Of a DNA stretch of 64,000 nucleotides, positions 1 to 64,000 are shown piece by piece. The stretch is from IMG/VR virus record IMGVR_UViG_2879905790_000001, positions 132,982 to 196,981 of that record, one strand, 5' to 3'. The DNA comes from a virus (lineage: Duplodnaviria; Caudoviricetes). A program made the translations under genes and the position numbers. Each line of letters begins with the position of its first letter. Within the stretch, counting starts at the first letter, position 1. The notes under the pieces were generated by a model. The model did not search any database. It was given only the letters and a program-made list of their open reading frames with translations, and was not told the origin of the DNA.

Positions 1-100
1 AATGTCTAAAAACGAATATATTTCCATGGAAACACTTGAAAATATTTGTGTATATCTTAATTGCAATATTGAAAATGTTATTGAATTTATACCTAAATAA
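1..100 (+). CDS. C-terminal part of a Cro/C1-type (HTH_26-like) HTH protein, inside the IStron
   Basis: Frame reads ...MSKNEYISMETLENICVYLNCNIENVIEFIPK*, a typical XRE/HTH_26 C-terminus. The 5' part lies outside the window. Confidence 0.7.
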   Translation, partial: MSKNEYISMETLENICVYLNCNIENVIEFIPK

Positions 101-582
101 TTTAAATAATATATATAAGAACCGTAAATTCTTTAATCATGTTTGAGGTGTCGTTCATATAAGTTCGCTACTTCTTATACAGTTCTCTTATGAACTTCTT
201 ATACTTTCATATAAGCACAGACTATATCTTATCCCTCATCATTACATGTTAGGGTCTACCCACTTCGGACTGCTTAGTCCTACTTCCCTCAAGAGGAATA
301 GTCGTTGAGCCTTTCTCTATTCGAGACTTGGTTGCTGATTACCCATTATTAAAGTGTTTAGGATTTAACCTTGCACTATCCAATTAATTTTTTCTACTTT
401 CGTAACTTTCACACTTAGACTTATTTCATTCTTATGTTGTAGTTTAATTGGCTTTAGGGCTTCCCAGCAATTCAAGTAGTATTGGGTATTGTGACTAATA
501 CCACTACATATAGATTTCTCTATATGCTAACTGTTTGCCAACTAACTCATGACTGAAGTCACGAGTATGCGTTGACAAGTCA
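1..582 (-). mobile_element. IS605-type IStron (group I intron plus IS200/IS605 left end), 5' part, inserted in the tape measure gene
   Basis: Insertion directly after TTGAT (587-583). P1 pairs TTGAT with GTCAA, with U.G at the splice site. IS200/605-like hairpin CTCGTGAC-TTCA-GTCATGAG at 546-565. Group I core motifs CAACGACTAT (~298-307) and AAGATATAGTC (~220-230). The 3' end is outside the window. Confidence 0.8.
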
Positions 583-3453
583 ATCAATTTTAGATAAGTA
601 ATTTATATAATTAATATCATTTTTATTCTGTAAATCTACATCAGTTCTTAGCTGAGTAATTGTTCTATCAATAGATTTAACTTTATCATCGAACTGACCT
701 AATCTAGCTTCTAATATTTGAATATTTATTTTATTTAACTCTTCTTCAAGCTCAAGATTTTTCTTTTCCATATCCATTGATTTTCCAATCAAGTCCATCT
801 GTTCATCTATTGTAGAATGTATAGATGATTCTGAACCACCATATTCCTTCATGAATTTTTTAACTTTAGGAATATAATCTTTAGTTTCTTTGAATGGAGG
901 AACACCTCCGTATTTTTGAACATTTCCCATACCTGCATTATAAGCAGCTAATGCCAAATCTAAATTACCATTATATTTTTTCAGATATTTAGAAATTTCT
1001 TGTGTACCACCCATAATATTTTGACGTGGATCGAATGGATTATTTACTCCTAATTCTCTAGCTGTTTCAGGCATCAACTGCATTAAACCCATTGCCCCTG
1101 CACCAGAACGGTCATTAGGATTAAAATCTGATTCAGCTTTTATTATTGCAGCTATTAACGCAGCAGAAACTCCATATTTACTAGCTGCTTCATTTATATA
1201 ACTAGCATATTTACCACTATAGTTAGATGAAGTCGTTCTACTAACAGAGCTTCCTCCACTTGCATATCTTCTGGCAGTTGCATAATCACTTCTACTATTT
1301 AAACTAGAAACTTTAATTACATCACCTGACTTTGGTGCATGTATATATTGTCCATTTCCCATATATATTCCTACATGGTGTGGTGAAGATGGACTACCAA
1401 AGAAAACAGCGTCTCCTACTTGTAATTGATTTTTAGCAACAGGAGTTCCCTGTTTAACTTGGTCATATGTAGTTCTATTTAATTGTATTCCTACTTGTTT
1501 ATATACGTATTGAACTAATCCAGAACAGTCAAAAGATTCACTGGGGTTAGAGCCTCCCCATTTATATGGTTTTCCTAAATACTGTTGTGCATTTCTTACT
1601 ACTTGTTCACCAATACTATTGCCCATACCATTAACATATGAACCACCTACAGCACCTAGTGAGTTAGCTAATTGTCCATTCATAGCAATTTGTTGCTTAT
1701 TTAATGCAATTTCTTGTTTAATTAGATTCTGTTTTTCTTTTAATTTATTTATGTAACTATCACTATGTTCATATAATCTTCCTAATGCGATATTATTTTT
1801 AGTCATTTGAATTTCTAGTGATTTTAATGCTAATTCATATTGCTTTACCGCTTCTTTAGCTTTATTTACAGCTTCTCTATTTTTATCCGTCTCACCTGTA
1901 TTTTCTTTTAATGCATCTGTACTTTTTTTTAATTTTTCTGGGTCTGTAGGGTTGAAATCTGGTACATCGGGAGTTGTTGTACTAGTGGGTTGCTTATAAA
2001 TGCTATCTAATCTATCCAGTTCCTTTTGCCAATCTAACTTTTCACTTGTCAACATATCTACTGGTTTTTGAAAAGGATTTGTTCCTGTAATCTTTAAACT
2101 TGGAAGAACCTCATTAAAAGTATCTGCTAACTTTTGCTTTTTCCCAATTTCCTCTTGTAAAAAAAGTATCCTTTTTCTAGTCTCTTCATAAGACATTTTA
2201 GTCATTCCTCGTTGTGCTTGAGCATGTTGCTTTGCTGCTTCTAATTTAACTTTAGTAAGTTTGTCAACAGTAAGTCCTTCAGTGTTAAGAACATCTATCT
2301 CTGTATTTAGCAAACCTGTATTCTCAATTATTACATTACCTTCTTTATCTTTTGTCAGAATCAACCCTTTAACTTTATCATTTAAAGATTCGGATACATG
2401 ACTTAATTCCATTTCTTGGCTTTTGTTTTTATTTTTAATTGAAATTAATCTATTATATTCATCATATAACCCGATAATAGCATCTTTTTCTTGAATTTCA
2501 TAATCTGCATTTTCTTTTATTGCATTTGCCATGTCCAAATTAGCCATATGAGATGATGCTTTTGCTAGGTCAGCTATCTTTCCTGTTGTTTCATCAATTG
2601 TAAAGTTGTTATCTTTAAGTGCTTTTTTTAGTTCTTGAATTCGAGTTTCAGTTTCTTTTAACTGATTAGCAACTCCTAAACTTACTCCATCTTTCATATT
2701 GGGTGAACCTTCCATCATCTTTTTCAGTTCTTCCCTTTTTTTCATTAAACCCTGTAATTCATCTTGAGCCTTTTTAGGGTCTTCTGAAGCATTTTTTATA
2801 GCTTCTTTATTATTTTCTTTCATTGCCTTGGTTAAATCTTCATAACTTTGTTTTAGTTTTTTATTTTCTTCTCTCATTTTTGATTGATGTTTTATGTGTT
2901 TAATTACTGCTGCTGTTGCTACACCTATTGCTGTTGCTATACCTAAGAATATTAATCCCGTTGGCGTTGTCACTAAATTTAATAAGACTGTTCCTAAATT
3001 TGAAAATGCCCCTTTTAATTTACTTATAGATGGTAATCCTGCATCAGTTATATTAAATAATGTTTTAAATGCTGTACTTATCGAATATAAGTTTTTACCA
3101 TCTTTTAAAACATTAAAAAAATCTTTAAATCTTTTTGCTAATAAAATTGTTGTTGGCAGTAAAACTAATAAACTTAATTTCATACCACCACTTGAATTAA
3201 CTAATGCATCTAATACACCAACCAATTTAGTTCCTGATTGAACTATTACTTTTAAAGCATCACTAGAAATTATGGATTGATAAAACTCTTCCCAAGTATG
3301 TTTAAAATCTTTAACTTTTGCTTCAAGCGAATTTCCATAAATTTTATTAAATTTATCTTCGGAATCTCCTGCTGCTTTATTCACCTCTTTTTGAAGGTTA
3401 TTCACTTGATCTAAGTTATTCATCAATACCAAGAAATTTTCCCTTTGGTGCGT
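583..3453 (-). CDS. Tape measure protein exon 3, with NlpC/P60 and lytic transglycosylase (SLT) domains
   Basis: NlpC/P60 motifs YLGKPYKWGG, FDCSGLV, HVGIY. SLT motifs IIKAESDF, GAMGLMQLMP, ALAAYNAG. Long coiled coils. Joins exon 2 in frame (SLAG|THQRENFLVLMNN). Confidence 0.9.
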
Positions 3454-4746
3454 CAAGCTGTTACTTTCACTTGCAAAAACAAGTTACTGACCATAACAAA
3501 TTATTTTGCTATGGCGGGAATGGTACTTCTTTAGGTAATTATTTCATACCGACCATTCCTCTCTATGTTTCCATAGACGATCAGACTCTATCTTCATCCT
3601 ATATTTTTTATAGGAGGCGAACGTACTAGTCGTTACGGATTTTATTTATTTAAAATATAGTATTTAATTTATCTAAATCTTTCTCAAATAATTCAATTAA
3701 TTTTATGTTATTATCTTTACATATCTGTCTTTTTATTTCCATCTTTTTATAATAATAAGATTTATCTGGGAGTCCAAAATATTCAACAAAAACATTATTA
3801 TCTATAATCCAATCACATCTTTTGGTTTTGCATCTTTCATCATCCATATAGTCTTTATAATATGGTTCTTTGATATATTTAATATTATTTTTTATAAAGA
3901 AATCAGTAATTATTGTTTCTGCATTTGAAAAACAAACATCTCCGTTTAAAGATTTAGGTATTTTTCTTTTTTTGCCAAATAAACATATATTAATATCTAA
4001 ATCTGCTAATTTACATGCATTAATATAAGAACCAAAATATCTTCTATAAGACGACTCAGATGGCAAGTTATATAATCTTAATTCGGGTATTTTTGGTGTT
4101 CTACCTAATTTATCAGCTAAGTTTTGCAATTGTTCAAGCATATCATCTGGATTATATTTCTTTACTCCTTTTTTATCTTTTTTTAAATTATTTTTATTAG
4201 CCATTGTTCTAATGCTTTCTACATTTCTATTAGTAAAAAACTTTTCTGACAACTCTTTATTAGTATATTTTCCATATACTCGTTCTAATAATTTCATTTC
4301 ATCTTCTGACCATTTATCTGTTTTATGTAATTTTAAATTATTAGCTTTTGTCATTATTGCAACTGGAGTTTTATTTAAATGTTTTGCTATCTCCTCTATA
4401 GGCATTTTATCATAATTATTTTTTAAAAAATCTATATCTTTATCTGTATAATAAAAACCCTGTCTTTTTATATTTAATTTATATGCCTTATGGATTATAC
4501 TTTCTTTATTTGAACATTGTAAAACTTCAAATAAAAAATCCCAACTACTGTTAGGATAATATTTTTTCAATAATTCTATTTTCTCGCTTGTCCACTTTAT
4601 ATTCATCACCATCTTTTTTATTTTATTACACTATATTTTAAATAAATAATCTTTCCTCGGAATTGCCCACATCATTACATGTTTGGGGTTTTCCCGATAT
4701 GGTTCGCTTCTTAATATACATTGCTGTATACTCAGGCACACATTTT
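3454..4746 (-). ncRNA. Group I intron 2 of the tape measure gene (endonuclease-containing)
   Basis: P1 CAGGT/GCCTG with U.G. P10 TGTGT pairs with 3' exon ACGCA. Terminal G at 3454. Core motifs TAACGACTAGT and GAAGATAGAGTCT near 3580-3635. Removal restores the frame. Confidence 0.88.
3650..4612 (-). CDS. Intron-encoded putative homing endonuclease (Myb/SANT-like and endonuclease-associated repeats plus a PD-(D/E)xK/Vsr-like domain)
   Basis: Lies inside intron 2. Repeated W/Y-T-x-E-x-I-x-LL units and a LGRTP...Y.R.FGS repeat. C-terminal S..E, CDW..., FVEYFG, KLIEL pattern. Confidence 0.75.
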   Translation of the reverse strand: MVMNIKWTSEKIELLKKYYPNSSWDFLFEVLQCSNKESIIHKAYKLNIKRQGFYYTDKDIDFLKNNYDKMPIEEIAKHLNKTPVAIMTKANNLKLHKTDKWSEDEMKLLERVYGKYTNKELSEKFFTNRNVESIRTMANKNNLKKDKKGVKKYNPDDMLEQLQNLADKLGRTPKIPELRLYNLPSESSYRRYFGSYINACKLADLDINICLFGKKRKIPKSLNGDVCFSNAETIITDFFIKNNIKYIKEPYYKDYMDDERCKTKRCDWIIDNNVFVEYFGLPDKSYYYKKMEIKRQICKDNNIKLIELFEKDLDKLNTIF

Positions 4747-5355
4747 ACCTGCTAAACTTTTGGCTATATCTGCTTTTTCTAAATCATTGAATTCTTTCCA
4801 TTTTGGTTTAAGCTCTTCAATAATTTGAGAAAACTCTTTGAAATGATACTTATCTTTTCTAAGTGCAACTCCTACTTTATCCAACGACTTTTCAACGTTA
4901 GATATAGTTACACCATCATCAACATTAATATTTTGTTTAATATCTTGAAATCTTGCGAACATGGTTTTAAAGGATTCACCAATACTTTCCGCAGATTTTC
5001 TTGTTGTAGCTGAAACTGTAGCCACATAAGATGCTAATGTTTCAAAACTTACTCCTGCCATTTGTGCTGAAGATGATGTTCTCATCATAGCAGTAGCAAC
5101 TTCTTGGAATGAAGTAGCAGAAGCATTATCTAATGTTGAAATAGTATCTATAACATGCATTACTACCTCTTCATAACTTTTTCCATCTTTCTGTGCTTGT
5201 TCAGTCATATTACTAAAACCGTTAGTTATTGCAATTAATTGTTCTGAAACTGCTCTATTATCTTGTCCTGAAATTGCACCACCAATTGTAGAAGCCTTTA
5301 ATAATCCTTTAGTTTCTTCTACGCTTCTACCAGCTCTAAGGAACTCTTCTGCACC
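4747..5355 (-). CDS. Tape measure protein exon 2 (TP901-type TMP core)
   Basis: TMP-like motifs (DNASATSFQEVATAM, TRKSAESIGESFKTMFAR). Bounded by two group I splice sites and in frame with both neighbours. Confidence 0.88.
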
Positions 5356-5693
5356 CATTAATTATTTAAATTAATCAATAGACTATATCATACTTATTAG
5401 GTTAAGTCCTCGCACTTCCACCCATAGAGTTTCGCTATGGATGTACTAATAGTGTTAATTCACTCTACTTCCTTATTTACATAAACAACCCTAATTACAT
5501 TTATGCTATGGTTTCGATAGTCGTTTAACGATTATATATTTAAAAATAAATATAATTTCGCACAGGATTGGATTTCTCTTCCCCTGTTAGCACATTTATT
5601 AACAAATTATTTCCCATTTGATACTTTAACGTTAAATGTACACCCTAGATTTCTAGGTTCACGAGGTTTTACATGGGCAATAGTGCTTTGTTC
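5356..5693 (-). ncRNA. Group I intron 1 of the tape measure gene (338 nt, no ORF)
   Basis: P1 ATGGGT/GCCCAT with U.G. P10 GCACT pairs with 3' exon GGTGC. Core motifs AAACGACTAT and GATATAGTC. Terminal G at 5356. Splicing gives ...EMMG|GAEEF... Confidence 0.88.
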
Positions 5694-7160
5694 ACCCATC
5701 ATTTCTAATGTAGTAGTATGTAATTGACCTGCTAATTTGCTGTACTCATCAGTCAAACCTGCGACTTCTTTTTTACCAATACCAGCTATCATACTTATAT
5801 TAGTTTGAGCTTTATCTAAATCAGCTATAAAGCCAATACCTTCCTTGACCTTATGTATGGCTTCCATCCAAGCAGTAGTAGCACCTATCCAAATGGGAAA
5901 CTTTGTCATTGCCTCACCAATAGAAGCTAATATACCCCCATTCCCCTTTTTACCACCACTATTTACAGAGTTCTCTAATTTATCATATTCATTTTTTATA
6001 ACCTTCAATTGCCTAGCGTATTCTTCAGGTTCTTTTGAATTTGCTAATTTAGCCATTTCTTCTCTTAGTTTTTTTAAATCAGCTTCTTTAATTAATTTCC
6101 CATAAGAATCTGTTAATTTTTTTATTTTATTTTCATATCCTTGTATTGCTACAGGAGCATCTTTCATTATCTTTTCTTTTTTTTTCATTTCGGTGTTATT
6201 TTCTTTAATTGTTTTATTTTCAAAATTCATTTTGCTAACTAAAATATCAAGTTCTTTTTGAATACTTTTACTCATAGACTCACTAGATGATTTTGTTTTA
6301 TCAATTAAAGTCTGTGCTTGTTCAAGATTCTTAACAAACAATTGACTTTGCCTTCCATCACCTAATTTTATATTTTTTTCATTTAATTTATCTATGGTTT
6401 TCTGATATTGTTCTAATGTTTTTATACTTTTTTGTACATTTTCAGTAGTATTAAACCCTGTATTTTCTAAAGATAAACCTTTATTTATAACATTTTCTTT
6501 TCTTTTTATATCTTCTTTTATTTTATACGCCTGTTCAACTAATTTATTATCATTATCTACATAACTAATTTTTGCACTTTGAATTCTACCATTTCCGCTT
6601 TCACTAACCTTTAATTTAGCTATAGAACCAGTTAATTCTTCTATCTTTTTTCTTTCTTTTTCCAATGATTTAATTATTTTATCCTGATCTTGTAATCTTG
6701 TATCAGTCACAGCTTTTAATTTATCAATATACTTTCCATCGTTACCTATATTTTTAAATGATTTATCTATCTCGTAATTCTTTGTTACAATATTTCCTGC
6801 CTTGTCTTCATACTGAGCCATAGCACCTATTATCTTTCCATAATCATCTTTTATAGAATTAACATTTACATTTGACCCTATGTTTTTTAAATTATTTTTT
6901 ATTTTATCTATTTGTTGTTCAAATTGTTTATTTACATTATCAAAAGTCTTTATAAATGTTTGACTAGATTGGTTACTAGCTTTAATAATTTCTTGCTGTA
7001 GTTTATTTATTTGTTGCTGCATTTTATCTAAAGACATACCATCTGAAAAATCTAGTTTTATTTTACTATTTTCTCCTACTTTACCTAAAAGAGTTTCAAC
7101 TCTAGTAGTTAAAGAACCTAAATCTTCTAAAGTAAACGAAGTATGTATACCTAAACTCAT
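5694..7160 (-). CDS. Tape measure protein exon 1
   Basis: GGAGG RBS before ATG 7160 (MSLGIH...). Coiled coil, then TMP motifs KFPIWIGATT and DLDKAQTNI. Confidence 0.85.
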
Positions 7161-7324
7161 TTTAAAATTCCTCCTTTCATATTTGTTTACTTTAAATTTA
7201 TTTACATAATATTTTTTATGTGAATAAATTAAACAAAAATAAAAAGACATTATAAAAAATGCCTTTAAATCTTAATTTTATGCAAAATTAAAAAAACCTC
7301 TAAGCTTTTATCAGCTAGAAGTTT

Positions 7325-7951
7325 TCAATTAATTAATTTTTTTATATCATTGATTCCATAAGATTCTTTTGTTAAATTTAATATTTTTTCATTGTTGTTA
7401 TTATCTTCTTCAAATTTAATTATCATACAAACACATTTCTCATTTTCATATTCAATAAGTGTTTGTAATTTGTTTTCCATTTTTTCAAAGCCAACCTTAT
7501 TATAAACATGTTTAGTTTTTTTATCATCTAAAGATAAAACTAATATTGCTTGAACTCCTATTAATTTTCTTATAAAAAAAATATGTGGTAATACATAATT
7601 TAATAATATATTTTGCCCAAGTTTTTTATTTTGATAATCCATGTGAACTGCAAATCGAGAAAGTTCTATAGTTGGTATAACTATATATTTTCTTTTATCA
7701 TCATCTGGTAATTGCTTATCTTCAAATTCGGGATTTTCCATTTGTATAGAATTAGATCGTAAGGTATAATAAGCAATAATTTGATTTTTTACATCACTTT
7801 TTATTAAATAAGTATTACCTTCTCCTGTAGTATTATAATGAAAAGCTTCATTTTTAAGAAAATTGGCTAATGAATCATATTCTATACCACATTCAAAATC
7901 ATCTACTTCTCTAAAATGTTTATCACTTAATCGTTCTAAATATAATGACAT
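7325..7951 (-). CDS. GNAT-family acetyltransferase, probable type II toxin
   Basis: DDFECG...LANFLK, IAYYTL, IPTIELSRFAVHMDYQNKKLG and YNKVGF match TA-type GNATs. Preceded by a small gene. Confidence 0.8.
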   Translation of the reverse strand: MSLYLERLSDKHFREVDDFECGIEYDSLANFLKNEAFHYNTTGEGNTYLIKSDVKNQIIAYYTLRSNSIQMENPEFEDKQLPDDDKRKYIVIPTIELSRFAVHMDYQNKKLGQNILLNYVLPHIFFIRKLIGVQAILVLSLDDKKTKHVYNKVGFEKMENKLQTLIEYENEKCVCMIIKFEEDNNNNEKILNLTKESYGINDIKKLIN

Positions 7952-7966
7952 ACATAAACCCTTTCT

Positions 7967-8191
7967 TTATAAGCCTTCTTTTTCCACGATTTCTTTTAAT
8001 TTTTTACCACACTCTTTAAAAACATTCAATTTTAAGGTACTTTTCTCCATATCTTTTAATAAAATTTTAGCGTCTTCTTTTTTTAAGCAAGGTAAAACTC
8101 CCATAGATACTGCCATCATCTTTTCCCCCTTTTGTTTTTTTACTTTAAGCTTGTACACTTTTTTATAGCCTGTCCATCTCTTTATATCCAT
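7967..8191 (-). CDS. Putative antitoxin of the GNAT toxin (internal start 8119, fused MDIKRW leader)
   Basis: Small gene directly upstream of the GNAT. Second RBS GGGGGA before ATG 8119. Confidence 0.6.
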   Translation of the reverse strand: MDIKRWTGYKKVYKLKVKKQKGEKMMAVSMGVLPCLKKEDAKILLKDMEKSTLKLNVFKECGKKLKEIVEKEGL

Positions 8192-8294
8192 TTTACCACC
8201 TCATATACCAAAATTCAACATTTTGTCGAGCGATTTAATATGTAAATATGCATATAATCTATTTCGTTCGTATATAATAAATAATTAGCATATT

Positions 8295-8446
8295 TATATA
8301 TTACCATAAATTGGTATAATATTGATGATAATTCGTACCAAAAATATAGACAGAATGGTTATTAAAAGTTATTAATTATATATTAAGATACAAAGTTTTA
8401 TTGAGAATTTTATCGAATAAAAACTTTTAGCTTTGATTTATTAAGA
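8295..8446. repeat. ~150-bp diverged direct repeat, copy A (upstream of the GNAT TA operon)
   Basis: Shares blocks TATATATTACCATA, ATGATAATTCGT, AGACAGAATGG, TATTAAAA, AGAATTTT, CTTTGATT..TTAAGA, in order and spacing, with 13028-13180. Confidence 0.85.
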
Positions 8447-8770
8447 TCGTAAACCTCATACGATTAAGGTCATGTAATTCTTTATACATTGTTTGATATT
8501 TAAGTTTTCACATATTACTACGCCACTCTTAAACGTATTGGATTGTCCAAAAATCCATTATCCATCATCTTTATCAAAGAATTTGGAGTACATTTTAAAT
8601 ACTTTCTCATTATATCATCTATTTTTTAAGCAAATTATAAATATCTTTCTCATTCAATTTAAATATTTTTTTTACTTTTTTTCCACATTTAATCATATTT
8701 TTAAAGCTTTTATTTTTAATGCTTAGTTCTGTATTATTTTTTAATGAGATATTTTTTACCATAATTGAAT

Positions 8771-8929
8771 CTACCTACCTTTTATAAGTTTAATCTTTTT
8801 AGTGCCATTTAATACTTCCTCACTCCATTCAAAAGGTATAACATTTTTTAATGCCTCTTTTGATGATATAGTAGTTATGTTTTTTGTTGCTAATTTATCT
8901 AATTTCAGAGACCTCTTCATAATATTCAT
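8771..8929 (-). CDS. Small 52-aa protein, antitoxin-like
   Basis: Not in the ORF track. GGGAGTG RBS. MNIMKRSLKLDKLATKNITTISSKEALKNVIPFEWSEEVLNGTKKIKLIKGR. Confidence 0.6.
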   Translation of the reverse strand: MNIMKRSLKLDKLATKNITTISSKEALKNVIPFEWSEEVLNGTKKIKLIKGR

Positions 8930-8982
8930 CACTCCCAGTACAAATATTTATAATAAACCCTTTATAAGTTATATATCTTAGT

Positions 8983-9204
8983 TTATCTATTATATTTTCT
9001 ATACTTTTCAATAAGTTCTTCTTCATACCAGTCTGCAAAGCAATCACCTTATTCGCTCTTATATATGTTTTACTCTATTGTAAGCAGAAACTCTTCTTTA
9101 GTAGCTTTCTGTAATGCTAAACTATACTTACTTGTATTTTTCTCCTTTTTGTAATTTTGACTTTCTTTATCTCTGTAATCTTTTAAGCTAATTATTTTTC
9201 CCAT
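8983..9204 (-). pseudogene. Small MGKIISLKDY protein with two in-frame TAA codons
   Basis: GAGGT RBS. Frame continues ...LTIE*NIYKSE*GDCFADWYEEELIEKYRKYNR*. Confidence 0.5.
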
Positions 9205-9223
9205 ACAACTACCTCTTCGTCCC

Positions 9224-9448
9224 TTAATTTATATTTTTGATATCATTATCTTTATATAACTCATCCCACTCTGTTTCTTTTCTCCATTCATCTTCTTTAG
9301 TTAATAAACTTCTACCTTTATCATCAGTTTTTATATTTTTCATTAACAAAGTTTTTAGCTTTACTTTATCATCTCTAATATGTGTCTTTTGCTTATCTCT
9401 TGTGAATGTGAATGATTGACTACAGTTCATCCATCTTTTTATATTCAT
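9224..9448 (-). CDS. Small MNIKRW-leader protein, antitoxin-like acidic C-terminus
   Basis: AGGAG RBS. Ends KTDDKGRSLLTKEDEWRKETEWDELY... Confidence 0.65.
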   Translation of the reverse strand: MNIKRWMNCSQSFTFTRDKQKTHIRDDKVKLKTLLMKNIKTDDKGRSLLTKEDEWRKETEWDELYKDNDIKNIN

Positions 9449-9452
9449 ACTA

Positions 9453-9701
9453 TTACTCCTTAGTCTCTTGCTTGATATTCTCTATTATATTTTCTACCTG
9501 TTCTTTTGTTAAACCTTTCTTTTTGGCAGCATTAGTGAATATATCTGCAATAATATCCCATTCACACTTATCTTCTTCTTCATCTTCTGAAATTATAACT
9601 TGTCCCATTTTATTTCTTTTAGTATTTTTTTCAGCAATTATAGTAGCTTTATATAGATTATTATCTAGTTCTTTTTGCAATTCAGATAATCTGTCACTCA
9701 T
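9453..9701 (-). CDS. Small protein, antitoxin-like
   Basis: GAGGTG RBS, tightly packed in the operon. Contains KRNKMGQVIISEDEE..EWD and AKKKGLTKEQVE. Confidence 0.65.
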   Translation of the reverse strand: MSDRLSELQKELDNNLYKATIIAEKNTKRNKMGQVIISEDEEEDKCEWDIIADIFTNAAKKKGLTKEQVENIIENIKQETKE

Positions 9702-9704
9702 AGA

Positions 9705-9866
9705 TTACACCTCATTTTCTGATTCTTCTGCCCATTTATCCCATAATTGTTGAGATTCTTTTAATGATTTTAATTTTTTCTTACCTTTATTAAAATCCTG
9801 TATTTCTTGAAAACTTATTTCTATAGATTTTAATATATCATTAGGTCTTTGACTTATTTTTTTCAT
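9705..9866 (-). CDS. Small 53-aa protein resembling RelE-partner antitoxin C-termini
   Basis: Not in the ORF track. GAGG RBS. MKKISQRPNDILKSIEISFQEIQDFIKGKKKLKSLKESQQLWDKWAEESENEV. Confidence 0.6.
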   Translation of the reverse strand: MKKISQRPNDILKSIEISFQEIQDFNKGKKKLKSLKESQQLWDKWAEESENEV

Positions 9867-9890
9867 AATAAAACCTCTTAATAATCTTAT

Positions 9891-10088
9891 TTAATCTTCC
9901 TCTCTATATTTTCCTCTCATTTTATTACATATCTCATCCTCTTCTTGAGTAGATTTATAATTTCTATCATAATAATCATAGACTTCTTTTCTCTTTTTTG
10001 GGTCAACAATCATATCTGACATAGAATAAGATTCTATTTATATTCTTTTGTTTTGAGAGTATGCTTCTAAATCTATTATCTTTCTCAT
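9891..10088 (-). pseudogene. Small MRKIIDLEAY protein with one in-frame TAA
   Basis: AGGAGG RBS before ATG 10088. Frame continues after TAA 10040-10038 as IESYSMSDMIVDPKKRKEVYDYY... Confidence 0.5.
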
Positions 10089-10325
10089 ATCCTTCCTCCT
10101 GATTAATAAAAGTTCTAATAGTTCCTTACCTTTAGCTAACTTTGCTTCTACATCTATATCCTCAATTTCTATTTTATCATTATGATCTTCCTCAAAAAAC
10201 ATATCTAAGTATCTATCATCATCATATAGTAAATCTGCTTTTGCTTCCATTATTTCTTCCTTCGTTAAGGTTTCTTTTGGTTTTATTTCTTTTTTATAAT
10301 CAAAAATATCAATTATTTTACCCAT
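10038..10325 (-). CDS. Small acidic MGKIIDIFDY protein, read through into the next gene
   Basis: ORF track. GGAGTG RBS. Confidence 0.6.
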   Translation of the reverse strand: MGKIIDIFDYKKEIKPKETLTKEEIMEAKADLLYDDDRYLDMFFEEDHNDKIEIEDIDVEAKLAKGKELLELLLIRRKDMRKIIDLEAYSQNKRI

Positions 10326-10341
10326 AATTTTCACTCCGTAC

Positions 10342-10497
10342 TTACGAATCAGCTAGTTTCTTTAACGCTTTAGCATATTTTTTATTACACTTTTTAATTG
10401 ATAAAATTACATCTTTAGTATTTGCCACTGTATAGTTTTGTGATGTATTTTTTTCTTTAAGCTTATTTTTATTATCATTCCACCTTTTGACATTCAT
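10342..10497 (-). CDS. Small 51-aa MNVKRW-leader protein with a Doc-antitoxin-like C-terminus
   Basis: Not in the ORF track. AGGAG RBS. Ends CNKKYAKALKKLADS. Confidence 0.6.
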   Translation of the reverse strand: MNVKRWNDNKNKLKEKNTSQNYTVANTKDVILSIKKCNKKYAKALKKLADS

Positions 10498-10521
10498 AAT
10501 TTTTCTCCTATACTTTTGAAA

Positions 10522-10716
10522 TTATTTTTTAGATGGTTTCTTATATAAATTAGCAACTCTTTTACATTTATCTAAGTATTCTTTAGTTAGTCCTGGTTTT
10601 TCTAACTTTTTAACTATACTATTGAAATCATCTTTGGATACTGTAAATTCAAATATATTATTACTTCTATTATATATCTTCACATTCTTTAAAATAATCA
10701 TATAAAGACTTTTCAT
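10522..10716 (-). CDS. Small protein similar to the GNAT-antitoxin candidate
   Basis: SKDDFNSIVKKLEKPGLTKEYLDKC aligns without gaps to KKEDAKILLKDMEKSTLKLNVFKEC of 7967-8191. Confidence 0.5.
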   Translation of the reverse strand: MKSLYMIILKNVKIYNRSNNIFEFTVSKDDFNSIVKKLEKPGLTKEYLDKCKRVANLYKKPSKK

Positions 10717-10855
10717 TTATTGGTTTTACAAATTGTGAAAATATTTCTCTTCCTTCTGCATATTCTTCTTGAGAAAGAGTGTTCTTAGTTATTTTTGTAT
10801 TTAAAAAAGATTGTTCATTTTTATTTTTTTCTCTTATAGAATCTAATGTTATCAT
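10670..10855 (-). CDS. Small hypothetical protein
   Basis: GAGAGAGG RBS before MITLDS. Confidence 0.55.
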   Translation of the reverse strand: MITLDSIREKNKNEQSFLNTKITKNTLSQEEYAEGREIFSQFVKPINEKSLYDYFKECEDI

Positions 10856-20303: not shown

Positions 20304-20415
20304 ATGTATCACTCCTTTAATTTTGTAATTATTATCTCTTGTTTTCTTCTATTTACTTCATTTTACTCTGTTTTACTCTGTTTTCCAAAGCAAAAGTTTT
20401 AATAAAATATGAGTT

Positions 20416-21693
20416 TTATATTAAGCTTTTTAAAATTATTTCTTGTTGGTCAAAACTTAATCCATCAAGAGTTTTACACTTAATAATAAATTTCTTACCT
20501 ATGTTTTCTTGCTTCTTATGAGCTAACAGAACTATGCTATTTGATGTCTTTTCTCTAATTTTAATTAACTCATCTATATTTTCGCCTACAATATCCCATT
20601 CAACATTTCCATCAATCTTATTACCTTGATTATCATATAATTCCACTGTCCATTTAGATAATTTCCCAATTTTCATAAAGGTATCTCCAATAATGTTACA
20701 AGTACCAGTATGGACACTTATATCTGTGATTTGTATTGGGATATTAATAACATATTTACCATAGCAAACCTGTATATTTGTATTACCTTTTTGTAGGCTT
20801 GTTATTAATCCATTTTCTACTTTTACAATTGAATTATCTTCAACTATATAAGAAATTTTATTTAGTTGTTCTTGTAGATTTATCTCTTTATTTCCTTGGA
20901 ATAATTTAGGATTTAATTGATAAGTTTTATTAACTTCTAGTTGAATAGTTTTATTATCTATTTGTAATCTTATAGGTTCTTCTTTTTTAAGATGAGAGTT
21001 ATCTGCTAAATTATTTTCAAAATCATCAAGATTGGCTTGTTTTTGTTCTCTAACCATATTAAGTTGTAGCAATCCATTGCTAGTACCTACTTGTTTAAAA
21101 GTGAAATCATCTATTAAAGAAACTGAAAAAACACTATTATGATTGAAAACAAATCTTTGCTGTAATTGTATTTTGTTTGTAAATTCGTTATATGGCACTA
21201 ATACGTTCCTTTGGTCATTACTTAATGTTATTTGTTTAACGTCTATCCCATCTGAATACAATGTTGCATTAGACAAGATACAAGGAATTTTATAAATATT
21301 TTTATTATATTGTAATGTTAATACATTATTACATGGTTTAATCAATAGAGTTTTATGTGAAGGTATCGTATTTTTTTCTTCAAAATATACAATATATAAT
21401 TGATTTTCCCATAAAATAATATCTCCTATATTAAGATTTTCATTGTATCTACAGCAGAGTATTTTACCATCAACATTCTGAGAATCATTAAAATGATGAT
21501 CTTGTATTGTGCATATAATATTTTCATTCAAAGAGACACTTAAATCTTTAAATTTCTCAACATTAAATTTATTGGGTGCATCACTTAAATAATAATTAAA
21601 ATTTTCTCTTTCTTGATGTATTAATTGTTCTTGGGAGGTTATACCTGATACTATTGATTTTCTTCTATACTTATTTAAATAAGAATAATCCAT
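20416..21693 (-). CDS. Head-tail joining protein with Ig-like domains
   Basis: LNIGDIILW pattern, C-terminal Big_2-like repeats, position. Confidence 0.6.
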   Translation of the reverse strand: MDYSYLNKYRRKSIVSGITSQEQLIHQERENFNYYLSDAPNKFNVEKFKDLSVSLNENIICTIQDHHFNDSQNVDGKILCCRYNENLNIGDIILWENQLYIVYFEEKNTIPSHKTLLIKPCNNVLTLQYNKNIYKIPCILSNATLYSDGIDVKQITLSNDQRNVLVPYNEFTNKIQLQQRFVFNHNSVFSVSLIDDFTFKQVGTSNGLLQLNMVREQKQANLDDFENNLADNSHLKKEEPIRLQIDNKTIQLEVNKTYQLNPKLFQGNKEINLQEQLNKISYIVEDNSIVKVENGLITSLQKGNTNIQVCYGKYVINIPIQITDISVHTGTCNIIGDTFMKIGKLSKWTVELYDNQGNKIDGNVEWDIVGENIDELIKIREKTSNSIVLLAHKKQENIGKKFIIKCKTLDGLSFDQQEIILKSLI

Positions 21694-21705
21694 TTTGAGA
21701 CCTCC

Positions 21706-22137
21706 CTATATATACTTCAAATCATTAAATGTATAACTAATAATATAGTTTTTCAAGTTTCTTCTAGTTTTTTCTTCTAAAGTATTTAATTTATCTAAGG
21801 TTTGCCAATTTGAACTTAGCTTAAAATCTCTATCACCCAAGGACTGTCTTATAAGTTGTAATCTTTGTACTTGTGGTTGTAACCAATGTAATACCATACC
21901 TAAACTAAGTATATATATTTCCTCTAAGTCTAACTCTATTTCAAATTGTTTCTTCTCTTTATTTAAGTTCTTTATTAAGTCCTTTTTACATTTTTTGAAA
22001 TCTACTATTGAGTTTTCTAAATAATTAAATAAAAAAGATTCTATGTCTTCATTTTCTAATTTTAATAGATCACTATCATCTACCTGTGCTAAAAATTTAT
22101 CATAAATTCTTTGAAATGAAGTAACCAAATTAGCCAC
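21706..22137 (-). CDS. Head-tail adaptor/connector
   Basis: TSF..IYDKFL, EEIYILSLGM..W pattern typical of SPbeta-like connectors. Confidence 0.65.
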   Translation of the reverse strand: MANLVTSFQRIYDKFLAQVDDSDLLKLENEDIESFLFNYLENSIVDFKKCKKDLIKNLNKEKKQFEIELDLEEIYILSLGMVLHWLQPQVQRLQLIRQSLGDRDFKLSSNWQTLDKLNTLEEKTRRNLKNYIISYTFNDLKYI

Positions 22138-22142
22138 CTCCT

Positions 22143-22685
22143 TTATTCAACTACACTTAAATCTAATTGCAGCTTTTCTTCTAATAAATCTATAATTCTA
22201 ATATCATATAGCTCCCTATTTTCAATCATTTTTCTAGCTTTTGAAGCCAAAATATTTCTTGCCCCCAAAGGAAGTTTTTCTAATTTCTCAGATATTTTGT
22301 CTAAAGGTTGTCTGAAAAATTCTTCTAAATTTTCTATTGGTACTATTGAATTATAAAGACTCTCTAATCCTAAATATTTTATTGCAGCAGGATTATCATC
22401 TATAACTAACCAAGGTTCAAATAGAAAAACAGGTTTAGATGCTTTCATACTCAATAATTCCCCATATTCAATATATTGTTCAGCACCGTAATCATCAAAA
22501 CGCCATGTTGCACCACTTCTTTCAGATATGTATGTTAATCCACCAATTACTACACTTCTACATACTATCATTTCATCTCTATTAGGTGGTTTTAATTCCT
22601 TTTTCTTTGTAGTTGTCTTTTCTTCTTTGACATCCATATTTTCTACTTTTGTGTCTGTATCTTTAACTTCTTTTTTTGTTGCCAT
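22143..22685 (-). CDS. Conserved phage protein downstream of the capsid gene
   Basis: ORF with RBS in the head module. Confidence 0.65.
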   Translation of the reverse strand: MATKKEVKDTDTKVENMDVKEEKTTTKKKELKPPNRDEMIVCRSVVIGGLTYISERSGATWRFDDYGAEQYIEYGELLSMKASKPVFLFEPWLVIDDNPAAIKYLGLESLYNSIVPIENLEEFFRQPLDKISEKLEKLPLGARNILASKARKMIENRELYDIRIIDLLEEKLQLDLSVVE

Positions 22686-22759
22686 TTAAAAATTTCTCCT
22701 TTCAAAAATATTGAAATAAAAAGGCTAGGAATAAATCTAGCCTTTTAAATTATTTTATA

Positions 22760-23755
22760 TTATGCTATTTCAAAAGCACCGTACATAGCATTAAATACTA
22801 CACCAACTCCAAATTTCTTTTGGAAAGCATATTCCATAGACATATCCATATTAGTTGTTCCATCACTAACTTCTTTTATTATAGTTTGTCCTTCATTAAC
22901 TAATTTTACTGGTTTTATGTTATTTGGTATTATTAATAACTTCTTATCATTTAATAAGAAATCAAATGTATTTGCTTTATGTACCTGACTTATAGGCATA
23001 CATTCTATACCATTCCAATGTGAAATTATACCTTTTAGATTTTTAGCTTCTTTCATTCCTTCTGAAATCCATTCACTACTAACTGCTCCTGTCATTTTAT
23101 TTAAAGCAGTTCTTGTTCCAACGATGGTTATAGGAGCATTACCGCACGCAGTAGAAACATGTTCACATATTTCTAACATTCTACTTTCAGTAAAAGAACC
23201 TTTTTCTCTAAATGCAGATGGCAAATAAGATGAAGCGTTCATAAATGAAGTATATATTTCACCATTAATAAAATCATCATAAGATTTTTTTACCTTATTA
23301 ATAAAAGCTACCCAATCTATTCTACCAGATAAAAATCTTGCAAAATCTGTATATATTTTTGCACCATAAAATTTAGTTGGGACATTGAAGCTTTCACCAA
23401 CATTTAATTTTTGTCTTCTTATATCCCAGTGATTTCCACTGAATCTACTTATAGTTAATAAACTTCTATCTTCAACATAAAATTCGTTTTTATCTCCAAA
23501 ATCTAAATCTTTTCTTTCAACAAATCTTTCAAAGAACATATTTTGTCCCCAACCTTCTACTATAAGTTGGTCTATTGTTTCTTCTATAACCTCAAATATT
23601 TCATTTTGATGTCTTCTAAATGTTTTATAATCTATTTTATCTGTACCTACCATATCAACAAAAGCTTTTCTTATTACCTCACTTGAATCTTTTGCTGAAA
23701 AATTTGGAACTTGTCCTCTATAAGTATCTAAACATAATTTTGCTAACTCTTTCAT
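22760..23755 (-). CDS. Major capsid protein (SPbeta YonB-like)
   Basis: 331 aa, strong RBS, IFEVIEETID and GDKNEFYVED motifs. Follows the protease and decoration genes. Confidence 0.8.
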   Translation of the reverse strand: MKELAKLCLDTYRGQVPNFSAKDSSEVIRKAFVDMVGTDKIDYKTFRRHQNEIFEVIEETIDQLIVEGWGQNMFFERFVERKDLDFGDKNEFYVEDRSLLTISRFSGNHWDIRRQKLNVGESFNVPTKFYGAKIYTDFARFLSGRIDWVAFINKVKKSYDDFINGEIYTSFMNASSYLPSAFREKGSFTESRMLEICEHVSTACGNAPITIVGTRTALNKMTGAVSSEWISEGMKEAKNLKGIISHWNGIECMPISQVHKANTFDFLLNDKKLLIIPNNIKPVKLVNEGQTIIKEVSDGTTNMDMSMEYAFQKKFGVGVVFNAMYGAFEIA

Positions 23756-23804
23756 ATTTATTTTCCTCCTTAAATTCTGTAAATTATTTTAAAATTATTT
23801 TTCT

Positions 23805-24353
23805 TTAAGCTTTTTTAACTTGTACTGGTATAAATCTAGTCATTCTTCCTATATGTCCTGGCATACCAATTACAGTTGTTGTTCCTATTGTTTCTAACGG
23901 TAATATTTTTGCTACAAAAACTTCTGTTCCATCTAAAGTTTCAACTTCTTTTAATTTAAATGAACCATCTTGGGCAACAACATAATTACCTTTCTTTGCC
24001 CCATTTGATTTATCAATAACATCAACCATATCATCACTTACAGAAAATATATCTGTTTCACTTAATTCATGGGCTTTACAAGCTTCATTTGCTGGTATTG
24101 AATAATTCTCTAAAGCATAATCACTCATTGTTCTTTCTTCATAATTTATTTCTGGATTAGCTATAAGAACTACCTTATCTTTTTTAATACTCTCAGTTGT
24201 AGGTTTTACAAAAGAATATACTTCTCTTTCTCCATCTATTAAATCACCTAAATGTCCTACGAATCCATTTTGTAATTCTTCATTTGCTTGAACAGAGTAC
24301 ACATGACCTACATAACAACTTTTAACTTTATCTAATCTAACTATACCTTTCAT
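23805..24353 (-). CDS. Capsid decoration protein
   Basis: LQNGFVGHLG motif. Lies between protease and capsid. Confidence 0.65.
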   Translation of the reverse strand: MKGIVRLDKVKSCYVGHVYSVQANEELQNGFVGHLGDLIDGEREVYSFVKPTTESIKKDKVVLIANPEINYEERTMSDYALENYSIPANEACKAHELSETDIFSVSDDMVDVIDKSNGAKKGNYVVAQDGSFKLKEVETLDGTEVFVAKILPLETIGTTTVIGMPGHIGRMTRFIPVQVKKA

Positions 24354-24402
24354 ATTTGTTTTCCTCCTTAATTTTTATAAATTGTTTTATATAAATATTT
24401 TT

Positions 24403-25611
24403 TTAGTTATTAATATATTTACTTAATAAACCACCATAGCCGTCATCTTTTTCTTCTGGTTTCTCAATTTGGAATTTAACAGTTTCTTTTTCTGCTTCTG
24501 CTTCTGCTTTTGCTTTTTGGGAAAAAGTCTTTTGGTTTTTAACATATAATAACGCTAATTCTTTTTCTAATTCCTCTAATTTCTGAAATTTATCAGAAGT
24601 ATTTTTTAACTCATTAAACTCTTTAATATCTTTTAATTCTTCATATTGTGAAAATAGTTCATTCTCTGCTTGTTTTCTATCTTCTTTTAATCTTGAAGAT
24701 TTAAATTCAGATAACTCTTTATTTTCTTTTTCTAAATTAGAGTATTTTTGTTTTAAATCCTTTAACTCTTCTGATAAAGAATTTATTTTTTTTGAATACT
24801 CCTCAATATTGATTTCTTCCTTTTCTTCTACAACATCAATTTCATCAGGCTTATTTATTTCTTTTTCATCAGTAACTTCATTTTTAGTTTCTATTATTTC
24901 TTCTTCAACTACCTTTTCTTTTTCCTTATCCATTTTATCTTCCTCACTTTCTTTCATATATTCTTTAAACATTTCCAACTTAGCTTGGATTTCTTTTGCA
25001 AAATTTTTATATGAAAACTCTTGCAACTCAACTGATGCTGAACGCATCGCAGGTTGTACATCTTTTCCTAATATACAAGCACCAAAAAATTTGAATTTTG
25101 TAAAATGAAACAATCCATCTTCACCGAAAACGCCATCATAGCTTTCATGTAACTCCATTGATTGTTGTTTTTTCACATCTCTATTCATAATGTCCTGTAT
25201 ATCATTCCATTTATTCCATATAAGCCCTTCACAAGTTAAAAAAGTTCTTTCTATACCATCATCACAAACTCTATTTTCAAATCTAGCATTATTTGTTTCA
25301 GGAATGACACCTACTGCCTGTCCTAAATATTTAATTTTGTATTCCCCATTTTCTACTGCTAACACTTCCCTATGGTCAGAGCAATCTTTTTCTCCATCAC
25401 TATTGTCTTCTATATATGTTAATATAGGAGTATTAGCTAATGATGGAATAGCTTTTTCAGTAGCTTCTTCATCAAAATAACTTCCATTTAAGTTTTCACC
25501 TAAATGCATAAGCCAAATCTTAGTTTTCGTAAATCTGGTATCTTTGATATCAAATTCTTTTAAATTTTGAAACATAATTGGAATGTTTTTACTGATTCCT
25601 TTTTTATCCAT
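24403..25611 (-). CDS. Prohead protease/scaffold
   Basis: HLGENLNGS, QSMEL, GACILG..V.PAM motifs plus a coiled-coil C-terminus. Confidence 0.8.
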   Translation of the reverse strand: MDKKGISKNIPIMFQNLKEFDIKDTRFTKTKIWLMHLGENLNGSYFDEEATEKAIPSLANTPILTYIEDNSDGEKDCSDHREVLAVENGEYKIKYLGQAVGVIPETNNARFENRVCDDGIERTFLTCEGLIWNKWNDIQDIMNRDVKKQQSMELHESYDGVFGEDGLFHFTKFKFFGACILGKDVQPAMRSASVELQEFSYKNFAKEIQAKLEMFKEYMKESEEDKMDKEKEKVVEEEIIETKNEVTDEKEINKPDEIDVVEEKEEINIEEYSKKINSLSEELKDLKQKYSNLEKENKELSEFKSSRLKEDRKQAENELFSQYEELKDIKEFNELKNTSDKFQKLEELEKELALLYVKNQKTFSQKAKAEAEAEKETVKFQIEKPEEKDDGYGGLLSKYINN

Positions 25612-25633
25612 TTACCCACCTCCCTTCAAAATA

Positions 25634-27139
25634 TTATTTTATTCTATCATTATTAGAATCATTCTCTCTAGTTTGTTCACCAGTTTCCTGCAAATCTTCT
25701 ATGTTTGTTTGTGGTTTACCAACTTTTTTGTCTCCATTAGTAGGTTCGTTAGTTTGAGTATGACTACTATTAAGTGGCAACCAATTCTCATGTAGTTTTA
25801 ATACATCATTTTCTAACCATGTATTTATTTGCATATCTATAGGAGAAAGCCCTACTAATGAACATAAATTTGTTTTCACAGGTATTCCATATTGTGCTAA
25901 CTTAAAATATTTATCTATCATCTTTTGTTGATTATTAATAGTAACATCTAAGAAACTAAATTTATACATAAATTGAGTTTTAGCAAATTTAATTTTCCTA
26001 TTTACCCATCTAGCTCCTTGTTTTAATACTTTAAACACAATAGACTCATCTGTCTTTATTGATAAATCCACTACTGAGCCACTATTACCTTTTGAATTAA
26101 ATAAATTTCCATTTACTCCAGCACTAGACCAAAATAAATCTTCAGCTTCAATAACTCTATCATTATTAAGAGCATCTCTTTCAAATTTGATAGAGTCGAT
26201 CTTCATAGGAGTTAATATAGCACCTATTTGGTCGGGCAACATATTTAAAGCTTGGGCATAAAATTCTTTAGCTGTAGTAAAATCTAGCATAGGGGCATCA
26301 GGTTCTTTATCACTCATTGGAATATTCATTGATAATAATTGATAATTTCCTATCTCTTCTTTTGCTTTTTTAAGCAGTTTATAATCATTAATATCATATA
26401 AGGCTTCAAATACATTTGCAAAAGGAGGTATTGGATATTCTATTTCTTCATTTATTTTAATACAAATAGTTTTTTTACTATTTAATTCTTGATATCTGTT
26501 ATTCTTCCTATCTTTTAAATACTTATTATATTTTATTTCAAACTCTTTTCCATATTCTTTTAATTTTTCTTCTCTATTATCAAAAAATGCAAAGTCAAAT
26601 TGATAATTATAAACACCATCTTCTATTGAACTTATAGAACAATAATCTGGGTCTATATTTTTAATAAAATATGAAGCTTCTGTTTCATATTCGTACCCAT
26701 AAAAAACATCCTCTTTAAATGCTATAGTTAATATCTTAGAAAATTCATGAGAAAGATTCATTTTATCAATTTTACTACATATCGTATAATATTCTTTTAA
26801 GAACTTTTTTTTATTAATTTTTGAAATATCTATTATTCCTGTAGGTTTAAAATCATAATAAAATAAAGACATATTAGCGAAATAGTTAATAAGTCTTTTA
26901 TAATGAGCTGAATTAACATATAGAAATCTTGATATTTCTCTTAATTCTTTTTCATATTTTTGAGGATTTTGCAAATAATCTATTACATCTTGTTTTTTAT
27001 ATTTTTTAAAAAAACTATTTTTTTTATTATTCTTATTTAAATCATTTACTACTAAAGAAGCTAAACTAGTAAAAAACATTTGCATTTTTTGTTTCTCTTT
27101 TTCTTCTTCTGAGACTTCTGTTACTTTTATTTCAGGCAA
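25634..27139 (-). CDS. Portal protein
   Basis: 501 aa directly after terminase. PL.SSHTQ motif near the C-terminus. Confidence 0.8.
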   Translation of the reverse strand: MPEIKVTEVSEEEKEKQKMQMFFTSLASLVVNDLNKNNKKNSFFKKYKKQDVIDYLQNPQKYEKELREISRFLYVNSAHYKRLINYFANMSLFYYDFKPTGIIDISKINKKKFLKEYYTICSKIDKMNLSHEFSKILTIAFKEDVFYGYEYETEASYFIKNIDPDYCSISSIEDGVYNYQFDFAFFDNREEKLKEYGKEFEIKYNKYLKDRKNNRYQELNSKKTICIKINEEIEYPIPPFANVFEALYDINDYKLLKKAKEEIGNYQLLSMNIPMSDKEPDAPMLDFTTAKEFYAQALNMLPDQIGAILTPMKIDSIKFERDALNNDRVIEAEDLFWSSAGVNGNLFNSKGNSGSVVDLSIKTDESIVFKVLKQGARWVNRKIKFAKTQFMYKFSFLDVTINNQQKMIDKYFKLAQYGIPVKTNLCSLVGLSPIDMQINTWLENDVLKLHENWLPLNSSHTQTNEPTNGDKKVGKPQTNIEDLQETGEQTRENDSNNDRIK

Positions 27140-27183
27140 AATTTCACCTTCTTTCTTTTAATAATTATGAAATTATTTTATAT

Positions 27184-28983
27184 TTAAATTTTTCTTATAT
27201 TTGGTGCTTTAAAACCAAATAATTGTAATATGTTCAATTTTAATTTATTAGGTTTTTGTAAATCTCTTTCTTTTTCAGTTATATAATAATTTCCATATGC
27301 AACTGATATATATCTATCTTTTGTTCCACTTCTAGGTTCTACTAGTTTAATTTTGTTGTCTCCTGTTAATTCATAAGATAAATTTATCATTTCATTAATT
27401 AATAAATCAGTTTGCAAATTAGGCATTTCAAAATTAGCTTGTTCTTCTGGATTCGCATTATTATATTCTTTTTTCTTTGACAAATAATCCTTTGCCTCTA
27501 TTGAATTTACTAGAAATTTAATTTTCCCTTTTTCTAAAGCGTTTTTCATAAAAGTATGTATTTGATGGTTTAAAGTAGCATTTGCTTTTATACTATATAT
27601 TACAGGTAAAGCTTGTTTATTTTTTATTCTTTCTGCAACATTTTCATCATTAAAACAAGTCCATGCTGGATATTCATAGTCTCTTTTTTCATCATATAAC
27701 ACTTTTCCTAACTCATCACTTATTCCAAGCCCTGCATTTTGGGTATCTAAACAGATTACATCTGCATTAAAGTCTGTAAAAATTTGTTTTATTCTAATAG
27801 CTTGTTCTGTTGTATTTCCACCGTTAAAAGCTTCGATATAAACAGTTTGCCTTTCATAAGAATCCTTTACAGGTAAAGCCCTTATACAAGAAATTGCGGT
27901 ATTATCATTTCCTTTCCTTTTAACCATAGCTATATCGACAGAAACAACTCTTAATTCCCCATCCTGTTTTGGTATATCAAATTTATTTTTTTTCTTTTCT
28001 ATAAAATCTATATGTTTTCTTGGATAAAAAGCTTTTTTAATTTGTTGTTGTTTGCTTAATAAATTAAATTCATAATAAGCATTCTCAGCTCCACCAACCA
28101 TAAGATTTTGATACTCCATAGCAAAAGACATATTATCTAGTTTTTTCTTTTCTTTAATTAATTGTTTTTTAGTTCTTATACCATGTTTTAATGTTATAGC
28201 ATAATCAAAACCTATCAACAATGAATCTTCTGTTTTATACATCATATTAATAGCCATTTTCATGTGTTCCCACATCCAATGTGATTTATGCCATGCGGAA
28301 GATATATATATTTCCATAGGCTCTTCTTTTAAATGCTCGTACTCTTTCTTTTTCAAGTATGGTGCTGGTCTAACAATCAAAAATGGAGAAAGTACGGAAT
28401 CTATAATTTCCTTTTTAATCATACGAAATTCTTCATAAATTATAACTGTCGCCCTAAGTCCTCTAGCATTATCTGAGGCTGGACACACTGTAATGGTTGA
28501 CCCATTATGAAATATAACTTCCGTTTGATTGGAACTTGTTCTTACATCCTTTATTTCTCTAGCCAAATTTGGACTATTAGGTATTAATTCTTTTTGTATT
28601 TTTTCAGTTACTATTAAAGAAGCCTGACCTTTTGTAGCTGATGCAATCACAATTTTGCTATTTGGGAAAAGTATGCATCTAGCACAAGCAAAGATAGCTA
28701 TTATAAATGATTTAGCCGCAGCACGGCAAGCTACTACTACAATTAAAGGATATAAATTCATCAGATAAATTAATAATTTTTGATACAAATGTAATTCTAA
28801 TTGCAAATAATGTTCTACAAATCTATGTAAATTACGTCTATAGAATGTAACCCAATCTATCAGTTTTTCTTCAAATTCTTCTTTTTTACTTACCTTCTTA
28901 ACGTGATTTTTAGGCTTTTTGGCTAGATTTTTAACATTCATATTCTTTTTTCTTTCATTTTGATAATTTTTGTAAGAAGCCAT
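27184..28983 (-). CDS. terL: Terminase large subunit
   Basis: Walker A ACRAAAKS, Walker B IIYEE, YISSA, nuclease VSVDIA and KDRY. Confidence 0.92.
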   Translation of the reverse strand: MASYKNYQNERKKNMNVKNLAKKPKNHVKKVSKKEEFEEKLIDWVTFYRRNLHRFVEHYLQLELHLYQKLLIYLMNLYPLIVVVACRAAAKSFIIAIFACARCILFPNSKIVIASATKGQASLIVTEKIQKELIPNSPNLAREIKDVRTSSNQTEVIFHNGSTITVCPASDNARGLRATVIIYEEFRMIKKEIIDSVLSPFLIVRPAPYLKKKEYEHLKEEPMEIYISSAWHKSHWMWEHMKMAINMMYKTEDSLLIGFDYAITLKHGIRTKKQLIKEKKKLDNMSFAMEYQNLMVGGAENAYYEFNLLSKQQQIKKAFYPRKHIDFIEKKKNKFDIPKQDGELRVVSVDIAMVKRKGNDNTAISCIRALPVKDSYERQTVYIEAFNGGNTTEQAIRIKQIFTDFNADVICLDTQNAGLGISDELGKVLYDEKRDYEYPAWTCFNDENVAERIKNKQALPVIYSIKANATLNHQIHTFMKNALEKGKIKFLVNSIEAKDYLSKKKEYNNANPEEQANFEMPNLQTDLLINEMINLSYELTGDNKIKLVEPRSGTKDRYISVAYGNYYITEKERDLQKPNKLKLNILQLFGFKAPNIRKI

Positions 28984-29906
28984 TATTCATCACCAGTTTC
29001 TTCATCTTCAATGTTATCATCTTCAACATTAAAGTCTTTATCAAAATCTCTTGAACCTGTTAATAAATTCTTTAAAGGTCTATATATCATTCTCTTTAAA
29101 TATTCTAAAAATTCATCAAAGTCTACATATATTTTTTTATCTTCAAAGTATTCCGCAGGCTTATATTTTTCTATATCTCTTATCCATAAACCTAATGCAC
29201 TCATATTTTCAGGATCATTTGCAGCATTAGCATCTTTAGGAGTTAGCCCACCATCAGATAACAATTTTCTATACGTCTCCTCTAGCTTGTCTACATTTTC
29301 TCCTTTTTCTCTTGACTTCATAATTTCTAGTTCTTTTAGACATAAAAATTTATATGTTTTTTCTTCTGCTAATGTATCGCATTTATATCTGGTAGTCCAT
29401 TCCGTAAAAGCATTATCCAAGAATTCATAATCTTCAGGTGTGTAATCTTTTCCCCTACCCCAAAAACGTATCATTTCTTTTGTCACTTTAAAGTCTGATT
29501 CAACCATAACTTCAGGTATGACTTTTTGCTTTTTTAAATTCTTCTTTTCAATTTTTAATTTCTCCTCTGTTTCTCCATCTTTCCATTCAGCATTTTTTGC
29601 TACTCCTCTATTTAAATTTAATCTTGTAATATAATCACCTAATGGATTTGTAGGTTTCTTCCCTAATACTTTTAAAAAAATATCATTGAAAAATGGCTTA
29701 TTTAAGTAATTTTTTAAAACATCTTTTAATGCAGTAGCATCTATATCACCATTTACATCACAAGCTAATTTTTGCAAACACTTTTTGCAAATTGGACAAA
29801 TTCCATTATATAGTTTTTCATACTGTGGCAAATTACTTGAATAAAACTTAGCTTTAACCATTTCACCTTCACAAATTTTACATTTTATTTTGGATTTATT
29901 AGCCAT
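28983..29906 (-). CDS. Putative terminase small subunit (Zn finger)
   Basis: CxxC...CxxC N-terminus. Translationally coupled to terL. Confidence 0.6.
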   Translation of the reverse strand: MANKSKIKCKICEGEMVKAKFYSSNLPQYEKLYNGICPICKKCLQKLACDVNGDIDATALKDVLKNYLNKPFFNDIFLKVLGKKPTNPLGDYITRLNLNRGVAKNAEWKDGETEEKLKIEKKNLKKQKVIPEVMVESDFKVTKEMIRFWGRGKDYTPEDYEFLDNAFTEWTTRYKCDTLAEEKTYKFLCLKELEIMKSREKGENVDKLEETYRKLLSDGGLTPKDANAANDPENMSALGLWIRDIEKYKPAEYFEDKKIYVDFDEFLEYLKRMIYRPLKNLLTGSRDFDKDFNVEDDNIEDEETGDE

Positions 29907-30037
29907 TTCTCTTTCACTTCCTTTCTCTCTGTTTTATGTAATACAAAAAGAAGTCACATAGTAGTAACTTCTCTAAAATTATTCTATATTAAATTAATTC
30001 TCATTTGAACACACCACATAGATGTGTTCTATCAAAA

Positions 30038-30856
30038 TTAGTTTTCTTTTTTTAATTCATATTTAATTTTTAAAATCATATCTAATAGTTTTTCTCTAGT
30101 CATTACAGTATTATTACTATTGGGTATTTTACTAAATTCATTTTGCAGATCATTTAAACTTTCTTTTAGAAACATATAGTTATTTATATCACCAATTTCA
30201 GGAATTGAATATATCTCAAACTCATCATAATAATTAATAAAATCATCTATTTTTAATTTTTTTAACCAATCACAATTTGCACTTTTATTAAATTGTTTAA
30301 AATCTTCTTTTGTAGTTTCATGGATACTAACATTTGTAGGAAACATTTTTCTTGTTAAAGTTTTATATCCATTGTTAAAACTATTAAATGATATAATCTG
30401 ATTTGCACTAATATTTGGTATATTATAAGGTAAACTTTCATCAAATATTATTAAATCAAAATGAGGCTTTAAACTCCTTGCTTCTTCATTTTTGTACCAA
30501 TATATTTCAGAAATATTTCTGTCTTCATATTCTACACTTAATGATGTGTAATATCTATCATTTGTTTTGTTTGTCTTAATATTTTTTATGTTTGAATTGT
30601 TTGATAACTTTTTAATTTCATCTATTTTTGAACAAAAGTATACAAAAAAACTATTTATAGGAGCTACATATAAAACTCTCTTTGGTCTGCTTCTTAAAAC
30701 TTTACACATAGCTGTAAATGTTTTTCCTAAACCTCTTGACCAATTTACTATCATCGTAGAATTTTTATCTTCTACTACTTTTCTTTGATAATCATAAAGA
30801 AAAGTAAACTCATCATTGTAAAATTTACTTTCATTAAAATTGCTTGTCTCTAACAT
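30038..30856 (-). CDS. Terminase-like ATPase domain-only protein
   Basis: YDYQ, WSRGLGKT (Walker A), VLYVAP, DLIIFDE (Walker B). No nuclease domain. Confidence 0.6.
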   Translation of the reverse strand: MLETSNFNESKFYNDEFTFLYDYQRKVVEDKNSTMIVNWSRGLGKTFTAMCKVLRSRPKRVLYVAPINSFFVYFCSKIDEIKKLSNNSNIKNIKTNKTNDRYYTSLSVEYEDRNISEIYWYKNEEARSLKPHFDLIIFDESLPYNIPNISANQIISFNSFNNGYKTLTRKMFPTNVSIHETTKEDFKQFNKSANCDWLKKLKIDDFINYYDEFEIYSIPEIGDINNYMFLKESLNDLQNEFSKIPNSNNTVMTREKLLDMILKIKYELKKEN

Positions 30857-31033
30857 AATACCACTCTCACTCTCTTATTTTATAAATAATAAAAACACAC
30901 CAATACTGCTGTGCTTTATAATACTTACAAAAACATTCAATAATAAATAAAGCCACCATCATTTAGACAGTAGCTTTGTTTATTAAATTGTTATTAATTA
31001 ACTTTTAATAAAATTCCTATTTTAACAAATTAT

Positions 31034-31702
31034 TTATATGTATGCTTTGCCTGTATAAGAAACAATTCCACCTTCTGCCTTTTTCTCTACTCCAAATTCT
31101 TCTAAAACCTTACCTGCAAATTCAGTTAAAGCATATCCCAAAATTTCTTCTTTACATTCATTATCTAATATTAAACTAACATAATCATCTATTAAGTCTG
31201 CTAATTGAAAATATAATAATTTGCCATCATATGGCTTGTTATCTATTATAGAATTACCGCCAAATATAGCATCTAAATCTATTTCATCATCTTCAGTAGT
31301 TACCCATTTGCTACAGCATTCACAACAATTTTTACAATCACATTCTTCATCATAATCTATAATCTCAACTTTAAAATTATTACCTTCTAAATAATTAAAT
31401 AAGGTTGGATTGTCCTCTAAAATATTATTATCTATAATGAAATAATCACTACTTGTCATTTTTATCTTATTATCAACTTTTAATGGCTCTACACAAAAAC
31501 ATTCCTCTCCAAATTTAATGACATAATATTCATTCATATCGGATTGTAAGTCAATTCCTTTATAGTCTGTGTAATCCATATTACCAAACTCACACATTAA
31601 TAAATCTGCTAATTCATAATTACAAACTGCTTGTATCTCATCCTCTTCATAAAATTTATTTATCACATATTCTATAAAATCATCATAATCATTCAATCTC
31701 AT
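31034..31702 (-). CDS. Acidic Cys-rich hypothetical protein
   Basis: CDCKNCCECC cluster. RBS present. Confidence 0.7.
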   Translation of the reverse strand: MRLNDYDDFIEYVINKFYEEDEIQAVCNYELADLLMCEFGNMDYTDYKGIDLQSDMNEYYVIKFGEECFCVEPLKVDNKIKMTSSDYFIIDNNILEDNPTLFNYLEGNNFKVEIIDYDEECDCKNCCECCSKWVTTEDDEIDLDAIFGGNSIIDNKPYDGKLLYFQLADLIDDYVSLILDNECKEEILGYALTEFAGKVLEEFGVEKKAEGGIVSYTGKAYI

Positions 31703-31752
31703 ATTAAAAACCCCTTTATTTTTGTATTTTTATTAAATTGTTTTACTTTAAA

Positions 31753-32976
31753 TTAATCTAATTGAACATCTTTAATTATTTCTACTTGATTATCTCCAAT
31801 AACAGCTATTGTTTGACTTGCAACTGTTGAGCATCCAAATCTTTTTGAAAAACTATTATATCCACTTAAACATCCAGTAGTTACAATATATCTTTTATTA
31901 TTTTCAGATTCTAATTTAAAATTATGCCAATGTCCTTGAAATAAAATATCATAAAATTCATCATCCATAGAAATTTCATTTTTCAATGTGGTTTTTCCAT
32001 CTTTATTATTTTGAATATCTCCATGAATAAATTTACATTTTAATCCGTTTATCTCTTTAATTATTTCTTTATCAGTATGATTTCTTTTTATGATATTTGC
32101 CCTTTTATTACCACTTAATTCATTATATCTTCTAATTTGTTCGGTAATTATATTGTCAGCATTATCCCCATCATAATTTGCTGAATAATCTCCATTCATT
32201 CTATCATGGTTTCCTGCTATAGAATCATATTCAACATAACAATATTTACATAAAGAAACTATTAAATAATAAATTAAGTCTATTGCTTTATTTATTTGTT
32301 CAGATTGTTGAAATTCACAATATTGATGTTGATTTTTTCTCATAGAATTATGTTCAATTGTGTCTCCAGTATTTATTAAATATATCTTTTTAATATTATA
32401 CATTTCTATGTATTTATAACATTCATTTATAAGTTTATCTATTCTTTGTTTTGCGACTTCGTAATTATAATAATTACCCTTACAATTATTTATAACACAT
32501 CCTATGTGAAGGTCGCTGATATTTAGAATCATAGTATGATTCTGTTTGTTAAAAGCTATTTCATTATTACAATATTCAGGTATAACAACCGTAAAATTGT
32601 TTTCTTCCATATATTTCTTTAGATCATTTGATAATTCAATAGTTTTAATAAATTCTCTTTTAATTCTATTTAATTTATTAGTTTTATTGCGAACTTCTTG
32701 TTTTTTTATATCTAACTCTCCTAGTATATTTTTAACTTCTTCTAATAAACTATCATCAGATATATTTTTTATATTTTCATTCTCTAACTTTTTAAACATT
32801 TTTTCTACAACGTAAAATGCTTTTCTTAAATTTTCTGAGGAATAAGTATTGTCTTCTTGTAGTATAATATTACCCCATTCTATGTAATCAATATCAAGTT
32901 CTTTCTTTCCAAGGGTTATTCTTTTATAATAATCAAATAAGCTTTCCCCTTCTTTTCTTTTTAGAATCTCCTCCAT
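31753..32976 (-). CDS. Metallophosphoesterase (SPbeta YonJ-like)
   Basis: SDLH, GD, GNHD, HGD and GHWH motifs. Confidence 0.88.
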   Translation of the reverse strand: MEEILKRKEGESLFDYYKRITLGKKELDIDYIEWGNIILQEDNTYSSENLRKAFYVVEKMFKKLENENIKNISDDSLLEEVKNILGELDIKKQEVRNKTNKLNRIKREFIKTIELSNDLKKYMEENNFTVVIPEYCNNEIAFNKQNHTMILNISDLHIGCVINNCKGNYYNYEVAKQRIDKLINECYKYIEMYNIKKIYLINTGDTIEHNSMRKNQHQYCEFQQSEQINKAIDLIYYLIVSLCKYCYVEYDSIAGNHDRMNGDYSANYDGDNADNIITEQIRRYNELSGNKRANIIKRNHTDKEIIKEINGLKCKFIHGDIQNNKDGKTTLKNEISMDDEFYDILFQGHWHNFKLESENNKRYIVTTGCLSGYNSFSKRFGCSTVASQTIAVIGDNQVEIIKDVQLD

Positions 32977-33029
32977 TATTTCTCTCCTTTGAAAACTATT
33001 TTAAAATATAATCATTAAATTATTTTATA

Positions 33030-33185
33030 TTAAAACTTTTCATCTAATATAAATTCACATCCATTTTCGCAATAGACTACATATGTACTTGTACCTACCT
33101 TTTCAATACTAAACTCATCTAATACTACTTCTCTACCACATTGGTTACATTTTATTTTTTCTCCATATCTTTCTTCTATGTTCAT
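33030..33185 (-). CDS. 51-aa Zn-ribbon protein
   Basis: Not in the ORF track. AGGAG RBS. CNQC...CENGC. Confidence 0.6.
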   Translation of the reverse strand: MNIEERYGEKIKCNQCGREVVLDEFSIEKVGTSTYVVYCENGCEFILDEKF

Positions 33186-33216
33186 CTTTTAAAAATTCTC
33201 CTTTAAAAAATATGTA

Positions 33217-34059
33217 TTAATTATCTTCTTTTATTAATTCATTAAGATCGTCATCATTTAAATGCTTTCCTAATATATCTGAAATCTCTAGATTTTCTTC
33301 CCTACACATAGCAATAGCTGTCTTTAATCCCATAGTTAATTCCTCTTTATTTCTAAGCATTGATAATGTTTGAGGTTTGGTCTTTTTATATGTATTATTT
33401 AAATAATTAGTCATTCTGCTATTTATATTAATACCATATCTATATAAAATATTCTTTTTCCATGTTATCCATGCTTGTGCAAAATTATGTATGCTTGAAC
33501 CATATCTTCTTACTAAAGCATTTATTATACTTTCATTAGCCCATTCAGAAACATCTTTAGCTAATAATTTATTTTCTTTTTCCAGATTAACTATTTGCTT
33601 TTGCTGATTTTCTATATTTACAAATAGACCTTTTACTATTTCTTTATGGGTATTATCTAAAGCATTAAAATATGTATTTACCATTAATTCTGCATTATTT
33701 ATATACCCACCTGTTTTACGAATTGTAGGTAATACTTCTTTAGTAACCCATTTTCTAAAAGGCTTAACTTTATCAGTTTTCATTTCCAGCATTAGATCAT
33801 AAAGCATTTCTTCAGTTAAATATTTGTGTCCGTTATGGACACAAGGTTTAATTTCAGCATTTTTAATATTATCATTAATTCTATCTTTTCTTGGATATAA
33901 CTTACCTGCTGAATTTTGCTTAACTTGTCCTAAAATCATTCCTGTAGAATATAACTCAAATAATGGCTCTCCATTTTCAATTATTATTTCTACATTTTGT
34001 CCTTCAAATTGTTTGGTTAATATTTCTTCTTGATTAATTTTTGTTAATTGATTTTTCAT
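33217..34059 (-). CDS. BRO-N domain (antirepressor-like) protein
   Basis: FRKWVTKEVLPTIRKTGGY. Confidence 0.88.
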   Translation of the reverse strand: MKNQLTKINQEEILTKQFEGQNVEIIIENGEPLFELYSTGMILGQVKQNSAGKLYPRKDRINDNIKNAEIKPCVHNGHKYLTEEMLYDLMLEMKTDKVKPFRKWVTKEVLPTIRKTGGYINNAELMVNTYFNALDNTHKEIVKGLFVNIENQQKQIVNLEKENKLLAKDVSEWANESIINALVRRYGSSIHNFAQAWITWKKNILYRYGININSRMTNYLNNTYKKTKPQTLSMLRNKEELTMGLKTAIAMCREENLEISDILGKHLNDDDLNELIKEDN

Positions 34060-34194
34060 AAAATCATTCCTCCTATATAATAAAATTTAAGTAGCCTTTC
34101 ACCTACTACGACCTCTCTGTTATGGACTTCTCACTCTTATCCATTTCTCTGTCATTATATAGGAGTACAATACTGTCTCACGACATGATGCACT

Positions 34195-34268
34195 TGGCAC
34201 AGGATGAAAGAATCGAACTCTCATAAGTGGGTTTGGAAGCCACCGTCTTGCCATTAGACGAACCCTGC
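34195..34268 (-). tRNA. trnW: tRNA-Trp (CCA)
   Basis: Cloverleaf GCAGGGT/ATCCTGT, D arm GTCT/AGAC, loop TTCCAAA, T loop TTCGATT, G73 and encoded CCA. C31:C39 mismatch. Confidence 0.85.
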
Positions 34269-34465
34269 ATATTATAAATACTAAAAATTCACCTGTTATA
34301 TAAAATAAAAGATGAATTTTATGGTATTTACAAAATCATATTTATTGTTGTATAATATAAATGTAGGATTACTCGATCCTATATTCTGTTGTATGGAATA
34401 AAAGAGATAGGTTTATAATCTATCTCTTTTATTTTTAGTCTATGCTTGTACAAGTCATAGCTATA

Positions 34466-34759
34466 TTACATTCTTAACTTTTTAAAATATTCTTTTTTAA
34501 TTTTATCTCTTTTTATCCACTGTTTAATCGAATCTCCATAATTAAACCATTCATTTTTTACTCTTTCTAAACTAAAATAATTATGCAGACTGTATTCATA
34601 ATCCATATTGCAATTATCTATTTTATGTATTAATTCTAAATTACAATTAGAAGTTTCTAATTGTTTTATTCTTCTTTTCAGATTCCTACTAAATCCAATT
34701 TTAACGAGATTAGCCGATATATCTAATATAAAATAGACTGTTCCATTTTTATTATTCAT
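34466..34759 (-). CDS. GIY-YIG / T5orf172-family protein
   Basis: VYFI...VKIGFSRNLKRRIKQL...E..LH..F...RV..EWF. Confidence 0.85.
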   Translation of the reverse strand: MNNKNGTVYFILDISANLVKIGFSRNLKRRIKQLETSNCNLELIHKIDNCNMDYEYSLHNYFSLERVKNEWFNYGDSIKQWIKRDKIKKEYFKKLRM

Positions 34760-34935
34760 ACAGACTTCCTTTTCTTTTATGTTTATTTTTATCAAGATAA
34801 AATTGTTCAAAATTATATGTATTTATTTTGTCATATTCATCTAATAACTCTATAATTTCTTCTTTAGAAATGTTATTTAATATTTTCTTAAAAGAACTTG
34901 AATACAAACCGACTATCTCCTTTTAAAAATATAAT

Positions 34936-35289
34936 TTATTTTAATTGTTTTAAAAGATTTTCAACCTTATCATTTAAAGAATCAAATCCTTCTAAAGTAA
35001 ATGAAGTATTTAAGCTTTTCAATACTGTTTTAGCAAATTCATTACTATCTTTTTTACCATCAATATTAATTGTTATATTTATAGGTCTTTTATTAAAATC
35101 TTCTTTATCAAAATCAATCTTTTTCATATCAATACTATCAATTGATGCTTTTTCATTTGTATACACTAAAATTTCTATAGTGTCATCTTCATTAATTTTA
35201 ATATTTTTTAATAAGCTATCTTTAGGAATTTTATTAAACTTTTTTAAATCTTCTATTGAAAAATAAAATTTATCAATATTCATTTTCAA
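34936..35289 (-). CDS. Hypothetical protein
   Basis: ORF with AGGAG RBS. Confidence 0.65.
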   Translation of the reverse strand: MKMNIDKFYFSIEDLKKFNKIPKDSLLKNIKINEDDTIEILVYTNEKASIDSIDMKKIDFDKEDFNKRPINITINIDGKKDSNEFAKTVLKSLNTSFTLEGFDSLNDKVENLLKQLK

Positions 35290-35346
35290 TTTTCTCCTTT
35301 TAAATGTTTTTATTAAATTATTTTATATAAAATCTTTGATTTATGA

Positions 35347-35574
35347 TTATTCTTTAATTGCTTTAATTGAACATGTCATTTCTATAGTATCTTTTTCATT
35401 CTCATATTTCTTACAAAATTCTAAAAACGTTCTTCCAATTTGTAATATGTTTTCCTCATCTGTATCTACACTATTAGACTTAACAACTTCAACTTTCACA
35501 CTTCCGTCTTCTAAAACTTCTGTAACTTGTCCTTTTAATTTGTATTCTTTCATATCTGTATCTTTTCTTGCCAT
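35347..35574 (-). CDS. Hypothetical protein
   Basis: ORF with AGGAG RBS. Confidence 0.65.
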   Translation of the reverse strand: MARKDTDMKEYKLKGQVTEVLEDGSVKVEVVKSNSVDTDEENILQIGRTFLEFCKKYENEKDTIEMTCSIKAIKE

Positions 35575-35612
35575 TCTAAAATCTCTCCTTTTAAAATATT
35601 ATTTTATTTTTT

Positions 35613-36856
35613 CTACATTAAGTCTGCTATTTCAGCTATTTTACTTCTATAAATATTATTTAATTCTACTTCCCCATAGAAATTTTGTCCTCTAAATACT
35701 TCAGACATTCTTTTCATTCCATTATTAGCTCCTGAAAAATTAATATCATCAACTTGTGTATTATAATCTCCATCAATAATACAAATACAATCTTGTCCTA
35801 TTCTTTGAAGTGCTAGTTTCATCATATCTATACTCATATTTTGTGATTCGGTTATATAGATACCTGCTTTCATTCCAGTTGTATCATATCCTCTAATATC
35901 ACTCATTGGAAGTAATACAATTTTATTTTGTTGAAGTAATAACTCCAATGCTAATTTATCTCCTAATTTACTACATAAAAAATTTCCTATGTTTGAATCT
36001 AGTAATTTTTCGTCTTTTGTACCAGGATAATATCCTAATTTTGATGCTCCTCTTGTAGCAATTGGATTAGTAAATATAATAATTTTTTCTAATTTTCCTT
36101 TTTCAAGTTGGCTAAATAGATAGCCCATAGATAAATAACTCTTACCACTTCCTGCTTTTCCTTTTACCATCGTTATTTGGTTGGTTTGAAAACTATCCAA
36201 TACACACATTTGATATCTATCTAATGCTTTTAAACTTCCTAACATATTAGATTTCATATTTTTATATTCTGTAGGCATTAATTTTTCACCATTCCACTTG
36301 TAAGAATCAACAGTATATCCATTTGCATCTTTGACAATTAAATATTCATTTTCTAATAATCCATATGTATTTTTATTTAAGCCATATTGGTAAAAGTTTG
36401 CTAACTCTTCATCAGTAAACTGTTTTTCAACATATCCTCTATAATTATCTTCATTTTTATCATTTAATGTTTCTGTTTTTAAATCAAATATTTTATTAGC
36501 TATATTCCAACAACAAATATCATTGGTTATAAATAATATTTGTTTCTTATTTTCAATTTCTAGTTGTTTGGCACAAGCTATTATCAAATTGTCATTACTT
36601 GTGTCTAAATTTAATTCTTCTAATAATTCATAATGCTTGGTTTGAACGATAATACATTCATATTTATCAATATTATCTTTTAAAAATTTGGATACTTGTC
36701 TTGCTTGATATCGAACTTCTGCATCTTTATTTTTACTTACTTTTATATGTTCTAATTCATGTAATACCATTGAAGAGGTATAAAAAAATCAATTGTATCT
36801 AATTTATCATACAACTTTAGTAAGGCATTGGTATCATAGAACTTTATTTTATCCAT
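35613..36856 (-). CDS. phoH: PIN-PhoH protein, frameshifted in a T7 run at 36782-36788
   Basis: Upstream frame MDKIKFYDTNALL (PIN motif, with RBS) joins YTSSMVLHELE if one T is added. GKAGSGKS, LGYYPG, IRG, ESQN, GDYNTQVD PhoH motifs. Confidence 0.85.
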
Positions 36857-36960
36857 TTTAATACTCCCTCTCTTTGAAGAGGTGGAAAGAATATTAATCT
36901 TCCCACGTACAAAGCTTTTATTATGTATATTTACATATTTAATTTTAAAATTGTTTTATA

Positions 36961-37248
36961 TTAAAGTAATTTGTCTTTTAGCCCTTTACCTATTTTTACT
37001 CTTACACCTTTATGTGCAGGAATAACTTTCTTACCTAATTCTGGCTGTCTAGGATTAGCTAAACACTCTCTTTCTGCAACTTCTTTGGTTTCTATTGTCA
37101 TAAATCCTGTTAATGCAACTTTATCTCCGTTTTCTAAAGCTTTTCCTACTACTTCTTCAAATGCTTTTAATGCTAATTCACATTGTTTTTGATTTAATTC
37201 TCCTTTAGTTTCTTCCACCATTGCTTTAATTGTTTCTTTTTTGTTCAT
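36961..37248 (-). CDS. hup: HU-like DNA-binding protein
   Basis: MNKKE..., GDKVALTGF, ANP, IPA, GKGLKD. Confidence 0.9.
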   Translation of the reverse strand: MNKKETIKAMVEETKGELNQKQCELALKAFEEVVGKALENGDKVALTGFMTIETKEVAERECLANPRQPELGKKVIPAHKGVRVKIGKGLKDKLL

Positions 37249-37361
37249 AATTTTGTTTCCTCCTTAAAATATCTCTTTTTAAAATTTTATTTTTTACTTT
37301 ACTCATTTAAGAGTTATTAATATTTAAAAATTTAGCTAAGTTTTTAAATTTATAATAATAG

Positions 37362-37663
37362 TGTAAGCTAAACAGCCTTGTGGACAACATAAAGTTAAAC
37401 TAGATTAATACTTATAACCAAACTCAAGGATTTTATCGAAATTTATACTTTAAATCCTCAACTTTAATAAATAAGAATTTTGAATCTTTATCTTTAAATT
37501 TTGATATTTAATACTTGAACTTTTATCTCAATATGTATTATTGTGTAAACACAGCAATACCCCAATTTTGCTTGATTTATTAATAATCAAAATCTTATAT
37601 TATCTTTATTAACCCAAAAGATATTAAGGGAATCTAGTATTCAATGTTTTCATTTAACTTACA
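37362..37663 (-). ncRNA. Candidate structured ncRNA with an internal heptamer-repeat track
   Basis: Closing stem TGTAAGTTAAAT/GTTTAGCTTACA. Further pairings ACTAGATT/AATCTAGT and CCTTG/CAAGG. 7-nt periodic AAAGTTC-like units at 37438-37523. Confidence 0.6.
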
Positions 37664-37681
37664 AATTACTTTATATTAAAT

Positions 37682-38314
37682 TTAATCTGGTATTTCTATA
37701 GTATTTCTTGAATTAGATTCACTTAATACAAAATCTACATTCATCTCGAAATCTTCTATCTTTTCTTCCAACTCTTTTACTAATTTATTTAACTTTAATG
37801 GGTCTATTACTTCATATCCATTTTGTTCTCTATATTCTTCAGAGAACTTTTTCATTCCATCAGTTTTTTTACCATCAGAATTCATCATAGCTTCTAATTG
37901 TCTATCTAAATTTAATTCCATTCTATCATTAGCTTCTGTAACCTTATGATTAATTCTTGCCAATTGTCTTTTCATAGTATCTAATAAATTTCTTTCATAT
38001 TCTATTGAAGATTTCCTTTCTATAGCATCAGCTACAGTCATTTTTTCTCCAGCCACATCAACTATAGTTTTTGCATTAGATTCTACTATTTTAGATTTTA
38101 TTATTCTTCTTCTATTTATTAAATCAGTTATACTTTGATGGTCTGATTGAACTATACTTTCAAATTTTTCTATTGTATATGTATTATTTATTTTACTTGA
38201 TGATTTCTTTTTATCAGCTATAAAAACCACATTGCCTATCTTATTATTTATTCTTGAATCTAACAATTTCAACTCCGCTAATGCTCTAGTTATTGATATT
38301 TTCACAAACAACAC
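37682..38314 (-). CDS. Coiled-coil protein, DIP1984 (septicolysin-annotated)-like family
   Basis: ITRALAELKLLD.RI, I.ESNA.T, MTVADAI, IDP, D..LSESN..T motifs. Family assignment is from memory. Confidence 0.7.
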   Translation of the reverse strand: MLFVKISITRALAELKLLDSRINNKIGNVVFIADKKKSSSKINNTYTIEKFESIVQSDHQSITDLINRRRIIKSKIVESNAKTIVDVAGEKMTVADAIERKSSIEYERNLLDTMKRQLARINHKVTEANDRMELNLDRQLEAMMNSDGKKTDGMKKFSEEYREQNGYEVIDPLKLNKLVKELEEKIEDFEMNVDFVLSESNSRNTIEIPD

Positions 38315-38493
38315 TCCTTAAAAATAATCTTTAAATTTAAACTTTTATATAATTATTTTTTATAAAATAACGAATTTATTTACTTGTCCCTTCTAAAAAA
38401 TAGGAGGGAGTGGGTAGGTTTTCTACCCATATCAATGAAAAAATTTTATCTATTTTATTTTAGTGTCTTTCCAACATTAAATTATTTTATATT

Positions 38494-38832
38494 AGCACCA
38501 GACCGTATTCTCGGCTAGACCATACTAATTTCTACTTATACTTCGTAGATTATAACTGCACTCAGTGAGCATTGTTAAGAGGCTTAGTGGGTTCTATTTT
38601 AATTGGAGCTATACTCCGTTGTTTATATTTTTCACAGTTTTATCTGCAATAGGAATGAGTTTTAAGTCTTCATCCCGACCATTTTTCAATGTTATTAATG
38701 TAGTGCTTGTAGGCAAAGGCTTACCTTACAATAACATTATTAATATTTCACTCCCCTTATACTGCCTACTGCTGTATAAGGATTATAGCTACAATTTTTT
38801 AGTAGTACCAAGGGAGTCATTCATACTCCTTC
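38494..38832 (-). ncRNA. Candidate multi-stem structured RNA
   Basis: GC-elevated, no credible ORF, at least seven hairpins (e.g. CCTTATAC/GTATAAGG, AATGTTATT/AATAACATT, GGAGT/ACTCC, TCTAC/GTAGA). Confidence 0.5.
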
Positions 38833-39144
38833 ATATTTGTCTTATATTACTATCTCAATCATCTGATTAAGATTTGTTTGTCAAATTGTTTTATTTATAA
38901 ATTCTTGATTTTATTGTATTTTACAGAGGATTGAGAAATATCAATCCTCTGGCTGATGTTTTTTACATTGTTTCAGCAAACAATTTTAACTAGTTTTCAC
39001 TTATATATTCATATATATAAGAAGAGGAAAATATTGATTTATTATCGCATCTCCCCTCCTATTAAAGCACGACTATGTAAATCTCTATAATCGTTGATAT
39101 CACTCGCTTAGAGGGTGATTTTTTTATTCAGAATTTGTCTTATT

Positions 39145-42100
39145 TTATTTAATCTTATCTGTTTGAAACATATTTAACAAACCTTTGCCGTATGTTTCAA
39201 ACAATATCTCTAAAGTTAAACTTTCTAGATCACTTTTTTTATTAACCTTATAATAAGTTTTATTAGTTTTTTTATTTTTTACTTTTCTTATACTTGTTAA
39301 ACACTCACTTAAAATATGGTACATTTCACTTTTTTTTATTTTTATTTTTCTAATTTTTTTTATACAATCGTTTTTTACGTATCTTATTTTATTTCTTTTT
39401 TCTGTGATATTTAAATTTCCATTAGTTCTATATCCTTTTATTTTTATATATGTATTTTTTAATAATTTAATTACTTGTTTAACTGCCTTATCATCATAAT
39501 CATTGGTATTTCTTTTAATTAATTGTATAACCTGTATAGTGCCGTTTTTTTTACTGTTTTTAATACCATCTAATTCTTTTTGTAGCCAATTCATAGGTGT
39601 GTCAATATTGTAATCATATATTTTTTCTTCCCATTCTTTTTGTATTTTATTATTTTCTTTTAATAATTTTATTAAATTTTTATCATTTTTATTAACTTCA
39701 TTAATTTTGATGTTTTTAGTTTTAGCATATTCTGCAATAGTATTTTTATCTAACTCATTTTTGTGTTTTTTATTAATTTTTCTCTTTTTCTTTTGTGCCT
39801 TGGTATCTCCGATGTATTTAAAGAAATAGGGCTTGACTCTCCTTGTGTCATATAGTCTTAGTTCTTTATATTTTAATGAAATTTGATTTTTGATTAATTT
39901 TACATCTTCCTCTTTTTCAAGATTTATATCTTCTATTTGTGATTTTAATTGATTGATTTTATTTAATGTTTTATTATTATTTTCTGAATTTAATTCTTTT
40001 TTTAATTTTCTTATCTCCTCATTTATTGGTTTTCTTTTCTCTTTTCTATATTTTTTTACTTGAATTTCAGTTTTCTTTAAATTATTTTTAATTGATTTTA
40101 TTTCTTCATTTATTTCTTCAACCTTTTTTTTATCAACTATTGGCAAACCAACTTTCATTTTTTCTAATTCTTTTGGTACATTGAGGTCTTTAAATTGTTT
40201 TTTTGCCTTATCTATTTCAACACATGATATACTACTTAATCTACTAGATTTGTCATACCATTTTTTTAAATCTTCTTCTGTGGCTTTATTGTTGTATTTT
40301 AAATGATTTAAAAGAGAATTTATTTCTTGAGATAAGTTAATCACACTTCCTATGTAATTTTGACTTATAATATGGTCTATATCACTCATATTCTCTCCTG
40401 TCATTTCACAATTATTTTTACCTGTATTTTCTACACAATTTACTGGTATAGGGGTATTACTCCAATCTATTTTTTCACAAGCATCAACAATTATTTTATT
40501 ATTCGTTAATAAAAGTGTATCAGAATCCATATCAGCACCTTGTAAAATAGTTAAAATAGGATACTTAATACTGTTTATTATTACTATGTTATCTGTGCAA
40601 TTCATATACTTACTCAATGTGTTATTTTTTTTATTAATCAAATTTGCTATATTGCCAGTTACAACATGAGGGTTTCTAAAACCAACTACCTTTTCATCAT
40701 TTTTAAATCTAGGACAATAAATTTCATTTTTTGTAAGAGTTATAGAATCTCCTTTAAATTGACCAAAAACAGCATAGAGCATTTCTATAGGATTACTACA
40801 AATAGTACAATAATCTCCTTCTACTCTTATTTTACCTCTCCTTAAATCTTTTATATAAGAATTTATAAAATTTCTTCTATAATCTTTAAATACTTGTGTG
40901 TTTTGAAACAGTGGATTTATTTTAACTAATTGAATAAAAGCATCGCATACATCAATTCTTCTCCCTATTTTTAGCTCTTCATCATCAATAATAATATCTT
41001 CAATTTCAGTCGTACTCTCTATATCCTGATTAACTTCTTGCATAAAAAAGTCTAAATTATCTTTTAATTTTTCTACGTATTTAATTTCATGTTTAACAAG
41101 ATTTTTAATATCTTGTTTAGTAAGTGGAATTGTGTTTACCATTTGATAACTTAATCTATTATATTTGCCATTATCAAATTTTGATGGTTTCTCATATTTA
41201 CAAACTGAAAATATTTTTCCACAATTGTCTTTATAATATTTTAACCATGCATTTTGCTTTAAATGTTTATACCCTTCTTTTTTGAGAACCTTTTTGTTAA
41301 ATTTAGCTAATTTAATACTAGAAGGTGTTGTGATTAATTTAATATCTTTAACTTTAATTTTATTATGGCATATATCTTCTACTTCATAGGTTTCATAATC
41401 CTTATTATTTTCCACACACCAATCTTTAATAAATTGTTGTATATTAGTATTAAAAGCACAACTTTTTGTTAATCTATTTCTTAATAAAGCCATTCCTTTT
41501 CCTTTTATAAGTTCATTTTCATTAAATATTGATACATCTAAAAGTGCTTCTCCGTCCCGAATACTATTACATTCTTTTATTGTTTCTGTTTCGGTTATTA
41601 ATTCTTTGTTCTTTAAATATGTTTTACTCATTCTCCAAGGAAATTCACTTTCAAAATCTTTTATCACTAATATACTATTAGGGTCTATTTCTATAGTTCC
41701 TATTACACTTGATAATGGTAAACTTTCGTATGCTCTTACACTAGCTACATCTTCTTTTTCTTCAAATTCTAATCCCATTCTAGCCCATAATAAACATTCA
41801 TTTTTAATATTATCCAATAAAAATAAATTTTCACCTTGTCTTGCTTTTCCACTACTTCTTTTCCAATTTGTTAATTTATTTCCACTGAATACAAAGCCGT
41901 TTTTATATGTCCAATCTCGTAAATCTTTAGTTGTTAATTCTGTATTTTTTTCTTTATATTTGTTATTATATTTTATATTAATGACATCTAAGGTATATAA
42001 CTTACCATTGATTTTTTTAATATTTATATTATTGACTAATACTTCATTTTGTATTAATTCATGCGAAGAATCCAATTTACCATTTAATAGTTTGTCTAAA

Positions 42101-42213
42101 TATTTTTCTTGCACTTTATAATCTCCATTTTCAAGATTTTCTTTATATATCCAACAAGCTTCAATATTAGGTATGTAAATACCATCTTTTAAGTCAATCT
42201 TATCATTTGTCAA
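39145..42213 (-). CDS. Single-subunit YonO-like / RdRP-like DNA-dependent RNA polymerase
   Basis: KRSSGKARQG, DG, LLRN, FRNPH and catalytic GADMDSD, IDKAK motifs. Lies upstream of the late operon, as yonO does in SPbeta. Confidence 0.85.
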   Translation of the reverse strand: MTNDKIDLKDGIYIPNIEACWIYKENLENGDYKVQEKYLDKLLNGKLDSSHELIQNEVLVNNINIKKINGKLYTLDVINIKYNNKYKEKNTELTTKDLRDWTYKNGFVFSGNKLTNWKRSSGKARQGENLFLLDNIKNECLLWARMGLEFEEKEDVASVRAYESLPLSSVIGTIEIDPNSILVIKDFESEFPWRMSKTYLKNKELITETETIKECNSIRDGEALLDVSIFNENELIKGKGMALLRNRLTKSCAFNTNIQQFIKDWCVENNKDYETYEVEDICHNKIKVKDIKLITTPSSIKLAKFNKKVLKKEGYKHLKQNAWLKYYKDNCGKIFSVCKYEKPSKFDNGKYNRLSYQMVNTIPLTKQDIKNLVKHEIKYVEKLKDNLDFFMQEVNQDIESTTEIEDIIIDDEELKIGRRIDVCDAFIQLVKINPLFQNTQVFKDYRRNFINSYIKDLRRGKIRVEGDYCTICSNPIEMLYAVFGQFKGDSITLTKNEIYCPRFKNDEKVVGFRNPHVVTGNIANLINKKNNTLSKYMNCTDNIVIINSIKYPILTILQGADMDSDTLLLTNNKIIVDACEKIDWSNTPIPVNCVENTGKNNCEMTGENMSDIDHIISQNYIGSVINLSQEINSLLNHLKYNNKATEEDLKKWYDKSSRLSSISCVEIDKAKKQFKDLNVPKELEKMKVGLPIVDKKKVEEINEEIKSIKNNLKKTEIQVKKYRKEKRKPINEEIRKLKKELNSENNNKTLNKINQLKSQIEDINLEKEEDVKLIKNQISLKYKELRLYDTRRVKPYFFKYIGDTKAQKKKRKINKKHKNELDKNTIAEYAKTKNIKINEVNKNDKNLIKLLKENNKIQKEWEEKIYDYNIDTPMNWLQKELDGIKNSKKNGTIQVIQLIKRNTNDYDDKAVKQVIKLLKNTYIKIKGYRTNGNLNITEKRNKIRYVKNDCIKKIRKIKIKKSEMYHILSECLTSIRKVKNKKTNKTYYKVNKKSDLESLTLEILFETYGKGLLNMFQTDKIK

Positions 42214-42341
42214 TTAGTCTTCCTCCTTTGTATTTAATACATTATCTAAAGTCATTCAACCCCTCCTAAATTTAAATAAAATACTTGTTTTAATATATCT
42301 ATTAAATTGTTTTATATTATATTTGAATTGTGAACATAATT

Positions 42342-42644
42342 CTATCCATAATAAATTAATATAGGTCTATAACCTAACCTTTTTAATCTCTTAATTTCAA
42401 TAGCGAAATCTTCAACTTTCATGTAATTATCATGGTTTATATCTTTTCCGTATATAGGGAAGTTATAGCCACTTTCTTTTATCTCCTGTAGTGTGTATTT
42501 CTCACATTCATTAAAATTACTTCTGTATCCTCCAAAACTTCTTCTTTTAGCATTATCTTCTGTTTTATTCCCCCAGAATAATAATGAGCCACTTATACCT
42601 TTATGTCTATTACATACAACTACATAATTTCTTTCCATCATCAT
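42342..42644 (-). CDS. Hypothetical protein
   Basis: ORF with RBS. Confidence 0.65.
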   Translation of the reverse strand: MMMERNYVVVCNRHKGISGSLLFWGNKTEDNAKRRSFGGYRSNFNECEKYTLQEIKESGYNFPIYGKDINHDNYMKVEDFAIEIKRLKRLGYRPILIYYG

Positions 42645-42683
42645 TCCCCCTTTATCAAATATTTGTATTGTGTAGTAAAATTA

Positions 42684-42911
42684 CTATATTGTCGGATTTG
42701 TTATAGCCATCCAAAACTTGGGTTGTCTACGACTATATTTAAAAACTTCTTCATTTACATCAAAATAATAAAACCCCTCTTTTTCAAAAATAGTATCACC
42801 ATCAGAATATTTGAAATAATTTTGAAGACTATAAGTTTCATTTTTTATGTCCAAGCACACCAAATATTCTTTTTCATGTATCAATTTATTTTTAATATTA
42901 TCCCAATTCAT
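42684..42911 (-). CDS. Small hypothetical protein (DUF551-like pattern)
   Basis: MNW...EYLV...FWM.I..P. Confidence 0.55.
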   Translation of the reverse strand: MNWDNIKNKLIHEKEYLVCLDIKNETYSLQNYFKYSDGDTIFEKEGFYYFDVNEEVFKYSRRQPKFWMAITNPTI

Positions 42912-42955
42912 TATTTTCTCTCCTTCATAATAAATTCAAATTATGTACATAATAA

Positions 42956-43186
42956 TTAATCTAGTATATTCTCCCATTCTTTTATTTCATTATTCCAATA
43001 TTCTTCTTCGCTTTCAAAATCTACTATATCAATTTCAGAATCATATTCATTATCATATAACTTTCTTTGTTCTTCGATCTTATGTAATTTTTTTTCATAT
43101 TCTTCCCAAGCTTGTTTATTACCCTTGTAATCATAAATATTCTTATATTCAGCTACAACTTCTTTTATATCATCACACATACACAT
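42956..43186 (-). CDS. Small acidic hypothetical protein
   Basis: Coupled to the upstream ORF. Confidence 0.6.
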   Translation of the reverse strand: MCMCDDIKEVVAEYKNIYDYKGNKQAWEEYEKKLHKIEEQRKLYDNEYDSEIDIVDFESEEEYWNNEIKEWENILD

Positions 43187-43539
43187 TATCTTGCTGCCCC
43201 TCCTTCTTCAATTAAATCTATAACTATTTGAATTTCATCTATTGTATCTGAGTATGTCCACAATACATCATCTAAACACTTATCACCTACAAATACACGC
43301 CACAGAGAGCCACCTAAATCGTCTTTATATTCCAATAGACCTTTACTATTAAATATTTCTTTTCTGCCATCTAACAATCTTATATGTACATTTTCAAATA
43401 AATTTTTGTTAATTATATCTGTTATGTAATGATTTTTTAAATCTTCTTTCTTAGATTCTAATAATCTGTAATTACATAGTTTAGAATCTCCTTTAAACTC
43501 CCCTATTACTTGTCCTTTAACTTTTAGTAATCTTTTCAT
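43186..43539 (-). CDS. Hypothetical protein
   Basis: ORF with RBS. Confidence 0.65.
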   Translation of the reverse strand: MKRLLKVKGQVIGEFKGDSKLCNYRLLESKKEDLKNHYITDIINKNLFENVHIRLLDGRKEIFNSKGLLEYKDDLGGSLWRVFVGDKCLDDVLWTYSDTIDEIQIVIDLIEEGGAAR

Positions 43540-43756
43540 ATAATTTATCCCCTTTCAATTCCAATATATTTTATTAAATTATTTTATATTATTGTATTTG
43601 CTTAAATATTTCTCTATTTCTTCTGAACTTACTTTATAAGAAATACATTTACCTGAATGTTTAAGAATCTCCTTTTCTAATTTGATACTTTTAGATATAT
43701 TTTGTTTTATATAATTAAAACCACCTATTGTTAACATTGTTTTCCTCTTTTCTTAT

Positions 43757-43785
43757 ATTATAACATATAATTTATATTTTGTCAA
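43757..43785 (-). promoter_or_regulatory. Consensus sigma-A promoter overlapped by the 14-bp motif
   Basis: TTGACA-17-TATAAT. ATATAAAACAATTT at 43797-43784 overlaps the -35. Confidence 0.8.
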
Positions 43786-43796
43786 ATTGTTTTATA

Positions 43797-45596
43797 TTAC
43801 TGTTTGTATTGTTCAATAAAAGTATTCCCTTCTCCTATTTCACTTAAATATAAATTATCAGTTGGTCTTGTGATTCCAACATAGAATAACCTAACTTCCT
43901 CCATTAAATCTGATTTTGTATGTGGAAATTTTCCATCCTCTATAGAAATTATAAATACATGTTTCCACTCTAATCCTTTGGAGCTATGTAAAGTCATTAA
44001 TTGTACACAATCCTTATCTTTAGTCTTTTTTCTTTTATCTGTTGTATTGTATACAAAGTTTAAAAAACTCTCTATAGTGTTATTATTTTTTATAAAGGAC
44101 ATTAATGTTTCTAATGATTGTTTTCTATCATCAATTTCTTCTTGACTCTTATATTTATCTTCTATGTATTCCTCTATTCTAAAAGTTAATATTATATTTT
44201 TAATTAATTTATACAAATCTAATCCCTTATCTACTTGTAATCGTAAATTTTCTATTTTATTTCTAAAAGTTAATATGTTTTTCTCTTGCCATGCTTTCTT
44301 AAATTTAAACAATTCAAAAGCTTCGTAAAAACTCAAGTTTTTTTCTCCTGCAAACTGTTTTATTTCATCATACACATTATTACTTATATAAGACAAAGGA
44401 TAGTTCCTAAATTTAAATATATTATCAAATGCATTATTATCATGTGGGTTATGAATTAATCGCAAATATGATAAAACAGCATCTATTTCTTTTCTTTTGA
44501 AAAACGAACTATTGTTTAATATGTAATATGGTATATCTTTTTCTTTTAATACTCCTTCTAAATAATCAGCCTGTGAATTTAATCTATACAATACGGCTAT
44601 ATCTTTAGGTTTTTCACCTTGTTTAATTAAATTCTCTATCATACCTCCTATTTTTACACTTTCTTCTGCTTTACTAATATTATCTATATGTTTTATTACA
44701 CCATTTTCTTCCCTAATTGGAATTGAATCTGAATAATATTTATAATTACCATAGTATTGTTTTATGAAGTTATTAGAGTTTTTAACGATATTTTTACATG
44801 AACGATAGTTATAATCTAAATTAATAATCGTTGGATTTTCCCATTGATTTTCAAAATCCATAAATAATTCTGGAACTGCTCCATTAAATCCGTAAATACT
44901 TTGTCTATAATCACCTACTACCATTACATTACCATCTTTAGACCATTCATGAGTAAGCATATCTTGTATTGAACAGTTATCTTGTTTCTCATCTACAACT
45001 ATATAATCCCAATGATAAATATGATTTTTATTACTTTTCAATATATCTAAAGTTATCTGCAACCAATCACCATAGTCATATTGACCATATTTTTCTTTTG
45101 TTTTTTCGTATTTTTGCCAATATGCACGATATTCTTCTTCTGTATATACCATATCAAACTTTTCATCTACTTCAAATTCATCGTTATATGTAATATTAAA
45201 GCATTTTTGATACAATATGAATTGTAATATATTATCAACATCTACTTTATCATTGTATCCGTCCTTAAATGCCATTTCTAACTGCCACTTCATGGGCTTT
45301 TTACTTAGATCATATCCTTCTTGTGCCAAAATCCTAGCACAAATTGAATGAAATGTACCAACATTCACACCTTCTATGCCTTGTTTTTTCAATCTTTTCT
45401 TTAAGTTTTCACTTGCATTATGAGTAAAAGTAATAGCTAATATGCTATTTGGTGAAATATTTTTCTCTTTAACTAATCTTTTTATCCTTTCAGTTAATAT
45501 AAATGTTTTTCCTGAACCAGCACTAGCATTTACAGCACAAGCCCCATCATTAAAATCTATAGCTGTTTGTTGTTGTTTATTAGGTTTTGTTTTCAT
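43797..45596 (-). CDS. UvrD/PcrA-family SF1A helicase
   Basis: ASAGSGKT, AITFT, TFHS, VDE.QD, VGDYRQSIYGF, NYRS, TLHSSKGLEW, YVGITR. Confidence 0.95.
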   Translation of the reverse strand: MKTKPNKQQQTAIDFNDGACAVNASAGSGKTFILTERIKRLVKEKNISPNSILAITFTHNASENLKKRLKKQGIEGVNVGTFHSICARILAQEGYDLSKKPMKWQLEMAFKDGYNDKVDVDNILQFILYQKCFNITYNDEFEVDEKFDMVYTEEEYRAYWQKYEKTKEKYGQYDYGDWLQITLDILKSNKNHIYHWDYIVVDEKQDNCSIQDMLTHEWSKDGNVMVVGDYRQSIYGFNGAVPELFMDFENQWENPTIINLDYNYRSCKNIVKNSNNFIKQYYGNYKYYSDSIPIREENGVIKHIDNISKAEESVKIGGMIENLIKQGEKPKDIAVLYRLNSQADYLEGVLKEKDIPYYILNNSSFFKRKEIDAVLSYLRLIHNPHDNNAFDNIFKFRNYPLSYISNNVYDEIKQFAGEKNLSFYEAFELFKFKKAWQEKNILTFRNKIENLRLQVDKGLDLYKLIKNIILTFRIEEYIEDKYKSQEEIDDRKQSLETLMSFIKNNNTIESFLNFVYNTTDKRKKTKDKDCVQLMTLHSSKGLEWKHVFIISIEDGKFPHTKSDLMEEVRLFYVGITRPTDNLYLSEIGEGNTFIEQYKQ

Positions 45597-45745
45597 TAAG
45601 TCTTTCCTCCTTATATATCATTATTTACTACTGAGAGCCATTCTAAGGCAATATTATTATGTTTGTATAGAATTACACCTTTTGAATTATACCTACCTTA
45701 GAAACTCTCTAGTTAACTTTACCATATGTATTTTATTAAATTGTT

Positions 45746-46387
45746 TTAAATTCTATTCTCATTACCTTCTACTTCCTCTAACAATTCTTCTAATAGTTCA
45801 AATTTTCTATATTCTCTTTCTGTTGGTTTTTTATTAGTTGTTTGTAGTTTGTCCATTTTTAATTGCAAATCCTTTGTCTTATTTCTCATTAATCTATGCA
45901 TAAATTCTTTATTTAATATTTTATATGCTAATCTTTTCGCTATATCTACATCCTTTACTTCTATCCATGCAAAAGAACTAACTCCTAATGATTTACAAAG
46001 TTCATATTTACAAATTCTTGTTAAGTCACCATGAAATAATTCATCTCTTGTACTATTCTTTTCTAATTCTTTGTAAATGATTTCATGTAAATGATTCTCT
46101 AATTCTCTTTTTTCTTTCCCATGTGTAAATAAAGTTTTAGTTATTTGATTGGTTTCCTTTTGGATGCTTTTTAAATTATCTTCTAATTGTTGATTTTTTT
46201 CTTTGATTTTATTATTATCATCTTTTAATAAATCAAAAGCATTTTTTAGTTTTTTAAAACGATCTTCTAATCCAGATGTTTTCTTTTCAATCTTCTTTAA
46301 TCTTGTCTCTTTTATTTTTTCTTGAATTTGTGCTAATTCTTCATTTGACATACTTTCATAATCTAAATTTATTATTCTGTTCTCCAT
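45746..46387 (-). CDS. Coiled-coil protein with ORF6C-like C-terminal segment
   Basis: LGVSSFAWI...D...A pattern. Coupled to the ParB-like gene. Confidence 0.6.
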   Translation of the reverse strand: MENRIINLDYESMSNEELAQIQEKIKETRLKKIEKKTSGLEDRFKKLKNAFDLLKDDNNKIKEKNQQLEDNLKSIQKETNQITKTLFTHGKEKRELENHLHEIIYKELEKNSTRDELFHGDLTRICKYELCKSLGVSSFAWIEVKDVDIAKRLAYKILNKEFMHRLMRNKTKDLQLKMDKLQTTNKKPTEREYRKFELLEELLEEVEGNENRI

Positions 46388-46390
46388 ATA

Positions 46391-47620
46391 TTATAAAACC
46401 TCCACATAATCATTTTTATTTGGTAAATATGTATTCATTTCATCACACCATTGTCTAACAACTTGAACAATGTTACTAAGATTATTTATTACAATATCAT
46501 CATCTTTAGCCTCTAATAATGCCCTTGAATATTTAACAGGTGCTAATTTTTCTTTTATTAAATGGTCTATATCAACTACTAATCCTGATATGCTTGTTAT
46601 AGATTCAATTTGTCTACTTAAATCATCTTTTTTATTAGTTAAAAACTCAATTTCATTTTTCATTTTTTCATATTCTAGTGAATCTTTTTCATATAGCTCT
46701 GCTTTTTCAGTCATTAAATTTAATCTATTCTCTATTCTATTTTTTTCAGTTTTACTAGATTCAAGTTCCTTTTTTAATTTTTCTATTTGTGTGTAATCAG
46801 TTTTATCTACTTCAACGACTTTAGGTTCTTTATTTTTTTCTTTATTATATTTCTCACTTAATTCATTAAATGATTTTTCTAATTGTTCTTTTTCACAAAT
46901 TATTTTATTTAGTTCGCTTTGAGTTTGTTTTTGTGTCATTTCTTTAACTTTATCTATTCCTATTTCATTAAAAAACTCTTCTTGTTCTTCTTTTGATAAT
47001 CTAGCCCATATTTTATATGCGGTTGTCGATTTTAAAGCACCTGTTTCAACTAAAGATTGTAATTCTGGTATAAGTTCATTAAGTTTTTTATAGTTTTGTA
47101 ATTGTCTTTGGTCTATTCCCATTTGTTTTGCTAAATCTTCTTGAGTTTTATTTGGAGCTACGAAATTATTTCCAAGCTCCTCTCTTTTTACGAATTGATT
47201 TCCAGTAAAATTACTACCCCCATTTTTAATTCCATAAATTCTTTCTAGCTCTCTAATACATTTAGCCATTTTCATAGGATTTACATTGCCTACGCCTCTT
47301 TGCATTATGTTTGTACATATTAAATCTTCTAGTATCATATCTTCTCTTGAAATATGTAATCTTTCATTGTAATCAGGATAATGTACTATTCTACAAGGCA
47401 CTTTATCTATTCCTAATTCAATTCCTGCTCTTTGGCGTTGATGACCACTAACAATTATTAATTCATGTGTTATGGGATCTTCTGTTACAACTATTCCTTC
47501 AACTATCCCTCTCCTGTTAATAGATTCTACAAAATCCTTCCATCTTTCTCCTTCCATATCATCAAAAAATTCTTTATTTCTTGGATGTGGTTTTAATTTT
47601 AATGTTTCCATCATTTGCAT
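46391..47620 (-). CDS. ParB/Srx N-terminal domain protein with HTH
   Basis: HPRN..F, IVSGHQR, TQEDLAKQMGI. Confidence 0.85.
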   Translation of the reverse strand: MQMMETLKLKPHPRNKEFFDDMEGERWKDFVESINRRGIVEGIVVTEDPITHELIIVSGHQRQRAGIELGIDKVPCRIVHYPDYNERLHISREDMILEDLICTNIMQRGVGNVNPMKMAKCIRELERIYGIKNGGSNFTGNQFVKREELGNNFVAPNKTQEDLAKQMGIDQRQLQNYKKLNELIPELQSLVETGALKSTTAYKIWARLSKEEQEEFFNEIGIDKVKEMTQKQTQSELNKIICEKEQLEKSFNELSEKYNKEKNKEPKVVEVDKTDYTQIEKLKKELESSKTEKNRIENRLNLMTEKAELYEKDSLEYEKMKNEIEFLTNKKDDLSRQIESITSISGLVVDIDHLIKEKLAPVKYSRALLEAKDDDIVINNLSNIVQVVRQWCDEMNTYLPNKNDYVEVL

Positions 47621-47891
47621 ACTTTATCATTTCCTTTCTTTATTAAATTATTTTATATTATGCTTATATGTCCTTGAGAGTGGCTCTATTACATTTAAAT
47701 TTAATTAAGATGTAATTATACATTTGAAGATTGAACCTCTTAAAATCACTCTCAATAAGTTTAAATTATATTTATTGTTTGCTATGTATCTATATTATCA
47801 AATTGTTTTATATTAGTCAAGTCTTATTATGAAAAATTTTCTATTTTATAATAAAATTATACTTTTATATATTTAAATTGTTTTAAATTTA

Positions 47892-48737
47892 CTATAAGCT
47901 ATCATATATTTCTTTTACTTGCATTACTCCATTATCATCACCAACTTTCTCTAAGTAATTGATTTTCTGTTTTAAACTTCTTTTTTTATTGCTTTTTTTC
48001 TTTTCTAAAGTTGTTTGCCCTTTTAAGTTGTTATCTTCTTTAAATCTTTTTGCATATTCCTTTAAACAATCTCTATCTTCATATCTACAGTAATAATTAA
48101 CATCCTGCTTTACTTTACCCCTCACAATTCTATATCCTCCATTTATATAATCTATCAATTGTAATTGTTTTAAAATATTATTATAAGACATTATTGCTTT
48201 GATCCCTATTCCGACATCATATTCAATTTTATCAAACGAAGGATAACAAATCTTATTTTCCTTATTCATTCTCATAACTAAATAACAAAAATAGCCTGCT
48301 AATTTGAATTTATCTATGTTCTTTTTACCTTTGCAATAATCTAATAATTTTTTTATTTCATCATCATATACTATAAAAAAATTATCATCAAATACATAAT
48401 TAACTTCTACAAAATATTTATCTCCCCTCTTTATTTTACTTATATCTTTTATTTGTTTGTTAAAATAAACATCTTCATAATAAGTAAAAACATTCATTTG
48501 ATTTAGTTCTAATAAACAATTTTTTATTTTTTCTATTGTAACGGTTTGCTTATGATTGATACACATGCAATCTAATAAATGATAAATAGAAAAAGTGCAA
48601 TAATTTCTTAATGTCATAGTTTGAATAATTAATATGTATATAAGCAAAGCTTCATTTGATAAAAGACAATTTTCTTTTAAATCTTTATTTTCTATTAACA
48701 TATTATTAGATACTTGTACAAAAAAATCTTTATTCAT
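47892..48737 (-). CDS. Putative replication initiator with winged HTH
   Basis: CYPSFDKI..DVGI...I..Y...L....LI pattern. Iteron-like repeats upstream. Confidence 0.6.
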   Translation of the reverse strand: MNKDFFVQVSNNMLIENKDLKENCLLSNEALLIYILIIQTMTLRNYCTFSIYHLLDCMCINHKQTVTIEKIKNCLLELNQMNVFTYYEDVYFNKQIKDISKIKRGDKYFVEVNYVFDDNFFIVYDDEIKKLLDYCKGKKNIDKFKLAGYFCYLVMRMNKENKICYPSFDKIEYDVGIGIKAIMSYNNILKQLQLIDYINGGYRIVRGKVKQDVNYYCRYEDRDCLKEYAKRFKEDNNLKGQTTLEKKKSNKKRSLKQKINYLEKVGDDNGVMQVKEIYDSL

Positions 48738-48779
48738 ATATTATCTATACCTTCCTCCTTTTTCACTCTAATCTTTGTT

Positions 48780-48918
48780 GTTCCACACAGATTAACAGAA
48801 CCTACTTTCACTTCATTTTGTTAATCCACCAGAGTTAACGAGTTAGAGTCTGCGTTAATCCCTGTGGATTGCGAAAGAGAGTGAAACAATATATACTAAT
48901 ATAACAATATATACTAAT
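48780..48918. repeat. Iteron-like repeats, candidate origin or operator
   Basis: GTTAATC/GATTAAC/GTTAAC units at ~48790, 48820, 48834, 48854. Direct repeat AACAATATATACTAAT x2 (48885-48918). Confidence 0.5.
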
Positions 48919-49225
48919 AGGTTAATAAGATAGACTTATAAGAAACAAAACCTTCGTACCTCAGTTTATGTTTCTTATACTTTTGCAATTCTTCTCTTTT
49001 GTTTTATTTTTCGTTTGCTTTATTTCAATATTACCAAATTGTTTTATATTAGTCAACTATTATTTTTTTTATTTTAAAATTATTTTACATATATTCTTAA
49101 AACTCATTCTAAGCTATTTTAAAGCATATTATCTTTTACTAGTCTTATTATACCTATTTCTTTTTATTTTCTCTCATATTCCCTCTAGTATAGTTCTAAA
49201 TTTATAATTTAAGTTATAAGGAAGA

Positions 49226-49960
49226 TTATCCGAATAACCTTCCCCAAAATGATTTTTTCTTTTCTGCTTCTAGTTCTTCTTGTTGCTTCTTTCTTTCTTC
49301 CATGTTATTTTTTAGCATATCAAGCATTTCTGTATCCTTTTTAGTAGCTTGTCTCTCTTTTTCATCTACATAACATTTAAATTCAGATACAGATTTGTCT
49401 AGCTTCTCAGATACTATCTCATCTACTGTTAATGCTATAGTTTCATGAAGTTTATCATTCATTTCTTGTTGAATTAGAATCCCACTCTTTTGTTTTTCAT
49501 CAATTTTATTTAATAATTCATCTGAAAAAGAATTTAATTTCTTATCTATTTCTACTGATAAAGCTGACATTATAGTTTGAATAGCTAATGGATTACTAGA
49601 ATCTACTACACTCTGTTCTATTTCATTTATATCAAAACCTTTTGTACTACAATATTCTGAAACCTGTTTCAATGTCAACCCATCTTCTTTAGTTAATTTT
49701 TTTATAAATTTTAATTTTTCTATGTCTATTTTTCTATATCGCTTGTTCTCTACGTCTAATAAATCTCTAAACACCCTACTCCAATATGTTATTGTTGACT
49801 TTGGAACACCTACCATTTCTGCAACCTGAGAAGTTGTATGAAACAAAGGTTCACCTCTAATAACTTTTGTTTTTGAATCTTTATTTTCTATTTCATCATC
49901 TATATCAAAGAATTCAGCGTCAATTACTTTATCTTTATTAAAGCTTTTCATATTAATCAC
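49226..49960 (-). CDS. tubY: TubY (MerR-like HTH, coiled coil, amphipathic tail)
   Basis: TTSQVAEMVGV..STI.YW HTH. C-terminal KKSFWGRLFG. Adjacent to tubRZ. Confidence 0.8.
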   Translation of the reverse strand: MINMKSFNKDKVIDAEFFDIDDEIENKDSKTKVIRGEPLFHTTSQVAEMVGVPKSTITYWSRVFRDLLDVENKRYRKIDIEKLKFIKKLTKEDGLTLKQVSEYCSTKGFDINEIEQSVVDSSNPLAIQTIMSALSVEIDKKLNSFSDELLNKIDEKQKSGILIQQEMNDKLHETIALTVDEIVSEKLDKSVSEFKCYVDEKERQATKKDTEMLDMLKNNMEERKKQQEELEAEKKKSFWGRLFG

Positions 49961-49965
49961 TCCTT

Positions 49966-50059
49966 AAAGCAAAGTTTAGTTAAAGTATAACATATATAAA
50001 TTAAAAGATATAGGTTTCTTTAAATTTATACAATCATAACTTTAACTAAACTTTGCTTT
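49966..50059. repeat. Perfect 21-bp inverted repeat at the tubY promoter
   Basis: AAAGCAAAGTTTAGTTAAAGT (49966-49986) / ACTTTAACTAAACTTTGCTTT (50039-50059). Confidence 0.85.
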
Positions 50060-50334
50060 TTCTTTTAATAACTTTTAATTTACTTTACTTATATTTTTAA
50101 TAACTTCTACTTTGCTTTACTTCAAATTTATAGATTTATACTATTTCTTGCTATTTTTGATGAAAAAGAAATAGTATAAATTATTTCACCTAGAATTTAA
50201 TACTATATAAATGCTATTTAATTACATTTATTATGCCAATATTTTTCTAATTCACTTCTAATTTAACTATAATAAATGTTAATTATTCTTATATTTTAAT
50301 TCTATTTTAAGTATTTTTTAATACCATTTATATT

Positions 50335-50490
50335 CTATATAAGTTCTAAGTTACTACCATTTTTATACTAGATAAATGATAAATGCTATTTTATAACACT
50401 ATTGCATTTAACACTATAATATAGTATTATATTGGTAAGGTTAAATAAGTTCTAAGTTATTTCCAAATAAGTTATAATTTAAGTATAAAA
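50335..50490. promoter_or_regulatory. Candidate tubC centromere iterons
   Basis: ATAAGTTCTAAGTTA at ~50339 and ~50445, plus AATAAGTTATAATTTA, upstream of tubR. Confidence 0.55.
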
Positions 50491-50566
50491 GCTTTCTACA
50501 TTAATCAGTTTTAGTTAAAACTTTGTTCTATTTTATTACTTAATTGATTAGAGGTGAGTTATAAAT

Positions 50567-50854
50567 ATGAATTCTGTCATATTTACAGAAAATGATTATA
50601 GGATATTAAAAGCTATAATTGATAGAAATGACAATAAAAAAGGTTTATGTAAAGGCAATGGGACTACGATTAAAGAAATTGTAGAAAAAACTCGTTTATC
50701 AGATAAAAAAGTTAGACAAACATTAAAAAGATTTGAATCATTAGAATTTGTAAGTAAAGGATTAAAAATTGTAAAAGCAGATACTTTTTTACTTACAGAA
50801 AAAGGTTTTGAGGAATTAAATAGTTTAAGAGAAAATATTTTTGGGGAGGTATAA
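50567..50854 (+). CDS. tubR: TubR centromere-binding wHTH protein
   Basis: TIKEIVEKTRLSDKKVRQTLKRF HTH. Directly upstream of tubZ. Confidence 0.8.
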   Translation: MNSVIFTENDYRILKAIIDRNDNKKGLCKGNGTTIKEIVEKTRLSDKKVRQTLKRFESLEFVSKGLKIVKADTFLLTEKGFEELNSLRENIFGEV

Positions 50855-50857
50855 TAC

Positions 50858-51925
50858 ATGGAAAAGGAGAAAAATCTAATTATAGGCTGTGGAGGAGCAG
50901 GGAATAGACTTGCAAATACTTTAATGAATTTAGATAGGCGTTATACTACTATATTTTTAAATTCTAATATGAGTGAAATGGAAAATTTAGAACACTTCGA
51001 TAGCGAAAGACGTTGTTTCTATATTCCTAACGCTGATGGTTGTGGTAAAGACATGGATAAAATGGAAGCGTTTTGTAAAGAAGAAGCTCCAAAATTTATG
51101 GTTATGATAAAAAAATTTACAACTCATAAGTATGTTACATTCTTAACTGGTGCAAATGGTGGGACAGGTGCAATGGCAACAATTATGTATTCAAAATTAA
51201 TAAAAAAAGCTTGTCCAGAAAAATCTATAAACATAATAGCAACTTTTCCATCTTTAACAGAAACAAGTATTGATTTTGAGAATGCTACAAAATTTTGGAA
51301 TGAAATGATTAATCTGAAGGAAAAAGGTTATATTGATTCTATAAGATATATTGATAACAATAAAGGTAGTGAAGAAGAAATTAATATAAGAGCTATGAAA
51401 GAATTAAATGAAAGTTATGATATACCAAATGGTAAGATAGATACAACTGACTCAGCTAAAGTACATTGTACAAGAGGATATAAAGTATTCTTGAAATTAG
51501 ATAACAATTCAAAAGATTTGGAAAGTGCTATAGATAAATCCATTAAAGAAAGTGTATTTTATATGCCAGATAATTTTGAATGTGATAAAATTATTGGTGA
51601 TATAAATATACAAGATTTTGACTTCCAATCAATAGAAGAAGAATTTGAATATTATGATTTTCATAAGTTTAATACAAATACAACTAATGATACAAAAATA
51701 CTTTTAGGTGGTTGTGAATTACCTAGAGAACCTATTGAATTAGTTCGTGAAGCATTAAAAGAGACTAAAAAAAGAAAAAGAAGAAGAACTGTTCAAGAGG
51801 ATTTAATTATAAGAACAGAAAATAACGAAAATAAGAAAGAAGATATAAGAACAAAGGAAAAAACTAGATTGTCAGCAGACGATCTTAATGATATGTTTGC
51901 TGATGATAGTTTTTGGGATGATTAA
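50858..51925 (+). CDS. tubZ: Tubulin/FtsZ-like partition GTPase TubZ
   Basis: IGCGGAGNR, GCGKD, GGTG signature, IDNN, IDTTD T7 loop. Confidence 0.92.
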   Translation: MEKEKNLIIGCGGAGNRLANTLMNLDRRYTTIFLNSNMSEMENLEHFDSERRCFYIPNADGCGKDMDKMEAFCKEEAPKFMVMIKKFTTHKYVTFLTGANGGTGAMATIMYSKLIKKACPEKSINIIATFPSLTETSIDFENATKFWNEMINLKEKGYIDSIRYIDNNKGSEEEINIRAMKELNESYDIPNGKIDTTDSAKVHCTRGYKVFLKLDNNSKDLESAIDKSIKESVFYMPDNFECDKIIGDINIQDFDFQSIEEEFEYYDFHKFNTNTTNDTKILLGGCELPREPIELVREALKETKKRKRRRTVQEDLIIRTENNENKKEDIRTKEKTRLSADDLNDMFADDSFWDD

Positions 51926-51977
51926 ATAGATAACTAAATTAATAATATATATTAGGTAGGATAGTTAAATATAAATC

Positions 51978-52628
51978 CTACCTAAAACTTTTATTTATCT
52001 CTGTTAAATTCTCATTTATATTTTCTAATTTATTAATTATATTTTCACTATTATATTTCATTTCTGTATTTTTAAATATCATACATATTTGATTATCATT
52101 TAATCTCTCTATATTTTTCATAATATCTACAGTAGTCCAAAGCTTTAGACTATCCATCTTTTTAGCATATTCTTTAGCATTTTTATTGAAATCACTTGTA
52201 GTTATGAAGATCATATTTAAAACATTATCTGCAATAGAACTGCCTACTAATTTTTGTAGTGGCTCTCTTCCTACTAAATTACTATTCCATTTCTTACATT
52301 CAACATATGTTGTAAATCCATTCTTTTTTAAGATTATATCTTTACCCCCATCACAAGTTTTTTGGGTTGTTTTAGCTTTATATCCTAATTGTCTAAATAA
52401 TTCAGCACAAAATATCTCAAATTGCCTATCATCCATAGCTTTAATTTCCTTTTGAATATCTAAATAATTATATGTTTTATTCATATAAAATATAGTTCTT
52501 TTTATATAATTAACAACTTTATATATAGCAAATATAATAAAGCTAAAAAATCCTATAATAAAGCTTAGTATTGATAAAATTATATTAAAAATACGCTTAG
52601 TATTTCTAAACGCCCTTCCAATCTTCAT
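51978..52628 (-). CDS. Membrane-anchored Mrr-like endonuclease
   Basis: N-terminal TM helix. FE.FCAELF..LGY, DGGKD, VECK, FITTSDF. Confidence 0.85.
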   Translation of the reverse strand: MKIGRAFRNTKRIFNIILSILSFIIGFFSFIIFAIYKVVNYIKRTIFYMNKTYNYLDIQKEIKAMDDRQFEIFCAELFRQLGYKAKTTQKTCDGGKDIILKKNGFTTYVECKKWNSNLVGREPLQKLVGSSIADNVLNMIFITTSDFNKNAKEYAKKMDSLKLWTTVDIMKNIERLNDNQICMIFKNTEMKYNSENIINKLENINENLTEINKSFR

Positions 52629-52778
52629 ATCAAACACCTCTCAATTTTTATATTGTTTCCAAAATAAAAAATATTATTCAAAATTTTCATCACGTTTTTA
52701 TGGCATATGTCATAGTATATAGTATAAGTTATAACACAGAGTGTAGTTACATATTCAAAAGGGAGTGGTGAGAAATTC

Positions 52779-52976
52779 ATGAAAAATATAGATATAACAA
52801 AAATCGTATTTATTGGTTGGGGGATTTGGTTTGTATCGTATGTAAGTTATAAGATATTATCAAGAGATAAAAGTAAGCATAAAGTACATTATATGACAGT
52901 TACAAGAAGTCTGAAGAAGATTAAAAAGTTTGAAAAAGGATTTAATGATAGCTGTAATATTAAAATAAATAAATAG
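52779..52976 (+). CDS. Small membrane protein
   Basis: One TM segment, RBS, first gene of the FtsK operon. Confidence 0.6.
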   Translation: MKNIDITKIVFIGWGIWFVSYVSYKILSRDKSKHKVHYMTVTRSLKKIKKFEKGFNDSCNIKINK

Positions 52977-52985
52977 GGTGATGAT

Positions 52986-54800
52986 ATGACAGAAAGCACA
53001 CATGAAGTTATTTTAAAGTATAAAATTTTCAATTCAAAAGGGGAGCTAGTTAAAGAATTTGATGAAAGTAAAGAAACTAAAAGTGAAAATAAAAGTAGCA
53101 AATTAGTATTAAAAGATACTTATAAAAAAGCGTTTGAAAAGATTTTTAATACTAATAAAACTTCTGAAAAGAACGAACAATCAAACCCACAAGATAATCT
53201 ATTTTGGAAATTGTCTTATAAAAAGGAAGATAACAAATCTGATAAAGCTATTAAACATAGCACTAATCATAAGGAAACTAAAGAAAATAAGATTAAAAAT
53301 CAAGGCACATCTAAAAATAAAATCCAAGAATATAATAAAAAAATAAAAGAAGATATAAAAGCAGCACAAAAGAGAACTGAATTTCTAAACAATTGGGAAA
53401 AAACAATGACATATACAGGATTATTTAATAAAATGCATCAAACTTTTTCACCAAATGATTTAACATTTACTAAGTTTGGTGCTGAAGCAAAACTATATAT
53501 TCCTTGGGGATATAATTATAAACATTTAACAAGTGTAAGAGAAACCCTTCAAAACAATCTACAATGTACCGTTGTATTAAATTCTTATGTAAATAAAAAT
53601 TATATAGATGCAAAATTTATATATACTGAAGACTGTAATAAAATTAATTTTAAGCCAATAATTGCTGAACCATATAAGCTGTTTATTGGTGTAGATGAGA
53701 GTAGTGAACCTATTTTAATTGATGTCAACTCAGAACCCCATATATTAGTTGCTGGATCAACTAGAAGTGGTAAGAATGGTACTTTAGACCATACTATAAC
53801 GAATTTAATTTACAATTGTACAGAGAATGAAATCAATCTATATTTATTACAAGGTGCTAAAGGTGATATGGCTAAATATAGAAATTGTAAGCAAGTAAAA
53901 AAATTTGCATTTTGTGATGATGAAAATACTATAATGGAAATTATTAAAAATATTTACGATGAAATGAAAAAAAGAAGAAATTTATTTTTAACAACTTTGG
54001 TAGATAGTTTTAAAGACCCAAATCTTAAAGATTATAATAAAAAATTTCCAAATAAAAAATTACCTTATATCTATATAATTGTTGATGAAATAATGGCTGT
54101 TGTTTCCAAAGCAAATAAAGATAAAAAGAGTTGTCAATTTGAAGTTATGGATTTGCTAGAAAAAATTGCTGAATACGGTGGAGCTTATGGAATAAGTTAT
54201 GTAATATCTCATCAAAAGCCTGAGGCAAAATTAATGCCAACTTTTTGTAAAAATATGTCAAATGTTAGAGTGTGTTATGGCTTTAATGATTCTGTATGTT
54301 CAGCAATAGTATTAGGTGATGGTAGATATGAAGCAGTAGGTTTGCCTCCTAGAAAAGCATATGTTATTTCTAAGACTTATGAGGGTTATCTATACACATT
54401 AGATTTAACAGATAATATATATAAATATGTTAAGAAAAGTATAGTAAAACCCTCTGAAACAAATAAAAAATCTGATAGCAATTCTAATGATAAAAATGAT
54501 TCTAATACAAAGTTTAATGACCAAGATAAAAATAGTGCAAATAAAAAAGATGTTATAAATGCTGGAATAAAACAATTACAAGAACAAAATCAAAAAATAA
54601 AATCATTAAAAACTATTGATAAACCATCTGAAAACAATACTAAAGTCAATATTAAAAAACAAAGCAATTCTACTAAATCTCCTTATATTAAAAATGATTT
54701 CTCTAAAGTACATCCCAAAACCAAAGAAGAGCTATTAAAAGAAAATTTATCTAAAATTGAAGGTTATGTACCTTATAATCCACCAAAACCAAGGGAGTGA
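52986..54800 (+). CDS. FtsK/SpoIIIE-family ATPase
   Basis: PHILVAGSTRSGK, IIVDE, SHQKP. Confidence 0.9.
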   Translation: MTESTHEVILKYKIFNSKGELVKEFDESKETKSENKSSKLVLKDTYKKAFEKIFNTNKTSEKNEQSNPQDNLFWKLSYKKEDNKSDKAIKHSTNHKETKENKIKNQGTSKNKIQEYNKKIKEDIKAAQKRTEFLNNWEKTMTYTGLFNKMHQTFSPNDLTFTKFGAEAKLYIPWGYNYKHLTSVRETLQNNLQCTVVLNSYVNKNYIDAKFIYTEDCNKINFKPIIAEPYKLFIGVDESSEPILIDVNSEPHILVAGSTRSGKNGTLDHTITNLIYNCTENEINLYLLQGAKGDMAKYRNCKQVKKFAFCDDENTIMEIIKNIYDEMKKRRNLFLTTLVDSFKDPNLKDYNKKFPNKKLPYIYIIVDEIMAVVSKANKDKKSCQFEVMDLLEKIAEYGGAYGISYVISHQKPEAKLMPTFCKNMSNVRVCYGFNDSVCSAIVLGDGRYEAVGLPPRKAYVISKTYEGYLYTLDLTDNIYKYVKKSIVKPSETNKKSDSNSNDKNDSNTKFNDQDKNSANKKDVINAGIKQLQEQNQKIKSLKTIDKPSENNTKVNIKKQSNSTKSPYIKNDFSKVHPKTKEELLKENLSKIEGYVPYNPPKPRE

Positions 54801-55408
54801 TTCAGATGTTAACTGATAATGACAAAGAAATAGCTAAATATATTGAAGGTGTGGGTGTATGCACAGCTAAACAAATATCTAAGATATTCTATAAAGATAA
54901 AAGTCAGGGTCAAGCAATAGCAAGAAGAAGATTAAAGAGACTAGAAGAATGTGGTTATATTAGAATTACCAAATTATCTTTTTTAAATAATACTAATGCT
55001 TATATATTTAATTCTAAAGAATATAAAAATTTAAAACCTTCTTTGCATAAAATCTTACTTTTAGATTATTATGCAGAGCTATTTTATCACGATGTAGATA
55101 TAGATTATTTTAAAAAAGAACAAAGTTGGTTAAATGGAAAAATAAAGAGTGATGGGTTTTTTGTTTTTGATTTTAATGGAAAACATTATTTTCAAATTGT
55201 TGAAGTTGCATCAACTAACTTTAGTCATAATACAATAAAAAAATATGAAGATTTATATAAATCAAATGAATTACAAGGATTATTTAAAGAATTTCCACAA
55301 GTAATTTTAATAGATAGTGGAGAGCATTTTAAAGATATAGATAGTAATATAAAATTCATTCATTTAAATCATAAGCTAAATAACTTTATAAAAATCTTTG
55401 ATAAGTAA
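54797..55408 (+). CDS. Replication-relaxation family protein (wHTH plus PD-(D/E)xK)
   Basis: LT..D, ARRRLKRL..G.I, H, SDG, IVEV, KKYE. Coupled to FtsK. Confidence 0.75.
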   Translation: MIQMLTDNDKEIAKYIEGVGVCTAKQISKIFYKDKSQGQAIARRRLKRLEECGYIRITKLSFLNNTNAYIFNSKEYKNLKPSLHKILLLDYYAELFYHDVDIDYFKKEQSWLNGKIKSDGFFVFDFNGKHYFQIVEVASTNFSHNTIKKYEDLYKSNELQGLFKEFPQVILIDSGEHFKDIDSNIKFIHLNHKLNNFIKIFDK

Positions 55409-55976
55409 GTAACACCAACATATGCCATAACATATACCATACCATATGACTACAGTAATCACACTTGATACACCTATAATCAATTAGACAAGCCATTCTT
55501 AATTTCAAATATATAGCGTAGCGTAGTGGAGCTATATAAGAGGGTGTGGAGCAATGTAAAAGCACCCCGCCCTCGCAAAATAACCATCACACTTTTGGAA
55601 TAATTTTCATATAATGTATTAAGCCATATTTTAATATTGTACATAAACAGAAGCTAAATACTTTTCTTAATGTAATTTTTATATAATACAAATTATTATA
55701 TAAGTGTTCATTTTCAATTTTATATGGTTTTGATTGTTGGTATTTATATTGCTTATTTAATATAAAAAGAGTTGGAAGTCCTAATGAGATTTTGCTCATT
55801 TATATAATAAGACAAATATAGATATTGATAGTTAAAATTGTATTAACTTTGAAAATTAAATAGCTTATATATAATTGATTTGTGTTTGTATATATTAATT
55901 ATTTTGAGTCTAAGTAATTACACAAAAGTTTATTGAAACCATACAAAAGATTTTTTTATTATACAAAGGAGAGAAA

Positions 55977-56264
55977 GTGATGATAGATATTTTGATAAGT
56001 ATTTTAGGATTACAAATTTTTTTTATAATCCTAAAAGGTACAAAAGCAGGAAGATTGATCTATTTACTAGGAAAGATTACTAAACAAATGTTAATTTTAA
56101 ATTGTAACATACTTAGATTGCTTTTAAAGAAAACAAAGGATATAAATAAAAAATTAAAAGATAAAATTTATAGTAAACAAAATAAACAAGAAAATATTAA
56201 ACATAAGAAGGTTGCTAATGGTGATAATATTATAAATTTTAAAGGTTATAAGAAGAAAAAATAA
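55977..56264 (+). CDS. Small basic membrane protein
   Basis: N-terminal TM segment, AGGAG RBS. Confidence 0.6.
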   Translation: MMIDILISILGLQIFFIILKGTKAGRLIYLLGKITKQMLILNCNILRLLLKKTKDINKKLKDKIYSKQNKQENIKHKKVANGDNIINFKGYKKKK

Positions 56265-56361
56265 GAGGGTATATGTATTCCCTCTTGTATTAAGATATTA
56301 TATTAGTTTTATGATGTTTTAATAGAAAAGGGAATACATATACTCATAAGGAGGAATTGTT

Positions 56362-56556
56362 ATGGGTAATACAAAAATAATAATTACGATGGGTGGAATG
56401 GCAGTTGGAAGTTGTCTTATAGAGAAATTATGTTCCGCATTAGGAAAGCAAGATATTGCACAAAGTATAAGTGTTGTAACTATATCACTAATGGGAGTTA
56501 CAGTTGCCACTACCGCATTTAAACTTTTAGATACAGTAAGCAACTGCATGAAATAG
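56362..56556 (+). CDS. SpoIIIAC-like small membrane protein
   Basis: Two TM helices around EKL..ALGKQDIAQ.I, as in SpoIIIAC. Confidence 0.6.
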   Translation: MGNTKIIITMGGMAVGSCLIEKLCSALGKQDIAQSISVVTISLMGVTVATTAFKLLDTVSNCMK

Positions 56557-56565
56557 GGTGATATT

Positions 56566-56838
56566 ATGAATAATTTTCAGTTACTTTTAGAAATGGGTAA
56601 AGTTTATGTTGTAGGTACAGTTGTAGAGAAGACTATAAGAGCTTTTGGAAGCAATAATAAAGCAGATTTAATTAAAGCTTTTACAGTTGTTTGCTGTGGC
56701 TGTTGTATAATACTTATTTTTTTAAATAGTTTTAAAGTCGTAGATAACTTTTGGGAAGGAGTAAAATATTATGGTAATCCTGTAAACTATATGAAAGCTT
56801 TATGGATTTTTGCTAAGAATTTAGTTACTGGAGAATAA
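56566..56838 (+). CDS. Second SpoIIIAC/AD-like membrane protein
   Basis: VEKTIRAFGSNNKADLI between hydrophobic helices. Confidence 0.5.
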   Translation: MNNFQLLLEMGKVYVVGTVVEKTIRAFGSNNKADLIKAFTVVCCGCCIILIFLNSFKVVDNFWEGVKYYGNPVNYMKALWIFAKNLVTGE

Positions 56839-58747
56839 ATTTAAAATGTAGATAATAAAAATATTTGTATATTATTAATTTAAATGGTTATCATAGAAAT
56901 AACACACTTAACTTTTTCATGTAAAACTCCTTTAAATATTTTGTATGGTTTATTTTGTAACACATATAACTAAATATAAATTTAGAAAATTAATTTAATT
57001 TTACTAGGTTTTCGATGAAAGCTAGTATTCTCAATATGATTGAGTGATTTAGAGTGAATTTCAGGAAAATTTAATATAGAAAATATAGGAAATCGAACAA
57101 ATGTATTAATATTAACATAATTTGCATTTTTATGGTAAAAATTCGCCTTATCGAAAAAGGGTTTTGAAGTGCCATAAACGTTGATATTAAAGGGTTTGTT
57201 CGATTTTGTTTTTTGTGTTTTTTATTTTTGTAGAAATGTGGACAAGCCTTGATATTATAGGATTTTGTCGAGATTTGATAGAGTAGGGAATTAAATTGTA
57301 GATTTGAAAATTTCAACTGTGTGGTGTGAGTGGAAGAGTTCGCTAGTGATAATGATTATCAATTAGTAATAAAAATGTAAAAGTACCCCCCACCTATAGT
57401 TAACATAATAACTTAGCTTAATATACATTAAGCTAAATTTTTAAACCAGTTATTACCAAATAATTCTCAAAACCAATATTTTTAAAATTATACATCTAAA
57501 ATAAATATAATGATTCAAAAATAACTTCATGAGAGCCACTAAGGTTGATTTGAAATAGTTTTAGATATGATTACACCTTTGAAAATAAAATCTGTTAAAA
57601 GTCTTTAGAATTGATTTTAAGTACATAGAAATGATAAAAAATAACTTGCAAGTTGAACTGAAAAAATTGCATACTATAAAAGTAGAGTATGGAAGTTATA
57701 TGTAGTATTAAATACTGTTTGATTTGTTTTCTAAAACTAGATATTGTGATATTAATATTATATGGAATAACATCCATGTTTTATTATATAGTTGTCCATG
57801 TCGGGTTTTGTATAACATAGTTTTTTCATAGGAAGACTTACAAAACAAAATATAAATCCAACACAACCACTCTACCACTAAATAAATACGAATCCAATAA
57901 AAAAACTAAAAAATAAACAAGAATTTAAAACATTTTTATAAAATAAAAAATCATAAATAAAAATCCATTTCAACACACCCCACCTATGCACCCCATACCA
58001 TACCCACTCACTACAACCAAATACTTTACTAACAACCTTTATAACTTTACATTAATTATATATTAATAACTATTATTAAATCATATCAACACTATCTTTA
58101 TTAACTACTGATACTCATGTCTATGTACTACTAACAACTATCTACCATATACACTTACATACCACAACATACTAACTAATACATCAAACTACTAGCAACA
58201 CCATATCACTTAGACATATATACTAACTAAAGATATATATCAATTAATACACATATCTAATAAACAATTACTATCAAGTACCAAATTGTTTTACATAAAG
58301 AAGAATATCAAATACTATTATACATTACTAAATACACAATACTATATACCTATACACTAACTAACAACCATTATCATTTATCAATATAAAACAATTTAAT
58401 CAAGGGTATCTCAAACGCTCCACGTTGTGCATAAATAAAATATAGGTATGATTATATTAGTACACATAAGTATACTTTAAACAGGCTATAAACTAATTGT
58501 ATAAGATATACATTATAAATACTATCAAGCACAATGAATATAGTCAATATCATACTTGCAAATGTATAATTATAATTTAATATACATTAATTACGTATAA
58601 AAATACATTGATATATTCATATACCTACAGGGGTATAAAGCATAAAATATATTAGAAATAATTATATAAAATGGTAGAAAAAACTTGAGAAATATCAAAT
58701 AATTTGGTATAATGTAATAGAAGGTTAAAGAAAGGAGGGCTTGAAAA

Positions 58748-58915
58748 ATGAGCAAAAAAAAGAAGCCTAGTAAAAAGAATAAAGTTGACAAAGTAAATAA
58801 ATGGTTATTAGTTATAAATGGCGTTATTACTATAGACCATTATTTAGACAAGATTATAGTTATTTTAGATAAATCTATAATCTTACTAGATAAATTTACT
58901 TCTTTATTCCATTAA
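58748..58915 (+). CDS. 55-aa basic/hydrophobic peptide
   Basis: Not in the ORF track. TTGAGA-17-TATAAT promoter, AGGAGG RBS. MSKKKKPSKKNKVDKVNKWLLVINGVITID... Confidence 0.6.
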   Translation: MSKKKKPSKKNKVDKVNKWLLVINGVITIDHYLDKIIVILDKSIILLDKFTSLFH

Positions 58916-59010
58916 GGTAAGGGGACTAGTTCCCCAAACCTTTTACCTAGACTTCTTTTATTAACCTCAATAATATCATACAACTTTATAAAAGTAAAGG
59001 AGGGTATTAT

Positions 59011-59094
59011 ATGAAAGATAAAAAGATACTTTATATCAATATAATATTAACTATTATTAATATTGTATTATTTACTATAGATAAAATAATATAG
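59011..59094 (+). CDS. 27-aa hydrophobic peptide (type I toxin-like)
   Basis: AGGAGG RBS. MKDKKILYINIILTIINIVLFTIDKII. Confidence 0.55.
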   Translation: MKDKKILYINIILTIINIVLFTIDKII

Positions 59095-59188
59095 AGTAGT
59101 TACAACTTTATAATTTAATATATATTTTTATAGTAGTTTTATACTACTATATTTTTTTTATTTAATTCAAAACAATTTGATAAAACCA

Positions 59189-59217
59189 TTGACAATGATA
59201 TATAATAGGTGTATAAT
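59189..59217 (+). promoter_or_regulatory. Consensus sigma-A early promoter
   Basis: TTGACA-17-TATAAT. Confidence 0.8.
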
Positions 59218-59496
59218 GTAATTAACGGTTAAGAAACACAGAAGGTAATCATTTCAAAATAACAAATCACACTTCAATTTAACAACTACTAGGTTATACT
59301 TAAAGCAAATAATTAATTCGTAATATATAAAACAATTTAACAAATGTCAAGGAGGATACACGCAAATGGATATAAGTAAAAAAATCTATGAAAATATAAA
59401 AAAGGAACAAGAAGCAAAATATAAAATGACAGGACAATATTTAACTGTAGAAGAAATAGAAAGATTGTTTGAACAATTATATAGGGGTTTTATAAA

Positions 59497-59745
59497 ATGT
59501 TAAAATGGATAAAACGTATAATAATAACAGGAATAATTATAATAGGCACTTTAGCAAATCAAGGAACTGTTGGAGTAACTACAACGGTTGCTCAAGCTGA
59601 AGATAATTGCATAGAAAACGGATGGTTTTACGTTTGTGATAATGGTAGTCATATAGATATGAATGATACATATTTAAATAAGAAGTTTATATATTTTCAA
59701 GATAAGCAAACTAAAGAAATAATTAAATTAATAGATTTAAATTAA
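59497..59745 (+). CDS. Small secreted or membrane protein
   Basis: Signal-like N-terminus ending AQA. Confidence 0.6.
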   Translation: MLKWIKRIIITGIIIIGTLANQGTVGVTTTVAQAEDNCIENGWFYVCDNGSHIDMNDTYLNKKFIYFQDKQTKEIIKLIDLN

Positions 59746-59763
59746 AACAATTTAAAAGGGGTT

Positions 59764-59946
59764 ATGTATAAAATGTTAGCAAATGTAAATATGTTAGGGT
59801 ATAAAGGATTAGTTAAAATAATAGAAGAGAATACAAATGGCTATGACTTAGAACTTTTAGAAGGTAATTTAAAAGGTAAAATAGTTTACATATCTAAAAA
59901 CAGTAAAAACGAAACGATAGAGAAAGAAAGGAATTTTATAATATAA
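59764..59946 (+). CDS. Small hypothetical protein
   Basis: ORF in the early cluster. Confidence 0.55.
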   Translation: MYKMLANVNMLGYKGLVKIIEENTNGYDLELLEGNLKGKIVYISKNSKNETIEKERNFII

Positions 59947-60055
59947 AACAATTTTAAAATTTGACTATATGGTGGAAGAATATATATTTTTCTTTTTTTG
60001 GTAGCATATAGTCAAATTTTTTATATGAAAAATTTAGGAGGTATAAATTAATAAT

Positions 60056-61150
60056 ATGAATATTAAAAATTTAACTAAAGGAATGATAATTAAAAATTAT
60101 AAAGAGTTATGCAAAACATTAGAAGTAAAAATTAAGGGTGGTGATGCTAAAAAAGCACAATTAAAAGAATTATCTTATTATTGTAAATACACTAAAGAAG
60201 GTCATAAATTCATTATAGAAGAAGTATATAAAAAACCATTACCAATACAAGACAAGCGTTTAAATTCCAATACATACGTAGAAGAAATAGGGGATATAAT
60301 ATTAGAATATCTATATAAAAATGATACGAATAAATTATTATCATTATCAAATTTAATGGAAATATTGGGTATTGTTAACCCTTCTTATAATGTAGGGTAT
60401 AATAATAAAAAAGAGTTAAGTGAAATATTGGAACTAAATATCTTTGACATAAGTTACTTTTATGATAACACACGAAATGAATTCAAAAAGATAATTGAAA
60501 GAGCATTAAATAACTTGAAAAGTAGAAAAGTATTAGAATGGCATAGACAAATAACTTTTATAAAAAGAATTTATAATAATGATATGGAAAAATATTTTTA
60601 TTCTTTTGAGGTTGCTACAGATAAGCAAGTCGAAGAAATAATAAATATTGAAAAGGAAGTAATGCAAGAATTAAATTGTAAAAATAGTAAAGAAGTATTT
60701 TTAAAGCGACTATCTAAAAAGCTATATAAAGAAGCTACAAAGCGAATTTTAAACAAATATAATGATAAAAGTTACATAGGTTATTTTCGTGCATATAAGC
60801 TATACATAGGCGATAGGGCTATAAAAATAGAGTATGATAATATAAAAGAAAAGAGAGAAAAATTAAACAGTAAAATTAAAAATAAATCTAATAAATTATT
60901 AAAGAATTATAAATATAAAGATATGCTCATAGAAAAATTAATAGATTTATTAAAACATGATATGAATCTAGATAGTGAAATATTAGAATTAAAAGAAAAC
61001 AATAATACTAAAAAATTTATGGAAAAATTAAATTTAGAATTAAAATTATTAAATATGAAGAAAGAAAAATTAAATGAAATTGATAGAAAATATTCTGATG
61101 AAATAGACATTGAGGAATATTTATTTTACATAAATAATAATATAGAGTAA
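60056..61150 (+). CDS. Basic hypothetical protein, probably DNA-binding
   Basis: KNYKELC..L....GG..KKAQLKEL N-terminal domain. A 16-bp inverted repeat lies upstream. Confidence 0.7.
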   Translation: MNIKNLTKGMIIKNYKELCKTLEVKIKGGDAKKAQLKELSYYCKYTKEGHKFIIEEVYKKPLPIQDKRLNSNTYVEEIGDIILEYLYKNDTNKLLSLSNLMEILGIVNPSYNVGYNNKKELSEILELNIFDISYFYDNTRNEFKKIIERALNNLKSRKVLEWHRQITFIKRIYNNDMEKYFYSFEVATDKQVEEIINIEKEVMQELNCKNSKEVFLKRLSKKLYKEATKRILNKYNDKSYIGYFRAYKLYIGDRAIKIEYDNIKEKREKLNSKIKNKSNKLLKNYKYKDMLIEKLIDLLKHDMNLDSEILELKENNNTKKFMEKLNLELKLLNMKKEKLNEIDRKYSDEIDIEEYLFYINNNIE

Positions 61151-61293
61151 ATAATACATATATTCTTTTGAGTACCCAAAAGAATCAAAAGGTAAAAGAA
61201 CACAACAAATAAATTTGATTGTATTCTTTATTACGTTTATACCTCTTTGCATAAAATAATCTTAACAAATATAAAACAATTTAAAAATATATG

Positions 61294-61322
61294 TTGACAT
61301 TACACTGAAAATCCTTTATAAT
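61294..61322 (+). promoter_or_regulatory. Consensus sigma-A early promoter
   Basis: TTGACA-17-TATAAT, with the 14-bp motif just upstream (61269-61282). Confidence 0.8.
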
Positions 61323-61591
61323 TATAAGTGTGGTAAGGAAATACAAAGCACATCAATAAAAACTCAATTCAAAAATCAAGTTGACAACTACAAGGATTAA
61401 GACACAAAGCAATTAATTTAAAATAATTTGATAAATAAATAAAAAGGAGTTGTGTTTAAATGGTACATGTAAAATTTAAAAATGGATTATGTAAGGAATT
61501 AAATAAAAGATATTTTCAAGAAATCGTTATGGGAGCTTACAAAAAATATGTGGTAACTTATAAATATCTATAAAATAGGAGGTTCAACAAA

Positions 61592-61786
61592 ATGAATACA
61601 AATATTTTTATATGTCAATTACCTAAAAAAATTCAAAATAAAATCAAAGAAATGGTTATTGAATATTTAAAAGAGAACGATTGTTATACTTTAGAAAATT
61701 TAAATAATATAATGGATGATAGATTTGAGAATCTAAATGTTGAAGGATTTACAAGTCAATTTGAGGAAATATTAAAAGAAATATAA
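61592..61786 (+). CDS. Small early hypothetical protein
   Basis: AGGAGG RBS. Confidence 0.65.
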   Translation: MNTNIFICQLPKKIQNKIKEMVIEYLKENDCYTLENLNNIMDDRFENLNVEGFTSQFEEILKEI

Positions 61787-61802
61787 AAGGAGTTGCAAAG
61801 AA

Positions 61803-62207
61803 ATGAAAAATATTAAATCTTTACTAAATAAAATGATAGAACTAGGTTGTGACATATGTTGTAATGCTGAAGGCTACACATGTTATTATGGAAATGGTTG
61901 TTGTATAACTTCTAATATAGAAGAATATGAAAGTGACAAAGAATTAAATAATTTGTGTATAATTGAATGTGATAATAATAATATAGTAGTTCATGAAGAA
62001 AATATAAAATACATAGAAAGAGAAAAGGAAATTACTGAGTTAAAAACAAAAGCTCATAAAATAGAAAAGATAAATACAGATTTAAAAAATACAAAAATTG
62101 AAAAAATGTTAATTTTAGCATTAAATAAAGCGTGTTCATTTGGAGAATTAAGAAACTCCATAAAATTAGCTATTAATATATTGGAGAATAAAGGTATAAT
62201 AATTTAA
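61803..62207 (+). CDS. Early hypothetical protein, Cys-rich
   Basis: AGGAG RBS. Confidence 0.65.
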   Translation: MKNIKSLLNKMIELGCDICCNAEGYTCYYGNGCCITSNIEEYESDKELNNLCIIECDNNNIVVHEENIKYIEREKEITELKTKAHKIEKINTDLKNTKIEKMLILALNKACSFGELRNSIKLAINILENKGIII

Positions 62208-62249
62208 AATGTACTTTTTATATTAAAATAATTTGTTGCTATTGGAGGT

Positions 62250-62603
62250 TTGAAAATGAATGTATTTTATAGATTACAAAGCAATAGTTATAATATAACA
62301 CCTTCTTTCAAGAGTTTTTCTTGTGAATTTAATTCATATGAAGAAGCTTTAAAAGAGGGAGAGGAATATGTAGAGCCAGGAGTAAGTGCATTTTTAAATC
62401 CTACTGATTTATACAACTATTATTGGGAATACTTTAACGAGTGTGAAGAAGTTTGGCAAAATAGTAGCCAATATATTCTTGTGTTTAAGGGTAACTTTGT
62501 AGGCAATGGAGGAGATGGAGAGGATTGTGCAAAATTTATTAAAGAAATAGAAAGAATTAGTATTAAAGATTTTATAAGAAAAAATAAAAAACAATTAAAT
62601 TAA
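62250..62603 (+). CDS. Early hypothetical protein, possible ADP-ribosyltransferase-like fold
   Basis: GGAGG RBS. YR...GVSAF...DGE. Confidence 0.6.
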   Translation: MKMNVFYRLQSNSYNITPSFKSFSCEFNSYEEALKEGEEYVEPGVSAFLNPTDLYNYYWEYFNECEEVWQNSSQYILVFKGNFVGNGGDGEDCAKFIKEIERISIKDFIRKNKKQLN

Positions 62604-62661
62604 AACTTAGATTTTAATTTAAAATAATTCGATATTTTATTAAAAGGGAGTTGTATTGTAA

Positions 62662-64000: not shown

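Follow-up and report, generated by a model that had tools for sequence, protein, structure and literature searches.

A 64,000-nt stretch of a tailed-phage genome (positions 132,982–196,981 of IMG/VR record IMGVR_UViG_2879905790_000001), referred to here as the window, contains a segment of about 300 nt immediately behind a small protein gene. The question raised by this locus is whether the segment encodes a structured RNA and, if so, whether the RNA and the protein act together. The original prediction, made from the letters of the window, had proposed a coiled-coil protein gene followed by a co-transcribed structured RNA, with heptamers in the RNA bound one per subunit by an oligomer of the protein.

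Fold, strand, and heptamer track of the RNA

The structured RNA occupies 302 nt of the window (37362–37663, minus strand), measured from the 5′ strand to the 3′ strand of its closing stem, P1. The stop codon of the gene (TAA) lies at 37682–37684, and the 5′ strand of P1, TGTAAGTTAAAT, begins 18 nt further on. All elements named in the original prediction are present where it had placed them; P2 and an H-type pseudoknot are additions to its structure. The parts are given below in 5′ to 3′ order, with pairing figures taken from A2, an alignment of 52 homologous RNAs.

37682–38305, minus strand: gene for a 207-aa helical protein (phrog_1491; T5.085 homologue), from the ORF list and the PHROG match
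37652–37663, minus strand: 5′ strand of P1, TGTAAGTTAAAT; 99.2% of A2 cells paired, with changes on both sides in 12 of 12 pairs
37646–37651, minus strand: junction GAAAAC (consensus CGAAAAC), abutting P1; G14, A15, and A16 nearly invariant in A2
37644–37648, minus strand: 5′ strand of P2, AACAT, seen in the MFE fold; partner ATGTT at 37386–37390
37631–37638, minus strand: 5′ strand of P3, ACTAGATT; 85.3% paired in A2, with both-side changes in 8 of 8 pairs
37601–37630, minus strand: H-type pseudoknot; S1 (CCC 37628–37630 with GGG 37613–37615) 79% paired in A2, S2 (TATCTTT 37617–37623 with AAAGATA 37601–37607) found sequence by sequence
37530–37600, minus strand: variable region with two local hairpins (37572–37590 and 37535–37560); homologues differ in length and sequence
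37475–37524, minus strand: heptamer track 1, seven phased units of consensus N-N-U-Y-A-R-N (GUUCAAA type), from A2 and a phased print-out
37466–37474, minus strand: U-rich spacer TTATTTATT; consensus TTCTTnnTnnTT in A2
37440–37465, minus strand: second A-rich track of about three to four looser repeats
37428–37439, minus strand: conserved motif TCGATAAAATCC, running into P5; A233, A234, and C236 invariant in A2
37425–37429, minus strand: 5′ strand of P5, CCTTG; 97.7% paired in A2, with both-side changes in 4 of 5 pairs
37399–37406, minus strand: 3′ strand of P3, AATCTAGT, partner of ACTAGATT, within the P5 loop
37386–37390, minus strand: 3′ strand of P2, ATGTT, from the MFE fold and A2 pairing
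37376–37380, minus strand: 3′ strand of P5, CAAGG, partner of CCTTG and crossing P3
37362–37373, minus strand: 3′ strand of P1, GTTTAGCTTACA, immediately 3′ of conserved GGCTG (37373–37377)

The signal from the window sequence by itself is only moderate in strength: the minus-strand MFE is −56.1 kcal/mol (z −2.59), and the plus strand has a z of −2.84, so that these modest single-sequence scores do not distinguish the strands. The heptamer track was not reported by Tandem Repeats Finder.

Once homologues are compared, the predicted fold is far beyond chance. Over the whole structure, 81.5% of A2 cells are paired as compared to 55.1% in shuffled controls, none of 500 of which attains the observed value, and to 33–49% in slid registers. 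Because A2 contains near-duplicate rows (e.g., L003/L005/L067 and L018/L020/L021/L029), such counts of cells exaggerate how many of the events are independent. Each of the three helices of the original prediction (the closing stem of 12 bp, ACTAGATT with AATCTAGT, and CCTTG with CAAGG, which crosses the second) shows covariation in the 52 homologues, at the pairing levels listed above. Of 71 non-redundant homologous regions, 52 have, despite quite different sequences, a 13-nt stem of the P1 type (5′ strand placed before CGAAAAC, 3′ strand after GGCTG) in which no fewer than 12 of the 13 positions pair. P2 is 59% paired in the window's register and 67–92% paired in a neighbouring one, with columns 20–618 covarying, and S2 of the H-type pseudoknot forms at least five contiguous pairs in 34 of 46 homologues versus 15% of chimeric controls. 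The conserved fold thus comprises the closing stem P1, P2, P3, the H-type pseudoknot, and P5, which crosses P2 and P3, and is accompanied by compensatory changes; because the 3′ strand of P3 lies within the P5 loop, it is a pseudoknotted fold. RNAalifold on the MAFFT alignment returned P1 and P5 only, and P2, P3, and the pseudoknot come from the supplied structure or from per-sequence searches. A local hairpin of the 3′ domain (“P4”), with one strongly covarying pair (columns 594–612) and weak neighbours, was omitted from the model. The two local hairpins described originally do occur at their place in the window, but the region that holds them varies in length and sequence between homologues; tRNA-like sequence lies within this region in some of them.

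The strand can be assigned from the wobble pairs. Two of the 12 P1 pairs in the window (TGTAAGTTAAAT with GTTTAGCTTACA) are G.U, and G.U pairs are frequent in P1 across A2 (18 of 52 cells at columns 7–640 and 28 of 52 at columns 8–639). Because these would be A.C on the opposite strand, the RNA belongs to the strand of the gene, and the proposal of a structured, pseudoknotted non-coding RNA on that strand is supported by covariation and G.U pairs alike. We regard the RNA class as almost certainly real.

Comparison of the DNA downstream of collected homologues, the check proposed at the outset, recovered both covarying stems and a conserved 7-nt track. The track aligns in all 52 A2 sequences, with U and A invariant or nearly so every 7 nt, and no covarying pairing partner was found in A2 for any of its columns. 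Chains of U-N-A-R sites at 6–8-nt steps most commonly contain seven sites (15 of 52 sequences), but because a strict count of the repeats ranges from 2 to 8 over the 52 sequences, and some units are 8 nt long in the phased print-out, a fixed stoichiometry cannot be read off. Thermodynamic folding does not set the track apart as unpaired: its mean unpaired probability is 0.42 versus 0.37 elsewhere, and no more than 33 of the 52 sequences have the track as the more open part. A blastn search with the window's spacer matched the track in more than 30 loci, each time at an equivalent position, although the neighbouring proteins are only ∼45% identical, and the U-N-A-A/G consensus at 7-nt period is nearly identical in phages of Firmicutes and Proteobacteria. 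Pairing between tracks 1 and 2 was considered and rejected, since complementarity extends to only some 4 of 7 positions.

The upstream protein and its linkage to the RNA

The upstream gene had been described as a 210-aa DIP1984-like gene. An ORF of that length does run from 38314, but the GTG at 38305, which gives 207 aa, is most likely the start because the homologues have 206–213 aa. The protein matches the phrog_1491 profile (E 4.3e-63; residues 5–208 on profile positions 4–209 of 211), whose label of “tail fiber protein” is backed by nothing in our analysis and is probably wrong. The protein had no match in Pfam or NCBIfam, and domain searches revealed no recognised RNA-binding domain in it. 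Its AlphaFold model (pLDDT 90.4) has as its top Foldseek match PDB 3kdq (E 7.4e-3, probability 0.99, TM 0.37/0.47), an uncharacterised protein of Corynebacterium diphtheriae that we take to be DIP1984; the VIA top match is likewise 3kdq (151 of 152 aligned, rmsd 7.9), with a Z of 11.2, a value that unrelated helical models can reach. The DIP1984-like description therefore stands as a fold match to 3kdq only: NF038048, the NCBIfam model of the DIP1984 family (curated cut-off 70 bits), was not matched by the 207-aa protein at E up to 0.01, and the 4 of 36 homologues that matched it did so weakly (best E 0.03), all below the family cut-off. The phage protein is also ∼55 residues longer than 3kdq and the DIP1984 family, and the one bona fide member of that family that was checked (Brevibacillus, 191.7 bits) has no such RNA downstream of its gene. 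Other resources were similarly reticent, as PADLOC gave only a marginal match (PDC-S32, E 0.0014), BFVD fold matches were all “uncharacterized protein”, and the ESM Atlas yielded no more than viral clusters without names and one lead, to PF20935 (16% of one cluster's members, score 0.88).

Conservation within the protein is concentrated at residues 1–20, 58–108, and 186–203 and includes R7, K13, R18, R65/66, K70, R97, and K98; only five conserved positions fall within residues 109–185. The corresponding motifs are N-terminal (ITRAL..ELK..L..RI), central (R..IK..I..SNA.T...MTVAEAIERK.SI), and C-terminal (VDF.LSESNA), and the long middle helices are variable. Judging from the secondary structure, the conserved residues probably lie close together in space. 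No fused longer forms of the protein were found, which is weak evidence.

The tie between this gene and the RNA is tight in both search directions. Starting from the protein (a scan of viral contigs with the single protein found nothing, and an alignment-based scan found homologues), the RNA profile matched all 80 loci from bacterial genomes and 78 of 80 viral ones, once in each, on the same strand and just 3′ of the gene. In the reverse direction, 20 of the 80 loci listed by a DNA pattern scan, in which TCGATAAAATCC retrieved the true members, hold the RNA, and in 19 of these 20 a gene of the T5.085/phrog_1491 type lies directly upstream, the 20th being a 1.3-kb cut locus. The remaining 60 have neither RNA nor gene and are chance matches to a loose pattern. 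The RNA, 267–399 nt long across the class, starts 5–56 nt past the stop codon (median 13 nt), a median distance that makes the proposed co-transcription with the gene almost certain; the shared strand and this spacing further indicate that the transcript of the gene most likely includes the RNA as its 3′ portion and ends at a terminator or at a following tRNA. On these comparative grounds, the window RNA is a member of a widespread pseudoknotted RNA class outside Rfam that, in large phages and prophages, always lies directly behind a gene of the T5.085/phrog_1491 type.

Phages of Gram-positive hosts and phages of Gram-negative hosts alike keep the pair, and the genes downstream of it differ between annotated phages. 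The RNA is present and unannotated in T5, 4MG, JBP901, PMBT69, phiPsa347, and Ea35-70; in T5 (NC_005859), it spans ∼43142–43495 on the minus strand, in an unannotated gap past T5.085. Members of the protein family occur in 739 deposited phage genomes, labelled “hypothetical” or “tail fiber protein”. A tRNA gene lies within 3 kb in 36 of 80 loci, always on the same strand, and in 18 of 80 one starts within 600 nt of the gene's stop codon, i.e., right after the RNA. A terminator-like hairpin follows the RNA in 9 of 52 cases, and an HU-like gene, which follows in the window, is present in only 12 of 160 loci.

Known systems and competing explanations

The RNA could be assigned to no named family, as had been anticipated. 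At gathering score, Rfam 15 matched none of it: a search of the whole window gave only Fusobacteriales-1 and a tRNA, both elsewhere in the window, and a search of 15 homologous loci gave only tRNAs and one c-di-GMP-I riboswitch. With E up to 10, Rfam found nothing inside 37249–37681 when region 36800–39200 was searched. ARAGORN detected no tmRNA in the window, and there was no Rfam match to one. An RNase P-like or tmRNA-like core, mimicry of a T-loop or anticodon loop by the heptamers, an array of RNase E sites, and a template for reverse transcription were considered and set aside. Literature searches found no description of the RNA and nothing on T5.085, YP_006913, or related tags; among the papers listed there was nothing relevant on phrog_1491 or 3kdq, one unrelated paper for DIP1984, and septicolysin appeared in plasmid-annotation papers only. 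The gene-plus-RNA pair thus seems never to have been described before. The supplementary tables of Fremin et al. 2023 (PMC10690425) list 10,006 candidate RNAs without names, drawn from IMG/VR, and parts of the RNA could be among them. No RNA run was present among the public sequencing runs listed, the best DNA runs of which share 0.38 and 0.36 of words.

Several known systems nevertheless resemble the pair in part. The RNA targets of HutP and TRAP consist of phased triplets bound by ring-shaped oligomers, and the window RNA shares with them a short core (U-Y-A) at fixed spacing that lacks a pairing partner and is arranged in two blocks with a spacer, an analogy that suggests one protein subunit per repeat. 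Unlike either, however, the phage protein lies outside both families (no Pfam match) and has a different helical fold, and its RNA is 3′ of the gene, not in a 5′ leader, and forms part of a large pseudoknotted structure; because the downstream genes differ between phages, the RNA is not an attenuator. Sponge RNAs of the CsrB/RsmZ type are also non-coding and carry many copies of a short protein-binding motif, GGA in loops. The phage RNA has instead phased heptamers on one strand without GGA-in-loop motifs, and its candidate partner is the product of the adjacent gene, not a global regulator of the host. GOLLD and ROOL, large phage-borne RNAs likewise often near tRNA genes, are comparable in their carriage by phages and prophages, complex fold, and lack of known function, but the RNA described here is smaller, obligately paired with one protein gene, and unmatched by Rfam models. 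Finally, the T5 copy is non-coding and lies in the same early tRNA-rich region as the T5 stable RNAs (RNAI, RNAIII, RNAX, and others), although it is not among the annotated ones.

The new phage module that we favour, in which the RNA and the 207-aa protein act together and the heptamer track is a docking run for protein copies, is a tentative reading whose chances we place slightly short of even, and it has to be weighed against explanations in which the protein matters less. It is possible, though unlikely, that the target is a host factor binding short single-stranded A/U-rich units (a cold-shock/OB-fold protein, Rho, a ribonuclease, or a tRNA-handling enzyme), for which the RNA would serve as decoy, sponge, or scaffold, with the upstream protein a helper or merely sharing the transcript. 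Cold-shock proteins bind ∼7 nt each, the near-identity of the heptamer consensus in Firmicutes and Proteobacteria phages is what a universal host target would lead one to expect, and tRNA genes surround or adjoin the module (within 3 kb and on the same strand in 36 of 80 loci); this account leaves unexplained, however, why the RNA is never found apart from this one gene (5–56 nt), even in very distant phages. In a somewhat less probable alternative, the RNA would act by itself, be it a ribozyme, an ornate RNA that self-assembles, or a further “stable RNA” of the tRNA cluster, and would be tied to the gene through a shared promoter only. The precedent of GOLLD and ROOL near tRNA genes, the eight stable RNAs of unknown function annotated in the same region of T5, the tRNA right after the RNA in 18 of 80 loci, and the tRNA-like sequence in the variable region of some members all speak for it, but a shared promoter would not preserve order, strand, and a gap of at most 56 nt in 158 of 160 loci, and a long, phased, non-covarying track resembles a binding platform more than a catalytic core.

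Proximity to the stop codon (median 13 nt) and the terminator-like hairpin in 9 of 52 cases would also suit a cis-acting 3′ untranslated element that shields the mRNA from 3′ exonucleases or serves as an operator for autoregulation by the protein. We judge this to be improbable, as ∼300 nt with two pseudoknots and a phased track of 50 nt would appear to far exceed what a stabiliser or operator usually needs. The RNA antitoxin of the original prediction fares worse, and a type III-like toxin-antitoxin pair, in which a repeat RNA neutralises the protein, is very improbable. As in ToxIN, CptIN, and TenpIN, a repetitive RNA and the gene of a small protein adjoin one another in a mobile element, yet repeat length, gene order, and protein fold are all unlike those systems: the units are 7 nt rather than ∼34–40 nt, the RNA follows the gene instead of preceding it with a terminator between, and the helical DIP1984-like fold has no nuclease match, and PADLOC gave the protein only the marginal hit (PDC-S32, E 0.0014). 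No endoribonuclease fold of the ToxN/AbiQ type was found among the matches listed and there was no Pfam match, although an absent match still leaves room for that family. Strictly lytic phages, T5 among them, carry the pair as well. An element acting as DNA (iterons, an origin, or a packaging or protein-binding site) is hardly tenable; similar folding z-scores on both strands and the HU-like gene that follows in the window could be cited for it, but the helices are kept through G.U pairs workable on one strand only, the HU-like gene is present in just 12 of 160 loci, and the track always occupies a fixed place inside a covarying fold.

A candidate RNA-protein module and its significance

If the RNA and protein form a module as we propose, the compact pseudoknotted core would hold the heptamer run out as a ruler of single-stranded RNA. 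Multiple protomers of the upstream protein may then dock side by side on the track, approximately one per heptamer, through the conserved basic end to which the N-terminal, central, and C-terminal motifs would contribute. It is plausible that the protein, the candidate partner of the RNA, binds the heptamers. The active agent would be the RNA-protein particle, neither part alone, and it would work within the block of early genes in these phages that is rich in tRNAs. A bolder version, which we consider possible but doubtful, is that hundreds of large phages, including T5, jumbo Erwinia phages, and phages of Bacillus, Clostridium, Vibrio, and Pseudomonas, carry an unrecognised ribonucleoprotein particle. 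About seven phased U-Y-A sites of its doubly pseudoknotted RNA would serve as a ruler along which the DIP1984-fold protein polymerises, and the particle would act early in infection on the host tRNA/translation apparatus or on a defence that targets this apparatus.

The pair would add a new, well-supported class of structured RNA with an obligate protein partner, and because it is present in T5 and in E. coli phage 4MG, it is testable in E. coli K-12. Phased heptamers in a rigid pseudoknotted frame are an unusual design, and if the track is truly a ruler for protein assembly, it would be a new example of an RNA setting the stoichiometry of a complex. Even with a modest function, it would be a new RNA gene for the annotation of large phages, and its constant place in early tRNA-rich blocks points to an unrecognised step of host take-over or counter-defence.

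Setting of the RNA in the window

The window forms the final 64 kb of a 196,981-bp IMG/VR virus record (99% complete; G+C 25%), and the RNA lies in the spacer between two genes on the minus strand:

37682-38305, minus strand: 207-aa ORF (begun at 38314 in the 210-aa version of the original prediction)
37249-37681, minus strand: spacer of 433 nt, 20% G+C, between the 207-aa ORF and the HU/IHF-like gene
36961-37248, minus strand: HU/IHF-like gene, last of the three features in order

The spacer holds no ORF of at least 40 aa on either strand, and the closing stem of the RNA (P1) begins 18 nt past the stop codon of the 207-aa ORF. All of the sequence elements named in the original prediction were found at their coordinates. 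The case from the window sequence alone was modest, with folding z-scores of -2.59 (minus strand) and -2.84 (plus strand) and no report of the heptamer track by Tandem Repeats Finder run on the window.

The surrounding minus-strand genes include, two genes downstream, a fusion of a PIN domain with a PhoH-like ATPase (35613-36770; PF13638, PF02562; phrog_2765) and, ∼3 kb downstream, a tRNA-Trp gene (34195-34268) adjoined by a small GIY-YIG/T5orf172-type protein (34466-34810). A 1022-aa ORF (39145-42213, minus strand) matched phrog_8308, of unknown function (E 2.8e-83), and no Pfam family; its D-x-D-x-D motif GADMDSD may be reminiscent of YonO, the SPbeta single-subunit RNA polymerase, as the nearby HU-like gene may be of the yonO-yonN pair. 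The 830-nt ORF-poor gap upstream of the gene (38315-39144) may hold a second RNA; it contains a weak abiF-RNA match (38559-38589, minus strand; 25.7 bits against a gathering score of 37, E 0.11) and, on the plus strand, four terminator-like hairpins against 0.6 expected. The host is probably a Clostridium, given that the nearest relatives with a name belong to that genus (homologue P0002, 87% identical, from a 209-kb contig bearing the label C. botulinum), although positions 13971-14090 on the minus strand, which strongly match Rfam Fusobacteriales-1 RNA (106 bits against a gathering score of 52.1), point elsewhere.

Fold and heptamer track

Pairs of the window-derived structure were counted in a MAFFT alignment of 52 RNAs, which includes near-duplicate rows, so that cell counts are not independent events.

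Table. Alignment cells paired among 52 RNAs (near-duplicates included)
P1, closing stem: 99.2%
P3, inner helix (ACTAGATT/AATCTAGT): 85.3%
P5 (CCTTG/CAAGG): 97.7%
Stem 1 (CCC/GGG) of the H-type pseudoknot: 79%
Structure as a whole: 81.5%
Shuffled control: 55.1% (0 of 500 as high as the observed value)
Slid registers: 33-49%

Changes on both sides were seen in 38 of 40 pairs. P1 brings together two 13-nt strands, one immediately 5' of a conserved CGAAAAC and the other, lying 267-399 nt downstream, immediately 3' of a conserved GGCTG. Of 71 non-redundant sequences, 52 can form 12 or all 13 of these pairs, with widely different stem sequences; as judged by eye, P1 carries a bulge in the T5-like or Pseudomonas-type group. 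Since P3 and P5 cross, at 85.3% and 97.7% pairing, the pseudoknot originally proposed is real. The other inner helix, P2, is 67-92% paired in a neighbouring alignment register. A second pseudoknot, of the H type, is located just 3' of P3; a per-sequence search recovered its stem 2, as a run of five or more contiguous pairs, in 34 of 46 sequences versus 15% of chimeric controls, and the misses were mostly alignment slips (e.g., L008 and L011, loci in which the stems are visible by eye).

The heptamer track could be aligned in all 52 RNAs. Invariant or nearly so are U at positions 147, 154, 161, 168, 175, 182, and 189 of the window RNA and A at positions 149, 156, 163, 170, 177, and 184, giving an in-phase unit N-N-U-Y-A-R-N (GUUCAAA type) that is usually present six to seven times, with an occasional 8-nt unit, before the track ends in GUUCUU and a U-rich spacer. 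Chains of U-N-A-R at 6-8-nt steps were most commonly 7 long (15 of 52; range 2-8). A scan of all column pairs ranked P1, P3, P5, and part of P2 highest and yielded no covarying partner for any of the track columns, suggesting that the track is single-stranded; this is put no more strongly because thermodynamic folding did not show it to be more open (unpaired probability 0.42 versus 0.37 for the rest).

Linkage of the RNA to one protein family

Protein homologues numbered 542 at E ≤0.001 among 1109 candidates, 36 of which were aligned, and 80 loci were kept from a scan of viral contigs with the protein alignment. In nearly all 80 a long ORF-free gap lies 3' of the gene, and blastn of the window spacer picked up the track at more than 30 loci, at ∼70-85% identity and at equal distance behind the gene, where the proteins are only ∼45% identical. 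A profile built from the track and 3' domain matched 78 of the 80 viral loci (missing L055 and L069, the latter with features visible by eye) and all 80 loci from bacterial genomes, including Bacillus, Lysinibacillus, Brevibacillus, Psychrobacillus, Clostridium, and Peptostreptococcaceae; matches occurred once per locus, on the gene's strand just 3' of the gene, with none elsewhere in ∼6.6 kb. In the reverse test, viral contigs were scanned for the RNA's own motif: among the 80 loci listed, 20 have the RNA, 19 of these with the gene directly upstream and the other cut short at 1262 bases, its contig possessing the gene, and the remaining 60 have neither. The gap from stop codon to P1 (median 13 nt, range 5-56 nt) leaves no room for a promoter, and the RNA is almost certainly co-transcribed with the upstream gene; a terminator-like hairpin follows it in 9 of 52.

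The 207-aa protein matched no Pfam or NCBIfam family and no PDB sequence. Its AlphaFold model, a confident one (pLDDT 90.4), consists of long helical hairpins and four short strands; both structure searches returned 3kdq, an uncharacterised C. diphtheriae protein, as top match, and a viral structure library returned only "uncharacterized" phage proteins. N-terminal, central, and C-terminal motifs, including several basic residues, are conserved across phages of Gram-positive and Gram-negative hosts, and the middle helices are variable. Behind a true DIP1984-family gene in Brevibacillus there was no such RNA, and on this one case the RNA therefore accompanies the phage subfamily rather than the whole fold.

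Occurrence in known phages and possible roles

By tblastn the protein occurs in 739 deposited phage records (T5-like, rV5-like, Bacillus, Vibrio, Pseudomonas, Klebsiella, Erwinia, Lactococcus, and others). The T5 homologue, T5.085, lies in the early region near tRNA genes with an unannotated gap behind it, where the RNA (∼NC_005859 43142-43495, minus strand; profile E 4.7e-11, the sole match in 24 kb) possesses P1, both pseudoknot stems, and P5. The RNA is also present, unannotated as such, in Spc35, JBP901 (Bacillus; after 15 tRNA genes), 4MG (tRNA-Thr directly next), phiPsa347 (Pseudomonas), and the jumbo Erwinia phage Ea35-70 (profile E only 0.14; P1 and motifs present), and in Lactococcus phage PMBT69, whose gap is overlapped by a misc_feature ("similar to hypothetical protein"). 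T5.085, like many deposited homologues, is labelled "tail fiber protein"; because the neighbours of the gene in T5 are early genes (exonuclease, RNase H, nucleotide metabolism) rather than tail genes, this label is apparently an error that has spread between records.

The RNA matched no Rfam 15 family, either in the window or at 15 homologous loci, and we found no description in the literature. PMC10690425 catalogues 10,006 unnamed candidate RNAs from IMG/VR, which may include parts of it. We conclude that the RNA represents a new and widespread class, pseudoknotted and carrying heptamers in phase, that is inseparable from a single family of phage proteins.

As to its role, we lean tentatively toward a particle in which several copies of the upstream protein would assemble on the heptamer run, much as originally proposed. 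That the RNA is a decoy for a host factor seems unlikely, a function of the RNA alone rather more so, and a cis-acting 3' element slightly less probable again. A type III-like toxin-antitoxin pair is very improbable, and least probable of all is a DNA element, since the G.U pairs frequent in P1 allow pairing on the gene's strand only, as befits RNA.

In 18 of 80 loci a tRNA gene begins no more than 600 nt past the stop codon, and in 36 of 80 there are tRNA genes within 3 kb, always on the same strand. In some loci (L072, L081, L039, L073, and L286) tRNA or tRNA-like sequence lies in the variable region enclosed by P1; in L072 ARAGORN called a tRNA there, ∼54 nt after the stop, and in L286 (Ea35-70), ∼100-170 nt after the stop, a T-arm-like stretch precedes a D-arm-like one, which could be a permuted order. 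In Brevibacillus fortis (L283, ∼2030-2090) a bona fide DIP1984-family gene is immediately followed by a T-arm-like GGGTTCAAATCCC stretch, which could represent part of a tRNA or tmRNA at an island border. Only the constant presence of tRNA genes nearby offers a lead to the function of the module, and the tRNA-bearing RNAs, if processed, would be two pieces joined by long-range helices.
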